Below are positions 1-64,000 of a DNA stretch of 64,000 nucleotides, piece after piece. Origin of the DNA: Terriglobia bacterium (GTDB lineage: Bacteria > Acidobacteriota > Terriglobia > 20CM-2-55-15); NCBI GenBank assembly GCA_965198225.1, contig CBDAOY010000008.1, positions 800,001-864,000 of the forward strand. The letters run 5' to 3'. Numbering within the stretch: position 1 is the stretch's first letter; the number at the start of each line of letters is the position of its first letter. Under the pieces are notes generated by a model, which worked only from the letters and a program-made list of their open reading frames with translations, had not been told where the DNA came from and ran no database searches. The translations under genes were made by a program, and so were the position numbers.

Positions 1-14
1 GTTACAGGCCACTA
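1..14. mobile_element. Right end of a MITE copy (family A), cut by the window edge
   Basis: GTTACAGGCCAC+TA is identical to the terminus of the 3254-3522 element. It contains the TAG stop of the amidase. Confidence 0.75.
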
Positions 15-1436
15 TAGCGGCGGACGACGGCGGTGCCAGTCGGTCTGGGACTCGTAGGCATGACTGACCTTGAACAGCGTGAACTCATCGAACGGCCGAC
101 CGTAGAACTGGATCGTAATCGGTAATACCGGAGGGCCCGAAGCAAAGCCGCAGGGGATCGTGATCGCCGGCAGTCCCGTCATGTTCCCGATGAACGTGTT
201 GCCTCGGCGAAACCGGGGAGTCGACGCTCCAGGGCGGACGTCGCTCCGCGCCTCCTCGGCCGATCGGAGCCTGCCCGCCACGCTCGTGTTGCCCGGCACG
301 GCCATGACGTCACACGTTTCAAAGACCCGCTTCATGTCCTCTTGCAGTATGGTTCTCACGCGCAGAGCCTTGATGTAGTCGGTTGCGGTGTAGAACTTCC
401 CGGTTTCGAGGCGCTCTCGTACCAGGGGGTCGAACAGGTGGGGCGACTCTCTTAGACGTCTCTCGTGAAAACATGCTGCTTCGGCCATAGCGACGGTCCA
501 GCCGGCCGATCCGGCGAGGTTCGCGTTCGGGACTTCAACGTCCACTATCCGCGCTCCCATCTCGGTGAGCGAACGAATTGCTTCCCGAACCGCGCCGTCG
601 ACTTCATCGGACGCTCCCTCGAAGAAGTAGTTCGTCGGAACGCCGATCCTCAGCCCTCGAATGTCGCCGTCCAGGGCACGATCATAGTCGGGGACAGCCT
701 CATCGATCGTGCTGGGGTCCGCAGCGTCGAAGCCGGCCATGACCTGCAGCATGTGTGCGGCGTCGGCGACTGTCTTGGTCATCGGTCCGGCATGATCCAG
801 CGTCCAGCTCAGCGTTGTCACGCCGTGGCGGCTGACGCGACCGTAGGTCTGTTTCAACCCTACAATTCCGTTCGCAGCCGCGGGTCCCCGGATGGACCCT
901 CCCGTGTCGGTGCCGATCGACAACGGAACCATGTAGGCAGCCAGCGCAGCGCCCGAACCGCTGGAGGATCCGGCCGGCGAGTAGTCCAGATCCCAGGGAT
1001 TGTGCACGGGTCCGAAGCCGGATAGGACGCCGCTGCCCATCGCGAACTCCAGCAGGTTCAGCTTCCCGATCAGGATGGCGCCGGCACGGTTCAGGCGATC
1101 GGTGATCGTGGACTCGTAGTCGGGAACCCAGTTGGCCGTGACTTTTGATCCGTTCGTCGTGAGGATGTTTCTGGTCGCCAGGATGTCTTTGGGTGCGTAA
1201 GGGATGCCGTGCAGCGGGCCGCGGTAGCTTCCACCCTGTATCTCGCGCTCTGCCTCGCGTGCTCTCCGTAGAGCGTGCTCGCGCGTGAGGGTGATGAAGG
1301 CGTTGACCTGCGGATTGAGTCGCTCCGCGCGGTCGAGGAACGCTGTGACGACTTCAACCGGGGACACCTCCCGTGAACGTACGAGGTCTGCGAGTTCCAC
1401 ACCACTCTTGAAAACAAGATCCTCGGCCTGCATCAT
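12..1436 (-). CDS. Amidase signature family protein (GatA/AtzE-like)
   Basis: 474 aa. Catalytic Lys (PKDI), GSSSGS and GTDTGGSIR motifs. No signal peptide. Confidence 0.93.
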   Translation of the reverse strand: MMQAEDLVFKSGVELADLVRSREVSPVEVVTAFLDRAERLNPQVNAFITLTREHALRRAREAEREIQGGSYRGPLHGIPYAPKDILATRNILTTNGSKVTANWVPDYESTITDRLNRAGAILIGKLNLLEFAMGSGVLSGFGPVHNPWDLDYSPAGSSSGSGAALAAYMVPLSIGTDTGGSIRGPAAANGIVGLKQTYGRVSRHGVTTLSWTLDHAGPMTKTVADAAHMLQVMAGFDAADPSTIDEAVPDYDRALDGDIRGLRIGVPTNYFFEGASDEVDGAVREAIRSLTEMGARIVDVEVPNANLAGSAGWTVAMAEAACFHERRLRESPHLFDPLVRERLETGKFYTATDYIKALRVRTILQEDMKRVFETCDVMAVPGNTSVAGRLRSAEEARSDVRPGASTPRFRRGNTFIGNMTGLPAITIPCGFASGPPVLPITIQFYGRPFDEFTLFKVSHAYESQTDWHRRRPPL

Positions 1437-1732
1437 GGCCTGCCTCGGGCTAGAAAGATTGGCGCGGGTTCGACCAGGTCGTCTATCTCGAGGTCGCGGA
1501 CGATCTGGAACTGTTCGAGGCTGCTCTCCAGAGCCGCAGTGACAACGCGAAGCCGCTCATCATCGAAGTCCTGATCGAGCAGAGATGCTGACGCCTTCAG
1601 GATCTCCGGCGACAGAGTTTCCTGCGCCTCTGCAGCCAGCTCCAGCGCCGCGGGTCCCGTGATTCCCGCCAGAGCCAGAACCCGGATTAACTGGCGGCGT
1701 GTGACTTGTTTCTCTTCGGTCGTATGATCCAT
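1433..1732 (-). CDS. Small twin-arginine signal protein, GatC/AtzG-like amidase partner
   Basis: 99 aa. TRRQLI, hydrophobic stretch, AEA cleavage-like site. C-terminal DDLVEPAPIF. ATGA overlap with the amidase start. Confidence 0.75.
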   Translation of the reverse strand: MDHTTEEKQVTRRQLIRVLALAGITGPAALELAAEAQETLSPEILKASASLLDQDFDDERLRVVTAALESSLEQFQIVRDLEIDDLVEPAPIFLARGRP

Positions 1733-1804
1733 GTTTGCCTCCGATGTCGGATTCTACACCGATTCGAACGGTTGACATGTTGACCCTGGGCGGGTCGAAG
1801 GCGG

Positions 1805-3250
1805 TCAGGCCGGCTGGTTTCCGGCGGCCCAATACGCTGACTTAAATTTTTCGAATCGCTCTCGGAGCGCGGAATCCGAGACCGTCCCCGGCGTCGTCGC
1901 TTCAAGCAGAATGCGTTCCATCGCGCCCTCGGTCGAAGTCCCCAGGGCGCGGAAAGCGCAGCGCGCTGCCCCGCGAAGGGTTGCCAGACCCGCAGCGTGG
2001 GGAATGCGTATCCGTTGCGGGATCACGCTCGCGAGCAGGGAAGCGAGAGCGGGCTCCATGAACCCGTTGCCGGACAGAACCGCGGTGTCGGAGCAAAGTC
2101 CCGACACGCGGTCAACCTGCTCGACATAAACTGCGAGATGAAACGCGAGGCCTTCAACGACGGCCCGTCGTAGATCCCGTATGTCATGCTCCCCCGTAAG
2201 TTCGTGCCATTCGGCGCGGAGTCGGCTGTCCCAGAAAGGCGACCGTTCGCCGCGCAGGAATGGAATGAACAGCGGGGGGGCCGGTGCCGCGCCCTCGCTG
2301 AACTCCAATCCTGCGAGAACCTGTCGACCCCAGTCGAGAACGTTCCCGCCGTTGTTGCTGGCACATCCCAGAAGGAAGTGTGTCTGGTCGAACCGATAGC
2401 AGAAGGTTCCGGCGTCGGGATCGACGACAGGTTCCCAGACGAGTTTTCGAACGCTGGCCGTGGTACCGCAAGTCACAGCGATGTGTGTGGCGTTCCCGCA
2501 CCCGGATCCGATGTTGGCCAGGAAACCGTCGCCGCCGCCTGCGACCACGGGCAGATCCGGGGGCAATCCGAGGCGGTCGGCTGCCTCTGGCTTCAGGTGT
2601 CCTGCGATCTCGGCCGGGTCGACAAGGCGAGGCAAAGCGGCGGGCGTCAAATGAAGTAGTTCGAGTACCTCCGAGTCCCATTCTCCAGACTCCAGGTTGA
2701 GCAGTCCTGACGCCGATGCGCTGGAAGTGTCCTCGACCTTCTGCCCTGTCAGCTCCTCGAGAACGCTGCTCTTCAATGAACCGAAACAGTGGCCGCCTGC
2801 GAACATCGCCGGAGCCCTCGAGCGCAGCCACGCGAGCTTGAACACCGGAAACATGGGATGGAATCGAACCCCGGTTCTGGACAGGAACTGTTTCCCCAGG
2901 GCCTCTTCGACTTGACCGACAGCCTCACCACCCTGGCGGTCCAGCCACGTGAATACCTCCGATTTTGTGCGCCCATGATCGTCGCGGACGAGCAGCGTGT
3001 GCATCATCGATGACAGGACTATGGCTTCGGGGGGCGGGAAGCCTTCGATTGACGATCGGATCGAACGAGTGAGGGCTTTGCCGGCGATTTCAGGAGAGAG
3101 TGTGGCCGAGCCTTTTCCGTCTTCGGAAAACCTCCAGCCGATTTCGCTGACCCGGAGCGGGGTGAGGCTTCGATCGATCAGCGCCGCCGACGCTCCGCCG
3201 GAGGCCAGATCCACTGCGAGGACGGTGGGGTTGGACTCCGGTCTAGACAC
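1805..3250 (-). CDS. gntK: FGGY-family carbohydrate kinase, probable gluconokinase
   Basis: SSMMHTL, FHPMFP, SASASGLLNL, GGGDG and PFLRGERSP motifs. Lies downstream of gnd. Confidence 0.82.
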   Translation of the reverse strand: MSRPESNPTVLAVDLASGGASAALIDRSLTPLRVSEIGWRFSEDGKGSATLSPEIAGKALTRSIRSSIEGFPPPEAIVLSSMMHTLLVRDDHGRTKSEVFTWLDRQGGEAVGQVEEALGKQFLSRTGVRFHPMFPVFKLAWLRSRAPAMFAGGHCFGSLKSSVLEELTGQKVEDTSSASASGLLNLESGEWDSEVLELLHLTPAALPRLVDPAEIAGHLKPEAADRLGLPPDLPVVAGGGDGFLANIGSGCGNATHIAVTCGTTASVRKLVWEPVVDPDAGTFCYRFDQTHFLLGCASNNGGNVLDWGRQVLAGLEFSEGAAPAPPLFIPFLRGERSPFWDSRLRAEWHELTGEHDIRDLRRAVVEGLAFHLAVYVEQVDRVSGLCSDTAVLSGNGFMEPALASLLASVIPQRIRIPHAAGLATLRGAARCAFRALGTSTEGAMERILLEATTPGTVSDSALRERFEKFKSAYWAAGNQPA

Positions 3251-3253
3251 CTA

Positions 3254-3522
3254 GTGGCCTGTAACGGAGATATCGGCACCATCGCCGATGGGTCTTGCCA
3301 GTCGAGGTCGAGGAGAGAGGAGGAATTGATGCGGTTTCATCATGACGACGAACGACAAAGAGATCGACGGCAACCCCCATCGGCCCGGAGGGTTGCGGCG
3401 GAACGGCACCGTCTTCGTTGTCGCTCCTCCTCGCAATGTAGGCGCATTACCTCGTCGTCGACTCCTAGAATCCGGTGCCGTTCCACCGCAACGCTGGTAC
3501 CGATATCTCCGTTACAGGCCAC
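3254..3522. mobile_element. 269-bp MITE (family A) with ~28-bp terminal inverted repeats, flanked by TA within CTAG
   Basis: GTGGCCTGTAACGGAGATATCGG...CCGATATCTCCGTTACAGGCCAC, with TA on both sides. Homologous copies at 19743, 38794 and 1. Confidence 0.88.
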
Positions 3523-4430
3523 TAGTCTCCGGGGGCCACATCATGGCCCCCGAACTGCTGACGGAGCGCAGCGACGAGCTTGTTAGAGAAAGCGTCCGGG
3601 TCCCGGGACTGCAGGCGCGCAATCAGCGAAAGCGTGATGATGGGGGCGGCCACGTCGAGTTCGACCGCTTCGGCTACGGTCCATCGTCCTTCTCCGGAGT
3701 CCTCCACATGGGCTCCGACGGAGGAAAGTCCCGAATCCTGCCGGAGAGCCCGTTCTGCAAGTTCGAGAAGCCAGGAGCGTATGACGCTACCCTGATTCCA
3801 GATTTCGGCGACCTGGGACAGGTCCAGGTCAAATTCCGCCTTTTCGCGCAGGATCGCGAAACCCTCGGCGTACGCCTGCATCATCCCGTACTCGATTCCG
3901 TTGTGGATCATCTTCACGAAGTGTCCTGCTCCAGCGGGTCCGACTCGACCCCACCCTCCGTCCGGGGCGGGTGCAAGCGTCTCGAACACCGGGCGTAGAC
4001 GATCTACCACCTCCTCAGTCCCCCCGATCATCAGACAGAAGCCGTCGCTCCGACCCCAGATCCCTCCACTGGTTCCGACGTCCAGGAAGGAGACAGCGTG
4101 CGCCCCCAACCGGCCGTGACGACGGAGCGTGTCTTTATAGTTAGAGTTGCCGCCATCGACGACGATTGCGTCGTTTCCCAGGGCCGGAAGGAGCTCTTCA
4201 ATTACGGCGTCGACGGCGCTGCCGGCCGGCAGCATCAGCCACACCACCCTCGGCTCGTGTGTCTTTTGGAGGACATCCGACAACGACTCGGCGGCTTCAA
4301 ATCCGTCCGGCTCGAGCCCGCGTGCCATTTCCGGATCCCGATCGTAACCGATGACACGATGGCCGCCCGCCTGGAGTCGGCGCGCAATGTTGGCGCCCAT
4401 CCGACCCAGGCCGACGATGCCAATTTCCAT
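3522..4430 (-). CDS. gnd: 6-phosphogluconate dehydrogenase (decarboxylating, short GntZ/YqeC type)
   Basis: GLGRMG, DGGNS, DVGTSGG, GHFVKMIHNGIEY and C-terminal FGGH motifs. Confidence 0.95.
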   Translation of the reverse strand: MEIGIVGLGRMGANIARRLQAGGHRVIGYDRDPEMARGLEPDGFEAAESLSDVLQKTHEPRVVWLMLPAGSAVDAVIEELLPALGNDAIVVDGGNSNYKDTLRRHGRLGAHAVSFLDVGTSGGIWGRSDGFCLMIGGTEEVVDRLRPVFETLAPAPDGGWGRVGPAGAGHFVKMIHNGIEYGMMQAYAEGFAILREKAEFDLDLSQVAEIWNQGSVIRSWLLELAERALRQDSGLSSVGAHVEDSGEGRWTVAEAVELDVAAPIITLSLIARLQSRDPDAFSNKLVAALRQQFGGHDVAPGD

Positions 4431-4552
4431 AGAGTCCTCCGCACCCGAGGTGACCAGCCATGATAGAACAGAATGCGGTCGATGCGGAGATTGAGCCGGC
4501 CCCGCCGGGCCGGCTTAGGGACAAGTGACGAGTGACAAGTGAGAGTGCCCTG

Positions 4553-4598
4553 ACTCCCCTCTTCGGATGAGGAGGGGTGCGGGGGTGGAGCGCACTCT
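4553..4598. repeat. REP-like palindrome, family B (CTCCCCTCCTCAGATGAGGAGGGG type)
   Basis: ACTCCCCTCTTCGGATGAGGAGGGGT matches the other family B copies. Confidence 0.7.
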
Positions 4599-4620
4599 AA
4601 CAAAACGAAAGGATCCCAAT

Positions 4621-4941
4621 ATGGCATGGCTTCTCATTCTGATTGCTGGCACCTTTGAGGTGGTTTGGGCGATAGGGCTCAAGTACACGGACGGCTTCAC
4701 GCGGCTCTGGCCCAGTGTGGTGACGGCCGCGGCCATTGTCCTGAGCATGCTTTTTCTGGCCCAGGCTGCGCGCCTGCTTCCGATCGGTACCGCTTACGCG
4801 GTCTGGACCGGGATCGGCGCAGCCGGAACGGCCGTCTTGGGAATCATCCTCTTCGGGGAGTCCCGCGACATCGCGCGCCTGGGCTCGATCCTCGTCATCA
4901 TTGCCGGGATCGTCAGCCTCAGCCTCACCTCAGGGGATTAA
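4621..4941 (+). CDS. sugE: SMR family exporter, Gdx/SugE subtype
   Basis: [32 protein letters not shown] and [16 protein letters not shown] at 4621 after AAAGGA. Confidence 0.9.
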
Positions 4942-7496
4942 GGATCCGTTTTACAGCTCTGGGAGAAGGACCGGACCGCTGCCTCAACGACGGCCGTCAT
5001 CTCCACATAGTCGTCGCCCACGACATCAATAGCCCGCCCGAACTGCAACCGGAGGTGCCCGGATCGTGGCCAGGAGTCGTGAAGGGAAAGGATGTCGAAC
5101 ATGCCCTCAATGTAAGTGGGGACAACCGGTACCCGAAGTCGGAGAGCCATCAGTCCCACTCCGGGGCGGAACGGTTGGAGGCGGCCATCGGGTGTGCGCT
5201 TTCCCTCCGGGAAGAGAAGGGGGCAATAACCCCTTTCTACGAGTTCTCCCGTGTAGCGGAGCGTATCGCGCACCTGTCCCAGATCCTGCGAAAGGGGATA
5301 GGCGTTGATCAGGGAGCAGGCCAGGTAGTATTGAACGTGCATGGACAACGTCTGGAATCGGCCCTGCTGGCCTGCGGGGGGGAAGAAGTGTTCTTGACGC
5401 ATCGCAGGAGCCAGGCGTCTTCTCCAGTGACCGGGCAACGCGGCGAGGATAGCCACTGTGTCGAGGTGACTGGTGTGATTTGCGGCGAAGATGACCGGTC
5501 CGTCCAGGTCCGCCAGGTTGTCGAGACCGTCGACTCGCAAGGTGATGTAGTGGTTGAACAGGGGTAGGATCAAGAGTCTCCGCACGGCGCTGCGCGGAAG
5601 CGCGACCATCCGTGATCGGGCCCAGCGCGGCCCTTCGATTCGTGAGCGACCAGCAGCTGGTCCGCTTGACGGCGGTAGGGAAGCAGTAGTGCCTTGGGGG
5701 GTGGTTGGGCGTTTGGCCCGCTCCACCCAGGCCGTCAGGTCGTCGATCGTCGAGAGCCTCGAGAACTCCATCTCGTCCAACTCGAGACCGTATCGTTCTT
5801 CGATCCAGGCCAGGAGGTCGATCCTTTCCAGCGACGACAGGCCCAGATCTTCCGCCAGCCGCCCTCGGCCCGAGACGTCTCTCATTGATCGACCAGTGAC
5901 ATGCTGGAGGTAGTCGTCGAGCCCGGCGTCCTGGGCCGCGACCTGGCGATCGGAGGACGAGGCGGACAGCCGCTCGCCGACTTTCCGGCGTTGAATTTTC
6001 AGCGTTGATGAGGTGCGCGGAAAGTCTTCGTCGGGCCAGATCGACCACCGTTGGACCCTCTGGTGCGCTTCGAGCCGGCTATTGACGCGGTCCACCAGAG
6101 ACCCCGGCTCCGTGTCTGGATCGGACAGAATGAGAACGGCGTGAATCTTCTCGCTGCCTGCCTCAACGACGGGCAGGACGACGCAGTCGCGGACAGCGGC
6201 CTCCTGCCTGATCGAGGCCTCGACGTCTTCCGGGTAGACGTTCATGCCGTCCGGGGTCACGATAACGTCCTTCTTGCGCCCCTTGTAGACGAGCCGGCCT
6301 TCGTTGTCCAATTCCCCGAGGTCCCCTGTGTGGAGCCAGCCCTGCGCGTCGGCGACGGGTGTGGTCGAAGAACCGCTCTCCAGGTACTCGCTGACAACAC
6401 TGCGGCCCCGAACCAGAATCTCTCCGTCCTCGTCGATCCGGACTTCCTGGCTTCCGATCACCTTGCCGAGCGTGCCCCGTCGGGCATGGAAGGGATGGTT
6501 GACCGACACGACGGGGCTGGTCTCGGTCAGGCCGTATCCCTGCACGACCAGGAAACCGACCCTCGACCAAAATGCTTCGGTCTCGGCAGCCAACGCCGCC
6601 CCGCCCACGACGAAGGACCAGAATTTCATACCGAATTCGCGGTGCACCGACCGGTGGCGCCACCAGCGGCGCGCGACGCCGACCGGCCCCGCGGGCTTTG
6701 TCCGTGTGCTCGGGTGACGTCGCTCGAGGTCCGCCCTCAGGCTGTCGAGAATCCGCGGGACACAGACCAGGACCGAGACGCGTTCTCGACGTATCGCGCG
6801 CCGAATCGCCGCTGGGTGAAGGCCATTCACGAACACGGTTGCCCCACCTAGCAGCACGGGGATAAAAACACCCATGGATTGTCCGAACATGTGGCTCAGA
6901 GGCAACAGGTTCAGGAAGCGAATGGGCTGGAAGGGCTGTGCCCATGTCCTGTAGCGATCAATTTCGACCCGGATCGGATTCAGATTGGCGCATATGTTCC
7001 GGTGTCGGTGGACGACTCCCTTGGGCTCGGCGGTCGTGCCCGAGGTGTAGATGATCTCCACGATGTCGTCCCCGGTGACCGTTGTCGGATCGAATGAAGA
7101 GACCTCGGGAAGCTGGTTCACATGATCCAGGACGATCTGCTCTGTCGGGAGAGCGAGCTGTTTCTCCCGGTCATGCACCAGGAGCCCGGCATCAGCCTGG
7201 GCGAGAATTCTGGACACGAATTCCGGTGAGGAACCGGGGTCGAGCGGAACGACCTGAACGCCGCGTGCGAGGCAGGCCCAGAAGACTGCGACCCATTCCG
7301 GACAGGCTTGAGCCCAGAGCAGAACGCGATCTCCTTTGCCAATCCCCCTGGAGTCGAGGTGGGAGACGACCCCCGTTATTCGACTTTGAAGGTCGCGATA
7401 GGACCATTTCCACGTCCGGAATCCGTTCGAGAAGCGGAAGGCTTCGCGAGCGCCCAGAGACGCGATGCGGGGCAGGAGATCCAGCAGCGTTTCCAT
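4938..7496 (-). CDS. Long-chain acyl-CoA ligase / acyl carrier / PlsC acyltransferase tri-domain protein
   Basis: YTSGTT, GYGLTE and TGDLG (AMP-binding). DLGLSSL (phosphopantetheine site). NHTSHLD and FPEGKR (acyltransferase). Confidence 0.9.
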
Positions 7497-7530
7497 GGTT
7501 CACACAGCCGATCGTCTGAGGAATAAATCC

Positions 7531-7559
7531 TTGACCTCGAATTCATCCTACCTTACAAA
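7531..7559 (+). promoter_or_regulatory. Candidate sigma70-type promoter for amt
   Basis: TTGACC-17 nt-TACAAA just upstream of the structured leader. The -10 is imperfect. Confidence 0.35.
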
Positions 7560-7624
7560 GAAGATACGGGCACAACGGCGTCCCCGAGGCGGGAATTCTC
7601 CGAGCGAGAAGCGTTCGCGCCGCC

Positions 7625-7690
7625 GACAACGAAGTCAAACGAGACAAAGGCGTCCAATGGTGAGGATACCCCTCTTCATTGGACTTTTTT
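7625..7690 (+). promoter_or_regulatory. ANTAR-target dual hairpin overlapping an intrinsic terminator (attenuator) in the amt leader
   Basis: GAC-AACGAA-GTC, a 6-nt linker, then GAC-AAAGGC-GTC (hexaloops with A1/G4). The last GTC begins the terminator stem GTCCAATG...CATTGGAC, followed by T6. Confidence 0.85.
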
Positions 7691-7715
7691 GTGCCATCAA
7701 GGAGATGTCGTTCTT

Positions 7716-9113
7716 ATGAAACTCAGGACCCTGTCGGTCGCGAGTATTATTCCGTTGCTCTTCGGGCCAGCCGCCGCCGCGGCGGCGCCGCAAGAAGCCG
7801 CATCTGTAGCTGTGAACTCCGGGGATACAGCCTGGATCATGGTTTGCTCCGCCCTCGTACTGCTCATGACGATTCCGGGCCTGGCGCTTTTCTACGGCGG
7901 CCTGGTCCACACGAAAAACGTTCTGGCCACTTTGATGCAGAGCTTCATCATTGCAGCACTCATCAGCGTTCAGTGGGTTGTGATTGGCTACAGTCTGGCC
8001 TTCTCTCCGGGTGCACTCATCGGTGGGTTGGATTGGATCGGGCTCCAGGGTGTCGGTCTGGAACCCGGGATGTATTCCGACACGATTCCGCACCAGGCCT
8101 TCATGGTGTTCCAGTTGATGTTTGCCATCATCACCCCGGCACTGATGACCGGAGCCTTTGCCGAGCGGATGAAGTTCAGCACGTTCCTGGTGTTCACGCT
8201 CCTCTGGGCAACCTTCATTTACGACCCCTTGGCTCACTGGGTCTGGGGCTCGGGCGGATGGCTTGGCGAGCTGGGAGCGCTGGATTTTGCCGGCGGAACC
8301 GTCGTGCACATCAGTTCGGGCATCTCCGCGCTTGTCGCTGCGCTCATGATCGGACGCCGGATCAATTACGGTCACATGACACCGCCCCACAACCTTCCGT
8401 TCACCGTGCTCGGTGCATCGCTCCTGTGGGTTGGCTGGTTCGGCTTCAACGCCGGATCATCGCTTGCGGCGGATGGCCTGGCGGTCAGCGCTTTTGTCGT
8501 GACCAACACCGCGGGTGCGTCCGGTGTGCTGGGGTGGATGGGCGCGGAGTGGTTCACCAAGGGGAAGCCGACTATGCTGGGCGCCGCGACCGGTGCGGTT
8601 GCGGGCCTGGTGGCGATCACTCCCGCGGCGGGCTTCGTCGGGCCGGTGTCGGCCATCGCGATCGGTTTCATCGCGGGCAAGCTGTGCTACTGGGCCTGCG
8701 AGCTGAAAGCCCGACTCGGTTATGACGACGCGCTCGACGTCGTGGGCGTCCATGGCGTCGGCGGAGTGTGGGGCGCCCTGGCGACCGGTGTGTTCGCATC
8801 GACTGCCGTGAACCCGGATGGCGCAAATGGACTGCTCTACGGAAATCCCGGTCTGGTATGGACCCAGTTCATCGCCGTCGTCGCCACGGTGGCCTTCGCT
8901 GGAATCGGAACCTTCCTGATCCTCAGCTTGCTGAAGGTCGTGATGGGGCTGCGTGTCACTGCCGAGGAGGAGCAACTGGGCCTGGACATGAGCCAGCACA
9001 GCGAGAATGCCTACGCGTTCGAACCGACCGGGTATGGGGAATCAGCGCCGGAGTGGGCCCTGGAGGAAACGGGGAAGGGTGTGCCCGCGGAGGGATCGGT
9101 GTTGGAGTCGTAG
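7716..9113 (+). CDS. amtB: Ammonium transporter
   Basis: FQLMFAIIT, DFAGGTVVH, WFGFNAGS and DDALDVVGVHG motifs. Start taken at MKLRT after GGAG. Confidence 0.96.
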   Translation: MKLRTLSVASIIPLLFGPAAAAAAPQEAASVAVNSGDTAWIMVCSALVLLMTIPGLALFYGGLVHTKNVLATLMQSFIIAALISVQWVVIGYSLAFSPGALIGGLDWIGLQGVGLEPGMYSDTIPHQAFMVFQLMFAIITPALMTGAFAERMKFSTFLVFTLLWATFIYDPLAHWVWGSGGWLGELGALDFAGGTVVHISSGISALVAALMIGRRINYGHMTPPHNLPFTVLGASLLWVGWFGFNAGSSLAADGLAVSAFVVTNTAGASGVLGWMGAEWFTKGKPTMLGAATGAVAGLVAITPAAGFVGPVSAIAIGFIAGKLCYWACELKARLGYDDALDVVGVHGVGGVWGALATGVFASTAVNPDGANGLLYGNPGLVWTQFIAVVATVAFAGIGTFLILSLLKVVMGLRVTAEEEQLGLDMSQHSENAYAFEPTGYGESAPEWALEETGKGVPAEGSVLES

Positions 9114-9280
9114 GCCGTAGGCCGTTGCGCGTAGGCCGATGGGCCAACCGAACAGGTCGTCTCCATCCGACTGCAGCTCACATTGTCACACCGCGGACCG
9201 TCAGTGCGGGACACCATCGACCGTTATGCGTCCCTAACGGCCTACGGCCTACGTTCTTCATCCGCGGCCTACGTTCTTCA
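9110..9280. repeat. Inverted heptamer-repeat element (GTAGGCC)n...(GGCCTAC)n between convergent genes
   Basis: GTAGGCCGTAGGCCGTT at the left and AACGGCCTACGGCCTAC at the right. A related copy lies at 10596. Confidence 0.7.
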
Positions 9281-10423
9281 CGAAATTCCCAGCCCGCTGA
9301 CCACCGACAGCATGATCGCCGCGGCCATGATGGAGCCGACTTGACCCCCGGTGTTGGCTCCCATGGCGTGCATCAGCAGGTAGTTTTTCCGGTTGTATTT
9401 CTGACCTTCGACCTGAGCGACACGCGCAGCCATCGGGAACGCCGAGATGCCGGCGGCGCCGATCAGGGGATTGACCTTACCTCCGGTCGCGAGACACATC
9501 AGCTTGCCGAACAGGACCCCCATCGCCGTGTCCAGGATGATGGCGATGAACCCGAGGGCGAAGATGCCCAGCGTCTGGATCTGTAGAAACTGTTCAGCCT
9601 GCATCGTCGCACCTATCGTCAAGCCCAACAGGAGCGTCACGATGTTTGCGATCTCGTTCGCCGAGGTCTGGGCCAGACGGTCGACGACGCCCGCTTCCTT
9701 CATCAGGTTGCCGAGCATCAACATGCCCATCAGGGGCGCTCCGACGGGCGCGATCAATGCGGTGAAGACTGTCACGACGATGGGAAAACAGATCTTGGCC
9801 CTCTTCGAGACCGACTTCTGTCCGCTGCTTCCCATCATTACCTGTTTTTCCTTCTTCGTCGTCAGGAGCCGCATCACAGGCGGCTGGATCAGGGGAACCA
9901 GCGACATGTAGGAGTAGGCGGCGACGGAGACGGATCCGAGCAGGTGGGGCGCATAAGTCGACGTGACGTAGATCGCGGTAGGGCCGTCGCAGGCCCCGAT
10001 GATCCCGATGGCAAGCGCTTCGAGTTTTGTGAAACCGATCAACAACGCCAGCAGCAAGGTCAGGAAGATCCCGAACTGCCCGGCCGCGCCGAGAAGCAGG
10101 ATTTTCGGGTTGGCCAGCAGGGGTTCAAAGTCGGTCATCGCGCCGATCCCGACGAAAATGAATATGGGAAAGAGCTCCGTGAGGATACCTGCATCATAAA
10201 GCGTCCGGAGAAACCCGTCCGGCCCCATCACCTCGGCAAGAGGGATGTTCGTCAGGATTGCGCCGAACCCGATGGGAACGAGCAGCAGCGGCTCGAATCC
10301 CCGACCGATGCCCAGGTACAGCAGACCGCAGCCGATGAGCATCATGAGGAGATGTCCGGCCGTGAAGTTGGTGAAGCCGAGAAGGAGGGTCTCCAAACCG
10401 GCACGTAGCGACTCTGTCAGCAC
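9278..10423 (-). CDS. Sodium ion-translocating decarboxylase beta subunit (OadB/MmdB/GcdB family)
   Basis: FEPLLLVPIGFG, GAMTDF, GAAGQFG, IGIIGACDGPT, AAYSYMSLVP and AFPMAARV motifs. Confidence 0.95.
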   Translation of the reverse strand: MLTESLRAGLETLLLGFTNFTAGHLLMMLIGCGLLYLGIGRGFEPLLLVPIGFGAILTNIPLAEVMGPDGFLRTLYDAGILTELFPIFIFVGIGAMTDFEPLLANPKILLLGAAGQFGIFLTLLLALLIGFTKLEALAIGIIGACDGPTAIYVTSTYAPHLLGSVSVAAYSYMSLVPLIQPPVMRLLTTKKEKQVMMGSSGQKSVSKRAKICFPIVVTVFTALIAPVGAPLMGMLMLGNLMKEAGVVDRLAQTSANEIANIVTLLLGLTIGATMQAEQFLQIQTLGIFALGFIAIILDTAMGVLFGKLMCLATGGKVNPLIGAAGISAFPMAARVAQVEGQKYNRKNYLLMHAMGANTGGQVGSIMAAAIMLSVVSGLGIS

Positions 10424-10439
10424 GTTGTTTCGGTCCCGC

Positions 10440-10583
10440 CTATTTCGTCTGTTGGTTGTCTTTGGTTTCCACGGGGAAGGCCTTCTTCAGGGCCGATATG
10501 AGCAGGCTCAGAATCCACAGGCTGAGCAGCGTGCCACCCATCCCGATCACGGTCATGGTTATGCCGAATGTCAGGTTGTCCAT
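10440..10583 (-). CDS. Decarboxylase gamma/delta membrane anchor subunit (OadG/MmdD-like), absent from the ORF track
   Basis: 47 aa, MDNLTFGITMTVIGMGGTLLSLWILSLLISALKKAFPVETKDNQQTK. Single TM with a G..T..GM pattern, located between the biotin carrier and the beta subunit. Confidence 0.8.
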   Translation of the reverse strand: MDNLTFGITMTVIGMGGTLLSLWILSLLISALKKAFPVETKDNQQTK

Positions 10584-10595
10584 GGGGTAGAAGAA

Positions 10596-10747
10596 GTAGG
10601 CCGTAGGCCGTTATCCGTTGTCCGTTCAGTGCCCGACAAGGTTTCCTCAGTCCGACAGCCGTTCAAGCCTGAGGTATGCGAACTGTCATTGCTGGCGGAT
10701 GTCAACGGTCATGCTCCCCTAACGGCCTACGGACAACGGCCTACGGA
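10596..10747. repeat. Second inverted heptamer-repeat element (GTAGGCC/GGCCTAC)
   Basis: GTAGGCCGTAGGCCGTTATCCGTTGTCCG...CTAACGGCCTACGGACAACGGCCTACGGA. Confidence 0.7.
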
Positions 10748-10763
10748 TTGGGAGCATCGGCCT

Positions 10764-10979
10764 TCAGCCGATGCTCCCAATCACCTCATCCGCCTCCACC
10801 ATCTGGCCCGCCGAAACCTTGATCTCTTCGATGGTGCCCGATTCCGGGGCGACGACCGGGATCTCCATCTTCATCGCTTCCATCACGATGACGGTGTCGT
10901 CTTCTTCGACCTGGTCGCCGACGCTGGCCTGAATCTCGAGTATCTTGCCCACCATCGGTGCTGTGATTGGAATTGCCAT
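10764..10979 (-). CDS. Stand-alone biotin carboxyl carrier protein
   Basis: 71 aa from MAIPITAPMVG, with an EAMKM biotinylation motif. Confidence 0.93.
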   Translation of the reverse strand: MAIPITAPMVGKILEIQASVGDQVEEDDTVIVMEAMKMEIPVVAPESGTIEEIKVSAGQMVEADEVIGSIG

Positions 10980-10986
10980 GAATCCC

Positions 10987-12540
10987 TCAAACCGGCATGA
11001 CGCCGTGTTTCTTTTCGGGTCTGGATTCGACCTTGTTCGTGAGCATCTCCAGCGACTGGATGAGGCGGATGCGCGTATCCTCGGCCGCGATCGCTGCATG
11101 CGCGTAGCTTTTCTTGACTGCGTCGAACGGGCCGCTGAACCGCTCATTGAATTCCTCGAGCTTCTCCCGTCGGACCTTTTCCGGCTCGTCGGACTCTTCG
11201 ATCTCCCGTTTGTACAGGACGCCGACGGCCCCGGCGCCCCCCATCACGGCCAACTCGACGCCCGGCCAGACGAACACCTGGTCCGCACCCATTTCCCGGG
11301 TACACATGGCCTGCTTCGCCCCGCCGTACCCCTTCCGCAGGTAGACGGTGATCTTCGGCACGGTCGATTCCGCATAGGCATAGAGCATCTTGGCACCGTG
11401 CCGAATGATTCCCAGCTGTTCCTGCTTCGTACCGGGCAGGTATCCGGGCACATCGACGAGCGTAATGATCGGAATATTGAAGGCGTCGCAAAGTCGAATG
11501 AAGCGAGACGCCTTGTCGGAACAGTCGACGTCGAGGCTTCCCGCGAGGAACATCGGCTGGTTTGCGATGAACCCGACCGAGCGTCCGTCGAGCCTCGCGA
11601 CGCCGGTGACGATGTTCCGGGCCCATTTCGCTTTCACTTCTGTGAAACGCGAACCGTCGGCGAGCTTCTTGATGACCTTGCGGATGTCATAGGGCTTCCG
11701 CGCCACCTCGGGAACGAGCGAGTTCATGTCGGCGATCCGGCGCAGGGGGTCGTCGTTGGACTCCACTCTGACCGGCACCTGCCCGTTGTTGGGCGGAAAG
11801 TAGTCGAGAAGGGTCTTGATCGTCTCGATGCACTCTTCGTCGTCCGAAGCGACCAGGTCCGCTACACCGGAGACCTGGGAGTGGATCTTCGAACCTCCGA
11901 GTTGTTCCATGCTGACTTCCTCTCCGGTCACCTCCTTGATGACCGAAGGTCCCGTGATGAACATCTGGCTGGATCCCTTCACCATGACGATCAGGTCCGT
12001 CAGAGCCGGAGAGTACGCAGCGACGCCGATGCAGGGACCCATGATGGCTGAGATCTGGGGCACGACGCCGGAGGTTATGGTGTTCTCGTAGAACATCTTT
12101 CCGATTGAACGCGTAACATCGAGACCTTCTTGAATCCTCGCGCCGGCAGAGTCATACAGGCCGACGACGGGCACGCCCACCTTCCTTGCTGTCGCGATGG
12201 TGTAGGCGATCTTTTCGGCGTGGACACTTCCCACCGTTCCGGCAAAACTCGTGAAATCCTGCGCGAACAGATAAGTCAGCCGGCCGTTGACCTTGCCGAA
12301 GCCGGTGATCACACCATCACCGGGCTTCTTCCGTTCGGCCATCCCGAAATCGGTGGCCGGACTTTCTGCCAGGAGGAACTCTTCGACGAAGGTGCCGTCG
12401 TCGAAGAGTTGCGCGATCCGTTCCCTGGCAGTCAGCTTGCCCTGCTCGTGCTGGCGCTGGACGCTCTTTTCGTTTCCGCGAACTGTCTGCGCTTCCAGCG
12501 CATCGAGTTTGGCCTTCAGTTCATCGCGTGGCTTCGACAT
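10987..12540 (-). CDS. Acyl-CoA carboxyltransferase (MmdA/PccB-like)
   Basis: GKLTARERI, SAGARIQEG, DVPGYLPG and GIIRHGAK motifs. Start taken at MSKPR. Confidence 0.93.
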   Translation of the reverse strand: MSKPRDELKAKLDALEAQTVRGNEKSVQRQHEQGKLTARERIAQLFDDGTFVEEFLLAESPATDFGMAERKKPGDGVITGFGKVNGRLTYLFAQDFTSFAGTVGSVHAEKIAYTIATARKVGVPVVGLYDSAGARIQEGLDVTRSIGKMFYENTITSGVVPQISAIMGPCIGVAAYSPALTDLIVMVKGSSQMFITGPSVIKEVTGEEVSMEQLGGSKIHSQVSGVADLVASDDEECIETIKTLLDYFPPNNGQVPVRVESNDDPLRRIADMNSLVPEVARKPYDIRKVIKKLADGSRFTEVKAKWARNIVTGVARLDGRSVGFIANQPMFLAGSLDVDCSDKASRFIRLCDAFNIPIITLVDVPGYLPGTKQEQLGIIRHGAKMLYAYAESTVPKITVYLRKGYGGAKQAMCTREMGADQVFVWPGVELAVMGGAGAVGVLYKREIEESDEPEKVRREKLEEFNERFSGPFDAVKKSYAHAAIAAEDTRIRLIQSLEMLTNKVESRPEKKHGVMPV

Positions 12541-12598
12541 GAGCCAACAAAGGTAAAACGTAGGTGGTGTGCGGGGCAAGCCTCTGTTTCAGAAACGG

Positions 12599-12775
12599 AC
12601 TCCCCTCCTCGGATCAGGAGGGGTGGCGCGAAGCGCCAGGGTGGTGTCGACCGGGAAGAAAACCACCCCGTTGGCGCCCTTGGCGCATCCACCCGGGCAA
12701 TCGAACCACCCCGTCTGCGCCTTCGGCGCATCCACGCCTCCTTATCTATCCAAGGAGGGGAGTCGGGGGGGGATT
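12599..12775. repeat. REP-like family B composite (inverted pair)
   Basis: CTCCCCTCCTCGGATCAGGAGGGGTGGCGCGAAGCGCC...GCGCCTTCGGCGC...CCTCCTTATCTATCCAAGGAGGGGAG. Confidence 0.8.
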
Positions 12776-12776
12776 A

Positions 12777-13640
12777 CTAATCGGTGGAATAGGCGACTTC
12801 CGCTCGCCTCATCTTGAAGGCGGCGGCGGTCAGGACCAGCAGAGTCATCACGAAGAGACCGGGAACCGAGATCCAGGGGGAGGTGGGCTCGGTGATGACG
12901 GCCAGCGGGCCGAACGGCAACGGGACGGGGCAGATCGACTGCAGGTAGTGGATCACGCTGATCTTCTGCAGCGCGGCCGGCAGGAAGATGTTCCCCGATT
13001 CCCATCCGAGCGTCAGGACCGCCGGAATGATCGGGTTGCGGAAGAGGATTCCCATCAGCAGGAACACGGCGCCGTAACCGGCACAGGCCAGGAACGCCAC
13101 CCCCGCATAGGTCAGGGCATGTTCGATCCCGGGTCCGTTGACGAAATGCGCTTCCATCGCGCGGGGCCCGGAGGCCATGAACATCAGGACGTAGCTGGCG
13201 AGGGCGCTCGCGACGAACAGGACGGACACGTTGAGCAGGCCGCGCAGGTACTTCCCGGTCATGATGACCTCACGTCGGACGGGTGCCAGCAAGTAGTAAT
13301 GCAGCGTCTTCTCGAGCACTTCGCCCCGGAAGAGTTGGGTGAACACGCTGACGCAGCCGAAGAAAATGGCCAGCCGGAGGATATAGGATTGGAAGATGGC
13401 GGCGAAGACCATGCTCAATTCGCCGACGTCTTCGTCCCCCGACTCGGCGCCGGCCACGACAGCGATGAGCAGCAGGAACACCGGACCCCCAGCGAGCAGG
13501 AATGCTGCGATCCACCGCCGTCCCGCGAAACTTTTCCGCGCCTCGAACCGCGCGACCGCCAGGGTCTGCCGGGTCCAGAGGTTCCAGGGGAGCGCTTTGA
13601 GCCGGTCGAGGTAGGCGTTTGCTGTTTCGGTTGAACTCAC
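12777..13640 (-). CDS. ABC-2 type transporter permease
   Basis: Multiple TM segments, [20 protein letters not shown] motif. Operon with two ATPases. Confidence 0.85.
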
Positions 13641-14590
13641 GTCTGCGCTCCGTTGGTTCCCACGAGATAGTTGTAGACCGAATGAACGTCCTCGTCGGTC
13701 GGCGTCACCCCTTCGACGTTCAGCTCATCCTCGAGGACGACACGATTCAGGAGCAGGTAGAAGTCGTCCACGTTGCGGGTCCTGACGACGACGCCCCGGC
13801 CGTCGTCACTGATCCTGGCCTCGACGACATGATCGTCGTCGAAGACCTTTGCGGCGATGACGGCGGGTCGGTCACAACGTACGAGGATGCTGATCGGATG
13901 TTCGTCCATCTCGTGCCGGACGCCCTGGATCTCCCCTTCGGCGACGACATAGCCGTGGCTCATCATCACGATCTGGTCGGAGATCATGTCCACTTCGTGC
14001 AGGATGTGGCTGGATACGATTACGTGCAGATCCCGGGCGGCAAGGTCCTGGAACAGCGCGGTAAACTCCGCGCGGGCCATCGGATCCAGACCGTTCAGGG
14101 GCTCATCCAGGATAAGGACGGAAGGGTGGTGCGCGATGCCGGTCGCGAGCTTGATCCGCTGCCGCATCCCCTTGCTGTAAGAGGCGACGCGTCGATGAGC
14201 TGCATCGGTCAGGCCGACCTGCTCGATCGCGTCCCATGCCATGTCCTTGGTCTCCTGCGCTCCGCGACCGTGGAGCAGCAGCAGAGAATGGACAAGATCG
14301 AATCCGGTCAGTCCCTTCGGGAACGAATCGAACTGGGTACAGTAGCCGATCAGCCTGTAGAAACTCTCGGGCCCCGAAGGCGTCTGGCCGTGAACGCTGA
14401 CGGATCCCTGCGTGGGTTGCAGCAACCCCGACACGAGATTCATCAAGGTCGTCTTGCCGGAGCCGTTCGGACCGACGAGGCTCGTGATCCCGGGCTTGAT
14501 GGTCAGGTTGATCTTGTTGACGCCGAGGACTTCGCCGTAGAACTTCGAGACGTTCGAGAAGACGATCTCCCGGCCCAATTCGGTACTCAT
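13637..14590 (-). CDS. ABC transporter ATP-binding protein
   Basis: [16 protein letters not shown] and LILDEP motifs. Confidence 0.95.
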
Positions 14591-15456
14591 CGCACGACCT
14601 CATACGCGCGCACCTTGCGTGAGAGCAGGAACAGGCTCACCGCCCACGCGATCGCCAGAGAAAGCCAGGCGCTCCACAACGGGAGCGGATAGTCCCGCGC
14701 GGCGACGACGCCCACAAACAGCCAGTGCCAGATCGCGTTCATGACCACGGGCAGCATCATCATCATGCCCCAGTCGGTGCGGAGAATCTCGTTGAACGCG
14801 CCGCCGAAGCCGGCCGCGACGAAGAAGACGCCGAACATCATGCCTGCCGCCACCGGTCTCCATCGCACCCAGGCCGACAGCGCCAGCGCGAGGAGCGAGA
14901 TCGTCAGGATCCAGACCCAGGCTCCGGTGACGATCGCTCCGGCGACCCGGAGGTTCGCGAAGAACCACGCCGAGCCTTCGAGGCTGGACTGCATCAGGAA
15001 CAGAATCATTCCGGGCACCCAGGTGATCAGCGAAAGCAGGAGGCCCAGGACCGCGAACTTCCCGAAGACGTACTCGCTTCGTGAGAACGGCCGGCTCAGG
15101 TAGAGGGGCAGCGCTCCGTTCGTGAGGTCGGGAGAAACCAGACTCGGGCCGACGTTGGCGGCCATGAAGAATGCCAGTGTGGACTGGATGCCCATGAGAA
15201 CGGCGAAGAACTCGGCGTTGATGGAGAGGATCTCCTCCACAGGGAGCTGGAACGCATTCAGGACGTCCAGGTTGTGCCGCAGGTAGATGATGAAGCCGCC
15301 GACCAGCATGGGGACATAGCAGAGGACGAAGTAGATGAGGGTCAGCCGCGAGGCAAACACCTGCCCGAACGCGTATCGGGTGAGCACCCAGAAACGCCAT
15401 TTCGGTTGCGTCAGCGTGCCTTCGTATTCTTTGTATGTCTGCTTATAGACGGCCAT
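14587..15456 (-). CDS. ABC-2 type transporter permease
   Basis: About 6 TM segments, [14 protein letters not shown] motif. Confidence 0.85.
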
Positions 15457-16375
15457 TCGGTATGTCCATCGCTTTCAGGAAGATGTCCTGCAGGGAGTCT
15501 CGTTTATAGTCAAGCTTGCGGATCTGGACGCCCGTGTCGGCCGCCATCCGGTAGAGGTCGCGAACCTCGACTTCCTGAGGCAGGATCATCTTGACCTTGC
15601 GCGTGCCGTTGACGGCCAGCTCGCAGCCCCGGCCTTCGGCGAGCCGGAGGAACGCAGCCGTGTTGCCCTTTGTTTCCACGTTCAGGAACTTCCTGTTGCT
15701 TCGCCGTTCTTCCTCGAGGTTGCAGTAAGTGACGATCTCTCCTTCCTTGAGGATCAGGACCTCGTCGCAGCACTCTTCAACGTCGCGTAACAGATGAGAA
15801 GACAAGAGTAATTGGGTGTGTCCGCTGTCGCGGATGTTCCGTATGATCTCGAGCATCCGGGCCCTGGCATTGGCGTCGAGGCCGTTTGTCGGCTCGTCCA
15901 GAATCAGCATCCGCGGACCGTGCACGGTCGCCACGGCCAATTTGGCCATCTGCTTCATGCCGAGTGAATAGGTGCCGACGGGCCGGTAGCGCGCCTCGCC
16001 CAGGCCGAGGAAGAACAACGTTTCATGTGCGCGTTCGAGAGCTTCGTTCTTGGGCAAACCGGACAGTTCTCCCATCAGCCGAACGAGGCGGATGGCGCTC
16101 ATACCGGCGATGAACGCGTCGTTTTCCGGCATGTAGCCGATGTGGTGACGGACCTGGCGGACGTCGGTGCGGATGTCCATGCCGAGTATCCGGGCCGTGC
16201 CGCCGGAGGGCTCGTGGAACCCGAGCAGCGTCTGCATCAACGTGCTCTTGCCGGCACCGTTCGGGCCGAGCAGTCCGATCGCGCGTCCCGACATGGCCGC
16301 CTGGAGTTCCTTCAGGATCGGTCGTCCGCCGAAGGTCACCGACAAGCGGTCGAGTTCGATGTTTGGCGTTGCCAT
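15443..16375 (-). CDS. ABC transporter ATP-binding protein
   Basis: [15 protein letters not shown] and LILDEP motifs. Start moved to MATPN because the upstream extension translates a REP palindrome. Confidence 0.93.
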
Positions 16376-16494
16376 CGGTAGCTTCGTCTCGCGGGGACGG
16401 TCATAGACCGCCCCCTCTTCTGTCAACCGTGCTTCTTCAGTCTCTAACATCATGCACTCACTGACAACCGACTACTGTCAACCGGCAATTTGGA

Positions 16495-19122
16495 TTACTG
16501 TTCGCTCCCCTGAACCTGCCGCAAAGTCTCCAGCAAACCGGTGAAGCCGCCCAGGGTGACCAGGTTGAATGCCAGTTCGCCCTGATTCGATGCTACGATC
16601 CGATCGTCTTCGGCCGCGACACACACCAGCGTCGGCGGTGTGTTCTCCACGGTTTCGCGGATGGCGGCGAGCTGGTCGTCGTCGAGCACATCGTCCGGCA
16701 ACGGGACATACTCGGCGACGCTCGAGATCATCGGCGTCATGTTCTGGTACAGGATGGCCGAGCAGTAGTTGGCGCCCCCTGCGGGCAGCAGGCTCTGGAA
16801 CCCGGCGGAGCTCCCCAGCGTGTAGCGGCTCTGGTTGTACTGCAGCGCCTGCGTCACGAGGGCGCGACTGCCCGCCACGATCATGTAACCGCCCGAGTAG
16901 GTGTAGTGGATCTCTGCGCCGTTCTCGAGCGCCGTAACGGTGTGGTAGATCTGTCCGCCGACCGATTCGGCGGTGATCGTCACGCCCTGCTTGCCTTCCG
17001 TTGCAGCAACCCGGCTCAGCTCGGCTCCGAGCCGCTCAATCGTGTTCTGCAATCGCGCCGAGTCGTAGACCTCGATTACGATCTTCCAGGACGGCGTCGG
17101 GAGCATCGGACCGTCGATCGTCATCGCGAACTCGCCACCGAGCGGGGATGCGAGGTCGTACTGGATGTCGATCCCGTGTTCCTGCTGGAAGGTGATGATC
17201 TCGTTCCACGCCTCAGGGTCTATCGAGGAAACCGTGTCGAACAGCTCTCCGATGATCGACGCAGGATCCTTGGTCAGCCCCGCGGCGACTCCGAAGGTGT
17301 CCGGGGAGATGAAATCCAGTCCCCCCATCGGTGCAGCCTGCCCGATCCAGGACGCGACTCCGGTTCTCGACTGGTCGAAGCTCATGATCGCGCGGGTGGC
17401 GCTGCTCGCGCCGAGGACCTTGTAGTCCACGACGAGGTCGTTCAGGTCGTTGAGGCCGATTCCCCGGGGCACGTCGTCGATCTCTCCGCTGAGGAGTTGA
17501 TCGAAGTCGACGGCGAATAACCAGTCGGTGCCGTCGGCGTACGCCGCAGCGAGCGAGCCGTAGAACTCCGTGCCGGAAAAAGAACCATCCGGGTTGACGG
17601 CCGCGATGACGGCGGCTGGAGACGGCGAGAAGGCGAGCAGCCCGCCTTCCACATAGGCGATCGCCTCGGCGGTTCCGGCGTGCGCACCAAGATCAGCGGC
17701 GGCGGTCACGATCCGGAGACCGTCCGGTTCGAGCGACGCGGCCAGCGCCGCGCGCAGCAAGATCACGACCTGTTCGGCGTCGGTGATCTCGGCCAGCAGG
17801 ACGGGCTCCGGGTTATTGTTGCCGCCTGCCATGGCCACGACCACTTCGCTCCCGACGAGACTCGACAGCGCCCGAACCTGTTCGATCATCTGTTCGATCG
17901 ACAGATGCCCGGACTCGGCGGCCTCCTGTGCAGATTCATTCCACCATTGCTGGATCACCGGATTCTCGTCGATCCGGCTGCGGAAGACGTCGTACGCACC
18001 CGTCAGCGTGCGTGCAACGTTCGGGAAGGAGGCGTACATCACCGTGTCGCCGGGCACACGTCCCAGCAAGGTCGACGAGTAGCGGAGCCCCTGAGAGGCG
18101 ATTGCATCTCTCAATTCGTCGCGGGCGCTGGAGAACTCTCGCAGCAGGGCAATGTGGAGAGCCACCTCCTGGCTCCAGGCAATCTCCTGCTCGATAGGCA
18201 CTTCAGTCAGGGTCTGGCTCGAGTTGAACTGCTCGCCCGGGAACAGTGCCGTAGCCGTCGCCCCGTGCTCGACGTTGACTTCGCCTTCTATTACTGAAAC
18301 CCGGGCCCCCTTTGTTCCTTCACTGACGGCAAACACCGTGCCGACGACCGAGACGTCCACGTCATCGGTCGAGACGTAGAGATGCCCGTCACGTTGTTCC
18401 GCAGCGCGGACGATAACGCTTCCACGGTCCAGTTGGATGCGGACGCCGTCGCTGGCAGCCGCCAACGTCATCTGCGATCGTTCCCGCATCTCGATCCGAG
18501 TGCCATCGGCGAGTTCGACGATCGCTCCCGAGTCGGTAGCGGTACGGACGGGTTCTCCTGCAGTGATCTCCGCTCCGGCCGAAATCGGCGTCAATTCCTG
18601 ACCGGCCAGGAGGAACAGCTGTCCGCGGACAGTCTGGGCGGACGCGTGAACCTCGACGGGGAACAGCATCATGCGGACCAGATCGGCCTGCTGGATCCCG
18701 ACGGCGAGCATGAGTGCCGCGGCCACACCGATGGCCGCCCACTGCCAGGTGAGCAATCCGCCTCGGCTCTCTCTTCGAGCGCCGGAGGTGCTCGGCGCCG
18801 AAGAACGTGCCGCCGTCAACGCCTTCCGGCAAACGACGCACTCGTGGCTGTGGTCTTCCAGCAGCAGTGTTCTTGCCCGGCTCAACTGCCCCGCCAGATA
18901 GGCGGGGATCAACGACTGGTAATCGGCACATCCTCGGATCGCTTCGGTTTCCGAACCTGCAAGGACCGGCTCGGGCCGGGATTGTTCAACCGCTTCTTCG
19001 GATATGCGTGCCCAAACGCGGGCAGCCGCCGCTTCGATGTCGGCGGGATCGGGACGAAGTTTCCGAACTTCGTCGACCGCACTTTTGAGCGCATGGGCGG
19101 GCTTCTGACGTTTGGACTTCAT
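16495..19122 (-). CDS. Zinc-finger anti-sigma factor with TM, FecR-like domain and large extracytoplasmic C-terminal domain
   Basis: HSHECVVC (ZAS HxxxCxxC) motif, one TM helix, FecR-like VSVVGTVFAV...VSVIEGEV. Overlaps the sigma gene stop. Confidence 0.82.
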   Translation of the reverse strand: MKSKRQKPAHALKSAVDEVRKLRPDPADIEAAAARVWARISEEAVEQSRPEPVLAGSETEAIRGCADYQSLIPAYLAGQLSRARTLLLEDHSHECVVCRKALTAARSSAPSTSGARRESRGGLLTWQWAAIGVAAALMLAVGIQQADLVRMMLFPVEVHASAQTVRGQLFLLAGQELTPISAGAEITAGEPVRTATDSGAIVELADGTRIEMRERSQMTLAAASDGVRIQLDRGSVIVRAAEQRDGHLYVSTDDVDVSVVGTVFAVSEGTKGARVSVIEGEVNVEHGATATALFPGEQFNSSQTLTEVPIEQEIAWSQEVALHIALLREFSSARDELRDAIASQGLRYSSTLLGRVPGDTVMYASFPNVARTLTGAYDVFRSRIDENPVIQQWWNESAQEAAESGHLSIEQMIEQVRALSSLVGSEVVVAMAGGNNNPEPVLLAEITDAEQVVILLRAALAASLEPDGLRIVTAAADLGAHAGTAEAIAYVEGGLLAFSPSPAAVIAAVNPDGSFSGTEFYGSLAAAYADGTDWLFAVDFDQLLSGEIDDVPRGIGLNDLNDLVVDYKVLGASSATRAIMSFDQSRTGVASWIGQAAPMGGLDFISPDTFGVAAGLTKDPASIIGELFDTVSSIDPEAWNEIITFQQEHGIDIQYDLASPLGGEFAMTIDGPMLPTPSWKIVIEVYDSARLQNTIERLGAELSRVAATEGKQGVTITAESVGGQIYHTVTALENGAEIHYTYSGGYMIVAGSRALVTQALQYNQSRYTLGSSAGFQSLLPAGGANYCSAILYQNMTPMISSVAEYVPLPDDVLDDDQLAAIRETVENTPPTLVCVAAEDDRIVASNQGELAFNLVTLGGFTGLLETLRQVQGSEQ

Positions 19123-19670
19123 GACTGACCTCCTACGAACGAGCGGAGCGATTTTCGGAGACTACTCCGCGCGCGAAACAGGGTGACCGCGATAGAGCCG
19201 GTCGAGGTGCCGAGCATTCCGGCGATGTCTCCATTGCTGTAGCCCTCGATGTGCCGCAGCACGAAAACTTCGGCGGCCCTCGGGTTCAAGTTCGAAAGAG
19301 CGCCGCGAAGTTTTTCGCCCAGTTCCGTACTCTTGTGCTGCCGGTACGGATCCGGCCAGGACTCTTTGATCCAGGGCTCCATCTCCGTGATCGAGACGCT
19401 GCGGTTCCGCTTCCGAACGAGATCGAGCGAAACGTTCACCGCGGCGCGGCGCAGGTACGGAGGCCAACCGCTTTTCAGATCCGGCGACGATTCCCTTCGG
19501 GCGAGCCGCAAAAAAAGCGTCTGCAGCACGTCCTCAGCATCGTTACCGTTGCCGGTGACCCGGTAGGCAGTCCGATAGACCAGGTCGTAATGGTCCATGA
19601 ACACCTTCTCGAGGTCTTTGGACACCGGCTTCTGTTGTTGTTCGGGTTTCACACCAACTGATACGGTCAT
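19119..19670 (-). CDS. ECF RNA polymerase sigma factor
   Basis: DAEDVLQTLF region 2 and region 4 HTH (GYSNGDIAGMLG). GGAG precedes MTVSV. Confidence 0.92.
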   Translation of the reverse strand: MTVSVGVKPEQQQKPVSKDLEKVFMDHYDLVYRTAYRVTGNGNDAEDVLQTLFLRLARRESSPDLKSGWPPYLRRAAVNVSLDLVRKRNRSVSITEMEPWIKESWPDPYRQHKSTELGEKLRGALSNLNPRAAEVFVLRHIEGYSNGDIAGMLGTSTGSIAVTLFRARSSLRKSLRSFVGGQS

Positions 19671-19742
19671 TTTCTCGTCTCCACACCATCTAACGACCTT
19701 GGTGTTCAACGATTAACAAGAAAATGCGCCATCTCCGGCCTA

Positions 19743-20011
19743 GTGGCCTGTAACAGTGCTATCGGTACCATCGCCGATGGGTCTTGCGGGCGAGGTCGAG
19801 GAGGGAGACGGAAAGCGATGCTCTTTCATCGGTGACGGCTTCCGACAAAGAGATCGCCCGCAACCCCCATCGGCCCGAAGGGTTCGGCGGAACGGCGCCG
19901 TCTTCGGTGTCGTAACGCCCTCGCAATGAAACAGCATTGGCTCGGGCGTCACTCCTAGAATCCGACGCCGTTCCGCCGAACGCTGGTACCGATAGCACTG
20001 TTACAGGTCAC
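19743..20011. mobile_element. 269-bp MITE (family A), divergent copy
   Basis: GTGGCCTGTAACAGTGCTATCGG...CCGATAGCACTGTTACAGGTCAC, with TA flanks in CTAG. Same length as the copy at 3254. Confidence 0.88.
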
Positions 20012-20174
20012 TAGTTCGTAGGAAGTATCAAGGTCATGCGTTTCCGCATGCAACCAGATTACGCCGGGCCGGTCGGGAAAGTTCAAGTTATTTGTATAGA
20101 GGGTTTTCGACGACAGGGCTACACTTGTCCCCTCACCCTGTCCTTGCCTGAGCCGGGTCGAGCGGGAGGAACCA

Positions 20175-21059
20175 ATGGCAGGCCGCGTTCGAATCTTGGT
20201 GTCGAGACATGCCGCCTTCTACACCCCTTTGATCGTCACGATCGCGGGAGGCTTTCTCCGAGAGGAGGGTCTGGCTTCGACTTACGCCGTAAAGCCCGTG
20301 GATCGGGGCACTTTCGACATTCTCGCAGCGGGCGAAGTCGATGTCGTACAAGCCGCGGTGTCCTCAAACTGGGCGCGGATGGAGAAGGGAGTCCCCGATC
20401 TCCCGGCACATTTCGCCCAGATCAACCGTCGTGACGGGTTCTGGATCGCTGCCCGTGAGGCAGGATCGTTTGACTGGAAGGATCTGGAGGGGAAGAACCT
20501 GCTGGCCGATCACGGCCCCCAGCCGATGGCCATGCTGCGGTACGCAGGGTCAGGGCAGGGGGTGGATTGGGACAAAGTGACCCTCGTCGACGCCGGCGGA
20601 CCGGGCGACATCGATGCCGCGTTCAGAGCAGGACAGGGCGATTTCGTCCACCAGCAGGGGCCGGCGCCCCAGCAACTGGAAGACGATGGGGTGGGCTACG
20701 TCGTCGCGTCGGTGGGGCAGGCCATGCCGCCCGTCGCCTTCAGCAGCCTGATGGCATCCCATGATTTCCTGAAGACCGCAATCGCAAAGGCTTTCATGCG
20801 GGCCTACCGAAGGGCGCTGGCCTGGCTCCAGAAGGCCACGGCGAGCACCATAGCGGCTCGGGAAGCGGCATACTTTCCCGATGTCCCGGCGCCGGTCCTC
20901 ACTCGCGCGATCGCGGCCTACAAAGAAATCGGTTGCTGGTCTGAGGATCCCGCAATCCCGGAGCCGGAGTACAATCGATCCCTGGATGTCTTCCTGGCTG
21001 CCGGCGCCATTACGAAACGACATGCTTTCGGGGAAGTCGTCGTCCCCCCGCCTGGCTAG
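20175..21059 (+). CDS. NMT1/THI5/SsuA-like substrate-binding protein
   Basis: AFYTPL...GGFLREEGL and WKDLEGK pattern. No cognate permease adjacent, no clear signal peptide. Confidence 0.75.
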   Translation: MAGRVRILVSRHAAFYTPLIVTIAGGFLREEGLASTYAVKPVDRGTFDILAAGEVDVVQAAVSSNWARMEKGVPDLPAHFAQINRRDGFWIAAREAGSFDWKDLEGKNLLADHGPQPMAMLRYAGSGQGVDWDKVTLVDAGGPGDIDAAFRAGQGDFVHQQGPAPQQLEDDGVGYVVASVGQAMPPVAFSSLMASHDFLKTAIAKAFMRAYRRALAWLQKATASTIAAREAAYFPDVPAPVLTRAIAAYKEIGCWSEDPAIPEPEYNRSLDVFLAAGAITKRHAFGEVVVPPPG

Positions 21060-21139
21060 GGTCTCAAGTAATAAATGAGACTAGTGCCTGCAAATACTGA
21101 TACTACATTATTTAAATCGAACACGGTGGAGTTGTCGAA

Positions 21140-22507
21140 GTGCCGATCGAATCATTGAACCCATACAGCGGTAAAACGATCAAGACGTATGAAGAGTACG
21201 CCCCGGATCGGGTAGACGAGATGCTTCGAGCAGCCGAGTCTGCCCACCGGAGTTGGCGTCAGAGCAGCTTCGACCAGCGTGGGGAGCCCATGAGGCGGGC
21301 CGGGGCGATCCTTCGGGACCGGAAGGAAGAATACGCCCGGCTGATTGCCTGCGAGATGGGCAAGCCTCTGGCCCAAGGCCGCGCCGAAGCGGACAAATGC
21401 GCCTGGGGGTGCGACTACTATGCCGAGAACGCGGCCGCTTTCCTCGAACCCGAAGAAGTGGCGACCGATGCGGTCCGAAGCAGGGTCGAGTTTGAGCCCC
21501 TGGGTGTCGTCCTGGCAGTGATGCCGTGGAATTTCCCGTTCTGGCAGGTGTTCCGGTTTGCGGCGCCTGCGATCATGGCTGGAAACGCAGCCGTCCTGAA
21601 GCATGCCTCGAGCGTTCCCGGCAGCGCGGTCGCGATCGAGGATGTGATGCGTGATGCCGGGTTCCCCGACGGGCTGTTCCAGACGCTCCTGATCGGCTCC
21701 GCGGCCGTCGATCGCGTTATCGAGAACCCGATCATAAAAGCCGTCACGCTGACCGGCAGCACGCCGGCGGGAAAGGCCGTGGCTGCGAAAGCCGGTTCGG
21801 AGTTGAAAAAGACGGTCCTGGAGTTGGGTGGAAGCGATCCGTATCTCATCCTCGACGAGTCCAGCCTGGAGGAGACGGCCGAAAACTGCAGCGCAGCCCG
21901 TTTGGTCAACGGCGGCCAGAGCTGCGTCGCAGCGAAACGTTTCATCGTTCTCGATTCGCTCCGGGAACGATTCGAAGCGTTGATGGTCGAGAAAATGAAG
22001 GGGTACATGATGGGCGATCCTTTGGAGGACGGCGTTCAGATCGGTCCGCAGGCGCGCCATGATCTGCGTGACCAGCTTCACGACCAGGTCCGCCGCAGTG
22101 TCGATCTCGGGGCACGGGTGCTTCTGGGGGGCAAGGTGCCGCAGGTGGCCGGGGCGTTCTACCCGCCGACAGTGTTGGCGGGTGTCACGAAGGGCATGCC
22201 CGCCTACGACGAGGAGATGTTCGGTCCCGTCGCATCGGTGATTTCCGTCAAGGATGAGGACGAAGCGGTCCGCGTCGCAAACGACACCGTGTACGGTCTT
22301 GGCGCTGCCGTCTATACCAGCGATGAGGCCCAGGCCGAGCGAGTCGCTTCGAGAATCGAAGCCGGCTGCTGCTTCATCAACGGTTTCGTCCGCTCCGATC
22401 CGCGCCTGCCCTTCGGTGGGATCAAGCAATGCGGCTACGGCCGCGAGCTCGCCGCTTACGGCATCCGAGAGTTCGTCAACATCAAGACCATTTACCGGGT
22501 CAAATAG
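21140..22507 (+). CDS. NAD(P)-dependent succinate-semialdehyde dehydrogenase (Sad/GabD1-like)
   Basis: MPWNFPFWQVFRF, LELGGSDP, GQSCVA and EEMFGP motifs. Confidence 0.9.
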   Translation: MPIESLNPYSGKTIKTYEEYAPDRVDEMLRAAESAHRSWRQSSFDQRGEPMRRAGAILRDRKEEYARLIACEMGKPLAQGRAEADKCAWGCDYYAENAAAFLEPEEVATDAVRSRVEFEPLGVVLAVMPWNFPFWQVFRFAAPAIMAGNAAVLKHASSVPGSAVAIEDVMRDAGFPDGLFQTLLIGSAAVDRVIENPIIKAVTLTGSTPAGKAVAAKAGSELKKTVLELGGSDPYLILDESSLEETAENCSAARLVNGGQSCVAAKRFIVLDSLRERFEALMVEKMKGYMMGDPLEDGVQIGPQARHDLRDQLHDQVRRSVDLGARVLLGGKVPQVAGAFYPPTVLAGVTKGMPAYDEEMFGPVASVISVKDEDEAVRVANDTVYGLGAAVYTSDEAQAERVASRIEAGCCFINGFVRSDPRLPFGGIKQCGYGRELAAYGIREFVNIKTIYRVK

Positions 22508-22520
22508 GGCCTTTGACGCG

Positions 22521-22654
22521 TTTGAAATTGGAGATTGCAGATTCGAGATTTGAGATTAGTTGCGGAGCCGGTCCCGGGAGCAGTCGGCCGTCTTGGTCCT
22601 GCCTTTACGTCTTTCAATGTCCGATTTCGAATCTCGAATGATGAAATCTCGAAT
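22521..22654. repeat. AT-rich degenerate heptamer inverted repeat (GAGATTT/AATCTCG type)
   Basis: GAGATTGCAGATTCGAGATTTGAGATT...GATTTCGAATCTCGAATGATGAAATCTCGAAT. Confidence 0.55.
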
Positions 22655-22750
22655 AGCTGTTTTCTTGCTCCCCGTTTACCGGAGTTTCAGTCCAAATACT
22701 TCATGTACACGATGTAGGGTCCCTGGCCGATACTTTGGAGGGAATCAGGC

Positions 22751-24151
22751 ATGAAGCTCGAAAGGCGTACGATTCAAGGTAAATCGACCCATCCGGCAGG
22801 CAGAATCAGCGTCGTAGTCCTGCTGATCCTGGTGTCGGCCGTGCCGGCCGCGGCCCAACGGACGGAGCTCGAGCCCGGCTGGAACCTGTTTTCGCCGCAG
22901 GATGACGTCGAGATGGGTCGCCAGGTCGCGCGGGAAGCGGAAGAGCAGCTGGCGATTATCGACGACCGGGAGCTGGAGCGATACCTGGAGAGGCTGGGGC
23001 AGCAGCTGGCGGCCCAGGCGCCTGGTGAGAAGTATCCGTACCGGTTCAAGCTCGTCAACGACAAGACCGTCAACGCGTTTGCGCTCCCGGGTGGGTTCAT
23101 TTACGTTCACCGGGGGATCGTCGAATTGGCGTCCCGCGAGGCCGAACTGGCCGGCGTGGTCGCCCACGAAATCGGTCATGTCGCGCTCCGGCACGGGACG
23201 AACCAGGCCTCGAAAGCCTACATCACACAGGCGCCCCTGGCGATCCTGGGTAGCGTGTTCGGCGGCGGCGGCGGTGTCGGGTCGATCCTGACACAGCTTG
23301 GCATCGGTTTCACCGCGAATTCCATCTTCCTGAAGTTCTCCCGCGACGCGGAACGGCAGGCCGATCTCCTCGGCGCCCAGATCCTGTTCGACGCGGGCTA
23401 CGATCCGACGGGGATGTCCGAGTTCTTCGAGAAGATGGAAGCTGAGCATGGAAACGGGGCCGAGTTCTTCAGCAGCCATCCCAACCCCGGCAACCGTCTC
23501 GAGAATGTCGGTAAAGAGATCCAGAAACTTGGGGACTCGCCGGGCCGGTACCGCGACAACTTTTCCGACTTTCGGAGAGTCAAGGCCCGTCTCGCCGACA
23601 TTCCCGAGCCCGACCCCCGCGAACGTCGGAACCGGACGAGGGAGCGTACATCCAGGGACCGCCCCGACCGGCCTTCCGGCCGCTACGACCGCTATCAGGA
23701 CCGAGATCTGAGTTTCAGCTACCCGGACAACTGGAGGGTCTATGAAGACCGAAACTCCCTCACCATCGCTCCCGACGGAGGGTTCATCTCCGGCCAAGGA
23801 GGTGGTCTCGCCTACGGAGTCGTGGTTTCGACTTTCGACCCGCGGCGCGACCGGCGCGGCCGCATAACGCTCGAAGAAGCAACCGATCAGTTGATTGAGG
23901 ACTTGAGGATGTCCAACCCCGGCATACGCGTCGGCGCAGGCTACAGGCGCGGGCGACTGAGCGGCCGCGGAGCGCTGTCGGTCGTCATGATCGGGGATTC
24001 CCCTCTCGGTGGGTACGAACGCGACTGGATCGTAACGACATTTGCACCCGACGGTACGTTCTTCTACTTCATCGCCGTTGCGCCCGAGCCCGAATTCCGT
24101 ACGTACGAGAGGACCTTCGAGGCGATCTTCGAATCGATACGATTCCGTTGA
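22751..24151 (+). CDS. Secreted M48 family metalloprotease with extra C-terminal domain
   Basis: Signal peptide, NAFALPGG, HEIGH, ERQAD and SSHP motifs. Confidence 0.9.
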   Translation: MKLERRTIQGKSTHPAGRISVVVLLILVSAVPAAAQRTELEPGWNLFSPQDDVEMGRQVAREAEEQLAIIDDRELERYLERLGQQLAAQAPGEKYPYRFKLVNDKTVNAFALPGGFIYVHRGIVELASREAELAGVVAHEIGHVALRHGTNQASKAYITQAPLAILGSVFGGGGGVGSILTQLGIGFTANSIFLKFSRDAERQADLLGAQILFDAGYDPTGMSEFFEKMEAEHGNGAEFFSSHPNPGNRLENVGKEIQKLGDSPGRYRDNFSDFRRVKARLADIPEPDPRERRNRTRERTSRDRPDRPSGRYDRYQDRDLSFSYPDNWRVYEDRNSLTIAPDGGFISGQGGGLAYGVVVSTFDPRRDRRGRITLEEATDQLIEDLRMSNPGIRVGAGYRRGRLSGRGALSVVMIGDSPLGGYERDWIVTTFAPDGTFFYFIAVAPEPEFRTYERTFEAIFESIRFR

Positions 24152-24180
24152 GACCGTGACAAGTGTCACGCCACGGGCTG

Positions 24181-24723
24181 CTAAAGCTTCTTGAACGTCC
24201 CGAACACAACATCCCAAACGGGGGACGTCACGCCGTAACAATTCCTCTCATCGATGAAATGATGGTAGAAATGGCGCCTTCGGTGCCAATCGACCCCTTG
24301 TGAACGAGAGCTGACGTGTACGCTGTAGTGGACCCACTCGTAGTAGAGGAATCCCGCCCAGAGGCCCATCATCACGCCGGCAGCCGACAAGAGGCTGGCG
24401 GTCCACGCGTGCACGATGGCCAGGATCAGGGCAGAAATCGGAATGCTGAACAGCGGCCGCACCAGGATCTTGTTCGGATTCCTCGGATCGGCGTGATGGG
24501 CCAGATGAAACTGGTAGACGAGTTTGCGCAGGCTCGGGTTGGAAGGGCTCCAGTGAAAGACGAATCGGTGGAGGCCGTACTCCAGAAGAGTCCAGATCAC
24601 TAAGCCCGCTGGTCCCAGCCAGAGATAGTCGACGAAAGACCGCTGCCCCTCGACCTGAGTCGCAGAGTAAACAAGGATCGCCGCAGCCGAAGGATAGAAC
24701 CAGAACGAGCAGAAGCGCACCAT
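24181..24723 (-). CDS. Fatty acid hydroxylase / sterol desaturase family protein
   Basis: His boxes HRFVFH, HLAHH, HYSVH and HFYHH. YGVTSPVWD motif. Confidence 0.9.
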   Translation of the reverse strand: MVRFCSFWFYPSAAAILVYSATQVEGQRSFVDYLWLGPAGLVIWTLLEYGLHRFVFHWSPSNPSLRKLVYQFHLAHHADPRNPNKILVRPLFSIPISALILAIVHAWTASLLSAAGVMMGLWAGFLYYEWVHYSVHVSSRSQGVDWHRRRHFYHHFIDERNCYGVTSPVWDVVFGTFKKL

Positions 24724-24930
24724 TTCCTCAGATTATAGCTATCCGCATAGCCCACCGCGAACCGCCAGCCACTAGCCCGGATTATTCATGAATTGTCTAC
24801 TGCAGCGGCGGATACACTCGCAGATACGGCGTTGCGCTAACGGGCCGGCCTCGGCATTTGATCCAGACACCCCGTCCTCGCGCGCCTTGTCTCTGCCGCG
24901 TCTCCACCGCTTCGCGACGACAACCACGAA

Positions 24931-26055
24931 TTAGACCGGACAAAGCGCGCGACTCAGGTCTTCAATCAGGTCGTCGGGGTGTTCGAGTCCGATCGAGAGA
25001 CGGATCAGGTCGTCGGGCGATGTGGCATCGGCGCCCTCACTCGTCGCCCTGTGTTCGATCAGGCTCTCGATGCCACCCAGAGATGTTGCCCGGATGAACA
25101 GGCGCGAACGACCCACGATCGCGAGAGCGGCTTCCCTGCCGTCCCGAACCCGGAACGACAGCATCGCTCCGAATTCCGACATCTGGGCGGCGGCAAGCTC
25201 GTGGCCGGGGTGAGACTCCAGGCCCGGATAGTGGACCTCCGCGACGTTGGGATGCGACTCCAGCATTCGTGCGACCCTCAGCGCGTTCGCGCTTTGCAGA
25301 GGCATGCGGCAAGCGAGGGTCCGGATGCCACGCAGCACAAGCCAGGAGTTGAAGGGCGAGATGACGGCACCGAGAATGTGTCGGGCGCGCTCTATTGCCG
25401 AATGGAGTTCGTCGGCTTTCCGGAAGACGAGACAACCGCCAGCCACGTCGCTGTGTCCCCCGAAGTATTTCGTCGCGGAATGCAGGACGATGTCGGCTCC
25501 GACTTCGATCGGGCGCTGCAGGACGGGCGTCGCGAAGGTGTTGTCGACCAGTACGCGGGCACCCACCCTTCGGGCCGCGACCACGGCCTGCTCGAGATCG
25601 ACGATCCTCATTAACGGGTTTGACGGCGTCTCGACCCAGACCAGCTTCGTGTTGGCCCGGAGCGCCCGGCCGAGCCCATCCGCGTCGTCCATCGCTACGA
25701 AGTCGGATTCGATGCCCCACTTCGAACAGAACTCCCGCGCGGCCACCGCGAACCCGTAGTACACGTCGTCGGGCATCACAACGTGGTCCCCGGGCTTGAG
25801 CACCTGGAGGACTCCAACCCCGGCGGCCATGCCGGAAGCGAATGCCAGTGCCGTCGCTCCTCCCTCGAGGTCGGCGACCGCCTCCTCGAGGAAGACCTGA
25901 TTCGGGTTCGATTCCCGGATGTAGGTGTGGTCACTGAGGGGTTCCCCCTCCGCGTTGCGGCCGAAAGTTGTCGACAGGTGGATCGGCGGCACGATGTCCC
26001 CGCCCACCGGATCCACAGGGGGACCGGCGTGGACGACACGAGTTGCGAATTTCAT
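24931..26055 (-). CDS. PLP-dependent trans-sulfuration enzyme (cystathionine gamma-synthase/lyase)
   Basis: FASGMAA, ETPSNP, VDNTFATP, HSATKYFGGHSD and SLGGIESL motifs. Confidence 0.93.
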   Translation of the reverse strand: MKFATRVVHAGPPVDPVGGDIVPPIHLSTTFGRNAEGEPLSDHTYIRESNPNQVFLEEAVADLEGGATALAFASGMAAGVGVLQVLKPGDHVVMPDDVYYGFAVAAREFCSKWGIESDFVAMDDADGLGRALRANTKLVWVETPSNPLMRIVDLEQAVVAARRVGARVLVDNTFATPVLQRPIEVGADIVLHSATKYFGGHSDVAGGCLVFRKADELHSAIERARHILGAVISPFNSWLVLRGIRTLACRMPLQSANALRVARMLESHPNVAEVHYPGLESHPGHELAAAQMSEFGAMLSFRVRDGREAALAIVGRSRLFIRATSLGGIESLIEHRATSEGADATSPDDLIRLSIGLEHPDDLIEDLSRALCPV

Positions 26056-26130
26056 ATCCTCTTTTCCTGCGTTCCTATCTGGTTACTGAGGAGTTCCGGC
26101 TAAAAGGCGACAACCATCAGCCTCCGCCAT

Positions 26131-26832
26131 CTATCCGAGTTCCTCGACGCGTGGATCTTTGAGCTTCAGGATCACCGACACGGCGACGACGGCGTACAGC
26201 ACGCAGGCGATGATCAGCGGCCAGAGCAGCCAGGGAAACACGACGAACAGCTCCATCGAAACGTAGGCCTGGATGTAGCACAACGGTGCCATTCCCGCCA
26301 GCGTGCCCAGCATCACCGCTGCCGTCGAGATGCTCGTCAGGCCGGCCGCGTAGGAAACGATGTCAGACGAAGTCAGCGGGTTCACGCGCAACAAGGTGAT
26401 TGCCAGCAGACCACGCCGCTGCAACAGTTCCTCATAGCGGTCCAATTCTCTCTTCGCGAAGAAGTCCCGGCTCCAAGCCTTGCCGACGAGGGTGCGCATC
26501 AGCAGACAGGAGATTCCCGCTCCGATGGTGTTGCCGATCAGGGAGAATGTTCCGCCCCAGAAACCTCCGAAGATGACCCCTCCCGGCAAGTAGAGGATGG
26601 TTCCGGGTATGGGCGCAACGACGACTTCGACGACGACAAAAAGGACGTACGCAAGCGGGGCGAGTGGACCCCATGCCTCGAAGGAGAGACGCAGGGCAAC
26701 GAGTTTGGCCTCTGCGTCGACGTCTGGGTTCATCAGAGTGCCGATGATTCCACCGCTCCAGTAGGACCATGTGACCCACCCGGCCACCAGGCCCAGGCCG
26801 ACGGCCGCCAGCAATCGGTGTCGCCTGCGCAT
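26131..26832 (-). CDS. TVP38/TMEM64 (VTT/DedA superfamily) membrane protein
   Basis: APIPG...GG.IFG and LLRVNPLTSSDIVSYAAGL motifs. Confidence 0.88.
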   Translation of the reverse strand: MRRRHRLLAAVGLGLVAGWVTWSYWSGGIIGTLMNPDVDAEAKLVALRLSFEAWGPLAPLAYVLFVVVEVVVAPIPGTILYLPGGVIFGGFWGGTFSLIGNTIGAGISCLLMRTLVGKAWSRDFFAKRELDRYEELLQRRGLLAITLLRVNPLTSSDIVSYAAGLTSISTAAVMLGTLAGMAPLCYIQAYVSMELFVVFPWLLWPLIIACVLYAVVAVSVILKLKDPRVEELG

Positions 26833-27129
26833 GGAGATTCATTGTAGTGAAAGTGGTGTCCCGGCGGTGGTTTTTCAGCGCGACGGCTACCCGAAAATTC
26901 ATGACACACCTAACCTTATGGAAAAACGAAACGTCTACGTGAGGTTGGGGTGGTTCGCGGCGAAGCCGGCCCGATCGTGCCGAGAAAGTCACGAAACCAA
27001 GCTGGATGAAACACACCCTATTCCGGCCCCGCCAAATCAGTGGTTTAGCGGTCTTACGAGGCCGGTACATCTTTTTACAGGATCGATACAGCCTCGAAGA
27101 TTCTCTGCGGCTCGACACGGCTATATTCG

Positions 27130-28773
27130 ATGGCGATGTCCTCGAAAACGAAGCTGATCTCCCTGGCGGTTGTCGCCGTCATGGTTCCGACAACGATACT
27201 GTCCGTTATCCAGTATCAGTCCCTCCAGGATCTTCAGAGCGCCACGAAACTGGCTGCGCAGCAGAGCCTCCGGCAGGTGTTGAACGGCGTTTCGGGCCGG
27301 GCAGAAGAGGAGTTAGTCTGGGTGGCGGAAAAGGCCGTCGCGGCCATCGACATCAAGGAAGTCAAGCGCGACAACATCCGCCTGATCGAGAGCCACTTCG
27401 AAGACGCGATCCGGGCGAATCTCGAGATCGAAGCACTCTGGCTTTCTTATGAGCCGGATTGTGAGGATGAAGAGTTCGTCGTCATGACAACAGCAAAGGG
27501 GTCGCTCCGGCAAACCTACCCGTGGCTGGCGCGAAACGAGTTCGTCCGGGACACTCGGCAGCTGTTTGAAACGACGAAGGCCAATGCTTATCCGGAAGGA
27601 CGTGTGAGTCGGGAATTCTTCTTCGCGCACCTGTCTGAATGCGAGGGAGAATCATGCCGGAAAGGCCGGGACTTTCAGACGATCGTCTTTTATCCGCTCG
27701 TCTCTTCCGGCCAGTCTCTCGGTTTTGCCGCCGTATCGATCGAGTCGTCCTTCGTCACTGAAGTGTTGTTCGACAAGACGCTGCCGGGTGAGCTGGACGA
27801 GGAGCTCTCCTTCGCGATCTTCGACGAAAACCGGACGGAGCTCTACTCCACTCCGGACGCCTTGAAGAACTACGAGGTCGCCCTCTCGTTCGAGCCGGTC
27901 TTCCCGAAGTGGCGACTCGAAGCGGGCTTTCGCAATACCACGATCGACGCGATCGCCAGTGAAAACTTCGAAAAGAGCCTCGCCCTTTCATTGTTCGTCC
28001 TGTCGCTGCTGATTCTCGGCATAGTTCTGACGCTCCGAGCCACCGCTCGCGAAATGCGCCTGGCGGAAGCCAAATCGACCTTCGTCTCGAATGTTTCCCA
28101 CGAGCTGAAGACACCCCTGGCCCTGATCCGGCTCTTTGCCGAGACGCTGGAACTGGGACGGGTTCGATCCTCAGACAAGGCCAGGGAGTATTACAGGATC
28201 ATCAGCAACGAGAGCCGGAGGCTGACCCAACTGATCAACAACATTCTGGATTTCTCCAGAATCGAGGCCGGGCGGAAGGAATACCAGTTCGAAACCACCA
28301 ATGTGGCGGACGTCGTGCGGGAAGTCATCGAGACCTACCAGCACCCACTCGAGAACGCCGGGTTCGAGATCGTGACCGACATCGAACCCGACTTGCCGGC
28401 AGTCCGGATCGACCGCGACGCAATTTCCCAGGCCGTCCTGAACCTGGTGAACAACGCGGTGAAGTATTCCGACGAAGTCAAACACATCGACATCCGCGTG
28501 CGATCCAGAGGTCCCTGCGTCGCCGTCGAAGTGGTGGACAAGGGCATCGGGATACCAGGCGCCGAGCAGGAGAAGATTTTCGAAAAGTTCTACCGCATCA
28601 GCACCGGCCTGGTTCACGACCGCAAGGGGAGCGGGCTGGGTCTTGCGCTGGTTAGACACATTGTCAAGGCTCACAGCGGTGAGATTGTAGTCGACAGCAC
28701 CCCGGGACACGGAAGTCGGTTCACGGTCCTGATCCCGATGAACCTGGACTCAGGACTCGGGCAGGAAGCGTAA
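27130..28773 (+). CDS. Sensor histidine kinase
   Basis: Two TM segments, H-box [21 protein letters not shown] and GSGLGL. Confidence 0.95.
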
Positions 28774-28781
28774 GGAAGGCC

Positions 28782-29462
28782 ATGCAGAAAGTTCTCGTCG
28801 TCGAAGATGAACCGGACATGAGTCTGGGTTTGAAGGACAACCTGGAATTCGAGGGGTACGATGTCGCCGTCGCAAGCGACGGCCAGGAAGGGCTGGACCT
28901 GGCACAGGCAAGCCGTCCCGACTTGATTCTTCTGGACGTGATGCTGCCGAAGATGAGCGGCCTGGACGTCTGCCGCAGCTTGCGCAGCCTGGGGGCCGAC
29001 ATGCCGATCATCATGCTGACGGCGCGCAGCCAGGAGGTCGACACGGTCGTCGGCCTGGAGGTCGGCGCGGACGACTACGTCACCAAACCTTTCAGCATCA
29101 AGGAACTGCTCGCCCGGGTTCGGGCCCAACTGCGTCGGGCCTCAAAGCAGGTCATCGAAGTCGATACTTATACATTTGGTGACGTCGAGCTTTTCTTCAA
29201 GAAACACCAGGCCCGGAAAGCCGGCCAACCGATCGACCTCTCTCCACGTGAATTCGACATGCTCAAATACTTCATCCGACACGCGGGCAACGCGATCAGT
29301 AGAGACGAGTTGCTCAACCATGTCTGGGGGTATACGAGCTTTCCTCTCACGCGCACGGTCGACAATCATGTCGCCAGGCTGCGTCAGAAACTGGAAAACA
29401 CTCCTTCCGAGCCCAAACACATCATCACGGTCCACCGCGTGGGCTACAAGTTCGTCGAGTAG
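28782..29462 (+). CDS. OmpR/PhoB-family response regulator
   Basis: VEDE, LLDVMLP and KPF receiver motifs. Winged-helix RTVDNHV...GYKF. Confidence 0.95.
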
Positions 29463-29479
29463 GCCGTCAAGCTGGAGGT

Positions 29480-29530
29480 GCCGCGAGAGAGCCACTGTGA
29501 GGGGGACAGGGGTATAGCCCTGTCCCCGGG
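29480..29530. repeat. Repeat family E (GCCGCGAGAGAGCCACTGTGAGGGGGACAGGG...CCCTGTCCCC)
   Basis: First 33 nt identical to 55049-55081. Ends in a GGGGACAGGG/CCCTGTCCCC hairpin. Confidence 0.8.
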
Positions 29531-29575
29531 TTTTGACTACGCAGAAAAGTGGCGGAACGAACGGTACAGGCGGGT

Positions 29576-30079
29576 GTAGGTGCGCTCTATGAGCGCACGT
29601 GTTTCGATTTGAAGAGTGTGCGGTCATAGACCGCACCTACACGTATCGCAAATTGCGATATTTGAAAGAATCCACATTGCAGGTTGCTCATTGGAGATTG
29701 TTTTCATTTCAGATTTCCGACCAATAAGAAATCGAGCAATTTGCAATCTCCAAATTTCCACTGCGGAATCGTCCAGTGACCAATCTGCAATGGCTGTCGG
29801 ACGAGGTCCCCAGCCACCTCACTCGATCGAGTAGAGTGTGCGGTCATAGACCGCACCGACACCTATCGCAATTGCGAGATTTGAAAAGAATCCACATTGC
29901 AGGTTGCTCATTGGAGATTGTTTCATTTCAGATTTCCGACCAATAAGAAATCGAGCAATTTGCAATCTCCAGATTTCCAATGCGGAATCGTCCAATGACC
30001 AATCTGCAATAGCTGTCGGACGAGGTCCCCAGCCATCTCCCTCGATCGAGTAGAGTGTGCGGTCATAGACCGCACCTAC
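29576..30079. repeat. GTAG-type REP cluster with two ~220-bp tandem units (BIME-like)
   Basis: GTGTGCGGTCATAGACCGCACCTAC-type units at 29616, 29836 and 30055, separated by near-identical AT-rich spacers. An inverted REP lies at 29576. Confidence 0.88.
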
Positions 30080-30113
30080 ACGTCATGCAGCGATACAGGC
30101 CGGGATTGCCGGG

Positions 30114-33100
30114 TTACTTGGGGTCCTGGTTCCACCAATACTGTTCCGGTAATTTCTTCTCTTCCGGCCAGATCTGATCCAGCGTGTCTCCCTCGAAGAT
30201 TTCGCCGTTCTTCATGACGTAGCGGATCGAATTCGTGTTCCGGATGTCCTCGAGCGGGTTGCGATCCAGGACGACGAGGTCGGCGAGTTTTCCGGCCTCC
30301 AACGAACCGACGTCCTGCCGGTAGCCGATAGCCTCGGCGCCGAATATCGTTGCGACCCGCAGCGCGTCGTGGTTAGGCATCCCTCCCGACTGCATCGACC
30401 ACAACTCCCAGTGATAGCCGATGCCTTGCATCTGGCCGTGGCTGCCCACTCCGGCCCGTCCTCCGGCCGCGACGATGTCGGCGACCCCTTTCGCGATCCC
30501 TTTATGGCCGTACTCTTCTGGAAGGAACCACTGGCCCCGTCTCCGAACCATGCTGTCGAGCAGTTCGTGAGGGATGAAGCGACGGAGTTTCATGTCGCCG
30601 TGCACATCGGTTGTCTCGAAGAAATGGTTCTCCGTCCACGGAGCGCCGTAGGCAACCAGAGTCGTCGGGGTGTAGAAGGTCCTGGTGCCAGCGACGAATC
30701 GGGCCACATCGTTGTAGAGCGGCTGGATCGGCAGGCTGTGCTCCAGACCCGTGAAACCGTCCGACATTTGCGATAGGTCGAGCTTCATGTCGAGGCCGCC
30801 CTCCGTGGTGGGCATGATGCCGAACTCGCGGGCTGCCATGATCACCCACTGACGGACGATGCGGTCGCCCGACATGTACGCCTTGATCGTCGGCGTCCGG
30901 TAGGCCTCCTTGTAGCGCATGATGAAGTCGCGGGTCGCTTCTTTGTCGTCGAGCCCGGAACGCGAGAAGACGCCGGGGCCGGTCGCGAAAACCCGCGGCC
31001 CGAGGATTTCTCCGGTTTCGACAAGGTCGCTGTAGGAGAAGACATCGGTCGTCGACGTCTGAGGGTCCCGGGTGGTCGTCACTCCGTAGGCGAGGTTGGC
31101 CAGGTACTGCCACACCTGTGTCTGGTGTACGCCACGCGGCGCCCACATGTGGGCGTGGGTGTCGACGAGTCCAGGGATGATGAACTTTCCGCTGACCTCG
31201 ATCTCTTCCGTTCCCGCCGGTACTGGAAGGGTTCCACGGGCGCCGACCCCGACGATTCGGTTTGCCGTGACGAGGATTTCCCCATCTTTGATGACTTGAT
31301 CGTCGCGCATCGTGATGATGCTGGCGCCGCGGAGCACGACGCTCCCGGAAGGCCGCGCCCGGGTAGCTTCGATCACCGCGACCGAGACTTCCGGAAACGC
31401 AGAATCCGGCCGGCGCCGGTAGAATGTGTCTCCGAGAGCCCAGGTCAACCACTCCCCGTCCTTGCTCCAGCCAAGATAATCGCCACCCTCTGCGGAGAGT
31501 TTGGTGACCGGCACGTTAGCCGAGTCCTCTCCGGCGATACTGATCCGTATGGTCTCCTTGCCTGCGGAGGGAACCGAGATCAGGTAGTGCTTATTCTGCA
31601 GGCTGACGAACGCCCTCATTCCGTCCGGAGAGATGTGAATCTGCTCGGCCGTCGGCTTGTTCGGTCCGGCTCCGGTTCCACTGATCCGGAAGTGTGTTTT
31701 TCGGTCCAGCCCGTCCAGTCGCAGAGAGCCCAGACCGCTGTTGGACGTGAAGTAGACGCGCTCAGGGTCGCTCGTGAAATGCGGAAAACGACCTCCCTGA
31801 GTTCCCGCGATCAGGGTGGAATCGCCTCCCGAGGAGGGAATCCAGCGCAGGTCCAATCCGCTGCCGCGTGGAATGCCGCCGATTTCTCCAGCCCCGGAGC
31901 CGTCGTCGTAGGGTAGGTCCGGCTCCTGTTGTTGGAGATCGGAAAAGAGCTGACCCGCCGTCGAGCCGGAAATGAACACGATCTTTTCGCCGTCGGGCGA
32001 GTAAACCGGGTCGGAATAGTAAGCTGGCCGCGAGGTCAACTGCTCGGGCGGATCGGATCGATCCGCCGCCACCCGGAAGATGTGGCCGCCCTGGCTGGAC
32101 CAGGTGGCGTAGGCGACATGTTCGCCGTCCGGGGACCATGTCGGCATGAACTCGCCAGCTTCGGAATCGGTCAGTCGCTCAGGGGTTCCCAGAGGAACGT
32201 CCATGATCCAGATTTTGTTGAGTGCCGTGAAGACCACGCGGTTGCCGTCCGGGGAAAGAGACGTCCACCGAATCAGCCGCGCCCGCACGTTGTCGCTGTC
32301 CTCGATGCGGCTCTCGAAGATAACGCGTGGTCCGATCTCCGCCTTCACTTCCGCGGTGAAGGAGATATCGCTGATTTCTCCGGAGAAAAAGTCGACCCGC
32401 TTGATCTTGCCGTCAACGGGAACAATCAGGGACTCTCCGTCGGGCATGAAGGCGTAGCCGGGCATCGTGTCCCGGCTGGCGACCGATTCCTGGTCGTCGC
32501 GGGTCACCGGGTAGGCGAGCCATCGCTCTTCACTGGTCTCGAGGTCGCGAACTCGCAGGCCGGTCCCGGTCTCAAACCGGGTTGCATAGACCAGATAGCG
32601 GCCGTCGGGAGACAGGAGCGGACGCATGGCGCTGCCCTGAGCGTTGGTGAGGGTCGACGTTTCGCTGGTTTCCCGGTCGAAGCGCACGATCTGCCAGATC
32701 GGAAAAGTGGCGTTGTAGTTGAACAGCCCGTTCCGCTGGGCGTAGTAGATGTACCGCCCGTCTGGAGCGGCGGCGCCGCCGAGCTTGTTCTGGCGCGTTG
32801 GGCGCGGTCCGTCCGAACCCGGGGAAGGCGGCGGAGGGGGCGGGGGCCCGATGTCGATGCCGGAACCTCCGTCCTTGTGATACATGCGAAGCGAATAAGT
32901 GTTGATCCCGTTGCCCGAACGCGAGGCGATGACGTAGTCCCCGTCGGAAGTCCACGAGGGAGAGATGAAGTGCTGATGGCGTCCCTTGGTCAATGCCCGC
33001 GGATTACTGCCGTCCGCGTCGGCGAGCCACAGGTTGTCCGCGCCGCTCCGGTCGCTGACAAAGACGATCGTTTCCCCATCGGGAGAGAACCGCGGTTGCG

Positions 33101-33392
33101 CCTCGAAAGAGATCCCACCGACTATCTGGGCGGCATCACCGCCGCCGATCGGCAGGGTGTAGACGTCGCCCAGGAGATCGAAGACGATCGTTTCCCCGTC
33201 CGATGAAACATCCAACGACATCCACGTGCCCTCGTCGGTCGTGAATTCGATCGTGTCCGACGCCTCGAGAGGCAGCGTTTCTTCCTTTTTCTCTTCGTCG
33301 TCGAGGGCCGGCTCATCCTGTGAAAAGGCCGCCACCGGGAAGGCAACCGCGAAAACGAGGGACAGTGCCCAGACAGGGAATGGACGCGACAT
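30114..33392 (-). CDS. Secreted amidohydrolase with TolB-like/PD40 beta-propeller repeats
   Basis: Signal peptide, many SPDG repeats, PGLVDTHAH and GSLEAGKLADLVVL motifs. Confidence 0.9.
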   Translation of the reverse strand: MSRPFPVWALSLVFAVAFPVAAFSQDEPALDDEEKKEETLPLEASDTIEFTTDEGTWMSLDVSSDGETIVFDLLGDVYTLPIGGGDAAQIVGGISFEAQPRFSPDGETIVFVSDRSGADNLWLADADGSNPRALTKGRHQHFISPSWTSDGDYVIASRSGNGINTYSLRMYHKDGGSGIDIGPPPPPPPSPGSDGPRPTRQNKLGGAAAPDGRYIYYAQRNGLFNYNATFPIWQIVRFDRETSETSTLTNAQGSAMRPLLSPDGRYLVYATRFETGTGLRVRDLETSEERWLAYPVTRDDQESVASRDTMPGYAFMPDGESLIVPVDGKIKRVDFFSGEISDISFTAEVKAEIGPRVIFESRIEDSDNVRARLIRWTSLSPDGNRVVFTALNKIWIMDVPLGTPERLTDSEAGEFMPTWSPDGEHVAYATWSSQGGHIFRVAADRSDPPEQLTSRPAYYSDPVYSPDGEKIVFISGSTAGQLFSDLQQQEPDLPYDDGSGAGEIGGIPRGSGLDLRWIPSSGGDSTLIAGTQGGRFPHFTSDPERVYFTSNSGLGSLRLDGLDRKTHFRISGTGAGPNKPTAEQIHISPDGMRAFVSLQNKHYLISVPSAGKETIRISIAGEDSANVPVTKLSAEGGDYLGWSKDGEWLTWALGDTFYRRRPDSAFPEVSVAVIEATRARPSGSVVLRGASIITMRDDQVIKDGEILVTANRIVGVGARGTLPVPAGTEEIEVSGKFIIPGLVDTHAHMWAPRGVHQTQVWQYLANLAYGVTTTRDPQTSTTDVFSYSDLVETGEILGPRVFATGPGVFSRSGLDDKEATRDFIMRYKEAYRTPTIKAYMSGDRIVRQWVIMAAREFGIMPTTEGGLDMKLDLSQMSDGFTGLEHSLPIQPLYNDVARFVAGTRTFYTPTTLVAYGAPWTENHFFETTDVHGDMKLRRFIPHELLDSMVRRRGQWFLPEEYGHKGIAKGVADIVAAGGRAGVGSHGQMQGIGYHWELWSMQSGGMPNHDALRVATIFGAEAIGYRQDVGSLEAGKLADLVVLDRNPLEDIRNTNSIRYVMKNGEIFEGDTLDQIWPEEKKLPEQYWWNQDPK

Positions 33393-33483
33393 GGTACTCC
33401 TCCTGATTCGATCGGTGATCGAGAGTATCCGACGAGGATAAGGGATTCGGGGAATGGGGCGAAGTGTAAATGTGTTTCGGAAG

Positions 33484-33535
33484 AACCACCCAACTCCCCT
33501 CCTCAGATGAGGAGAGGTGGCGCGAAGCGCCGGTC
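33484..33535. repeat. REP-like family B copy
   Basis: CTCCCCTCCTCAGATGAGGAGAGGTGGCGCGAAGCGCC. Confidence 0.8.
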
Positions 33536-33820
33536 AGATCAAGCGGACCCAGCCGGATTGTTCGAAGCAGATCTAGTGACGATAATCTGCCGCCGAAAGG
33601 CTCATGAAGCGCGTCCTTGTGGGTCTTCAGGAGGGTACCCCTCAGAGGTTCTCCCATGGATCAGCTCTGAACCGACGCATCCGCCAGATGGGCGGCAACC
33701 CCGGCACGACGGCGGCGCGCCATCAGAGTGGACCCGCGGGTGACGCCCGGACATGAATAGATGCACTTAAGGATCGAGCGTTAGTGGGGTAAACTGTGCC
33801 GCTGGCGCCCTGGTCCCACT

Positions 33821-34243
33821 ATGTTCGAGACGCGGATCCAAACGTACTGGGCCGATTCCGATGCCGCGGGAATTGCCTATCATTCCCACTTCTTTCGCTT
33901 TGTCGAGTTTGCGGAAGAGGATCTGTTTCGGGCCTATGGAAGGGAGCGGCAGGAGCTGCTCGATGAGAATCAAGTGTGGCTCCCCCGCGTCGAGTCCTTC
34001 GCGAGGTTCGTCAAGCCCATCCGTGTCGGTGATGCGATTCGCATCCGGCTGAAGGTCGAGTTCGAAGGACTGAAGACGGTCAAGTGCGGCTTCGAGGTGC
34101 TGGGAGAGGAATCCGACGACGTCCTCTCGAAAGGATACGTCACGATTGCCTGCGTGAACCGGGCAACATTCAAAGCGAGACCGCTGCCGGATTCGATTCG
34201 GGAGGCATTCAAACTGGCGGCCGACCCAGAATTACTGAAGTAG
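33821..34243 (+). CDS. 4HBT/YbgC-like acyl-CoA thioesterase
   Basis: WADSDAAGIAYHSHFFRFVE hot-dog fold motif. Confidence 0.9.
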   Translation: MFETRIQTYWADSDAAGIAYHSHFFRFVEFAEEDLFRAYGRERQELLDENQVWLPRVESFARFVKPIRVGDAIRIRLKVEFEGLKTVKCGFEVLGEESDDVLSKGYVTIACVNRATFKARPLPDSIREAFKLAADPELLK

Positions 34244-34931
34244 CGTGTTCCGTCGGCTTGAATGAGTGAAGTTCGGCGACTCCGCCGGTCTCGGGCGCCC
34301 GCGATCCGTGCCGGTTGAACCACACGGGCCGGATGCCTGCCGCTATCGCACCCTCTACGTCGATCTCCCAGGCATCCCCGACCATCACCGACTGCTCGAC
34401 CCGGTGCCCGTTCCGCTCCAGGGCGGCGTGGAATATTCCCGGATCGGGCTTGGCAAGGCCGGTTTCTTCCGAGGTGACCATGAAATCGACCAGGGAATCG
34501 AGCCCGCAGTCTGAGAGCTTCCCGCGCTGTTCGGCGACGAAGTTGTTGGTCACGATCCCGATGGCGGCATGCTCCCGGAGTTCGGTGAGCAGTTCGATCG
34601 TCCCTTCAACCGCCTGTCGAGAGGATCGGTAGACGCTCCGATACCGTCTGCCGAGTCGGGTGATTTCATCCTCGTCCACTTCGACGTGGTAGGAGCCCAG
34701 CAGCAGCCGAAATCGCTCGAGACGTCCTTCGTCCTGGGTCAGAATCCCGGCAAGCACCCGGGCGTGAGTCTCGTTGAGGATCTCAAAAGCCCTTTTTTCG
34801 AGGTCCGACAGGGCGACCGCGGCCAGCCCGCCGCATTCGGCCTGCAGGGCGCTCAGACCACTCCGGCTCGAGTGGCGGTGGTCGAAAAGGGTTTCGTCGA
34901 GGTCGAACAGGACTAGAGAGGGTCGGATCAT
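34209..34931 (-). CDS. HAD-superfamily hydrolase (YjjG-like)
   Basis: FDLDETL, IVTN, KPDPGIF and MVGDAWEIDVEGA motifs. Confidence 0.92.
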   Translation of the reverse strand: MIRPSLVLFDLDETLFDHRHSSRSGLSALQAECGGLAAVALSDLEKRAFEILNETHARVLAGILTQDEGRLERFRLLLGSYHVEVDEDEITRLGRRYRSVYRSSRQAVEGTIELLTELREHAAIGIVTNNFVAEQRGKLSDCGLDSLVDFMVTSEETGLAKPDPGIFHAALERNGHRVEQSVMVGDAWEIDVEGAIAAGIRPVWFNRHGSRAPETGGVAELHSFKPTEHATSVILGRPPV

Positions 34932-34947
34932 CCTTCGGATTATATCA

Positions 34948-35050
34948 ACCACCCCAAACTCCCCTCCTCAGATGAGGAGGGGTGGCGCGAAGCGCAGGGT
35001 GGTGCTGACCAAGAAGAATCACCCCTCTGCGTCTGCGGATGGGGAGTCTG
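34948..35050. repeat. REP-like family B copy
   Basis: CTCCCCTCCTCAGATGAGGAGGGGTGGCGCGAAGCGCAGGGTGGTGCTGA. Confidence 0.8.
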
Positions 35051-35102
35051 GTTGCGCGGCTTCTCGGAAAATGCGATGCTGCGTGTTTCGCGAGACCACC
35101 TG

Positions 35103-36347
35103 ATGCCAGCCAAGAACTCCATCGTCAGCATCCGTAAGACCCTCGATCTGGCGGGACAGGAATTGAAGATCCTGCACCAGATCAGTCACTCGATCAGCTG
35201 CAGCCTGGATCTCGACAAGGTATTGAAGGAGATCATCGAGCTCGTAGTCGATGTCACGAAGTGTGACTCCTGCTTGCTCTATCTACTCGACGAAAACGAA
35301 CCTTACCTGTTCCTGAGGGCATCCAAGAACCCCCACCCGCGACTGATCGGGAGGATATCGGTCAAAGTCGGCGAAGGGATAACCGGATGGGTGGCCGAGA
35401 ACGCCGAACTGGTGGCGATTTCGAAGAATGCGAGCAAGGATCCTCGATTTCGAGTCTTCAGCAACCTGCCAGAGGACCGTTACGAGTCTTTTCTGTCGGC
35501 ACCCATCATTGCTCCGACCGAACGTGTCACCGGAGTCATCAACGTTCAGCACCGAAAATCGCACCGTCATTCTGAGAAAGAGAAGACGCTGATCTCGATC
35601 ATCGGACACCAGGTGGGTGGGGCGATCGAGAACGCCCGACTGTACGAGGAAACGAAACGGCAGACGCAACAGCTCTCGACACTGTCGCGGGTCAGCCAGC
35701 TCGCCGCGTCAGGGAAGTACTTGGACGAGATGCTGCAACTGATCGCGAACCTGACTGCTGAAACGATGCAGGCACGTCTCTGTTCGATCATGCTGGTGGA
35801 CAAGAAAAAGAATGAGCTCATCCTGAAGGCTGCCCAGTGCTCGAGTGAGGAATACTGGCAGCGTCCGAACCTGAAGATCGGAAAGAGCCTCGTCAGCAGG
35901 GTGGTCAAGGCGGGCAAACCGCTGATGGTCAAAGATGTCACGAAGGAAGCCGGCTACCGGTATCCGGAGCTGGCGAAGAAGGAAGGCGTTCGTTCGCTTC
36001 TTTCGGTACCGATGATCGCCAAGGACACGGTCATCGGGGTGATTAACGTCTATTCGGGCGAAGCGAAAGTTTTCTCTGAAGACGACTTGCGGGTGCTCAC
36101 TACGGTGTGCGACCAGGCCGCCCTGGCCATCGAGAACACCCAGTTAGCGGTCGCGATCCAGGAAAGGGAGGAGGCGCTCGCAGCCCGAAAAATCGTCGAC
36201 CGCGCTAAGAGCATCCTGCAACGCCAATTGGAGCTTTCAGAGGATGAGGCCTACCGGCGACTGCGCCAGCAGAGTATGAAGACACGTCGGACGATGCGGG
36301 AGATCGCCGAAGCGGTCATTCTTTCCAGTGAGATGCAGTCACCTTGA
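35103..36347 (+). CDS. GAF-GAF-ANTAR RNA-binding antiterminator
   Basis: Two GAF repeats followed by the ANTAR motif RKIVDRAKSILQ..LSEDEAYRRLRQQSMKTRRTMREIAEAVI. Start position approximate. Confidence 0.92.
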   Translation: MPAKNSIVSIRKTLDLAGQELKILHQISHSISCSLDLDKVLKEIIELVVDVTKCDSCLLYLLDENEPYLFLRASKNPHPRLIGRISVKVGEGITGWVAENAELVAISKNASKDPRFRVFSNLPEDRYESFLSAPIIAPTERVTGVINVQHRKSHRHSEKEKTLISIIGHQVGGAIENARLYEETKRQTQQLSTLSRVSQLAASGKYLDEMLQLIANLTAETMQARLCSIMLVDKKKNELILKAAQCSSEEYWQRPNLKIGKSLVSRVVKAGKPLMVKDVTKEAGYRYPELAKKEGVRSLLSVPMIAKDTVIGVINVYSGEAKVFSEDDLRVLTTVCDQAALAIENTQLAVAIQEREEALAARKIVDRAKSILQRQLELSEDEAYRRLRQQSMKTRRTMREIAEAVILSSEMQSP

Positions 36348-36644
36348 TTCGGGTCGAGCCGGCGCCGAAGCGCCCACCAGGCTCTGAAGCTCTTCCTCGT
36401 AGTACTTGCGGTAGAGGATGTCCCACTCCTCGCCGCCTTCGGGAATGGTTTTCGTCTGGGATTCAATCTTCAGCCGCGCCGCCTGGTACATCTCCGACTC
36501 TTTCTTGAGCCACTTGTTGAGGACCTCCAGTGCAACCAGGCGAATCGTGTTCCGGTCTTCGTAGAACGTGACCTCATCGATTTCCGCCAGCGTATCTGCG
36601 ACACGGTGAGATAGAAGGTTGATCTTGTCCCTGGAGAGCCGCAT
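36339..36644 (-). CDS. DUF507 family protein
   Basis: MRLSRDKINLLS...IPEGGEEWDILYRKYYEEEL pattern. Confidence 0.78.
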   Translation of the reverse strand: MRLSRDKINLLSHRVADTLAEIDEVTFYEDRNTIRLVALEVLNKWLKKESEMYQAARLKIESQTKTIPEGGEEWDILYRKYYEEELQSLVGASAPARPESR

Positions 36645-36646
36645 GA

Positions 36647-36925
36647 CTACAAGACCAGTTTCCGCTCGCGAACGAGCTTTTTCTTGATCAGCTTGAACAT
36701 TTCCTGGTAGGACGCACCGCTCTCGCGCATCTGGTTCGAGTATTCGCTAAGAAGCACGCGGACCTCGTCGTTCAGACGGTCTTCGAGAGTCACCTCTTCC
36801 TGCAGGGCGTCAAAAATGGAATCGGTCAGGGAAAAGTCGTCGGCCACCTCGATCACGCCGCGATCGAGGAGCTCATCGGTGACCTTTTCGGCAAGCAGGT
36901 TGACGAATTCAGTTCGGAGTGCCAT
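36647..36925 (-). CDS. DUF507 family protein
   Basis: EDRLNDEVR.LL...YQEMFKLIKKKLVRERKLVL pattern. Confidence 0.8.
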   Translation of the reverse strand: MALRTEFVNLLAEKVTDELLDRGVIEVADDFSLTDSIFDALQEEVTLEDRLNDEVRVLLSEYSNQMRESGASYQEMFKLIKKKLVRERKLVL

Positions 36926-37002
36926 AGGCTATATACAATCTTCCGCCAGAGCTGACCTTCTAATCTCCCACAACTCGTGAGCTTTTTCAACCGAGCGGGC
37001 GT

Positions 37003-37182
37003 GTAGGTGCGGTCTAGGACCGGAACCATTCATTAGCGTCGGGCCCACCGTCCCCCTCCCGACGAAGACTTGAGCGTTCAAGTACCGATCGCAGAGCGCG
37101 CGTGCGTGGAGAAAGACAGCTGGTCCGGTCCCCCCACGCCTCCCTCAAGCCGGAACAGTGTGCGGTCATAGACCGCACCTAC
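37003..37182. repeat. Inverted pair of GTAG-type REPs
   Basis: GTAGGTGCGGTCTAGGACCG at 37003 and GTGTGCGGTCATAGACCGCACCTAC at 37158. Confidence 0.75.
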
Positions 37183-37199
37183 ACTTGCCGAGATCGGCT

Positions 37200-38531
37200 T
37201 CAGGAAACGGGTCCGGCCGGTGAAGCGGCGGAACTCGACGGTCCAGTTGCAGCGGCCATGGCGGGCTCGGCGAGGATACCGGTTTCACCTTCGGTTCGGG
37301 CTATGATCACGGCGCCGCATGAATCGCTGAAGACATTGATCGAGGTCCGAACCATATCCAGGAGACGGTCCGTGACAAGGATCAGGCCGATCGCTTCGAC
37401 GGGCAGGCCGATCGCCGTCAGGATGATCGTGATCGCAACCAGACTGGCTGCGGGTATGCCCGCTACCCCGATCGACGTTATCAGAGCCGTAAAAACTATC
37501 GTGAACTGCGTCACAAAACCCAGTTCGATGCCGTAGGCCTGGGCAATAAACATGGCGGCAACACACTCGTAGAGGGCGGTACCGTCCATGTTGACCGTCG
37601 CGCCGAGCGGAAGGACGAAACTGGTGACGCGATTGGACACCCCGGCTTTCTTCTCGACAGATTCCATGGTGAGCGGCAGCGTCGCCGATGATGAGGCGGT
37701 GGAGAACGCCGTCAACATCGCCGGCGACATCGCGCGGTAGTGGCGCCAGGGGTTGACCCTTCCGATGAAATAGAGCAGCAGCGGCAGGGTGATCAACGTG
37801 TGTCCGAGCAGGCTGAACAATGCGGTGAAGAAGAAGGCCAGGAGGGGGAGAAATGCCTCAAACCCGGTCTGGGTTACCTCTTCGGCGACGAGACCGAACA
37901 CCCCCAGTGGAGTGAACATCATCACCCACATCGTGATCCGCATCATGGTTTCGAAGACCCCATTCGCGAAACGTTGCATTGTCTCCGAAAAGTCTGTGTG
38001 GATTTGGTTGAGGAAATACCCGAACAGGATACTGAAGAAGATCAGGCCGAGCATCTGCCCGTTGGCTGCGGCTGCGACGATGTTGGTGGGAACCATGCGG
38101 AGAAACAGCCCCGCCAGGTCGCCGGCGCCCCGTCCTTCGAACTGCGCAGCGAGCTCTTCCGAATCCTCCTGGAGGCCGAGGCGCTCGCCCGCCGGCTGTC
38201 CGTTGATGATGCCCGGCGTGACGATGTTGACGACGGTCAGGCCCAGAAAAATAGCCAAAAGGCTCGTCGCGATGTAGTAACCCGCGGTCTTGGCGCCGAG
38301 GCGGCCCAGGTCGCTGCCCGAACCCAGGCCCGCGACCCCACTGATGATCGAGGACATGATCAGGGGAACGATCAACATACGCAGGGCGTTGAGGAACATG
38401 GTCCCCATGAAATCGTAGACGCTCAGGAGCGGCACTCCCAGAAAGGTCGATTCCGGGTCGGTCGCCAGTCCGGCCAGCGCGGCCAGGACGATGGCGATCA
38501 GGATTTGCCAGTGCAGCTTCAGTTTGCCCAT
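37200..38531 (-). CDS. Dicarboxylate/amino acid:cation symporter (DAACS, GltP/GltT-like)
   Basis: STASSSATLP, PLGATVNMDGTALY and DRLLDMVRTSINV motifs. Confidence 0.95.
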   Translation of the reverse strand: MGKLKLHWQILIAIVLAALAGLATDPESTFLGVPLLSVYDFMGTMFLNALRMLIVPLIMSSIISGVAGLGSGSDLGRLGAKTAGYYIATSLLAIFLGLTVVNIVTPGIINGQPAGERLGLQEDSEELAAQFEGRGAGDLAGLFLRMVPTNIVAAAANGQMLGLIFFSILFGYFLNQIHTDFSETMQRFANGVFETMMRITMWVMMFTPLGVFGLVAEEVTQTGFEAFLPLLAFFFTALFSLLGHTLITLPLLLYFIGRVNPWRHYRAMSPAMLTAFSTASSSATLPLTMESVEKKAGVSNRVTSFVLPLGATVNMDGTALYECVAAMFIAQAYGIELGFVTQFTIVFTALITSIGVAGIPAASLVAITIILTAIGLPVEAIGLILVTDRLLDMVRTSINVFSDSCGAVIIARTEGETGILAEPAMAAATGPSSSAASPAGPVS

Positions 38532-38612
38532 GCGCTTCTCCTGCTTTGTTCCAACGGATGGTCGAATCTTATCGGAGATTCCCGGGGCGGGTCAATCGGG
38601 GCATGCGCGCTG

Positions 38613-38765
38613 TTAGCGCAGTTTGTTCGTCGTCTTTCCAGGGCGCCGGCCTTCGAGCTGTGCAACGGACAGACCGCCGGCGGCGCAGCATCCGGGCGAG
38701 TGATCGTAGTATTCCTTCAGAAAAGAGTTGATCGCCCTGAAGATCTTCTTGAGCCGTGCCAGCAT
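38613..38765 (-). CDS. Possible 50-aa small protein with a CC motif (not in the ORF track)
   Basis: MLARLKKIFRAINSFLKEYYDHSPGCCAAGGLSVAQLEGRRPGKTTNKLR. GC-skewed codons but no clear RBS. Confidence 0.35.
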   Translation of the reverse strand: MLARLKKIFRAINSFLKEYYDHSPGCCAAGGLSVAQLEGRRPGKTTNKLR

Positions 38766-38793
38766 GCAATGATTTTAGCACGCCGAGTGACTG

Positions 38794-38974
38794 GTGGCCT
38801 GTAACGGAGATATCGGTACCAGCGTTCCGCCGCAACCCTCCGGGCCGATGGGGGTTGGGGTCGATCTCTTTGTCGTTCGTTGTCATGATGAAACCGCATC
38901 AATTCCTCCTCTCTCCTCGACCTCGACTGGCAAGACCCATCGGCGATGGTGCCGAGATCTCCGTTACAGGCCAC
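38794..38974. mobile_element. Internally deleted MITE (family A), inverted relative to the 3254 copy
   Basis: Same TIRs, 181 bp long, lacks the interior of the second internal arm. TA flanks not retained. Confidence 0.85.
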
Positions 38975-39083
38975 GGGTTTCGCTCCGTTGAAACAACGAG
39001 ATCTCACGGTCTCATTGGCAAACCAAACCCGCTGCCCGACGTCAAATTCGGAGTGAGCTGCCTTAATTCCCCGGGAGGTGCGT

Positions 39084-39701
39084 ATGCGACGTGAATGGAT
39101 GCCTTTTGCGACATTGACTTTCCTGATTCCTCTGGTGTTTTCTGCAGTTGCTACCGGAGCCCAGTCCGGAGAATTGCAATACCGCGTACTGGCCACGAAG
39201 AAAACCTCAACGATGGAAAAGGAGCTCAACGAGCTGGCTGGCTCCGGTTTCCGGCTGAGGGATGTGATGGGTGGCGAGACCGCGTTCGGCGGCAAAGAGA
39301 CCATTGTGGTCATGACCAGACCCGCCGACGCACCCGCCCAACGGCTATTCGAGTACCGGCTCCTGGCGACTTCGAAGACCTCGACCATGCAACAGGAACT
39401 CCAGGCGGCGGCCGACCTCGGCTTTGACTACGCAGGCCAGACTGTATTCGAAACGTCGTTCGGGGGCGAGGAAGTGGTCGTCATCCTGGAGCGCGACTTG
39501 CAAAAACCGGTGATCAGTCAGGAGTACAAACTGCTCGCCACTTCGAAGACCTCCACGATGGAAAAGGAACTCGGGCAAACGGGCAAGGACGGCTTCATCC
39601 TGGTTGGACTGACCGTGGGGAAGACGAAGTTTGGCGGGCGGGAACTCGTCAGCATCCTCAAGAGGCCGGTCGTCGCCGCGGGTATGCGGGCGCAAGAGTA
39701 A
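39084..39701 (+). CDS. Secreted protein with three tandem ~57-aa repeats
   Basis: Signal peptide. Three copies of Y[RK][VL]LAT.KTSTM..EL...G[FY]...T.FGG.E. GGAGG RBS. Confidence 0.85.
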   Translation: MRREWMPFATLTFLIPLVFSAVATGAQSGELQYRVLATKKTSTMEKELNELAGSGFRLRDVMGGETAFGGKETIVVMTRPADAPAQRLFEYRLLATSKTSTMQQELQAAADLGFDYAGQTVFETSFGGEEVVVILERDLQKPVISQEYKLLATSKTSTMEKELGQTGKDGFILVGLTVGKTKFGGRELVSILKRPVVAAGMRAQE

Positions 39702-39863
39702 CGAGTCTCGAGCGGCTTACTTACCTTCGCGGCGCATTCGAGGCCGGCAGCATGCGAACTTGCCGTCGGGGAAAAACGTTCGGCCAGTTGTGCAACGGGC
39801 GTCGGCTGGTGATAGTATGAGCCGCGTAAAGGCTGCCAGATCGATCCAGACGCCGCGAAGACA

Positions 39864-40883
39864 ATGTCATTCCCGACCGAGCCCCAGGACAATCTTTCCC
39901 ACACGGTCGATCGACTCAACCGCGTCGTGAAGGCCACCAAAGAACTGAATTCCACGCTCGATCTGTCCGAACTCGCGCGGATCATCCTTCGGATCATCCG
40001 CGAAGAGGTGGGTATCGAACGCGGCACCGTTTGGGTCATGACTCCGGGAAGGGTCCACTTGAAGTCTCTGGCCGCACAGGAAGTCGACCAGGAGATTCAG
40101 ATTGCCGTCGGGTCCGGCATCGCCGGCACCGTCGCGCGGGATGGAGGGATCATCGACATTCCGGATGCCTACCAGGACCCGCGCTTCGACCAGAGCTTCG
40201 ACGCTAAACTCGATTTCCGCACCAACGACATTTACTGTATGCCGGTACGCAACCCCGCAGGTGTCGTCGTCGGGGTACTACAGCTGCTCAACCGCAGCCG
40301 GGCACTGACGAAGACTGACGAAGAGTTCCTCGAGGACATATCGGTGCACGTCGGGCTGGCTGTCGAAAACGCCACCCGGCACCTCGAGATCCTGGAAAAG
40401 AAGAGGATCGAACAGCAACTCGAGCTGGCGCGAGAGATCATTCTGATCAAGAGCGTCAGGACGCGGCGATTGGTCGAAGGCGTCCTGCGTTTTCGCTGTC
40501 CGATCTGCCTGGAGGGCCGTGTTTTTACCGGGCTGGTGGGCACCCGGGCTCACTGCGACGACTGTGGGTACGTCTTCGCGCGTGCGCACCACTATTTCGT
40601 GGGATCGGCCATCTTCACCTGGGCGTTGACCCTGGCGATTGCCTTCGGATTGTTTTCCGTCCTGAATTCCGCCGTAACGCTGCCCACCGATCCCTTGATC
40701 CTTGCGATCCTCTTCTTTCCGGCAATCGCGTTCGTTATCTGGTTCTTCCGTACCTGGAGGGTGTTCTGGCTGGCGTTGGATCTTTACGCGAAGCCTCCCA
40801 GGGACAATGACTTCCGTCCGGGGGAGAAGTTGGGGTCGGAGCCAGGCGGCGCGACGCCTCAAGCCCCGGCCTCACAAGGCTAG
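39864..40883 (+). CDS. GAF domain fused to a DUF983-like Cys4/2-TM domain
   Basis: GAF (DAYQDPRFDQSFD..F.TND), coiled linker EKKRIEQQLELAREI, then CPIC...CDDC and two TM helices. Confidence 0.72.
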   Translation: MSFPTEPQDNLSHTVDRLNRVVKATKELNSTLDLSELARIILRIIREEVGIERGTVWVMTPGRVHLKSLAAQEVDQEIQIAVGSGIAGTVARDGGIIDIPDAYQDPRFDQSFDAKLDFRTNDIYCMPVRNPAGVVVGVLQLLNRSRALTKTDEEFLEDISVHVGLAVENATRHLEILEKKRIEQQLELAREIILIKSVRTRRLVEGVLRFRCPICLEGRVFTGLVGTRAHCDDCGYVFARAHHYFVGSAIFTWALTLAIAFGLFSVLNSAVTLPTDPLILAILFFPAIAFVIWFFRTWRVFWLALDLYAKPPRDNDFRPGEKLGSEPGGATPQAPASQG

Positions 40884-40998
40884 GCGGGGATCGGTACGTC
40901 CGCTTCAACGATTCCACTGAATAGTCGCGTCAGAGTCGGCGGATCGATTCTTTTTCAGTCGAGGGTGGGCGACCTGCCTGGTTGCCCACCCCATTGTT

Positions 40999-42783
40999 CT
41001 AGTTGCTGGAACTCGTCTCTGGTCGGGCCGGCCTCAGCTCCGGCTTGGACCAAGTCCTGAGACTGTGAATACCGAGCGGCAGGCCCTCGCTCAGGAGTCG
41101 ATCATGGAAGTCTTTCAGAGCAACCCCTTCGGCCTCGGCGTCCGTCCTTAACTGCTCGATCGCGCGCTGCCTCAGCCCGGCGACGACACTCATGGGCCTT
41201 CGCACCGCTCGACGGACTTCGCGTTCGGCGGCTGCGCTATCCAAGTGGACTTCTTCCATCAGGAAGTCGACCGCCTCTTGAAAGTTCATCTGCAAGGTGT
41301 GGAGGTTCATTCCCGCGACGATCCGTGCCATAGCTGTGGCCTGTCGGCGCTGCCGTTCGAGTTGGATGCGGGGGTCGTCTTCCAGATAGCCCTGGTCCAG
41401 CATCATTCCTTCGGCATAGAGCGCCCACCCGTCCGAGGACCACGGCCCCTGCAGGATCTGTCGGACCCTTGTCGGCCGGTCTTTCCGCCGCAGTTCGTGG
41501 AGGTAACGTCCGGGAAAGCTCTGACGAGCCGCAATCAGCGGAACGGCGCTCGAATTGTAGGAGCGCATGTGCGCTGCGATGGTTCTCGCGTTCGATTCGC
41601 TGTCGGGAAGGTTCAGCTGCAGGTAAGCGTCGGCGGCGCTGGGCTCCTGAAACCCCGGAACGCTGAGCGATACGAGCCGCAGCGGGCGCAGGAAGGAAGA
41701 CATCTCAAGAGGCTTCAGTCCCTGGTCCGAAGGAAGTGTCACGAGGGCACGATCCACCACGAACTGTTGTGCCCCTGCGAGCGCCTCTTCCACGGTCGCG
41801 AATAACTCGTCCGCGGACGGACTCTCGTTCGATGCGTCCTGCAGAATCGCGGCGACGTCTCCCGACTCGTCGATAGCCATCGCGGCCTGCGACATCGCCT
41901 CCTTGTGTCTCTCGAGCTCACTTTGGCCGTACTCTACGATTTCGGAGAAGGTCATCTCGAGGAAATCATCGTAGAGCAACTTCTCCTGGATGTTTCGTGT
42001 GCCGAGGAAGAAGTCGGTATAGCGATACTGAAGGTTGCCCACCACCTCATCGTTCAAGAACTCCAGGTAGGCCTCATAGGCGGCGACCACAGCATCGTTC
42101 GCAGTCTGGAATTCTTCCAGGAGCGCGGCATCCTCAACCCCTTCCAACGCCTGAGGCAGGTAATCACGGAAATAGGCCAGCGAGGATTCGAACTGATCCG
42201 CGGCAATTCGGGCCAGGACACGCGGAATGTTGTCGATGATGTCCCTGGAACCCTCCAGAACGGCGGGAATCTGGTTCTCACGGGCGATGATCGACCTGAC
42301 CCGAGTCTCGATCGGTGCGGACCCATGATGGAGCAGGCTATCGATGCTTCGACAGATGAGGTCGTCGTAGTATCCAGGGTCACGAGCCCAGTATCCGATC
42401 TTGTCGAAGTTCGACAGCTCGCTCTGGATGTGGTAGTCCAGTATCTGGTAATCGAACTTGTCGTCCTGGCTGAGGAACCTCACTTCGATCGTATTGAGAG
42501 CCTGGAGCGCATCCTGCAGCCGTTTGCGTTCCCCAAATATCTGGTCCCGGTCAACAGGTCCGATCAGATCGTCGTATTCATGGACGCCCAGTTCGGTGGC
42601 AAGCGCCGGGTTGGCTTGTAAGTAACCGTCAATGTATTCATCGACGAGCTCCGTGAACTTCGCTGCCTCACGGCGCTCGAAGAAGTCGTCTTCCCCTCCA
42701 CACCCCAGCAGCAGCAGGGGGCAGAGGAACAGAACCGCGGGGCACAGTCCCGAGGAGAAGCGGGAAAGAAACTCTCTGGACAT
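40999..42783 (-). CDS. DUF885 family lipoprotein
   Basis: LLLGC lipobox. ATELGVHEYDD, FPGRYL, DGWALYAE and LKDFHDRLL motifs. Confidence 0.8.
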   Translation of the reverse strand: MSREFLSRFSSGLCPAVLFLCPLLLLGCGGEDDFFERREAAKFTELVDEYIDGYLQANPALATELGVHEYDDLIGPVDRDQIFGERKRLQDALQALNTIEVRFLSQDDKFDYQILDYHIQSELSNFDKIGYWARDPGYYDDLICRSIDSLLHHGSAPIETRVRSIIARENQIPAVLEGSRDIIDNIPRVLARIAADQFESSLAYFRDYLPQALEGVEDAALLEEFQTANDAVVAAYEAYLEFLNDEVVGNLQYRYTDFFLGTRNIQEKLLYDDFLEMTFSEIVEYGQSELERHKEAMSQAAMAIDESGDVAAILQDASNESPSADELFATVEEALAGAQQFVVDRALVTLPSDQGLKPLEMSSFLRPLRLVSLSVPGFQEPSAADAYLQLNLPDSESNARTIAAHMRSYNSSAVPLIAARQSFPGRYLHELRRKDRPTRVRQILQGPWSSDGWALYAEGMMLDQGYLEDDPRIQLERQRRQATAMARIVAGMNLHTLQMNFQEAVDFLMEEVHLDSAAAEREVRRAVRRPMSVVAGLRQRAIEQLRTDAEAEGVALKDFHDRLLSEGLPLGIHSLRTWSKPELRPARPETSSSN

Positions 42784-43048
42784 GACGTCCCTCCTCAACA
42801 TATGGGATTGAAAAGAGGCCCGGTTGAGCTTGATCAACTGAATTCCTGTTAATGGTGGGAAGCATTATCCTAAAAAGGATTCCCGAAGACAACGAAATCG
42901 CGCGCCAGGTCGGCTGGCCGGCTTCCCATCAATCTCATTCGCGGTCGGATAAAACAGTCTTCCGGTGTGCTTTTCGATCCTCTACGGAGGGACGTATGAT
43001 CGGCATTATCTCACTCGCGGGAGGGCGGCAGGCCGGGGGAGGATTGTC

Positions 43049-43170
43049 ATGAAGTCACTATCGGCGTTGCTCTTGTCCTTGTTCGTGTTCCCGTTGGTCC
43101 AGACGACACCCGAGTATTCGATCGAGGCTATACGTTACGGAACGATTCCCGAGTTCAGGCTTGCGGGTCT
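43049..43170 (+). pseudogene. Probable 5' remnant of a secreted metallo-beta-lactamase/AHL-lactonase-like gene
   Basis: Good RBS, signal peptide and PEYSIEAIRYGTIPEF, after which the frame runs into family B REP sequence. Confidence 0.5.
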
Positions 43171-43215
43171 CGAGCGAGGGTCGGATCGCGCGCATCAAGT
43201 AAGGCCGGCGGGCAA

Positions 43216-43400
43216 ACTCCCCTCCTCAGATGAGGAGGGGTGGCGCGAAGCGCCGGGGTGGTGCTGATCAAAAAATCATAGGGTCGTCGTCGAATCCACG
43301 CTAACGACATCGAACCACCCCGTCTGCGCCTTCGGCGCATCCACCCCTCCTTATGGACAAGGAGGGGAGCCCGAGGTGGCGCGAAGCGCAGAGCGGTTTG
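43216..43400. repeat. REP-like family B composite
   Basis: Same units and arrangement as 12599-12775. Confidence 0.82.
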
Positions 43401-43505
43401 ACAGGAGGTGAGGCCTGGTTGGTTTATTGCAGCCGCTGTGCTGAAACAGGAAGGCGTTCCCTCAACAACAATCCGTCATCCACGCCGGCACTTTGCCCGC
43501 AGTCC

Positions 43506-43883
43506 TCAAACTTCTTCGTCGAAAACCTTCGCGGCGATCTTCATGCCGTCCCATGCGGCAGGAAACCCCGCGTAGGGCGCCATCTGAAGCATTGCCTCCA
43601 GGATTTCTTCCCGGCTGGCCCCGTTCCCGAGTGCCATCCGGACGTTGAGCTCCAGTCCCGATTGCCTTCCCAGGGCCGTCAGCGCGGCGACTGTGCACAG
43701 GCTTCGGGTCTTGAGGTCGAGGTTTCCTCGCGTCCAGACCTGAGAGGAGAGAAACCCGAGGACGAATTGCTCGAAGTCGGGTGAAAGGCCGCGCCAGCCT
43801 TCCTGAATGCGGGCGGCCTCGTCGTCTCCGAGCATCTGGCGGAGCATCGCCAGGCCGCGTTCCAGGTGTTCGTCGTCGTTCAT
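43506..43883 (-). CDS. Carboxymuconolactone decarboxylase family protein
   Basis: VWTRGNLDLKTRSLCTVAAL and YAGFPAA motifs. Start at MNDDE. Confidence 0.9.
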   Translation of the reverse strand: MNDDEHLERGLAMLRQMLGDDEAARIQEGWRGLSPDFEQFVLGFLSSQVWTRGNLDLKTRSLCTVAALTALGRQSGLELNVRMALGNGASREEILEAMLQMAPYAGFPAAWDGMKIAAKVFDEEV

Positions 43884-44115
43884 CGAATCAATGCACCGCC
43901 TTCTTGCCTGCGATCCACGACGCCCGTATCTTGCGGGTCTGTTCGAAGGGTAGCACACGCGTGGTCGGGCACTGTTCGAGCAGGAGCCCTCCTGGGCGTG
44001 ACGCTCCCATGGCGTCGCGTCCAGAAGTCCGGCGCGAAAACAGGGCGCAATGTAGAATAAGTGTCCAGCGCGATAGAAGCCACAAGGCTGGGGACGTCGA
44101 CAGCCCGTTCCGTGC

Positions 44116-45075
44116 ATGTTCAACTCCACACACACACTGCTGGGCGTAGCGATAGCGAAGAGCGGGCTGGACCGTTGGACGCCTCACGCTACCGCCACCG
44201 CGGTCATCGCATCGAACTTTCCGGACCTCGATTCATTCACCCTGTTCGCGGACTCCGCCGCGTATCTCGAACATCACAGGGGCATCACGCATTCTGTTTT
44301 TGCGGTTCCGTTCATGGCTGCATTCCTGGCCGCCGTGATTTACCGGCTCTCGCTCCGCGGCCGAAGCCCGGCGACTTTCCGGGGCGTATTCGGTATCTCG
44401 CTGATCGTGATGATGACCCATCCTCTTCTGGACTACCTGAACCCCTACGGAATGCGACCGTTTCTTCCGTTTGACAACACCTGGATTTACGGCGATGCGC
44501 TGTTCATCATTGATCCCACGCTCGACACGATCCTCTTGATGGGGATCATCGGCGGCTACCTGTTTCCCCGGCGACGCGTGGTTTGCGGGGCGGTCGGCCT
44601 GGTCGTGATGGTGTTTTACATCGGGGTCCGTGTCGAACTTCGGTCGCAGGCCCGTGTGAGCCTGGCGGAGTTCGTCGAAACCATCCCGGAAACAAGCGAA
44701 TCGGACGTACTGCCGCAGATGCTGAACCCGTTCCGATGGACCGGGATCGTCGAGTCCGAGACAAAACTGTGGAAGCTGCCCATCGATACCCGCACAGGCC
44801 CGGGCGAACCGGTTCTCGAAATGGACAAGATGCCCGACTCGGTCGCGACGCGCAAGGCCGCACAAGCGGCTACCGCAGCCGTCCTGCTGGAGTTCGCGCG
44901 CTTTCCTTTCATGCTGGAAGAGAAGCTGGAAAATGGATATCGCGTCTACTTCGTTGATTTTCGTTTCTTCAACGAGGTTACCGGGCTCGCCTCAGCCGTC
45001 GTCCTGGATGGAGACCTGAACATCGTGAGCGATGACTGGAGCTTCAACCGGCTAGTGGAGGTGGGGACTAGGTGA
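44116..45075 (+). CDS. YdjM-like membrane-bound metal-dependent hydrolase
   Basis: THTL, PDLD, HRGITHS and THPLLDYLNPYG motifs. Confidence 0.9.
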   Translation: MFNSTHTLLGVAIAKSGLDRWTPHATATAVIASNFPDLDSFTLFADSAAYLEHHRGITHSVFAVPFMAAFLAAVIYRLSLRGRSPATFRGVFGISLIVMMTHPLLDYLNPYGMRPFLPFDNTWIYGDALFIIDPTLDTILLMGIIGGYLFPRRRVVCGAVGLVVMVFYIGVRVELRSQARVSLAEFVETIPETSESDVLPQMLNPFRWTGIVESETKLWKLPIDTRTGPGEPVLEMDKMPDSVATRKAAQAATAAVLLEFARFPFMLEEKLENGYRVYFVDFRFFNEVTGLASAVVLDGDLNIVSDDWSFNRLVEVGTR

Positions 45076-45186
45076 TAGACCGCCGTTCCCCTTTTCTTGT
45101 TCAGGGCTCTTCCCTGGAAAGAACGTATTGAATCCCCGTGCCCTCGATCCCCGGGCGGGGTCAGTTCCGGCAACAGGGGCGACGCA

Positions 45187-46746
45187 TTATCCCTGATAGG
45201 TCAACATCCGATCTGCTTCATCCTTCCCGTAGACCATCCGATAGAACTCTTGCGACAAGGCTTTGAACAGTGCATCGCTTTCATCACCCCCCGATTCCGC
45301 TTTCTTGATTTCCGGATAACGAGATTCCGGAAAACGAACATACAAAGGAAATACTCTTTGCAGCGAGTGAATTTCCTTCGCGGACAGGTAGGGGGGTGGC
45401 ATGTTCAATACAGATTCACCAATCACGGATGTGGTCTGGGCTTCGGGACTTAACCAGCCCTCCTTGATCGCCATTTCTCGCAGAGCTGTTCCCCGGTAAG
45501 GCACAAATATGTTAACGCTCAGAGAATCAAACGTATTGATCTCTCTGTTGAGTGCTACCGATTCGAAAAGCAGGTCCCGAGTTTCGTAGGGGAAGCCGAC
45601 GATGTTGTTCAAGGTATAGGGAATACCCGACTCGGTAACGATCTTGGCCAGATCCAGAATCTTACTGTTGGAAATATTGCGGAAGAGTTTTTCGCGTCGA
45701 TACTTCTCGTTGCCATGCTCGAGCCCAAATGAGATCCGATGACAACCAGCGTCGGATATCCATTCAAGTTTTTCGGCATCGACATCTTCGAAACGGGTCT
45801 GGAACCAGAATGGAAGCCCGAAATCACCATACATGTCGGCAAACGCTTTGGCCTCGGCTTTCGGTCTCGACAAAAACGCATCATCATTGATGTAGAAGAA
45901 ATCTGCATCAAGGTTCTCGCACATCGCGTCGATCTCGCGCCTGAGAGTATCCATGCTCTTTCGGCGGAGGAAGTTTCCCTGCTCGTTCTGTTTCGCGATC
46001 ACAACTTGAGCGGGCGAATTACAGAAGGCACACGTATACGGACACCCCCTGTAAGTCTCGATGGGGATCGTCTTCCAGATCTTCTCCCCCAGTGGGCGCA
46101 GGAACCGTCCTTCGTCGAAAAACGAAAAATCCGGCAGCACGTCATTGATATTCACCAGCGGACGGTTCGGATTCTTGATGACGTTTCCGGCCTCGTCCTT
46201 CGCCCAGGTCCCGGCGATATTGATTGGATCGATTCCATGGCGAACCGCCTCACAAAACTCGACGATTGTCACCTCACCTTCGCCCCGGCCGATGCATCTG
46301 GCGTGTTCATAGGAGAGCACGTAGTCGGGCGCCATCGTCGTCAACACACCCCCGACTAAGGACTTGATTTGGGGATAGTGAGAAAGAGCCTCGAGCAATT
46401 CTCTGGCCTGCGGCCAGGTATCCTCGACAAGGGTGGACAAGATCACGGCATGCGGCCGAAACGCGTCAAGTCTTTCGCAAAAGTCGCCGATCAGGTCGGT
46501 CTTGGGATCGCCGAAGAGCGCATCGGCATCAAACTTTCGACTGTTGAGCAGCGTATTGGCACGAGTGACGGGTAACGCCTCACCTAAGAATTCTATGTTG
46601 GGCTGGTATGGCGTACAGTCGAAAAGGTCTACCTCGTACCCTTGTCCCTTGAGAACGGCGGAAAACAGCCCGACTGCATAGGATGGCGTGAGCATCATGC
46701 TCAAGTTCGGATACACGATCAGTGCCCGGAATTTGTGCTTTTCCAT
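45187..46746 (-). CDS. B12-binding radical SAM protein
   Basis: N-terminal cobalamin-binding-like domain (GEGE) and RGCPYTCAFC (CxxxCxxC). Confidence 0.9.
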   Translation of the reverse strand: MEKHKFRALIVYPNLSMMLTPSYAVGLFSAVLKGQGYEVDLFDCTPYQPNIEFLGEALPVTRANTLLNSRKFDADALFGDPKTDLIGDFCERLDAFRPHAVILSTLVEDTWPQARELLEALSHYPQIKSLVGGVLTTMAPDYVLSYEHARCIGRGEGEVTIVEFCEAVRHGIDPINIAGTWAKDEAGNVIKNPNRPLVNINDVLPDFSFFDEGRFLRPLGEKIWKTIPIETYRGCPYTCAFCNSPAQVVIAKQNEQGNFLRRKSMDTLRREIDAMCENLDADFFYINDDAFLSRPKAEAKAFADMYGDFGLPFWFQTRFEDVDAEKLEWISDAGCHRISFGLEHGNEKYRREKLFRNISNSKILDLAKIVTESGIPYTLNNIVGFPYETRDLLFESVALNREINTFDSLSVNIFVPYRGTALREMAIKEGWLSPEAQTTSVIGESVLNMPPPYLSAKEIHSLQRVFPLYVRFPESRYPEIKKAESGGDESDALFKALSQEFYRMVYGKDEADRMLTYQG

Positions 46747-47090
46747 CTAACTAATTCCTTCAAAAAGCATGCTCTGCCCTCTGCCGTATGCCGCCCATAT
46801 TATCAGTTCACAACAAGTCGTGGTGGGTCCAATCGGTCGTCACTTCTATGCGACAGGCCAATGGTCGCTTCGCCAGCCTACGGGCAGGGTCGTTCCAAGA
46901 TGACCAAGGACTTTTCTGGAGGCGTCCTCACATAGTTTAGAAAGCTCTACCTGTGTTAACACGCCGGATTCCTTCAAAAAGAAGCTCTAGTGGGAAGAGT
47001 AAGGCCTTCCCGCTAGAGATGGGATGAGTACGTGGCAGTTCCTTCGCTCCAGCAAGGGAAATACGGCCCGCGGGACGAACTGACAGCTCA

Positions 47091-47120
47091 AAACAGGAAA
47101 GCCCGGCGACGTGCCGGGCT
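47091..47120 (-). terminator. Intrinsic terminator downstream of tRNA-Asp
   Basis: AGCCCGGC/GCCGGGCT stem followed on the minus strand by TTCCTGTTTT. Confidence 0.6.
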
Positions 47121-47137
47121 AAGTTCCTGTTTCTGAG

Positions 47138-47211
47138 CGGGGCCGACGAGATTCGAACTCGCGACCTCCGGCGTGACAGGCCGGCGTTCTAACCAGCTGA
47201 ACTACGACCCC
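47138..47211 (-). tRNA. tRNA-Asp(GTC), CCA not encoded
   Basis: GGGGTCGTAGTTCAGCTGGTTAGAACGCCGGCCTGTCACGCCGGAGGTCGCGAGTTCGAATCTCGTCGGCCCCG forms a cloverleaf. Confidence 0.97.
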
Positions 47212-47269
47212 GTAAGGCAATTCAAGATCATAGCCGGTGGGTCCGGTTCTTACAATAGGCGTGTGTTGC

Positions 47270-47570
47270 TTGGTCAGCACCGCCCCGGGCGCTTCGGTCC
47301 AACCTGGGTTCCCCTCCTTCATCTGAGGAAGGGAATTTTTTTGATCAACACCACCCCGGCGCTTTGCGCCACCCCGGGCTCCCCTCCTTGGATATGGATA
47401 AGGAGGGGTGGATGCGCCGCGAAGCGCAGACGGGGTGGTTTGATCATAATGAACTCCATTCATGTCTGGGCTTGCGCCCGCGCTGCCTCTCCTCAGTCAG
47501 AAGTGGAATCTGTTTGATCAGCACCACCCCGGCGCTTCGCGCCACCCCTCCTCAGATGAGGAGGGGAGTC
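47270..47570. repeat. Cluster of family B REP-like palindromes
   Basis: At least three CCCCTCCT...AGGAGGGG-type hairpins plus TGATCAGCACCACCCCGGCGCTTCGCGCCA units. Confidence 0.82.
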
Positions 47571-47587
47571 TTCCAAAAACAAAACAC

Positions 47588-47619
47588 AAAAAAACGGCGG
47601 TCCGGAGACCGCCGTTTTT
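47588..47619 (-). terminator. Intrinsic (possibly bidirectional) terminator after the M48 gene
   Basis: AAAAAAACGGCGGTC-CGGA-GACCGCCGTTTTT. Confidence 0.85.
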
Positions 47620-47639
47620 GCTTGTTCGGTGAGTGATTC

Positions 47640-48797
47640 TTAGAAGCCGCCCGGCGGGCCTCTTCGGCGTTTCAGCCGAGGTCTGTCGGGGTCCTCTTCC
47701 ATTTCCGGTTCTTCCTCGGGCTCGACGGTCTTGGTTTCACCGGTTACTACGGTCGGTGCGGCGCCGGGAGCAGTTCTCTTGAGCTTCGGACGATCGTCCT
47801 CGTCCTCGCCCTCCGGGCTTTCCGTCACGACTTCGTCGTCACCTTCGGCGTCTTCGGGCTGCGGACGGGCGGTGCGCCGTCGCAGGCTCGGACCGGTGTC
47901 TTCTTCCTCATCCATCGGCCTGCGGTTCTCGTAAGCGATCAGCATCTGCTGAACGTCCTGGAACTCGGAAGTGGTCAGGACGTACTGGTCTTTTTCGGGC
48001 AGCACGACGCTGATGTTCCGGTTCGTCTTCTTGATCCGGTCCTCGGTCGGCGGATGCGACGCAAAGAGTGAAGACATCGTTCCGGGCTTTGCCGTCTCCC
48101 GAGCCTGCACTTTCTCGAAGAAAGTCACAGCGGCGCCAGGATCGTAACCGGTCTTGTACAGGTATTGCATGCCCAGATAGTCGGCCTCTTCCTCGGCTCC
48201 GCGGGAGAATTTCATGAACTGCATCGGAATCGCGAAGCCTGCGGCCTGGCGGATTCCGAAGCCTGCAACACCACCCAGGAAGATGAGCGGAATCGAGGCC
48301 AGGTTCACGATCTGCCCCTTCGTCTGGTTCTCTGTCCCATGGCGAGCGGTCACGTGGGCGATCTCATGCGCCATGACTCCGGCCAGTTCCGCCTCTTCGT
48401 CAGCCGTGAGTATGATGCCCGTGTTCACGAAGACGAACCCGCCCGGGAGGGCAAAGGCGTTGATGCTGTCGTCTTCGATCACCTTGAACGTGAACGGCAC
48501 CTGGGCGTCGGAGTTCCGGACGATATTCTGCCCGACGCGGTTGACGAACTCGTTGACGACCGGGTCCTTGACGAGCCTGACCTGACGCTCCACCTCGGCG
48601 GCCAACTGGCGTCCGAGCGCGATCTCTTTCTCGAGAGACGTGAAGTTCAGGTTACCCAGTCCCTTGTTGATGTTGCGGTTCCCGATGTTGTCGATATCGG
48701 AGTTCTTGGGCTTTTTCTGTTCCGCCGCGACCATCGGGTTGGCCGTGACGACCACCAGAACCACCGCCATCGCAATCCGGGTAAGCTTATCGAGCAT
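47640..48797 (-). CDS. Secreted M48 family metalloprotease with acidic/basic tail
   Basis: Signal peptide, NAFALPGG, HEIAH, EEEAD and ASHP motifs. Confidence 0.92.
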   Translation of the reverse strand: MLDKLTRIAMAVVLVVVTANPMVAAEQKKPKNSDIDNIGNRNINKGLGNLNFTSLEKEIALGRQLAAEVERQVRLVKDPVVNEFVNRVGQNIVRNSDAQVPFTFKVIEDDSINAFALPGGFVFVNTGIILTADEEAELAGVMAHEIAHVTARHGTENQTKGQIVNLASIPLIFLGGVAGFGIRQAAGFAIPMQFMKFSRGAEEEADYLGMQYLYKTGYDPGAAVTFFEKVQARETAKPGTMSSLFASHPPTEDRIKKTNRNISVVLPEKDQYVLTTSEFQDVQQMLIAYENRRPMDEEEDTGPSLRRRTARPQPEDAEGDDEVVTESPEGEDEDDRPKLKRTAPGAAPTVVTGETKTVEPEEEPEMEEDPDRPRLKRRRGPPGGF

Positions 48798-48969
48798 GTA
48801 AAATTCTCCGGAAAACTCTGTTACTCCATCCTAAGTACCGGTCCTTCAGGCTGTCAAGGTAATTGGACGATCCACAAACCCTTTTGGAAGAAACCTTTCC
48901 ATAGAAAAGACAAGTCGATTCCCGGGTGGGTTTAAAAAGGGGCGGAGATTTTCCTCGAGGCGGATCTAT

Positions 48970-49686
48970 TCAGATCGAGCGGACGGGCATCTCGACGATG
49001 TCGTCGATGGCGACAAGTTCTTTGACAGTAAAAGGTTCCGCGTATTCGACCCCGATCTGATGACCGTAGAACCTCGATTGGGTCTGGATGCGATCGAGCA
49101 GGCGACCCCAGGCCGGGAACAGTTTCATGATCCCGCTCATGTGCCCGTGAAACTGTGACGCGAAGCAGTTGATGGCTTCGAGCTTCTTTTCGAAGTAGGG
49201 ACTGATGTCCACGACGAAGGACGGGACCACGTCCCAGTAGATCGTCGAATAGAGGATCTTGTGCGGGCGGTGCGATTCGCCTTCGAGATCGAGCTTCTTC
49301 AGCCCGGAAGCGAAACAGGCTTCATAGCCCAGCGTCGCCGCAGTGTAGTGGTCCGGGTGGCGCCCTTCCCAGTAGGGAAGAATCACCGTGCGGGGACGGG
49401 CCCGGCGAACCTGCTGTGCGACCTGGAGTCGGTTCTCGATGGAGTTCGTGAGTCGTGAATCCCCGAGATCCATCACCTGGCGGAAGCTTGCTCCGAGCGT
49501 GACGCGCGCAGCTTCGGCCTCGGCCGCGCGCTGTTCGGGCGTGCCCCGAGTTCCCATCTCACCCTGAGTCAGGTCTAGGATGCCGACGGAGTAGCCGTCG
49601 TCGACCATCTTCAGGATGGTCCCGCCGCACGTCAGCTCGACGTCATCGGGGTGAGCGGCGATCGTCAGGATGTCTACCGGTTCCAT
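48970..49686 (-). CDS. bshB1: PIG-L deacetylase, bacillithiol BshB1-like
   Basis: AHPDDVE, DLTQGEMGTRG, RHPDH and GVEYAEPF motifs. Confidence 0.85.
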   Translation of the reverse strand: MEPVDILTIAAHPDDVELTCGGTILKMVDDGYSVGILDLTQGEMGTRGTPEQRAAEAEAARVTLGASFRQVMDLGDSRLTNSIENRLQVAQQVRRARPRTVILPYWEGRHPDHYTAATLGYEACFASGLKKLDLEGESHRPHKILYSTIYWDVVPSFVVDISPYFEKKLEAINCFASQFHGHMSGIMKLFPAWGRLLDRIQTQSRFYGHQIGVEYAEPFTVKELVAIDDIVEMPVRSI

Positions 49687-49934
49687 AATCTCCCGAGCTT
49701 CCTCTCCAGATCTTGCGAGTCGACCCGATACTTGAAGGCCTTGTTGCCGTTGATCCGCACCACGGGGATCTCCTCTCCGTAGGCTGCCTCCAACGTTGGA
49801 TCGTTTTCGATGTTGATGATCTGGAACTCGAAGGGATAGCGAGAACGAGCCTGTTCGATCACGTCACGGGCCTCGTCGCAAAGATGGCAGCCCGGCTTGG
49901 AGAACATCTCGATCCGGAGCGCCCTATCCGGCAT
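49674..49934 (-). CDS. Glutaredoxin-like protein (DUF836)
   Basis: SKPGCHLCD and YGEEIPVV motifs. Confidence 0.88.
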   Translation of the reverse strand: MPDRALRIEMFSKPGCHLCDEARDVIEQARSRYPFEFQIINIENDPTLEAAYGEEIPVVRINGNKAFKYRVDSQDLERKLGRLWNR

Positions 49935-50907
49935 TCTCCCTCGCAGAAAGGGATGCCTCCGTCCCGACAGCTTCACACTGATCGTCATCAAAACGGCGGA
50001 AGAACTTTCGGGCGGTGGCGACGTCTACTCGAATCTGGTTCAGGAGGTCCTCAGCGCTCGAGAACTTTTTCTCGTCGCGCAGTCGTTTGAGGAATCGCAG
50101 GCGACCGTCCGCGCCTGCTTCCGGGACGACACCGTCGAGGACATGGGTCTCGATGGTCCGATTCTTTCCACCAAACGTGGGGCGCGTCCCCACGTTGGTC
50201 ACAGCCTGGAGTAAAGATCCTCCATCGACCGCGATCCGCGTGACATAAACGCCGTCTCCGGGCATCAATTCGTTCTGCGATTTCATATTGAGCGTGGGGA
50301 CCGTTTCGCTTCTGCCGCGCCCCGAACCACTGACGATCTCGCCCTCGACTTCGTAGCAGCGGCCCAGCATCCTGCGTGTGGCGCGCACATCGCCGTCGGT
50401 GAGTGCGCGACGGATTCGAGAGCTGCTGACGAAATCACGCCCTGTCGCTACGGGCCCTACTTCGATGACCTCGTAGTGGTCCCGCCATCGAGTCAACGTG
50501 TCCACATCCCCGGCATGCCGGTGTCCGAATCTGAAGTTGTGGCCGACACAAACCGCCTGAACTCTAAAGTGATTGATCAGGTATGTATAGATAAACTCTT
50601 TGGGAGAAAGCTTCGAAAAGTGGTCGTTGAACTCCTGTACGAGAAGGAGGTCAATTCCGATGTCGCCGATCAAGCGGATCTTTTGGTCCAGAGTCGCGAT
50701 GAGCCGGGGCGCGCGGTCCGGCGCGAGGAACCGTAGAGGATGGGGGTCGAAAGTAATCGCGACCGAGATCGTACCGAGCTCCCGGGCACGATCGCGCACC
50801 CGTTCGAGGATCGACCGGTGGCCGCGGTGCAGGCCGTCGAAGTTGCCGATCGTGACGACGCTCGAGCCGCTGATCTGGGCCTCGGCGAGGGAATGTACGA
50901 CCTTCAT
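49924..50907 (-). CDS. ribF: Bifunctional riboflavin kinase/FAD synthetase
   Basis: GNFDGLHRGH, VSSSRIR, PTLN, NVGTRPTF and ETHVL motifs. Confidence 0.95.
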   Translation of the reverse strand: MKVVHSLAEAQISGSSVVTIGNFDGLHRGHRSILERVRDRARELGTISVAITFDPHPLRFLAPDRAPRLIATLDQKIRLIGDIGIDLLLVQEFNDHFSKLSPKEFIYTYLINHFRVQAVCVGHNFRFGHRHAGDVDTLTRWRDHYEVIEVGPVATGRDFVSSSRIRRALTDGDVRATRRMLGRCYEVEGEIVSGSGRGRSETVPTLNMKSQNELMPGDGVYVTRIAVDGGSLLQAVTNVGTRPTFGGKNRTIETHVLDGVVPEAGADGRLRFLKRLRDEKKFSSAEDLLNQIRVDVATARKFFRRFDDDQCEAVGTEASLSARENAG

Positions 50908-51096
50908 TTTGCTGTTCTCGACCTTTTAAGCATGAGCTACCGTCGGGTCGGCCTTCAGCTCTCAGCGCTCATCCCTCGCGGTCAGTCGTTAGCGAAACCT
51001 TCATCCGGGCGGAGATTGAAGAGGCTGACCGCGACAGCTGACAGCTAATCGCGTGAAGCAAACAGCTATAATAACCGTTTTTCGACGGGAGGCGCG

Positions 51097-51900
51097 ATGA
51101 CGGGAGCGAAGTTCGAGAGGCTGGTCGACATCATGGCACGACTGCGGGGCCCGGATGGCTGTCCCTGGGACAGGGAGCAGGATCTCGAATCGCTGAAGCC
51201 GATGCTGATCGAAGAGGTGTATGAAGTCATCGACGCGGTCGAGAGCCGGGATTACGAGGGGCTGGCCGAGGAGCTCGGAGACCTTCTGCTTCATGTGGTC
51301 TTTCACGCCCAGTTGGGTCGGGAAATGAACGAATTTGCGATCGACGACGTCATCGACGGTATCTGCGACAAGCTCATACGGCGCCACCCCCATGTGTTCG
51401 GCGATGAAAAGGCCGCAGACGCGGACGAGGTGGTCGAGAACTGGGAAGCGATCAAGGTACGGGAGAAGTCCGAGAAGCCGGCGAAAGACGGGCTGCAATC
51501 CGTGTTGCACGGCATTCCGGCCAAACTACCCGCGCTTCACGAGGCCCACAAGATATCTTCTCGGGTCGCCCGGGTCGGGTTCGACTGGCCGGAGATCGAC
51601 GGCGTGTTTGACAAACTGCACGAGGAAATCCAGGAGCTCCGGGAGGCCATCGCGCTACCTCCCGGCAACCAGGCCCGGGAAGCGCTCGAAGACGAGGTCG
51701 GCGACGCGCTCTTCGTCATGGTCAACATCGCGCGCTTTCTGAAGATAGACAGCGAGTCCGCCTTGAAACGCGCGAACCGGAAGTTCCGCGCGCGCTTCCA
51801 GTTCATAGAACGCCAGCTCGAAGAGGAAGGCAAGACCCTGGAGGAGTCCTCCCTCGCGGAAATGGAAGCCATCTGGCAGCGGGCCAAGGAGCTGCACTGA
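51097..51900 (+). CDS. mazG: Nucleoside triphosphate pyrophosphohydrolase MazG
   Basis: GCPWDREQ, EELGDLL, RRHPHVF, GFDW and EVGD motifs. Confidence 0.96.
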   Translation: MTGAKFERLVDIMARLRGPDGCPWDREQDLESLKPMLIEEVYEVIDAVESRDYEGLAEELGDLLLHVVFHAQLGREMNEFAIDDVIDGICDKLIRRHPHVFGDEKAADADEVVENWEAIKVREKSEKPAKDGLQSVLHGIPAKLPALHEAHKISSRVARVGFDWPEIDGVFDKLHEEIQELREAIALPPGNQAREALEDEVGDALFVMVNIARFLKIDSESALKRANRKFRARFQFIERQLEEEGKTLEESSLAEMEAIWQRAKELH

Positions 51901-51903
51901 ATC

Positions 51904-52617
51904 ATGGAGATTCGGGAGCTGACAAGGAAGGAAGAGTTCGAGCGGTGCGTCGAGCTACAGCGCACCGAGTGGGGGTGGAAGGATCTCGATATCGTTCCGC
52001 TTCGATCTTTCGTCGTCGTTTCGAATGTCGGAGGAATCACGCTGGGCGCTTTCGACGGAGACCGCGTCGTCGGCTTCATCAACACCCTGCCGGGCGTTCA
52101 GAAGGGGCGACCGTACTGGTATTCCCGTATGCTGGGCATTGAACATGCATATCGGGGGCGCGGGGTCGGAACGGCGCTGAAGAGGTCCCAGCGCGAGCAC
52201 GCGCTCGAGAGAGGAATCCATCTGATCGAATGGACCTTCGATCCGCTGGAGTCGAAGAACGCCCATCTGAATCTGGAAAAGCTAGGTGTGGTTGTCCGCC
52301 GCTACTACGTTGACCACTATGGCTTCACGACCTCCCATCTCCAGAGGACGATGGAGAGCGACCGCCTGATGGCGGAGTGGTGGCTCGATCGACCCCGCGG
52401 CGGAGTGGCAGGGGGGACCCACCGCGTTCGGATCCCCGCCGACATCCAGGCGGTCAAGGACCGGGACCTGGACGAGGCCATCCGAATACAGCGCCGTGTG
52501 CGGGAGGAGTTCCGGAAATATTTTGATGCCGGCTACATCGTCGTCGGTTTTGAGCGACTGTCGGACGGGAGCGAATACATCTTAAGGCCGATCGCGGGAA
52601 CAGATTTCGAGAATTGA
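51904..52617 (+). CDS. GNAT family N-acyl(succinyl)transferase
   Basis: YSRMLG...YRGRGVG and WTFDPLESKNAHLNLEKLG...SDRL motifs, typical of GNATs next to NSAR/OSBS genes. Confidence 0.85.
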   Translation: MEIRELTRKEEFERCVELQRTEWGWKDLDIVPLRSFVVVSNVGGITLGAFDGDRVVGFINTLPGVQKGRPYWYSRMLGIEHAYRGRGVGTALKRSQREHALERGIHLIEWTFDPLESKNAHLNLEKLGVVVRRYYVDHYGFTTSHLQRTMESDRLMAEWWLDRPRGGVAGGTHRVRIPADIQAVKDRDLDEAIRIQRRVREEFRKYFDAGYIVVGFERLSDGSEYILRPIAGTDFEN

Positions 52618-52622
52618 GGCGC

Positions 52623-53732
52623 ATGCACATCGAAAAAGTGGAAGTTCGGGAAGTTCGGATGCAGCTGCTCCATCCGTTTGAGACCAGTTTCGGCGTTACC
52701 CAGGAGAGGCGGATCCTGATCGTCAAGGCGTTCGACGGCGAACATGTCGGCTACGGCGAAGTCACCGCGGCCGAGGGACCTTTCTACAGCCACGAGACGT
52801 CGGAGACCGCCTGGCACGTGCTGTCGGATTTCATCATTCCATGGACAGTCGGCCGGCATCTGGATCGGGCGGCGGACTTGACGTCCATCGTTCAGCCGAT
52901 CCGGGGGCACAACATGGCCAAGGCTGCGATGGAAGATGCGCTCTGGGATCTGGAAGCTCGCCAGAAGCAGACGCCCCTCTGGAAATTGTTGGGCGGCGTT
53001 CGGGAACGAATCGAGTGCGGCGTTTCCATCGGAATCCAGCCGTCGATCGACAAACTGCTGGAAAAGATCACAACCGAAGTCGATGCGGGATACCGCCGCA
53101 TCAAGATCAAGATCAAGCCCGGTTGGGACCTGGACGTCATCCGACAGGTGCGCGAGTCGTTTCCCAACATTCGCCTCATGGGTGACGCGAACTCCGCCTA
53201 CACGCTGGCCGACGTCGATCTGTTCAAGAAGATGGACGAATACGACATCATGATGTTCGAGCAGCCCTTGCACTGGGAAGACATCATCGACCACGCCGAA
53301 CTCCAGAAGCAGATCCGGACGCCGATATGTCTCGACGAGTCCATCCACAACGTCCAAGACGCCCGCAAGGCGACCGGTATCGACGCCTGCCGGATCATCA
53401 ACATCAAGCTTGGGCGCGTCGGTGGTCACAGCAGCGTCCGAGCGATTCACGACCTCTGCCGGGATCGCGACGTTCCGGTCTGGTGCGGGGGCATGCTCGA
53501 ATCCGGCATCGGTCGCGCCCACAACATTGCTTTGTCGAGCCTCGAGAACTTCACGCTGCCGGGCGACGTATCCGCGAGCAAGCGCTATTGGGCGGAGGAC
53601 CTGATCGAACCCCGAGTCGAGGTCAGCGCCGACGGCGAGATCCAGCAGCGCTCGGAACCGGGCATCGGGTTCGCGCCGAGGGAAGACTTTATCGAAAACA
53701 TCACCGAACGCTGCCAAACGTTCACTCCATGA
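52623..53732 (+). CDS. menC: o-succinylbenzoate synthase / N-succinylamino acid racemase (NSAR/OSBS subfamily)
   Basis: PFETSFG, KIKIKP, DANSAY, EQP, LDES, NIK and WCGGMLE motifs. Confidence 0.88.
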   Translation: MHIEKVEVREVRMQLLHPFETSFGVTQERRILIVKAFDGEHVGYGEVTAAEGPFYSHETSETAWHVLSDFIIPWTVGRHLDRAADLTSIVQPIRGHNMAKAAMEDALWDLEARQKQTPLWKLLGGVRERIECGVSIGIQPSIDKLLEKITTEVDAGYRRIKIKIKPGWDLDVIRQVRESFPNIRLMGDANSAYTLADVDLFKKMDEYDIMMFEQPLHWEDIIDHAELQKQIRTPICLDESIHNVQDARKATGIDACRIINIKLGRVGGHSSVRAIHDLCRDRDVPVWCGGMLESGIGRAHNIALSSLENFTLPGDVSASKRYWAEDLIEPRVEVSADGEIQQRSEPGIGFAPREDFIENITERCQTFTP

Positions 53733-55048
53733 AGGTTTTTCAAGGCGACTGGATCTGTCCTGTGACAGACGAGCCGATTCGTGACGGAGTCGTCGTCGTA
53801 GAGGGAGGGAAAATCCTGGAGGTCGGAGAGAGCGCTCCTGCAGGGGCGCCGGTAGAATCCTTCCCGGGCTGTGCGCTGATTCCCGGTTTCGTCAACGCCC
53901 ACATTCACCTCGAACTGACCATCCTGCGCGGCCTCCTGGAGGACCTTCCCTTCCAGACCTGGGTCCGGCGGCTGACTCGCGCCAAGTACGAACACCTTTC
54001 CCGGGAGGAGTTGCTCGTGTCGGCCAGACTGGGCGCACTCGAATGCCTGGCTGCCGGGGTGACAGCCGTCGGGGAGGTCATGGACATCGGGACCGGCTGG
54101 GAGGCGATGGTCGAGACGGGGTTGCGCGGCGTCGCTTTTCAGGAAGTCTTCGGGCCACAGGAGGACGTCGCGACTGAGGCGCTTCGAGGTTTGGCAGAGA
54201 AGGTAAGGGTGTTCCGGAAAGACGAGACCGCGACCCGTCGTGTCGGCGTCTCTCCCCACGCCCCGTTTACAGTGTCGGCCCCGCTGTTTGAAAGCGTTCG
54301 AGACCTGTCCGCAGACCAGCACCTGCCCCTGACTGTTCACGTCGCGGAGTCGCGCGAGGAGACCCAGTTTGTTCGCGACGGTTCGGGACCGTTCGCCGAG
54401 TATTGGAACTCGCGCGGGATTTCGGTCGTTCGGCGGGAGGCATCTCCGATCCAGTATCTAGATGATCTCGGCGTTTTCTCCCCGCGCACGCTCGCAATCC
54501 ATGCCATCGAAGCGGACGCCGCCGACGTCCGAACGCTCGAAAGCCGGGGCGCGGCCGTCGCGCATTGTCCCAAGTCGAACCAGAAGCTAGGCCATGGTGT
54601 TGCGCCTGTGTGGGAGTTCGTCGAGGCAGGCGTCCCCGTTGGTCTTGGAACCGACAGCGTGGCAAGCAACAACGTGATCGACATGTTCGAAGAGATGCGG
54701 GCGGCGATCTTCCTGCAGCGAACGAGAAAGAACGATCCCGCGGCCATCGGGGCACAACACGCCCTGCGAATGGCGACGCTCGATGCCGCCTCATGCCTCG
54801 GACTAGAAGAACAGCTCGGGAGTCTGAGTGAAGGGAAGCAGGCCGACATTGTCGTCGTCGACCTGAACGAGCCCGCACTGAGACCCGTCTACGATCCGGT
54901 CGAAAGCATGGTCTATTCGGCGAGCCGGAAGAACGTCACCGCGACGTTTCTCGGCGGCGAACGAGTGGAGATGGATCCGACCGACACCATTGCCCAAGCG
55001 CAAGCCATCGCAGATCGCTTGAAGGACCTGGACCTCGAAGCGGAATGA
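53729..55048 (+). CDS. Amidohydrolase, MTA/SAH deaminase-like
   Basis: PGFVNAHIH, SPHAPFT, HVAES, HCPKSN and LGTDSVASN motifs. ATGA overlap with the upstream gene. Confidence 0.88.
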   Translation: MKVFQGDWICPVTDEPIRDGVVVVEGGKILEVGESAPAGAPVESFPGCALIPGFVNAHIHLELTILRGLLEDLPFQTWVRRLTRAKYEHLSREELLVSARLGALECLAAGVTAVGEVMDIGTGWEAMVETGLRGVAFQEVFGPQEDVATEALRGLAEKVRVFRKDETATRRVGVSPHAPFTVSAPLFESVRDLSADQHLPLTVHVAESREETQFVRDGSGPFAEYWNSRGISVVRREASPIQYLDDLGVFSPRTLAIHAIEADAADVRTLESRGAAVAHCPKSNQKLGHGVAPVWEFVEAGVPVGLGTDSVASNNVIDMFEEMRAAIFLQRTRKNDPAAIGAQHALRMATLDAASCLGLEEQLGSLSEGKQADIVVVDLNEPALRPVYDPVESMVYSASRKNVTATFLGGERVEMDPTDTIAQAQAIADRLKDLDLEAE

Positions 55049-55224
55049 GCCGCGAGAGAGCCACTGTGAGGGGGACAGGGGCCTGGCCCTGTCCCCGGGC
55101 GTATGGGCACCCTTCATGCCCGGGAGCGCGCATGAATCTTCAACAAAAGTGTGCGGTCACAGACCGCACCTACACCTGCCTGCCAGATCTTTCGCTGGAG
55201 TGCAGGTGCGCTCTATGAGCGCAC
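55049..55224. repeat. Family E repeat followed by two GTAG-type REPs
   Basis: Same components as 29480-29640. Confidence 0.8.
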
Positions 55225-55258
55225 AAGTGTCCTCCCTCGCGGCGCATTTCGCTTGCCG

Positions 55259-55852
55259 CTACACTTCGCTTAGTAGATGGCCGAGCTTGTTTTTTTTGGT
55301 TCGGAGATAGGTTTCGGATGTATCCGACGGGGGGATCTCAATGGGCATGCGTTCGATCTGACGGATTCCTGCCTCTTCGAGGGCTGCGATCTTTCTCGGG
55401 TTGTTCGACATAAGCCGAATCTGGTCGAGCTTGAAGTGCTTCAGGACCGCGCCGCAGAGAGCGTAGCTACGATGGTCGGCCTCGAATCCGAGTTGGTGAT
55501 TTGCTTCCACCGTATCGTGTCCGGAATCCTGGAGCTCGTAGGCCAGTAGCTTGTTCATCAGTCCGATCCCCCGTCCCTCGGCGAGTTGATAGACGAGGAT
55601 GCCGTGGCCTTCCTCCGAGATCCTTCGGAGCGCAACGTCCAGTTGCTCCCCGCAGTCGCATCGGGACGATGCGAAGATCTCGCCCGTCACACACTGCGAA
55701 TGCACACGGACCAGTGGCATCGACTGACTTGCGGGCTCGCCCATGACCAGTGCGTACACGGCCTCGTCACCGGATTCGGTCTCGAAGCCAAAGATCCTGT
55801 AGGCTCCGAATCTCGTGGGAAGACTGGCTTCTGCGACTTTGCGAGCGTTCAT
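55259..55852 (-). CDS. ribA: GTP cyclohydrolase II
   Basis: RVHSQCVTGE...RCDCGEQL, EGRGIG and SNNPRK motifs. Confidence 0.95.
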   Translation of the reverse strand: MNARKVAEASLPTRFGAYRIFGFETESGDEAVYALVMGEPASQSMPLVRVHSQCVTGEIFASSRCDCGEQLDVALRRISEEGHGILVYQLAEGRGIGLMNKLLAYELQDSGHDTVEANHQLGFEADHRSYALCGAVLKHFKLDQIRLMSNNPRKIAALEEAGIRQIERMPIEIPPSDTSETYLRTKKNKLGHLLSEV

Positions 55853-55878
55853 AAGAGTGCGATTATAGTACGCGGAAC

Positions 55879-56463
55879 CTACATCCCCTGCCGGTCGAGG
55901 ACGATGTCGTCGGGACTGCCGTGAACCCCGTCGGGACCGGGGGAGCGCAACACATAGGCGCGGTCGCCACGTCGTTCGTACCGAATCTCACGACCCCACG
56001 CGTCCTGGCGTATCAAGTCCTCCATGAAGAGCGGATGGAGGACGTCGGCCAGGGTCGACTCCGTTCCAAGCAGGGGCAGGGAACCGTTCTGAGCCTGGTA
56101 CTCGGTGACACCTGCAGCGAGTTTTCCCAATGCGGCGGAGGTGTTGTCGGAGTACTGACGTTCGACGGCCTCCAGGAGAAGGTCGACGTCGATCCACTGG
56201 CGATCACCGAGTCTGGCAGAAACGATACGCCATTTTCCGCCGGCATCCTTCTCAAACTGGAATGCCATCTTCACGCTCGTCTCTGCGACCGCCCTGCCCC
56301 CGGTTTCGATCATGATTCGTTCGATTTCGATCTCGGACGGCACTAGCGTCGATCCTCCGAGGCTCGCGATCTGTTGTCGCGCAGCCCTCGTCGAAAGAGT
56401 ACCGGCGCAGCCTGTGAGGACGATTAGAGCCGCCAAAAATGGGGTCCGGAAGGCGTATCTCAT
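55879..56463 (-). CDS. Lipoprotein with C-terminal GspG-like (T2SSG) domain
   Basis: LTGC lipobox. DAWGREIRY...LRSPGPDG...DDI motif. Confidence 0.7.
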   Translation of the reverse strand: MRYAFRTPFLAALIVLTGCAGTLSTRAARQQIASLGGSTLVPSEIEIERIMIETGGRAVAETSVKMAFQFEKDAGGKWRIVSARLGDRQWIDVDLLLEAVERQYSDNTSAALGKLAAGVTEYQAQNGSLPLLGTESTLADVLHPLFMEDLIRQDAWGREIRYERRGDRAYVLRSPGPDGVHGSPDDIVLDRQGM

Positions 56464-56525
56464 GAACCGATCGAGTCTATCACGTTGTGATATCATCCAG
56501 ATCAATTTGCAGTTCGAGGGTCGCG

Positions 56526-57221
56526 ATGAACGTGAACGTGGTCTTCTTCGCCTCGCTGGTCGACATCGTCGGAAGCCGCCAACTCAACATCGACATCGGC
56601 GACGGTGCGAGGGTCGCCGATGTTCTGGACCAGCTGGAGTCCAGCTATCCGCGGATCAAGGCATATCGTTCTGTGCTGCTGACCGCGTTGAACGAGGATT
56701 ACGTGGAGTCGTCCCGGACCCTTGTCGAAGGGGATGAGCTCGCCGTGTTCCCGCCGGTCAGCGGGGGTCAGGTGCAGGCGAAGGACCTGACGATCAGCCT
56801 GCCGAACCATTTCTACCAGATAACGCGTGAGACGATCGACTCTCAGAAGATCGCCCGCGAGTTGCTGACAGGCGACGATGGCGCCATCTGCGTGTTCGAA
56901 GGCGTGGTTCGGAACAACTCCAAAGGTAAGGCGACCCGTTACCTTATCTACGAAGCATACGAGGGCATGGCGCTCAAGAAGCTCCGGGAAATCGGCGAAT
57001 CGGTCCGCCAGGTCTGGGAGATCGACTCCATCGCCATCGTTCATCGCCTGGGCCGGATGGAGATCGGCGAAACCTCGGTCGCCGTCATCGTGACGGCCGC
57101 TCACCGTCGGCCTGCCTTTGATTCCTGTCACTATGCCATCGACCGGTTGAAAAAGATCGTTCCCATCTGGAAGAAGGAATACTTCGAAGACGGTGAAGTC
57201 TGGGTCGAGGGTCAGTCATAA
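56526..57221 (+). CDS. Fused molybdopterin synthase MoaD-MoaE
   Basis: MoaD part ends PPVSGG internally. MoaE motifs FEGVVRN, HRLG and PIWKKE. Confidence 0.92.
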   Translation: MNVNVVFFASLVDIVGSRQLNIDIGDGARVADVLDQLESSYPRIKAYRSVLLTALNEDYVESSRTLVEGDELAVFPPVSGGQVQAKDLTISLPNHFYQITRETIDSQKIARELLTGDDGAICVFEGVVRNNSKGKATRYLIYEAYEGMALKKLREIGESVRQVWEIDSIAIVHRLGRMEIGETSVAVIVTAAHRRPAFDSCHYAIDRLKKIVPIWKKEYFEDGEVWVEGQS

Positions 57222-57222
57222 G

Positions 57223-58113
57223 ATGAACAAGATTGCTCTCGTCGTGCACGGCGGGGCCTGGGAGATTCCCGATGCGATGGTCGAGGATTGTCGGACGGGT
57301 ATTCGGGATGCGCTTGTTGCTGGATGGGCGCTACTGCAGCAGGGCGGGGCTGCCGCGGACGCATGCGAACAAGCTGTCGTGGCGCTGGAAGACTCTCCCG
57401 TGTTCGATGCAGGTGTCGGTTCACACCTGAACCGTGACGGCCGCATCCAGCTCGATGCCGTCCTGATGGATGGCTCCACGTTGGAGGCGGGCGCGGTGGC
57501 GGCCGTCGAACGTGTGAAGAACCCCATTCGTCTCGCTCGGCGGATACTGGAAGACAGCCCACACATCCTGTTGGTCGGCGCAGGGGCGGAGCAGTTCTCG
57601 CTCGAGAAGGGACTCGATCTGTGTGACCCGGAAGACCTGCTTGTCGAACGGGAACAGACACGCTGGTCCGATTGGAAGGGGAGCGCGATGCCCGCGGCCG
57701 GCGCCGACAAGGGAACGGTTGGCGCGGTGGCCATCGACATGTTCGGCAGCCTGGCGGCCGGAACCTCGACGGGCGGTCCTTTCGGCAAGTATCCCGGGAG
57801 GGTCGGCGATTCTCCGATTATCGGCTGCGGTTGCTACGCAGACAACGCCAGCGGAGCCGTATCGGCGACGGGGGAGGGCGAAGCGATCATGAAGCTCGTC
57901 CTTTCGAAGACGGCCTCAGACCTGCTCGCCTTGGGCCAGGAGGCCCAGAGCGCGGCGGAAACAGCCTTGAGCCTGATGATGCAACGTACCTCCGGCAGGG
58001 GCGGCCTGATCCTCCTGGACCGCCTCGGCCACGTCGGCGCCGCTCACACCACCTCCCGTATGGCCGCGGCCTACCGCACGACCGACTCCGACGACCTGAC
58101 CCTCCTGATCTGA
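57223..58113 (+). CDS. Isoaspartyl peptidase / L-asparaginase (Ntn hydrolase)
   Basis: VHGGAW, G|TVGAVA, TSTGG, GRVGDSP and TGEGE motifs. Confidence 0.92.
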   Translation: MNKIALVVHGGAWEIPDAMVEDCRTGIRDALVAGWALLQQGGAAADACEQAVVALEDSPVFDAGVGSHLNRDGRIQLDAVLMDGSTLEAGAVAAVERVKNPIRLARRILEDSPHILLVGAGAEQFSLEKGLDLCDPEDLLVEREQTRWSDWKGSAMPAAGADKGTVGAVAIDMFGSLAAGTSTGGPFGKYPGRVGDSPIIGCGCYADNASGAVSATGEGEAIMKLVLSKTASDLLALGQEAQSAAETALSLMMQRTSGRGGLILLDRLGHVGAAHTTSRMAAAYRTTDSDDLTLLI

Positions 58114-58123
58114 GTGATCGGAA

Positions 58124-58216
58124 TTAACCACGGAGGCGCGGAGGCACGGAGAGGCACAGGTCTTGATCTTCTGAACATAGGGCCGCCCGCATCCGGCTCC
58201 GTGCCTCCGTGGTTAA
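58124..58216. repeat. Inverted repeat between convergent genes
   Basis: TTAACCACGGAGGCGCGGAG...CTCCGTGCCTCCGTGGTTAA. Confidence 0.7.
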
Positions 58217-58228
58217 TAATCCCCGTTT

Positions 58229-59728
58229 CTAGTCCGATGGTAGGTCGGGGGTCCAGCGGAGAACGGGTTTGCGGGCGGCGGAGGCTTCGTCGATTCGGCC
58301 GATGCGGGTGCTGTGGGGAGCGTTCTTGACCAGGTCCGGATCTTTCTCAGCCTCGCGGGCGATTGCCAGCATCGCATCGATGAACGCGTCGAGTTCCTGT
58401 TTGCTTTCGGTTTCGGTCGGCTCGATCATGATCGCGCCGGGGACGATCAAGGGGAAGGACACGGTTGGTGGGAATCCATAGTCCATGAGACGTTTTCCGA
58501 TGTCTCCGACATGCACACCCTGCCGGGCCTGGATCCGGTCTGAGAATACGACCTCGTGAAGCGAAGCGCCGTCGTACGGCAATGCGTATGCGTTCTTGAG
58601 CTTTTCACGGATGTAGTTTGCGTTGAGGACCGCGACTTCCGAAACCTCCCTCAATCCCTCCGGGCCGTTCGCCCGGATGTAACACAGGGCGCGGACATGC
58701 ATGCCGAACTGACCGAAGAAAGCTTTCACCTTGCCCACCGATTGAGGCCGGTCGTGGTCGATGTAGTAGGACCCGTCGTCAGCTCGGCCGATGGTCGGGC
58801 ATGGTAGGAAGGGTTCCAGGGAAGATCTGACGGCGACGGGCCCGCTTCCCGGCCCACCTCCGCCGTGCGGCGTCGTGAAGGTCTTGTGCAGGTTGATGTG
58901 CAGGACGTCGACGCCGAAGTCTCCGGGCCGGCTGATACCCATCATCGCGTTGAGGTTCGCACCGTCCATGTAGACCAGTGCCCCGTGGGAGTGCATCAAT
59001 TCGGTGATGTCTGCAATCGCGCTCTCGAAGATTCCCAGCGTGTTCGGGTTCGTGACCATGATTCCGGCTACCTGGTCGTCCACGATCTCCCGCAGGTGAG
59101 CCAGATCCACCATGCCGGAGGGATTGGACGGGACGTTCTCGACTTCATATCCCGAGATCGTCACACTGGCGGGGTTTGTCCCATGTGCGGAGTCCGGGAC
59201 GAGAATCTTCCGACGGGGGTTGCCCTGCGCTTCGTGATAGGCGCGAATCATGAGCAGGCCCGTCAGCTCCCCCTGCGCGCCGGCAGCCGGCTGGAGGCTC
59301 ACGGCATCCATGCCTGAAATCTCCGCCAGGCACCGTTCGAGCGACTTCTGCACCGCGAGAGCCCCCTGGACCGTGTCCGCCGGCATGTAGGGGTGGGCCT
59401 CGGCGAAACCGGTGAGCCGGGCGACACGCTCGTTGATTCTCGGGTTGTACTTCATCGTGCAGGAGCCGAGGGGGTAGAGCCCGAGATCGATGTGATAGTT
59501 CCACGTCGACAGCCGAGTGAAGTGGCGGATGACATCCAGCTCGCTCAGCTCGGGCATGCCTTCGATGCCCTCTCGCCGGAGCTCGGAAGGCAGCAGGCTG
59601 TCGAGATCTTCCTCCGGGACATCCGACTCGGGTACGTCGAAGCCCCGGCGCCCTGACGATCCTTCTTCAAAGACGAGGCGCTCATCGAGGCTCAGGTGCG
59701 GTCGGGTCCGTTGCCGCCCCGCGCTCAT
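58229..59728 (-). CDS. gcvPB: Glycine dehydrogenase subunit 2
   Basis: PLGSCTMKYNP, SAHGTNPAS and LHKTFTTPHGGGGPG motifs. Confidence 0.96.
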   Translation of the reverse strand: MSAGRQRTRPHLSLDERLVFEEGSSGRRGFDVPESDVPEEDLDSLLPSELRREGIEGMPELSELDVIRHFTRLSTWNYHIDLGLYPLGSCTMKYNPRINERVARLTGFAEAHPYMPADTVQGALAVQKSLERCLAEISGMDAVSLQPAAGAQGELTGLLMIRAYHEAQGNPRRKILVPDSAHGTNPASVTISGYEVENVPSNPSGMVDLAHLREIVDDQVAGIMVTNPNTLGIFESAIADITELMHSHGALVYMDGANLNAMMGISRPGDFGVDVLHINLHKTFTTPHGGGGPGSGPVAVRSSLEPFLPCPTIGRADDGSYYIDHDRPQSVGKVKAFFGQFGMHVRALCYIRANGPEGLREVSEVAVLNANYIREKLKNAYALPYDGASLHEVVFSDRIQARQGVHVGDIGKRLMDYGFPPTVSFPLIVPGAIMIEPTETESKQELDAFIDAMLAIAREAEKDPDLVKNAPHSTRIGRIDEASAARKPVLRWTPDLPSD

Positions 59729-61068
59729 GACAATGCCCCCACGAGTCTATCGATATCGTTTCTGGTGTGGACCTCTGTAACGCACAGGAGCAGGGCATCG
59801 GCAAGTTCGGGGTAGAACCGGGACAGATGAATTCCCGCGACGACACCCGCTTCTCTCGTGCGCCGTAGAATCGCGTCGGCATCGCCTTTCAAACGCACCA
59901 CGAACTCGTTGAAACGAGGGGAAGGGAAGAGGACTTCGTGATCGGTCTTTTCTCTGATCTGGGCAATGGCGTACCCGGCCTTGAGGACGTTTTGTTCGGC
60001 GATAGTCCGGAGTCCTTCCGGTCCGACTGTCGCCAGGTAGATTGTCGTCATCAGCGCGCAGAGAGACTGGTTCGTGCAGATGTTCGAAGTCGCCTTTTCC
60101 CGACGGATGTGCTGCTCTCGGGTGGCGAGAGTCAGCACGAATCCGCGATGGCCTTCGTGATCGGTTCCCATGCCGACCAGGCGTCCAGGGACTTGTCGGA
60201 GGTAGCGGGACCGTGCCGCGATGTAGCCGACGTGTGGGCCGCCGAAGCTCATCGGAACACCCAGGGACTGAGCTTCGCCGACGACGATATCCGCCCTTTG
60301 TTCATCGGGGCCGGCACCGGGCGGGTAGAGCAGTCCGAAGGACATGGCTTCGGCGATGTTGACGATCGAAAGAGCTCCTTGACCGTGGGCCAGCTCCGCT
60401 ATCTCCGATGTGTTCTCGATCGTGCCGAAGAAGTTGGGAGACTGGATCACGACAGCGGCCGTTTCAGAGCCCAGTTCCCTGGCGAGCTCCTCGAGGTCGA
60501 CCCTTCCGGTCTCGGAGAAATCGATGGGATCGATGACGACGCCGAGCTTCCTGGTGTAGGTCTCGACGACGGCCCGGTACTCGGGATGGACGGAACGGGC
60601 GATGAGGAAGCGGTTCCGGCCCGTCACCCGCTGGGCCATCAGGATCGCCTCTGCCAGCCCGGTGCTGCCATCGTAGAGAGAGGCGTTGGACACGTCCATT
60701 CCGGTCAACTGGGTGATGTAGGTTTGGAACTCGAAGATTGCCTGCAGCGTGCCCTGCGCAATCTCGGCCTGGTAGGGCGTGTACGCCGTGAAGAACTCGG
60801 AGCGGGAGACCAATGAGTCGATGATCAGCGGAACATAGTGGGGGTAGACCCCGCCCCCCAGGAAGGACGTCAAGTCCACCTGGTTCCTGGATGCAATGTC
60901 TTCGAAGTAAGCCAGCAGTTCCGGTTCGGTCAGGGCTTCAGGAATGTCGAGCAGCCCTTCGAGGCGAAGCTCCTTCGGAATGCCCGCAAAGAAAGCCTCC
61001 GTGGAGTCGACGCCGATCTCGGTCAGCATCTCCGCGCGGTCGGACGCGGAGTTCGGGATGTATCTCAA
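59725..61068 (-). CDS. gcvPA: Glycine dehydrogenase subunit 1
   Basis: TAYTPYQAEIAQG, NASLYDG and REQHIRREKATSNICTNQ motifs. Confidence 0.96.
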   Translation of the reverse strand: MRYIPNSASDRAEMLTEIGVDSTEAFFAGIPKELRLEGLLDIPEALTEPELLAYFEDIASRNQVDLTSFLGGGVYPHYVPLIIDSLVSRSEFFTAYTPYQAEIAQGTLQAIFEFQTYITQLTGMDVSNASLYDGSTGLAEAILMAQRVTGRNRFLIARSVHPEYRAVVETYTRKLGVVIDPIDFSETGRVDLEELARELGSETAAVVIQSPNFFGTIENTSEIAELAHGQGALSIVNIAEAMSFGLLYPPGAGPDEQRADIVVGEAQSLGVPMSFGGPHVGYIAARSRYLRQVPGRLVGMGTDHEGHRGFVLTLATREQHIRREKATSNICTNQSLCALMTTIYLATVGPEGLRTIAEQNVLKAGYAIAQIREKTDHEVLFPSPRFNEFVVRLKGDADAILRRTREAGVVAGIHLSRFYPELADALLLCVTEVHTRNDIDRLVGALS

Positions 61069-61464
61069 CTACTCCTCCGCCGCTGCGGTGAATTCTCCGT
61101 AGGCTTCCGCTGAGAGAAGACTGCCCGTTTCGTCCGGATTCTTGATTCGAATCCGCACCATCCAGCCCTGTCCGTAGGAATCGTCGTTGACCACCTCAGG
61201 TGAATTCTCCAGTTCCCCGTTGATGTCGGTGACCTCGCCCGACACAGGCATGAACAGTTCGGATACGGCTTTCACCGATTCCACCGTTCCGAAGGCTTCG
61301 TTCGCATCGAACGTATCCCCGACCTTCGGCAGCTCGACGAAGACAACGTCGCCCAACTCCTCCTGGGCGTGAGAAGTGATACCGACCAGGCCCGTGTCGC
61401 CCTCGACACGGAGCCACTCATGCTCCTTGGAGTACAGCAAGCCATCCGGGTTCATACCGATCAT
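61069..61464 (-). CDS. gcvH: Glycine cleavage system H protein
   Basis: HEW, LGDVVFVELP and VESVKA lipoyl motif. The start may be 61455. Confidence 0.96.
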   Translation of the reverse strand: MIGMNPDGLLYSKEHEWLRVEGDTGLVGITSHAQEELGDVVFVELPKVGDTFDANEAFGTVESVKAVSELFMPVSGEVTDINGELENSPEVVNDDSYGQGWMVRIRIKNPDETGSLLSAEAYGEFTAAAEE

Positions 61465-62552
61465 CTCCGTTTATAGAATGGGGTTTTGACGACTGCGGCG
61501 TCGCACAAGCGTTTACGAACGCGAACCTGGAACCGGGTGCCCGGCCCGGTGTGGGCGATGGGCAGGTAGGCGAGGCCGATGTTCTTCTTGAGGGTAATCG
61601 AAGGGCTGCCGCTCGTAACATGACCGACCTCCTTCCCACCGACCAGTGCCGCGTAGTGATCCCGTGCGATGTCGCGCCCGAGCATCTCGAAACCGACAAG
61701 CTTTCTCTGGAGACCAGCCTCCTTCTGCTTGACGAGGGCCTCGCGTCCGACGAAGGAACTCTTGTCCAGCTTGGCTATCCATCCCAGGCCGGCCTCCAGC
61801 AGGGTTGTGGTTTCGTCCATGTCGTTTCCGTAGAGCAGCATCTTGGCTTCGAGGCGCAGCGTGTTCCGAGCGCCCAGACCGACCGGTAGGATACCGTGGG
61901 CCTTGCCCGACTCGAGAATGGCCTCCCAGACCGCTTCAGACTGTTGCCGGTCGAAGTAGAATTCGAACCCGTCTTCACCGGTGTATCCCGTCCTGGACAC
62001 AATCCCGTCAACGCCCGCAAGCTTCGCGCGGGAGAAGCGGTAGTAGGCGATCTGTGACAGATCCACATCCGTGAGCGGCGCAAGTGTTTCCTGCGATCGC
62101 GGTCCCTGGGTTGCGAGCATCGTCGTCCGATCGCTATCGTCCTCGATCCGGGCCCCCGCCTCGTTGTGAGCCTGCAGCCACTGGAAATCTTTCGCGATGT
62201 TTGCCGCATTGACGACCAGCATGTAGGTCTCCGCGTCGACGCGATAAACGAGCAGGTCGTCGACGACGGTGCCTTCCTCGTAGGCCATTGCCGAGTACTG
62301 CGCCTGCCCGTCTTCGAGAAGTGAGACGTCGTTCGAAGTGACAAACTGGAGGAGTTCCCTCACCCCTTCGCCGCGCACGAAAAACTCCCCCATGTGGCTG
62401 ACATCGAACAGTCCGACGGCGTTGCGCACCGCGGCGTGTTCGGCCGTGATGCCGCTGTATTCGACGGGCATTTCCCAGCCGCCGAAGGGAATCAGGCGCG
62501 CTCCGCATCTCTTGTGAGTGTCGTAGAGAGCGGTTCGTTTGATTTCAGGCAT
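61461..62552 (-). CDS. gcvT: Aminomethyltransferase (glycine cleavage T protein)
   Basis: FGGWEMPVEY, FDVSHMG, RTGYTGEDGFE and LRLEA motifs. Confidence 0.96.
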   Translation of the reverse strand: MPEIKRTALYDTHKRCGARLIPFGGWEMPVEYSGITAEHAAVRNAVGLFDVSHMGEFFVRGEGVRELLQFVTSNDVSLLEDGQAQYSAMAYEEGTVVDDLLVYRVDAETYMLVVNAANIAKDFQWLQAHNEAGARIEDDSDRTTMLATQGPRSQETLAPLTDVDLSQIAYYRFSRAKLAGVDGIVSRTGYTGEDGFEFYFDRQQSEAVWEAILESGKAHGILPVGLGARNTLRLEAKMLLYGNDMDETTTLLEAGLGWIAKLDKSSFVGREALVKQKEAGLQRKLVGFEMLGRDIARDHYAALVGGKEVGHVTSGSPSITLKKNIGLAYLPIAHTGPGTRFQVRVRKRLCDAAVVKTPFYKRR

Positions 62553-62610
62553 CGGGGCGTAACAACCTCTTCGCACTTCGGTTCTTCGGAGTCAAGAGGG
62601 GGGCAATGGC

Positions 62611-62642
62611 AGTCTGGCCCCCTGGGCGGAGGGGGCCAGACT
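62611..62642. repeat. Perfect 13-bp hairpin upstream of gcvT
   Basis: AGTCTGGCCCCCT-GGGCGG-AGGGGGCCAGACT, with no U-tract. Confidence 0.6.
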
Positions 62643-62701
62643 CGGAGGCAATGCCTGATGTCGGATCGAAGAACGCGTTTACGTGGACCTGAAACCAGTA
62701 C

Positions 62702-64000
62702 TCACCGACTGAGGCGTGTCATCATCGCGGAGCGCTCGAGCCGTCGGCCGGCCAGGTACACCTCGGCGATGTCCCGGCTGTCGACCATGTTCTCGATCGG
62801 GTTACCGGGGACGAGAAGAAAATCCGCTCGCTTTCCGGCGGCCAACCCGCCACTTTCCTCGTAGCCGAGTATTTTCGCCGACGTGACGGTGGCTGCCACG
62901 ATGGCCTGTTCCGGGGTCAGGCCCGCGGCGACCATCAACTCCAGCTCACGATGCTCGAAGAAGCCGGGGAAACGATCGAGCGTTCCCGAATCACTGCCGA
63001 AACCTATCGTGACGCCGGCGTCGGAGAGCGTCTTCAGGTTTCGCATTGCCGTGTCGAACTGACGACGACGTGCATTCAGGTTGAGGTCCTGTTGCGCCCT
63101 GCCGACAAAACCGGGGCTCGATATTCGGCCGACGGTACTTCCACTGACGGTCTCGCGCAGCGATCTGTCACCGAGCCAGGCCGGTTCATCGGCGTAAGTG
63201 AAGGCGGATTCGTGCCCGGTCAGGGTCGGGACATAGAACACGTCGTTCTCGACCATTGCCTGGACCAACGCGTCGTCGACATTGCGGTCTCGGATACTGT
63301 GCACCAGACCATCGACCCCGGCGTCTACGAGGCGTTTTGCGTCGGCCAGGTAAAGAACATGAGCGACGACGCGAATGTTGTTCTGGTGTGCTTCATCGAT
63401 GACTGCGGAATAGAACTCCGGTCGCAGCTTGGGCACCGTTGCGACCTGATCGGCGAGTCGCCCTCCCCGGTAGATCTGTCCGGTCACCTGACGAGCGTCG
63501 TCCACCCAGACCTTGACGAAATCCACTTCCTTGGCCGCGAGGTCCCGAACCGCTTGTCGGGCCTCCTCCTCGCTGTTCACCTGGATCGGTACTTCGCCCA
63601 TGCCATCCAAAGTCGACGGGAATCCGCCTCTTCCGGTGATGCCCTGGCCGGCTGTGAACAGCCGGGTGCCGCTCAGTTCACCCGAGCGCTGTTCAGTGCG
63701 GATCTGAAATGCGAGATCGCCGACATCGCTCCCCAGTACGGCGACGGAACCGACGCCGTAGTAAAGATATCGGTCGAGGTCGTCCACCACGGTTTCCCGG
63801 GAATAGTTGGCCACATCAAAGTTCGAGCCGATCGTCAAGCCCACATGCCCGTGCATGTTGTGCATGAAGGGGAAAACGGTATGGTTTGAGAGATCGAAGC
63901 GGTCCGCGCCAGGGGGGTGCTCCACCTCTGCTATCGGGCCGATAGCCCGGATGATTCCGTCGTCGACGATGATCGCGACGTTTTCAATAAGCTGTCCGTC
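62702..64000 (-). CDS. Amidohydrolase family protein (5' end outside the window)
   Basis: Frame open to the window end. HGH, KVWVDD, AH, HS, GSDSG and AGKRADF motifs. Confidence 0.85.
   Translation of the reverse strand, partial: DGQLIENVAIIVDDGIIRAIGPIAEVEHPPGADRFDLSNHTVFPFMHNMHGHVGLTIGSNFDVANYSRETVVDDLDRYLYYGVGSVAVLGSDVGDLAFQIRTEQRSGELSGTRLFTAGQGITGRGGFPSTLDGMGEVPIQVNSEEEARQAVRDLAAKEVDFVKVWVDDARQVTGQIYRGGRLADQVATVPKLRPEFYSAVIDEAHQNNIRVVAHVLYLADAKRLVDAGVDGLVHSIRDRNVDDALVQAMVENDVFYVPTLTGHESAFTYADEPAWLGDRSLRETVSGSTVGRISSPGFVGRAQQDLNLNARRRQFDTAMRNLKTLSDAGVTIGFGSDSGTLDRFPGFFEHRELELMVAAGLTPEQAIVAATVTSAKILGYEESGGLAAGKRADFLLVPGNPIENMVDSRDIAEVYLAGRRLERSAMMTRLSR

Follow-up and report, generated by a model that had tools for sequence, protein, structure and literature searches.

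What controls the expression of an ammonium transporter gene that has neither an adjacent glnK gene nor a recognizable sigma-54 box? The question arises from a locus in an uncultured Terriglobia (Acidobacteriota) bacterium, a soil-type organism close to Solibacteraceae, of which we analyzed a stretch of 64,000 nucleotides (the window, to which all positions below refer unless a contig is named). The original prediction was that amt is gated by RNA antitermination through an ANTAR-type attenuator in its leader. The leaders of related genes, the presence of an ANTAR protein in the genome, and a covariance model all support that interpretation, and we consider it likely that transcription into amt is attenuated in this way, with a single GAF-GAF-ANTAR protein antiterminating both amt and a tandem pair of attenuators in front of the urt genes.

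The amt locus and its leader RNA

The amt product matched PF00909 (435 bits, 2.5e-130) and TIGR00836 (470 bits, with a cut-off of 343). It was the single PF00909 match in the host genome, and amt was the only ammonium transporter gene found there. As predicted, no glnK gene adjoins amt; the sole P-II gene of the genome lies on another contig, adjoining glnA. The predicted lack of a sigma-54 promoter also held, as no -24/-12 box with three or fewer mismatches to the consensus was present on the forward strand between positions 7271 and 7832. Sigma-54, GlnD, and P-II are all encoded in the host genome, and no NtrC equivalog scored above its cut-off in it. Exact matches to RNA-library contigs from two runs of one study were confined to the amt coding region (8180-8438 and 8288-8448), and such contigs cannot show 3' ends. 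The features of the locus are as follows.

7531..7559 (+), putative sigma-70-type promoter as read from the sequence: TTGACC at 7531-7536, a 17-nt spacer, and TACAAA at 7554-7559
7568..7585 (+), hairpin A, 5'-proximal, GGGCAC-AACGGC-GTCCCC, with an A1/G4 hexaloop (A at loop position 1, G at position 4); conserved across the host family
7586..7624 (+), spacer of 39 nt separating hairpin A from P1; self-folding in MFE predictions, sequence not conserved
7625..7636 (+), P1 hairpin, GAC-AACGAA-GTC, with a 3-bp stem and an A1/G4 hexaloop
7637..7642 (+), P1-P2 linker of 6 nt
7643..7654 (+), P2 hairpin, GAC-AAAGGC-GTC, with a 3-bp stem and an A1/G4 hexaloop; its 3' arm is common to the terminator
7652..7690 (+), intrinsic terminator, with a stem at 7652-7684 (outer helix of 9 bp, inner helix of 4 bp) and T6 at 7685-7690
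7699..7704 (+), Shine-Dalgarno-like AAGGAG, 11 nt 5' of the amt start codon and outside the terminator
7716..9113 (+), amt, with an ATG start at 7716; 465 amino acids
35103..36347 (+), candidate cognate regulator, a GAF-GAF-ANTAR protein of 414 amino acids from the ATG at 35103; 27 kb downstream of the amt leader in the same window

The putative promoter would place the transcript start a few bases 5' of hairpin A. The same arrangement, TTGAC(N)-N17-TA(N)AA(N), was found directly 5' of the first hairpin in the urt leader and in the leaders of relatives. A stock promoter and terminator scan listed nothing in the amt leader: the promoter at 7531-7559 was missed because position 6 of its -10 element is A (TACAAA), and the terminator because the permitted loops of 3 to 8 nt exclude a bulged stem.

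Hairpin A was confirmed at the predicted position with the loop AACGGC, which is also the P1 loop of the first urt attenuator, but in its GGGCAC/GTCCCC stem the third position counted from the loop is a C.C mismatch, which the original prediction had omitted. Its counterparts in relatives have the stems GGGTAC/GTACCT, GGTAC/GTACC, GGGTAC/GTACCC, GCCAC/GTGGC, and GCGCTCAC/GTGAGCGC, with loops of the form AAYGNN, while the spacer that follows hairpin A has another sequence in L005 and L006, two leaders from the same genus.

The predicted positions of P1 and P2, their 6-nt separation, and their A1/G4 loops were exact to the base. The predicted overlap was likewise correct: the terminator stem begins with the three bases that form the 3' arm of P2 (7652-7654), so that the two folds exclude each other, with an overlap of only 3 nt. 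The stem pairs 7652-7660 with 7676-7684 (nine pairs, one of them G.U) around an inner 4-bp helix (7662-7665/7671-7674), and it is present in the MFE fold of the leader. The calculated stability of the terminator hairpin was -19.3 kcal/mol compared with -0.7 kcal/mol for each of P1 and P2; thus, termination would be the default outcome, and the antiterminator would need a protein. When P1 and P2 were enforced, a 6+4-bp hairpin could still form (-15.7 kcal/mol in total), but 3 nt away from the U-tract, a gap that we expect to abolish termination.

We took as the definition of an ANTAR target RNA the dual hexaloop antiterminator described by Ramesh et al. (2012, PMC3369931), in which each stem has 3 bp or more, the hexaloops carry A1 and G4, and the P2 hairpin overlaps an intrinsic terminator; in Enterococcus faecalis the linkers reported there are 5 to 12 nt, and lengths of 3 or 14 nt impaired function. 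In the amt leader both stems are 3-bp GAC/GTC helices, the loops AACGAA and AAAGGC both carry A1 and G4, the 6-nt linker lies inside the reported range, and P2 overlaps the 5' arm of the terminator by 3 nt and gives alternative folds. The host also encodes an ANTAR-domain protein, and related genomes keep the element with covarying stems. As far as sequence can be used to judge, the amt leader thus has all of the defining features of an ANTAR target RNA, as the original prediction had it.

Further sites in the host genome and its relatives

A composite scan of the whole genome for two A1/G4 hexaloop hairpins no more than 15 nt apart, overlapped by a terminator stem of 8 or more bp, returned four sites, compared with zero to two in five block shuffles and one in the reversed sequence. 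Three of the four were the amt leader and two elements of the urt leader, so that the scan added two sites to the one originally predicted. A looser scan, which asked for P2 and a terminator stem with 7 bp or more, gave 70 sites, which is at background level (37 to 49 in shuffled and 55 in reversed sequence); hence, what supports the case is the complete composite architecture together with its conservation, and not single hairpins.

A covariance model was built from 12 equal-length elements, all from other genomes, with the amt leader left out (an earlier MAFFT alignment misplaced the GAC-type P1 hairpins and was not used). Of 4608 first-look candidates in the 6.4-Mb genome, 150 were scored with this model, and among these 150 the amt leader ranked first (contig C8, 807625-807654; 25.2 bits, E of 0.0017), in line with the original prediction, and the second urt element ranked second (23.8 bits). 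The E value is modest because the motif is tiny. The 12 next-ranked matches that were examined were rejected, as none had a terminator; 11 lay in long open frames and one in none. The glnA leader of the host genome contained no motif, even with G permitted at loop position 1.

In the urt leader the same architecture occurs twice in tandem 5' of a porin-like gene and urtABCDE, which brings the host genome to three elements in two leaders, each with a canonical stem and U-tract 3' of P2. All five urt products exceeded their NCBIfam equivalog cut-offs and are encoded in operon order: UrtA (568.1 bits versus a cut-off of 492.75), UrtB (380.3 versus 250.3), UrtC (366.1 versus 296.2), UrtD (317 versus 304.1), and UrtE (307.9 versus 285.8).

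Conservation of the hairpins in the amt leaders of relatives, which the original prediction had made its own refuting test, was found in eight of nine orthologues (at least 65% identity), where hairpin A and a terminator-coupled hexaloop hairpin were kept with stem covariation. One of three same-genus orthologues (leader L004 of genome G001) kept the promoter and had no attenuator. The composite pattern was present in 26 of 34 host-family genomes at 37 distinct sites, whereas the reversed control gave a match in none of the 34. Outside the family it was seen in 3 of 300 Acidobacteriota genomes, compared with 2 of 300 in the control, and the RNA architecture is restricted to one family. Two properties that the pattern did not impose were also recovered: three types of base pair accounted for the third P1 pair, which formed in 27 of 28 sites, and in 22 of the 28 the P2 GTC began a terminator stem of 6 bp or more, compared with 4% of shuffled spacers. 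The stems are separated by 5 to 13 nt and almost always closed by GAC/GTC.

These elements are associated with nitrogen genes. The first open reading frame 3' of the sites (n = 25) encoded Amt in six cases, P-II in two, GlnA in one, CitMHS_2 in two, Gcw_chp in one, and a product without a family in 13. In all three loci that were extended, an open reading frame of about 280 to 335 amino acids came first, amt second, and a P-II gene third; one of the three frames matched Gcw_chp and two matched no family. We considered whether the frames of about 280 amino acids at family sites were homologues of the porin-like gene in front of urtA, and rejected this, as tblastn gave no similarity and the three extended loci precede amt and P-II genes.

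The candidate regulator, the proposed switch, and other readings

The candidate regulator is encoded by the only ANTAR-domain gene found in the host genome (one PF03861 match, 67.7 bits), and its start codon was chosen from orthologues of 413 to 416 amino acids. The ANTAR domain covers profile positions 4 to 54 of 54 (63.6 bits, with a cut-off of 27.3), and this region matched the PDB entries 6wsh, 1s8n, and 4akk. Two GAF stretches precede it in the Pfam assignment. The best match of GAF1 was the GAF region of PtsP (128.5 bits; PDB 3ci6, E of 1.5e-21), and that of GAF2 was the N-terminal region of NifA (91.6 bits). By Pfam, a receiver (REC) domain was absent from the regulator and from all 27 ANTAR proteins of relatives that were tested, and neither NIT nor AmiR_N domains were found in these proteins. 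All 27 combined GAF with ANTAR, and 24 of them had two GAF stretches. The protein probably operates the amt leader switch, since it is the only ANTAR protein of the host and co-occurs with the element among related genomes, which are not independent of each other.

The switch would work in the following way. Transcription would start at the sigma-70-like promoter a few bases 5' of hairpin A, and by default the nascent RNA would form the terminator at 7652-7690, halting RNA polymerase before amt. The GAF-GAF-ANTAR protein, when active and probably in dimeric form, would bind P1 and P2 at their A1/G4 hexaloops. Binding would tie up in P2 the three base pairs that adjoin the U-tract, which would disable the terminator and allow transcription of amt. 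Both tandem attenuators in front of the porin-like gene and urtABCDE would be opened by this protein too, and amt and urt would make up a small regulon with which ammonium and urea are scavenged. Judging by gene content and the GAF similarities, nitrogen limitation is the most likely inducer; because the protein has no receiver domain, we propose that it is sensed directly by the GAF domains and not through phosphorylation.

The element could be real and conserved and yet be read by another factor, such as a different RNA-binding protein or a small molecule acting on a riboswitch, with the GAF-ANTAR protein serving other targets. The distribution among 40 relatives bears on this in both directions. 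Pattern and ANTAR protein occurred together in 17, and neither was found in 11, but 11 of the 28 ANTAR-positive relatives lacked the strict pattern (six host-family genomes, three of them with looser versions, and five genomes outside the family). Conversely, 17 of the 18 pattern-positive genomes encoded an ANTAR protein, and the remaining one has a completeness of 68%. Many host-family elements also have G and not A at position 1 of the first-unit P2 loop, against the canonical A1 rule. However, the amt leader agrees with ANTAR substrates in every sequence feature, and two 3-bp hairpins would seem to offer no ligand pocket. At E of 10 or less, a scan of positions 7300-7900 assigned the leader to no Rfam family, whether riboswitch or of another kind (an ANTAR-target model may not be among those families), and its two weak, unrelated matches were outside the element. 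On balance we regard another reader of the element as unlikely. We give slightly less weight still to the possibility that binding of the ANTAR protein to the leader chiefly affects translation or RNA stability. GAF/PAS-rich ANTAR systems of actinobacteria are described as translational repressors in the preprint of Mehta et al. (10.1101/660928), and the overlap between P2 and the terminator is short. The hairpins, however, lie 45 to 90 nt 5' of the Shine-Dalgarno sequence without overlapping it; a stem and U-tract follow P2 in the amt leader, in both urt elements, and in 22 of 28 family sites; and two attenuators in series suit control of termination.

That the hairpins are chance features beside an ordinary, unregulated terminator or leader structure is highly improbable. 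A single A1/G4 hexaloop hairpin with a terminator-like stem is indeed common (70 in the genome compared with 37 to 55 in the controls), but the gene upstream of the leader is divergent, so that the terminator ends no gene. The 37 composite sites in 34 family genomes, against none in the reversed controls, the covariation in orthologous leaders, and the first rank of the amt leader among the 150 of 4608 candidates scored with an independently built model also argue against chance. Copies of a mobile repeat are a poor explanation as well, as the family sites precede different nitrogen genes and their terminator sequences differ. We favor transcription attenuation by the GAF-GAF-ANTAR protein.

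Relation to known ANTAR systems and significance

The closest parallel is EutV and the eut leaders of E. faecalis as described by Ramesh et al. (2012, PMC3369931), which likewise have two short A1/G4 hexaloop hairpins, a short linker, an overlap between P2 and the terminator, several attenuators per regulon, and an ANTAR protein. EutV, however, is a phosphorylated REC-ANTAR response regulator of ethanolamine genes, whereas the host protein has no receiver domain and the targets here would be amt and urt; the GAC/GTC closing of nearly all stems in the host family also differs from the eut leaders. The text and Table S2 of the same paper already report ANTAR RNA matches upstream of ammonium and urea transporter genes, for example in Clostridium thermocellum and Desulfotomaculum acetoxidans. 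These share the dual hexaloop and terminator in front of ammonium transporter, P-II, and urea transporter genes but belong to other phyla, and in that account none is tied to a GAF-ANTAR regulator, unlike what we propose for the host. A term search of its seven supplementary files returned no acidobacterial match, and Candidatus Solibacter usitatus is entered there with zero ANTAR proteins and zero matches.

Other ANTAR proteins act in nitrogen metabolism. In the GnfK/GnfR system of Geobacter sulfurreducens (Ueki and Lovley 2010, PMC2995071), an ANTAR antiterminator takes part in nitrogen control, and the glnK, amtB, and nif leaders contain terminator-like sequences. In that report GnfR is a kinase-activated REC-ANTAR protein, its targets lie behind RpoN-dependent promoters under GnfL/GnfM, and its binding site is given as the conserved sequence CAGGCAANGGCGCC; in the host we saw no sigma-54 box, no receiver domain, and no nif genes among the targets. 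NasR, NasT, and AmiR antiterminate nitrogen-source genes (PMC12591593; Ramesh et al. 2012), and two of them, NasR with its NIT domain and AmiR with its partner AmiC, receive an input other than classical phosphorylation (PMC12591593), as we propose here. Their sensors, as described, are NIT, AmiR_N, or REC with NasS, and their targets are pathway specific, whereas the host would use tandem GAF domains to control general ammonium and urea uptake.

The combination of GAF and ANTAR is known from actinobacteria (Mehta et al., 10.1101/660928; SCO7423 of Streptomyces, PMC12838073). It is described as a common ANTAR architecture that dominates in mycobacteria, and the actinobacterial ANTAR RNAs studied in the preprint are repressed in translation at start sites and not at terminators (10.1101/660928). 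Such proteins were called uncharacterized in 2012 (PMC3369931) and of unknown function in 2026 (PMC12838073). Judged by title, a literature search on the ANTAR domain and Acidobacteriota returned nothing on this topic. What is new here is the lineage and the receiver-less regulator; the RNA mechanism is textbook ANTAR, and the link to transporters was published in 2012.

A broader reading, which we put forward tentatively and consider rather doubtful, is that the GAF-GAF-ANTAR protein is a one-component nitrogen sensor whose PtsP- and NifA-like GAF domains bind glutamine and/or 2-oxoglutarate and thereby switch RNA binding. In EI-Ntr (PtsP), the GAF domain is reported to bind glutamine (Ronneau 2016). 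In the host family, constitutive promoters of the sigma-70 type would then drive the genes for ammonium and urea scavenging (as well as amt-glnK and glnA in sister genera), with control exerted after initiation in place of NtrBC and sigma-54, and a first ligand and regulon would be available for a widespread, uncharacterized class of GAF-ANTAR proteins. The host system offers a test case for this class, with a single protein, a very small terminator-type regulon, defined RNA substrates, and an obvious signal. For nitrogen control in Acidobacteriota, an abundant and hard-to-culture soil phylum, ammonium uptake in the host family appears to be gated after transcription initiation and not by NtrC and sigma-54.

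The amt leader and its fold

Rereading of the sequence bore out the architecture in the original prediction: both hexaloop hairpins (P1 and P2), their linker and the terminator lie as described, and the terminator stem begins with the three bases of the P2 3' arm. The third, 5'-proximal hairpin (hairpin A) also was present; its stem carries a mismatch.

Features of the amt leader (window positions)
7531-7559, + strand: putative promoter TTGACC-N17-TACAAA, just 5' of hairpin A
7568-7585, + strand: hairpin A, loop AACGGC, stem with a C.C mismatch
7625-7636, + strand: P1, GAC-AACGAA-GTC
between P1 and P2, + strand: linker of 6 nt
7643-7654, + strand: P2, GAC-AAAGGC-GTC
7652-7660 with 7676-7684, + strand: terminator stem, plus an inner 4-bp helix
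7685-7690, + strand: terminator T6 run
7716 (ATG) to 9113, + strand: amt (PF00909; TIGR00836 above cut-off)

The terminator hairpin had a computed energy of -19.3 kcal/mol, versus -0.7 kcal/mol for each of P1 and P2, which makes termination the default fold and means that the antiterminator has to be stabilised. Since the upstream gene (4938-7496) is divergent, this terminator closes no gene. The promoter can only be called putative, because a consensus promoter scan did not include the site among its calls; in the urt leader described below and in the leaders of relatives, a site of the same layout stands ahead of the first hairpin. A 4-codon ATG...TGA mini-frame (7705-7719), whose stop overlaps the amt start (ATGA), directly follows the Shine-Dalgarno sequence and, with zero spacing to it, is probably meaningless.

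The host genome (6.4 Mb, 97% complete) carries no other ammonium transporter that we found. As originally noted, amt has no adjacent glnK: the single P-II gene is on contig C7, 3' of glnA, and has a glnE-like gene next to it, with GlnD nearby. The reported lack of a sigma-54 box likewise stood, with none at up to 3 mismatches on the + strand of 7271-7832. Sigma-54 and many sigma-54 activators are encoded in the genome, and no protein passed the NtrC equivalog cut-off (best, 446 bits versus 558.6).

Further elements in the genome

A strict scan of the host genome asked for two hexaloop hairpins with A at loop position 1 and G at position 4 (A1/G4), separated by no more than 15 nt, and an overlapping terminator stem no shorter than 8 bp. 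It returned 4 sites; five block shuffles gave 0 to 2, and a reversed control gave 1. Of the 4, one was the amt leader and two were tandem elements on contig C5 (C5:856278-856416). With relaxed criteria the scan stayed at background (70 sites versus 37 to 55 in controls); lone hairpins therefore carry no meaning, and the argument rests on the composite architecture and its conservation. An Rfam search of the amt leader gave no match. To build a covariance model we imposed the dual-hairpin structure on 12 elements from other genomes, all with a 7-nt linker, and we scored 150 of 4608 first-look candidates in the host genome. Among these, the amt leader ranked first (C8:807625-807654, window 7625-7654; 25.2 bits, E = 0.0017), and the tandem elements ranked second (second unit, 23.8 bits) and fifth (first unit, 17.4 bits), with the remaining matches at 19 bits or less. 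Twelve other matches were checked and rejected: 11 lay inside long open frames and 1 in none, and none had a terminator.

The two additional elements that the whole-genome search yielded form the leader of a urea transporter (urt) operon (L002 4279-4425), as complete tandem units 3' of TTGACC-N17-TATAAC.

Units of the urt leader
Unit 1: GCAC-AACGGC-GTGC, GAC-ACTGAA-GTC, then terminator
Unit 2: GAC-ACCGAA-GTC, GGAC-ATCGAC-GTCC, then terminator

They are followed by a 355-amino-acid open reading frame (ORF) with weak porin similarity (84 bits; cut-off of 150 not reached) and then by urtABCDE, all five subunits of which exceeded NCBIfam cut-offs; a urease alpha gene is found roughly 6 kb upstream. 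The glnA leader of this genome does not contain the motif.

The relaxed scan also showed a repeat with CAAATATCGCAATTTG followed by a terminator-like stem at nine places, none in the window (positions C4:278080, C7:508118/508414/508711, C7:726516, C8:635939/636230 and C9:948753), with some copies in tandem about 291 to 297 nt apart. Identical sequences or scores occurred on two contigs (C2:36490-36587 and C5:905970-906067; C4:496999-497361 and C5:849561-849923), and these pairs could reflect redundancy of the assembly or real duplications close to the ends of contigs.

Conservation in relatives

The host belongs to the Terriglobia (Acidobacteriota), near uncultured Solibacteraceae genomes. Related amt leaders keep the hairpins, as 8 of 9 orthologues with at least 65% identity have both a 5' hairpin with loop AAYGNN and the terminator-coupled GAC-hexaloop-GTC hairpin. 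The 5' stems covary (GGGCAC/GTCCCC, GGGTAC/GTACCT, GGTAC/GTACC, GGGTAC/GTACCC and GCGCTCAC/GTGAGCGC), and the element also occurs, with stem GCCAC/GTGGC, in a distant amt paralogue (L027, 37% identity). One same-genus orthologue (L004, G001:C189), which keeps the promoter region and has neither the hexaloop pair nor the T-run, appears to have lost the attenuator; that genome retains the ANTAR gene and its other attenuated amt operon. Genes for Amt at about 52 to 55% identity have a P-II gene directly 5' and no motif.

The composite pattern (P1, P2 and T-run) occurred in 26 of 34 family genomes, at 37 distinct sites by our own count, versus 0 of 34 for the reversed control. It was absent from 16 genomes of other families of the class, and in other Acidobacteriota 3 of 300 genomes had it, versus 2 of 300 for the control. 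Two properties not imposed by the pattern were common: the third P1 pair formed in 27 of 28 sites (G-C 14, C-G 9, T-A 4), and 22 of 28 had a stem of 6 bp or more starting at the P2 GTC, versus 4% of shuffled spacers. Many sites in relatives are tandem, and their first-unit P2 loops often start with G (GATGAA, GACGAA; L011, L012, L075, L081-L085 and L088), a deviation, specific to this lineage, from the A1 rule as published. In other genera hairpin A is paired with the terminator-coupled hairpin across 9 to 50 nt; the host genus has an extra GAC hairpin that gives a canonical 6- to 7-nt linker. Hairpin A probably represents the ancestral P1, and either it or P1 may be the functional partner of P2.

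The first ORF after 25 tested sites encoded Amt (6), P-II (2), GlnA (1), CitMHS_2 (2), Gcw_chp (1) or no recognised family (13). All three extended loci (L106, G001:C4; L107, G005:C5; L108, G006:C1) had, behind tandem attenuators, an ORF of about 280 to 335 amino acids (one of the three matched Gcw_chp, the other two no family), then a second type of amt, then P-II. The host lacks this operon of its sister genomes and has one amt and one P-II gene in all; its porin-like ORF showed no similarity to the relatives' ORFs. In genus g7, CitMHS_2 transporters (L069 and L070; PF16980, about 497 bits) also have attenuators of this type ahead of them.

A candidate GAF-GAF-ANTAR regulator

The only ANTAR-domain gene of the host genome lies inside the window, and its product has two GAF stretches and an ANTAR domain (Pfam). 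Judged by the lengths of its orthologues, the protein starts at ATG 35103 and has 414 amino acids. An ANTAR protein was present in 22 of the 23 other family genomes (the one without it is 68% complete) and in 28 of 40 genomes searched, host included. All 27 tested proteins were GAF plus ANTAR, 24 with two GAF stretches and none with a receiver domain. Across the same 40 genomes, 17 had both pattern and ANTAR protein, 11 the protein only, 1 the pattern only and 11 neither; because the genomes are related, these counts are no statistical test.

The best match of GAF2 was NifA's N-terminal region (91.6 bits); the NifA GAF domain has 2-oxoglutarate as ligand. For GAF1 it was the GAF region at the N terminus of PtsP/EI-Ntr (NCBIfam, 128.5 bits; PDB 3ci6, E = 1.5e-21). 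Glutamine is given as the ligand of EI-Ntr's GAF domain (Ronneau 2016).

Next to the regulator (36339-38531, - strand) are a DUF507 ORF and a gene of the sodium:dicarboxylate symporter family (PF00375, 414 bits), and no attenuator was seen there. On contig C61 of the relative G014 (L036/L010), a GAF-ANTAR gene (ANTAR domain 5984-6136, +) and an attenuated amt (7543-6311, -) are adjacent and convergent.

We infer that the GAF-GAF-ANTAR protein pairs with the amt-leader RNA. Transcription of amt would start constitutively and terminate by default; the protein would clamp P1 and P2 through their A1/G4 loops, and the clamped P2 would withhold the three stem pairs next to the U-tract, allowing readthrough into amt. 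This overlap of only 3 nt is a weak point of the mechanism. The urt operon would be opened likewise, through two gates in series, and nitrogen limitation is the probable signal, which the GAF domains would sense directly.

Ramesh et al. 2012 (PMC3369931) list 0 ANTAR proteins and 0 hits for Candidatus Solibacter usitatus (Table S1), a term search of the 7 supplementary files gave no acidobacterial hit, and the article mentions GAF- or PAS-ANTAR proteins as none yet characterised. GnfR-dependent antitermination has been demonstrated at nifH, with terminators predicted in the glnK and amtB leaders (Ueki and Lovley 2010, PMC2995071). In the passages concerned, a 2025 review (PMC12591593) gives GAF-ANTAR merely as an architecture, and a 2019 preprint (10.1101/660928) and a 2026 paper (PMC12838073) treat such proteins as uncharacterised. 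Our literature search, of limited coverage, returned no paper describing either an ANTAR regulon in Acidobacteriota or a nitrogen regulon under a GAF-ANTAR protein. The ANTAR mechanism and its association with amt and urt are already published for other phyla. The amt-leader element is a genuine, conserved ANTAR-type attenuator, and a useful, testable lead comes from its family-wide pairing with a GAF-GAF-ANTAR regulator that has no receiver domain.

Follow-up and report, generated by a model that had tools for sequence, protein, structure and literature searches.

We asked which transcripts a solitary GAF-GAF-ANTAR protein of a Terriglobia bacterium acts on, and which signal it reads. The gene lies on the forward strand at 35103..36347 of the window, the 64,000-nucleotide stretch of DNA that was analysed. 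The ORF list enters it at 35052..36347 (+) with a TTG start; read from the ATG at 35103 it encodes 414 amino acids, and its orthologues are 413–417 amino acids long with the N-terminus MP(R/A)KNS. GAF_2 (E 2.1e-42), GAF (6e-36) and GAF_3 (1.6e-31) from Pfam each matched over two stretches. GAF1 occupies about residues 18–179 (35154..35639, +) and is PtsP/EI-Ntr-like in PDB phmmer, NCBIfam and Foldseek comparisons, while GAF2, 26% identical to GAF1 and also aligned by TIGR01817, occupies about residues 207–344 (35721..36134, +), its best Pfam stretch. The C-terminal ANTAR RNA-binding domain, residues 356–406 (36168..36320, +), covers positions 4–54 of the 54-position profile PF03861 at 63.6 bits against a Pfam cut-off of 27.3; the genome search placed it identically, and its PDB matches are 6wsh, 1s8n and 4akk. 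In the AF2 model (mean pLDDT 80.1), long helices link GAF1 to GAF2 (158–203) and GAF2 to ANTAR (326–376), followed by ANTAR helices at 380–394 and 398–412. Pfam returned neither a Response_reg match at E up to 0.01 nor any other output domain, and the initial annotation had read the protein in the same way, as two GAF domains and a C-terminal ANTAR without a receiver.

The surroundings of the gene offer no obvious target. Its neighbours encode a thioesterase, a HAD hydrolase, two DUF507 proteins and an SDF-family symporter, and genome scans placed no hairpin-terminator module near it, in agreement with the earlier observation that a neighbouring target operon is absent. The amt coding sequence lies 27.4 kb upstream; in this genome the regulator is not linked to its proposed targets. 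The regulator is, moreover, the only ANTAR gene in the 6.4-Mb, 97% complete genome, and the earlier worry that further ANTAR proteins might be encoded elsewhere was not borne out.

The amt gene (7716..9113, +; ATG at 7716, AAGGAG at 7700–7705) encodes an ammonium transporter (PF00909, 435 bits) and has no glnK beside it. Sequence reading and a regex match point to a candidate sigma-70-like promoter, TTGACC–17 nt–TACAAA (7531..7559, +), a stretch kept in genomes G001–G003; no sigma-54-like −24/−12 element was found within three substitutions over the 340 nt searched. The leader RNA that would follow (7568–7690) contains three loops, AACGGC, AACGAA and AAAGGC, each of six bases, the first being A and the fourth G. 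They belong to hairpin H0 (GGGCAC AACGGC GUCCCC, with one C·C mismatch; 7568..7585, +), recognised from the sequence and from relatives, and to two putative mini-hairpins that match the strict search pattern and recur in genome scans, P1 (GAC-AACGAA-GUC; 7625..7636, +) and P2 (GAC-AAAGGC-GUC; 7643..7654, +), separated by a 6-nt linker. The 3′ arm of P2, GUC at 7652–7654, doubles as the first three bases of the stem of an intrinsic terminator (7652..7690, +; stem 7652–7684, six T at 7685–7690). RNAfold gave this terminator −19.5 kcal/mol (z −5.06), with 0 of 200 shuffles as stable, and it also appears in the minimum-free-energy (MFE) fold of the whole leader; a simple terminator/promoter scan flagged neither it nor the promoter candidate.

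Published ANTAR target RNAs consist of a pair of hairpins whose hexaloops have A1 and G4, the second hairpin competing with a terminator, and the linker between them measures 5–12 nt in eut leaders (PMC3369931, PMC8934654). The amt leader shows the dual hexaloops, A1 and G4, the mutual exclusivity of P2 and terminator and the short linker. H0 (−7.2 kcal/mol) is no different from shuffles, and the 3-bp stems of P1 and P2 have the energies of shuffles and are not, by themselves, predicted in the MFE fold. The case for P1 and P2 as hairpins thus rests on conservation. Relatives' amt leaders begin with H0-equivalent hairpins, GGUAC-AAYGGY-GUACC. An Rfam search over 7000–8000 at E up to 10 returned three chance-level matches, none related. 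Metatranscriptome contigs from three runs of one study are identical to parts of the amt coding sequence (8180–8438, 8288–8448 and 8475–8660); they do not cover the leader and cannot show termination or expression level.

A genome-wide scan for modules with an overlapping terminator yielded 25 loose matches, among which the clean ones were three modules in two leaders, that of amt and that of a porin-urtABCDE urea-transporter operon. The latter is preceded by two tandem hairpin-terminator modules (G000:C5:856280-856420, where G000 is this genome), one at 856280-856343 and the other at 856353-856420, with hairpin linkers of 9 and 7 nt. Its identity follows from UrtA (TIGR03407, 568 bits; cut-off 492.75) together with two permeases and two ATPases. 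A relaxed scan of the same genome gave 42 matches and no further convincing module. The set of probable targets is therefore wider than the initial annotation, which had named amt, proposed. Among nitrogen regulators, the genome encodes GlnD, one P-II protein (behind glnA) and 20 NtrC-like matches, 0 of them above the NtrC cut-off. On this evidence the NtrBC-independent regulon that the initial annotation envisaged is a conjecture. The glnA-glnB leader carries no module, and another nitrogen regulator must therefore exist.

We compared the distribution of motif and regulator among relatives, taking f1 as the bacterium's own family and reversed sequence or pattern as the control; the relatives are kin, and hence not independent samples. 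Orthologues of the regulator, 68–85% identical, occur in 22 of 23 f1 relatives. The strict motif pattern was found in 19 of 40 genomes, all of them f1 (18 of the 23 relatives plus the bacterium itself), against 0 of 16 from other families and 0 in the reversed control. A class-wide sample of 200 genomes gave the same picture: 23 of 28 f1 genomes had the pattern, compared with 6 of 172 outside f1 and a reversed control that matched in 1 of 200, and all 28 f1 genomes encoded an ANTAR protein of the regulator's type. Every ANTAR gene found in f1 belongs to the regulator family or is its 43–46% paralogue. Likewise, a scan of 25 amt loci located modules only at f1 loci. Co-occurrence of protein and motif, a check that the initial annotation had put forward, was thus found, with the motif largely confined to f1.

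Genomic context argues for a nitrogen regulon. In relatives, 21 of 26 distinct sites precede Amt, porin-Amt-P-II, P-II, GlnA or porin-UrtA operons; the other five lie before CitMHS_2, a transposase, a LeuRS gene 0.5 kb away, a porin-like ORF and, in one case, an unclear gene. P1 stems exceed the 2 bp required by the pattern at 24 of 25 sites and reach at least 4 bp at 19 of 25, with differing sequences, and linkers measure 1–11 nt at 24 sites and 24 nt at one. Because the search patterns fixed A1 and G4, these two bases cannot count as independently conserved in the relatives. We worked with explicit patterns and scripts in place of a covariance model because three MAFFT alignments misregistered P1. 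A loose two-hairpin pattern without the terminator (44 matches, against 24 in the reversed/complemented control) and GACANNGNNGTC by itself (504 matches, against about 250 expected) are each uninformative alone.

The co-occurrence has exceptions in both directions. Five of 28 f1 genomes encode the protein and lack the strict pattern. G007 carries a long-linker form of the module and G011 a variant P2; the patterns used found no module in G016, G020, G022 and G147, and G001 keeps the regulator with an amt leader that has no module. The converse case, a relative with the motif and no regulator, on which the initial annotation would have had the pairing fall, was encountered in G019, a 68% complete genome with the motif before Amt and no ANTAR match. 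In family f3, whose orthologues are 57% identical, the strict pattern occurs in 3 of 29 genomes, and only the G163 match looks real. Relaxed patterns applied to five non-f1 genomes with ANTAR genes gave two unconvincing matches. In favour of the pairing, the regulator gene of G014 adjoins amt, convergently.

The proposed pairing of the regulator with the amt leader is thus well supported at the sequence level, by the fit to the published target, sole-ANTAR status, family co-occurrence and nitrogen-operon context, and we consider it highly probable that the protein acts on both the amt and urt leaders. From this anatomy we infer the following mechanism. The active regulator would bind mini-hairpins with A..G.. 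hexaloops while the amt and porin-urtABCDE leaders are being transcribed and would hold P2 closed, so that the terminator stem lacks its 5′ arm; with the terminator blocked, RNA polymerase would read through into the uptake genes. Physiologically, ammonium and urea scavenging would be induced when nitrogen is scarce. The protein is therefore likely to be a one-component, receiver-less antiterminator of the amt and urt leaders, acting under nitrogen scarcity on a signal that its GAF pair reads.

What might that signal be? The resemblance of GAF1 to the PtsP GAF, which the initial annotation noted by eye, holds up in both HMM and fold comparisons. PDB phmmer matched 3ci6 and 3e0y at E 1.4e-21 and 3trc at 7.4e-17, with the PtsP GAFs 3ci6 and 3trc at the top; Foldseek aligned 3trc (TMt 0.86) and 3ci6 (TMt 0.84); and the best curated family was NF008283 (PtsP), whose positions 4–169 align to residues 23–190. 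That match is confined to the GAF part of the profile. The regulator is not itself a PtsP/EI-Ntr, since the PEP-utilising enzyme I domains are absent and the whole-protein score of 128.5 bits falls below the cut-off of 583; the EI homologue of the same genome has no GAF. [quoted passage not shown] A small nitrogen-status metabolite, for example glutamine or 2-oxoglutarate, is our first guess. That the input reports nitrogen status in some form is probable; that it does so by directly binding glutamine and/or 2-oxoglutarate is a tentative and rather doubtful proposition.

An unlikely alternative keeps the antitermination and places the GAF pair under the control of P-II (GlnB, modified by GlnD) in place of a metabolite. 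GAF2 and the helix that follows it match the NifA N-terminus (TIGR01817 positions 2–216 on residues 189–409, 5e-26, the second-best NCBIfam match), and an interaction with GlnB is reported for the GAF of some NifA proteins (PMC3854208). This genome encodes GlnD and, behind glnA, a single P-II, and a P-II gene lies within many of the regulated operons of relatives. The NifA match, however, reaches 91.6 bits, far below the cut-off of 528.85, and could be generic GAF likeness; NifA itself can be dismissed as an identity, as the AAA+ sigma-54 activator domain and the HTH are unmatched. Complex prediction for P-II with the GAF pair returned a score of 0.00 and a mark of 0.32, which counts neither for nor against this reading.

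Somewhat less probable again is that the regulator acts on the leaders while its GAFs respond to a signal other than nitrogen status (cyclic nucleotides, c-di-GMP, the redox state and other metabolites are candidates), the link to nitrogen running only through the target genes. GAF domains take ligands of many kinds (PMC3369931), and the ANTAR regulator NasT is reported to bind c-di-GMP (PMC10783516). The leading fold matches of the model are tandem GAFs that bind cyclic nucleotides, those of PDE5, PDE2 and CyaB2 (3lfv, E 2.7e-18, TMq 0.58; 1ykd, 4.6e-17), and the model has the PDE/CyaB2-type arrangement of two GAF folds joined by the long helix 158–203. By bit score, the nearest sequence relatives of GAF1 are multi-GAF kinases, 25–37% identical to it, so GAF1 is not uniquely PtsP-like and resembles these kinases about equally well. 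Multi-GAF proteins also dominate a search of the GAF1 region in longer proteins and a representative search, which provide neither a PtsP ranking nor a family census; among the 150 matches listed, the same architecture occurs only in P0310 and P0333. Against this reading, the best single-GAF matches and the best curated family are PtsP, and the simplest driver for a regulon of ammonium, urea, P-II and glutamine synthetase genes is nitrogen status.

Very improbable is the view that the leaders are plain attenuators or respond to another factor, the regulator having other RNAs, perhaps translational ones of the kind described for actinobacterial ANTAR RNAs: the lack of linkage, the thermodynamically weak mini-hairpins, the leader's lack of an Rfam family and the existence of ANTAR targets that overlap start sites (10.1101/660928) speak for it, but the regulator is the sole ANTAR, all features tested in the leader agree with the published target, and the module is restricted to the family carrying this regulator type, with a reversed control near zero.

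Antitermination by a receiver-less, one-component regulator of nitrogen uptake has partial precedents. ANTAR antitermination of nitrogen genes is already established for receiver-type regulators, and nitrogen regulons of the ANTAR type have been published (PMC3369931, PMC2995071). In Geobacter sulfurreducens GnfK/GnfR, the ANTAR protein relieves premature termination at nitrogen-gene leaders including glnK and amtB, and its RNA binding was demonstrated on a conserved sequence that the terminator partly shares (Ueki and Lovley 2010, PMC2995071); GnfR, however, is a kinase-activated receiver-ANTAR protein under a sigma-54 cascade, whereas here there are two GAFs and a sigma-70-like candidate amt promoter. 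The regulons predicted by Ramesh et al. 2012 (PMC3369931) share the dual hairpin, with P2 overlapping the terminator, the position before ammonium and urea transporters, P-II and GS, and the presence of several modules in some leaders; the regulators noted beside those matches in supplement file 6, mainly in Desulfotomaculum and clostridial genomes, are ANTAR response regulators. Solibacter usitatus, the one acidobacterium that a word search turned up in their table, is entered there with 0 hits (PMC3369931). NasR of Klebsiella oxytoca is likewise a one-component protein, in which a ligand sensor is helix-fused to ANTAR and which acts at a nitrogen-assimilation operon leader, but its sensor is a NIT domain for nitrate/nitrite and its gene sits beside the target (PMC7496416, PMC12591593), unlike the tandem GAFs and the unlinked amt and urt described here. 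EutV of Enterococcus faecalis defines the target type, two A1/G4 hexaloop hairpins with a short linker and P2 set against the terminator, and differs as a receiver-ANTAR regulator of eut genes with ethanolamine as signal (PMC3369931, PMC8934654). The N-terminal receiver of REC-ANTAR regulators (EutV, GnfR, NasT, PdtaR) is absent from our protein. PtsP/EI-Ntr contributes the likeness on the input side, its N-terminal GAF, a reported glutamine binder, being the best solved and curated match of GAF1 (PDB 3ci6, 3trc; PMC4848567), and differs by the PEP-utilising EI domains that the regulator lacks.

GAF-ANTAR proteins were described as uncharacterised in 2012 (PMC3369931), and a 2025 review names GAF as an architecture only in the parts covered (PMC12591593). 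Although this one-component class is large, the sections consulted of PMC3369931 (2012), PMC7496416 (2020) and PMC12591593 (2025) contain no characterised member. The pair described here is compact and testable: one 414-aa protein, a leader of ~120 nt, another leader carrying a pair of consecutive modules and few candidate ligands. If tandem PtsP-like GAFs bound glutamine or 2-oxoglutarate directly, nitrogen status would be turned into an RNA decision without a kinase, P-II or a sigma-54 activator, family-wide in uncultured Terriglobia, a scheme that we put forward as possible and, on present evidence, unlikely. In that event the regulator would also make an uncomplicated component for nitrogen biosensors that work on RNA. 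More broadly, the finding points to how an abundant, uncultured acidobacterial family may control its uptake of ammonium and urea, and is thereby relevant to the nitrogen cycle wherever that family lives.

The amt leader reads as an ANTAR target of the published type, in which two hexaloop hairpins carry conserved A1 and G4 and the second hairpin competes with a terminator (PMC3369931 and PMC8934654, accessible text). On the + strand, a candidate sigma-70-like promoter (TTGACC-17 nt-TACAAA, 7531-7559) is followed by an extra hairpin, H0 (GGGCAC-AACGGC-GUCCCC, 7568-7585), hairpin P1 (GAC-AACGAA-GUC, 7625-7636), a 6-nt linker, hairpin P2 (GAC-AAAGGC-GUC, 7643-7654), a terminator stem (7652-7684) that opens with the GUC of P2 and ends before six T, AAGGAG (7700-7705) and the amt ATG (7716). 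Each of the three hexaloops begins with A and has G as its fourth base. For the terminator, the fold energy is -19.5 kcal/mol (z -5.06), a stability reached by 0 of 200 shuffles, and the structure is also present in the MFE of the full leader. On folding, the 3-bp P1 and P2 stems were not stable alone, which is consistent with a protein-stabilised antiterminator and means that the hairpin structure is supported by conservation, not energy. The 340 nt upstream of amt held no sigma-54-like -24/-12 element with up to three substitutions allowed. Metatranscriptome contigs from three runs of one study, labelled sponge metagenome, match stretches of the amt CDS exactly (window 8180-8660); they cover sequence outside the leader and record presence in RNA libraries, not proof of transcription.

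The regulator gene (35103..36347, +) encodes 414 aa. The ORF list begins it at a TTG (35052..36347, +); we accepted the ATG at 35103, as in the initial annotation, because length (413-417 aa) and N-terminus agree with the closest homologues. Pfam matched two GAF domains (GAF_2, E 2.1e-42; GAF, 6e-36; GAF_3, 1.6e-31; two stretches each) and a C-terminal ANTAR domain (residues 356-406, 63.6 bits vs a cut-off of 27.3) and reported no receiver domain, bearing out the architecture first proposed. GAF1 and GAF2 are 26% identical. An AlphaFold2 model (mean pLDDT 80.1, pTM 0.51) joins GAF1 to GAF2 by a long helix (158-203) and places another (326-376) between GAF2 and the short ANTAR helices, and its closest folds are the tandem-GAF modules of PDE5A and CyaB2. 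Surrounding genes encode a thioesterase, a HAD hydrolase, two DUF507 proteins and an SDF-family symporter; genome pattern scans found no hairpin-terminator module at any of these neighbours, in keeping with the initial annotation, which saw no adjacent target operon. The DUF507 genes (36339-36925, -) are convergent on the regulator, the first overlapping its last 9 bases, and the pair lies 3' of it in nearly all loci examined from the source genome's family (f1), often with the SDF symporter next.

The initial annotation had allowed for further ANTAR proteins, but the regulator is the only match in the source genome (6,408,377 bases, 9 contigs, 97% complete). A scan of that genome for paired A..G.. 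hexaloop hairpins overlapped by a terminator returned 25 loose matches, of which three were clean: one in the amt leader and two arranged in tandem outside the window (G000:C5:856280-856420; L002 2280-2420). A relaxed P2-plus-terminator scan (42 matches) added no convincing module. The tandem modules lie 3' of TTGACC-17-TATAAC and are followed by genes for a porin-like protein (weak ExtI-porin match), UrtA (TIGR03407, 568 bits vs a cut-off of 492.75), two permeases and two ATPases, corresponding to urtABCDE; a UreD gene lies upstream. With clean modules only at amt and urt, the candidate regulon in the source genome is amt plus the urea ABC transporter. No ANTAR module was found in the glnA-glnB leader; upstream of these genes, a unit of ~40 nt (GCGGCCGTAGCGAACTCCAGATGAGGGACCCCGCTCTTTG) occurs twice as a direct repeat (G000:C7, about 696700-696900).

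Of 23 f1 genomes, 22 carry a full-length orthologue (68-85% identity), and the orthologues in another family of the class, f3, are 57% identical. Seventeen f1 genomes have one ANTAR match and five have two, the second being a paralogue (43-46%) of the same architecture. Our strict pattern (ACANNGNNGT, 2-30 nt, GACANNGNNGTC, 18-45 nt, TTTTT) fixes A1 and G4, so conservation there is not independent evidence. Among 40 relatives, themselves non-independent samples, it matched 19: the source genome, 18 of 23 f1 genomes and none of the 16 from other families; the reversed control matched 0 of 40. The co-occurrence held in an even class sample of 200, where 23 of 28 f1 genomes but 6 of 172 others matched (reversed control, 1/200) and ANTAR genes were present in 113 genomes, including 28/28 from f1. 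Four of the six outside matches fall in genomes with ANTAR; the two in ANTAR-less genomes look like chance, and a convincing terminator overlaps the match in G163 (f3) alone.

The 19 matched genomes contain 26 distinct sites. Amt lies directly downstream at 12, porin-like, Amt, P-II operons at four, porin-like, UrtA operons at three, and P-II, GlnA, a CitMHS_2 transporter and a porin-like ORF, not followed further, at one each; at three the downstream genes are unclear (transposases in G012, LeuRS at a distance of 0.5 kb in G013, and a further case in G009). P1 pairing extends past the 2 bp required by the pattern in 24 of 25 distinct sequences, reaching at least 4 bp in 19 and at least 5 bp in 14, and the stem sequences differ. 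The P2 stem is nearly always GAC/GUC, and loop 2 also favours A at positions 2 (18/25) and 5 (21/25). In G014 the regulator and amt are adjacent and convergent (G014:C61:4928-7657; L022, L051), and the amt module sits beyond amt as seen from the regulator. In G012 the orthologue is broken into two frames (residues 1-83 in one, 78-414 in the other; G012:C7:526629-527881), and that genome's sole motif site (G012:C8:561825-565000, L114) has transposase and integrase genes downstream; decay of both regulator and target is one possible cause, an assembly error the other.

Several results run against the pairing. In each sample, five f1 genomes have the protein and no strict match. G007 has the module in long-linker form and G011 a variant P2 loop; the patterns used found none in G016, G020, G022 or G147. 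In G001, of the same genus, the protein and the amt promoter stretch are kept and the hairpin-terminator segment before amt is absent (L024, G001:C189); its only strict site lies ahead of a porin-Amt-P-II operon in another part of the genome (G001:C4:3658). The f3 genomes mostly lack the strict pattern. The one f1 genome missing the orthologue, G019 (68% complete), has a module before Amt and no ANTAR match, the sole case of motif without protein, which the initial annotation regarded as refuting; incompleteness explains this absence as well as loss does.

We searched the regulator against all PDB sequences. The top three matches cover residues 18-179: the Acinetobacter PtsP GAF (3ci6, E 1.4e-21), a Geobacter 'conserved domain protein' (3e0y, 1.4e-21) and the Coxiella PtsP GAF (3trc, 7.4e-17), the fourth reaching only 2.3e-11. 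The top NCBIfam model is PtsP (NF008283, E 2.5e-37; residues 23-190 vs profile 4-169 of 748), far under its whole-protein cut-off because the match is confined to the GAF part; the second is the NifA N-terminus (TIGR01817, 5e-26; residues 189-409 vs profile 2-216). By fold, 3trc and 3ci6 are the best single-GAF structures (TMt 0.86 and 0.84, rmsd 2.3-2.4 A), and many orthologues are labelled 'signal transduction protein with GAF and PtsI domain' in JGI. Two GAF1 searches, one of longer proteins and one of 1.84 billion representatives, returned mostly multi-GAF kinases (25-37% identity). The likeness to the PtsP/EI-Ntr GAF first noticed by eye is therefore genuine but not exclusive. The source genome's enzyme I homologue (G000:C5:229052-230755) matches only PtsP profile positions 168-737 and is thus without GAF; the top PtsP-GAF-like stretches in the genome both lie in the regulator (GAF1, 68 bits; GAF2, 60 bits), so that PtsP-type GAFs here are carried by the ANTAR protein.

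Antitermination at the amt and urt leaders by the regulator is the most likely mechanism. A dimeric GAF-GAF-ANTAR protein with its GAF pair in the nitrogen-poor state would capture the hexaloops of the nascent leader and keep P2 closed, leaving the terminator unable to form and allowing amt and the urt operon to be transcribed; two serial modules would make urt depend more steeply on the regulator. As to the signal, glutamine binding is reported for the EI-Ntr GAF (PMC4848567, accessible text), in a paper whose references include Lee et al. 2013 on glutamine plus alpha-ketoglutarate in E. coli; from this we infer glutamine as a possible ligand by analogy. Direct binding of glutamine or 2-oxoglutarate is a tentative proposal, given that the likeness is shared with multi-GAF kinases. 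Input through P-II is less likely, and another ligand is less probable still. The source genome has GlnD, one P-II and 20 NtrC-like matches, 0/20 above the NtrC cut-off; the NtrBC-independence first proposed for the regulon is conjectural.

The dual hairpin goes back to Ramesh et al. 2012 (PMC3369931), who in the accessible text list covariance matches from diverse bacteria before ammonium transporter, urea transporter, P-II and GS genes, with 0 matches for Solibacter usitatus in the supplement, and state that GAF- and PAS-ANTAR proteins were uncharacterised at the time. In Geobacter, GnfR was shown to act on nif, glnK and amtB leaders by relieving termination (Ueki and Lovley 2010; PMC2995071, accessible text); GnfR is a receiver-ANTAR protein, whereas the regulator is receiver-less GAF-GAF-ANTAR. 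Characterised one-component ANTAR proteins as of 2020 were NasR and PAL (PMC7496416, accessible text), and the accessible part of a 2025 review mentions GAF solely as architecture (PMC12591593). The literature searched yielded no characterised GAF-ANTAR regulator, though subscription papers may contain one. The regulator-leader pair is worth a bench test, and a specialist would not be surprised by it: this kind of switch is already known, here with an unstudied version of the sensor and a family-wide nitrogen-uptake regulon.
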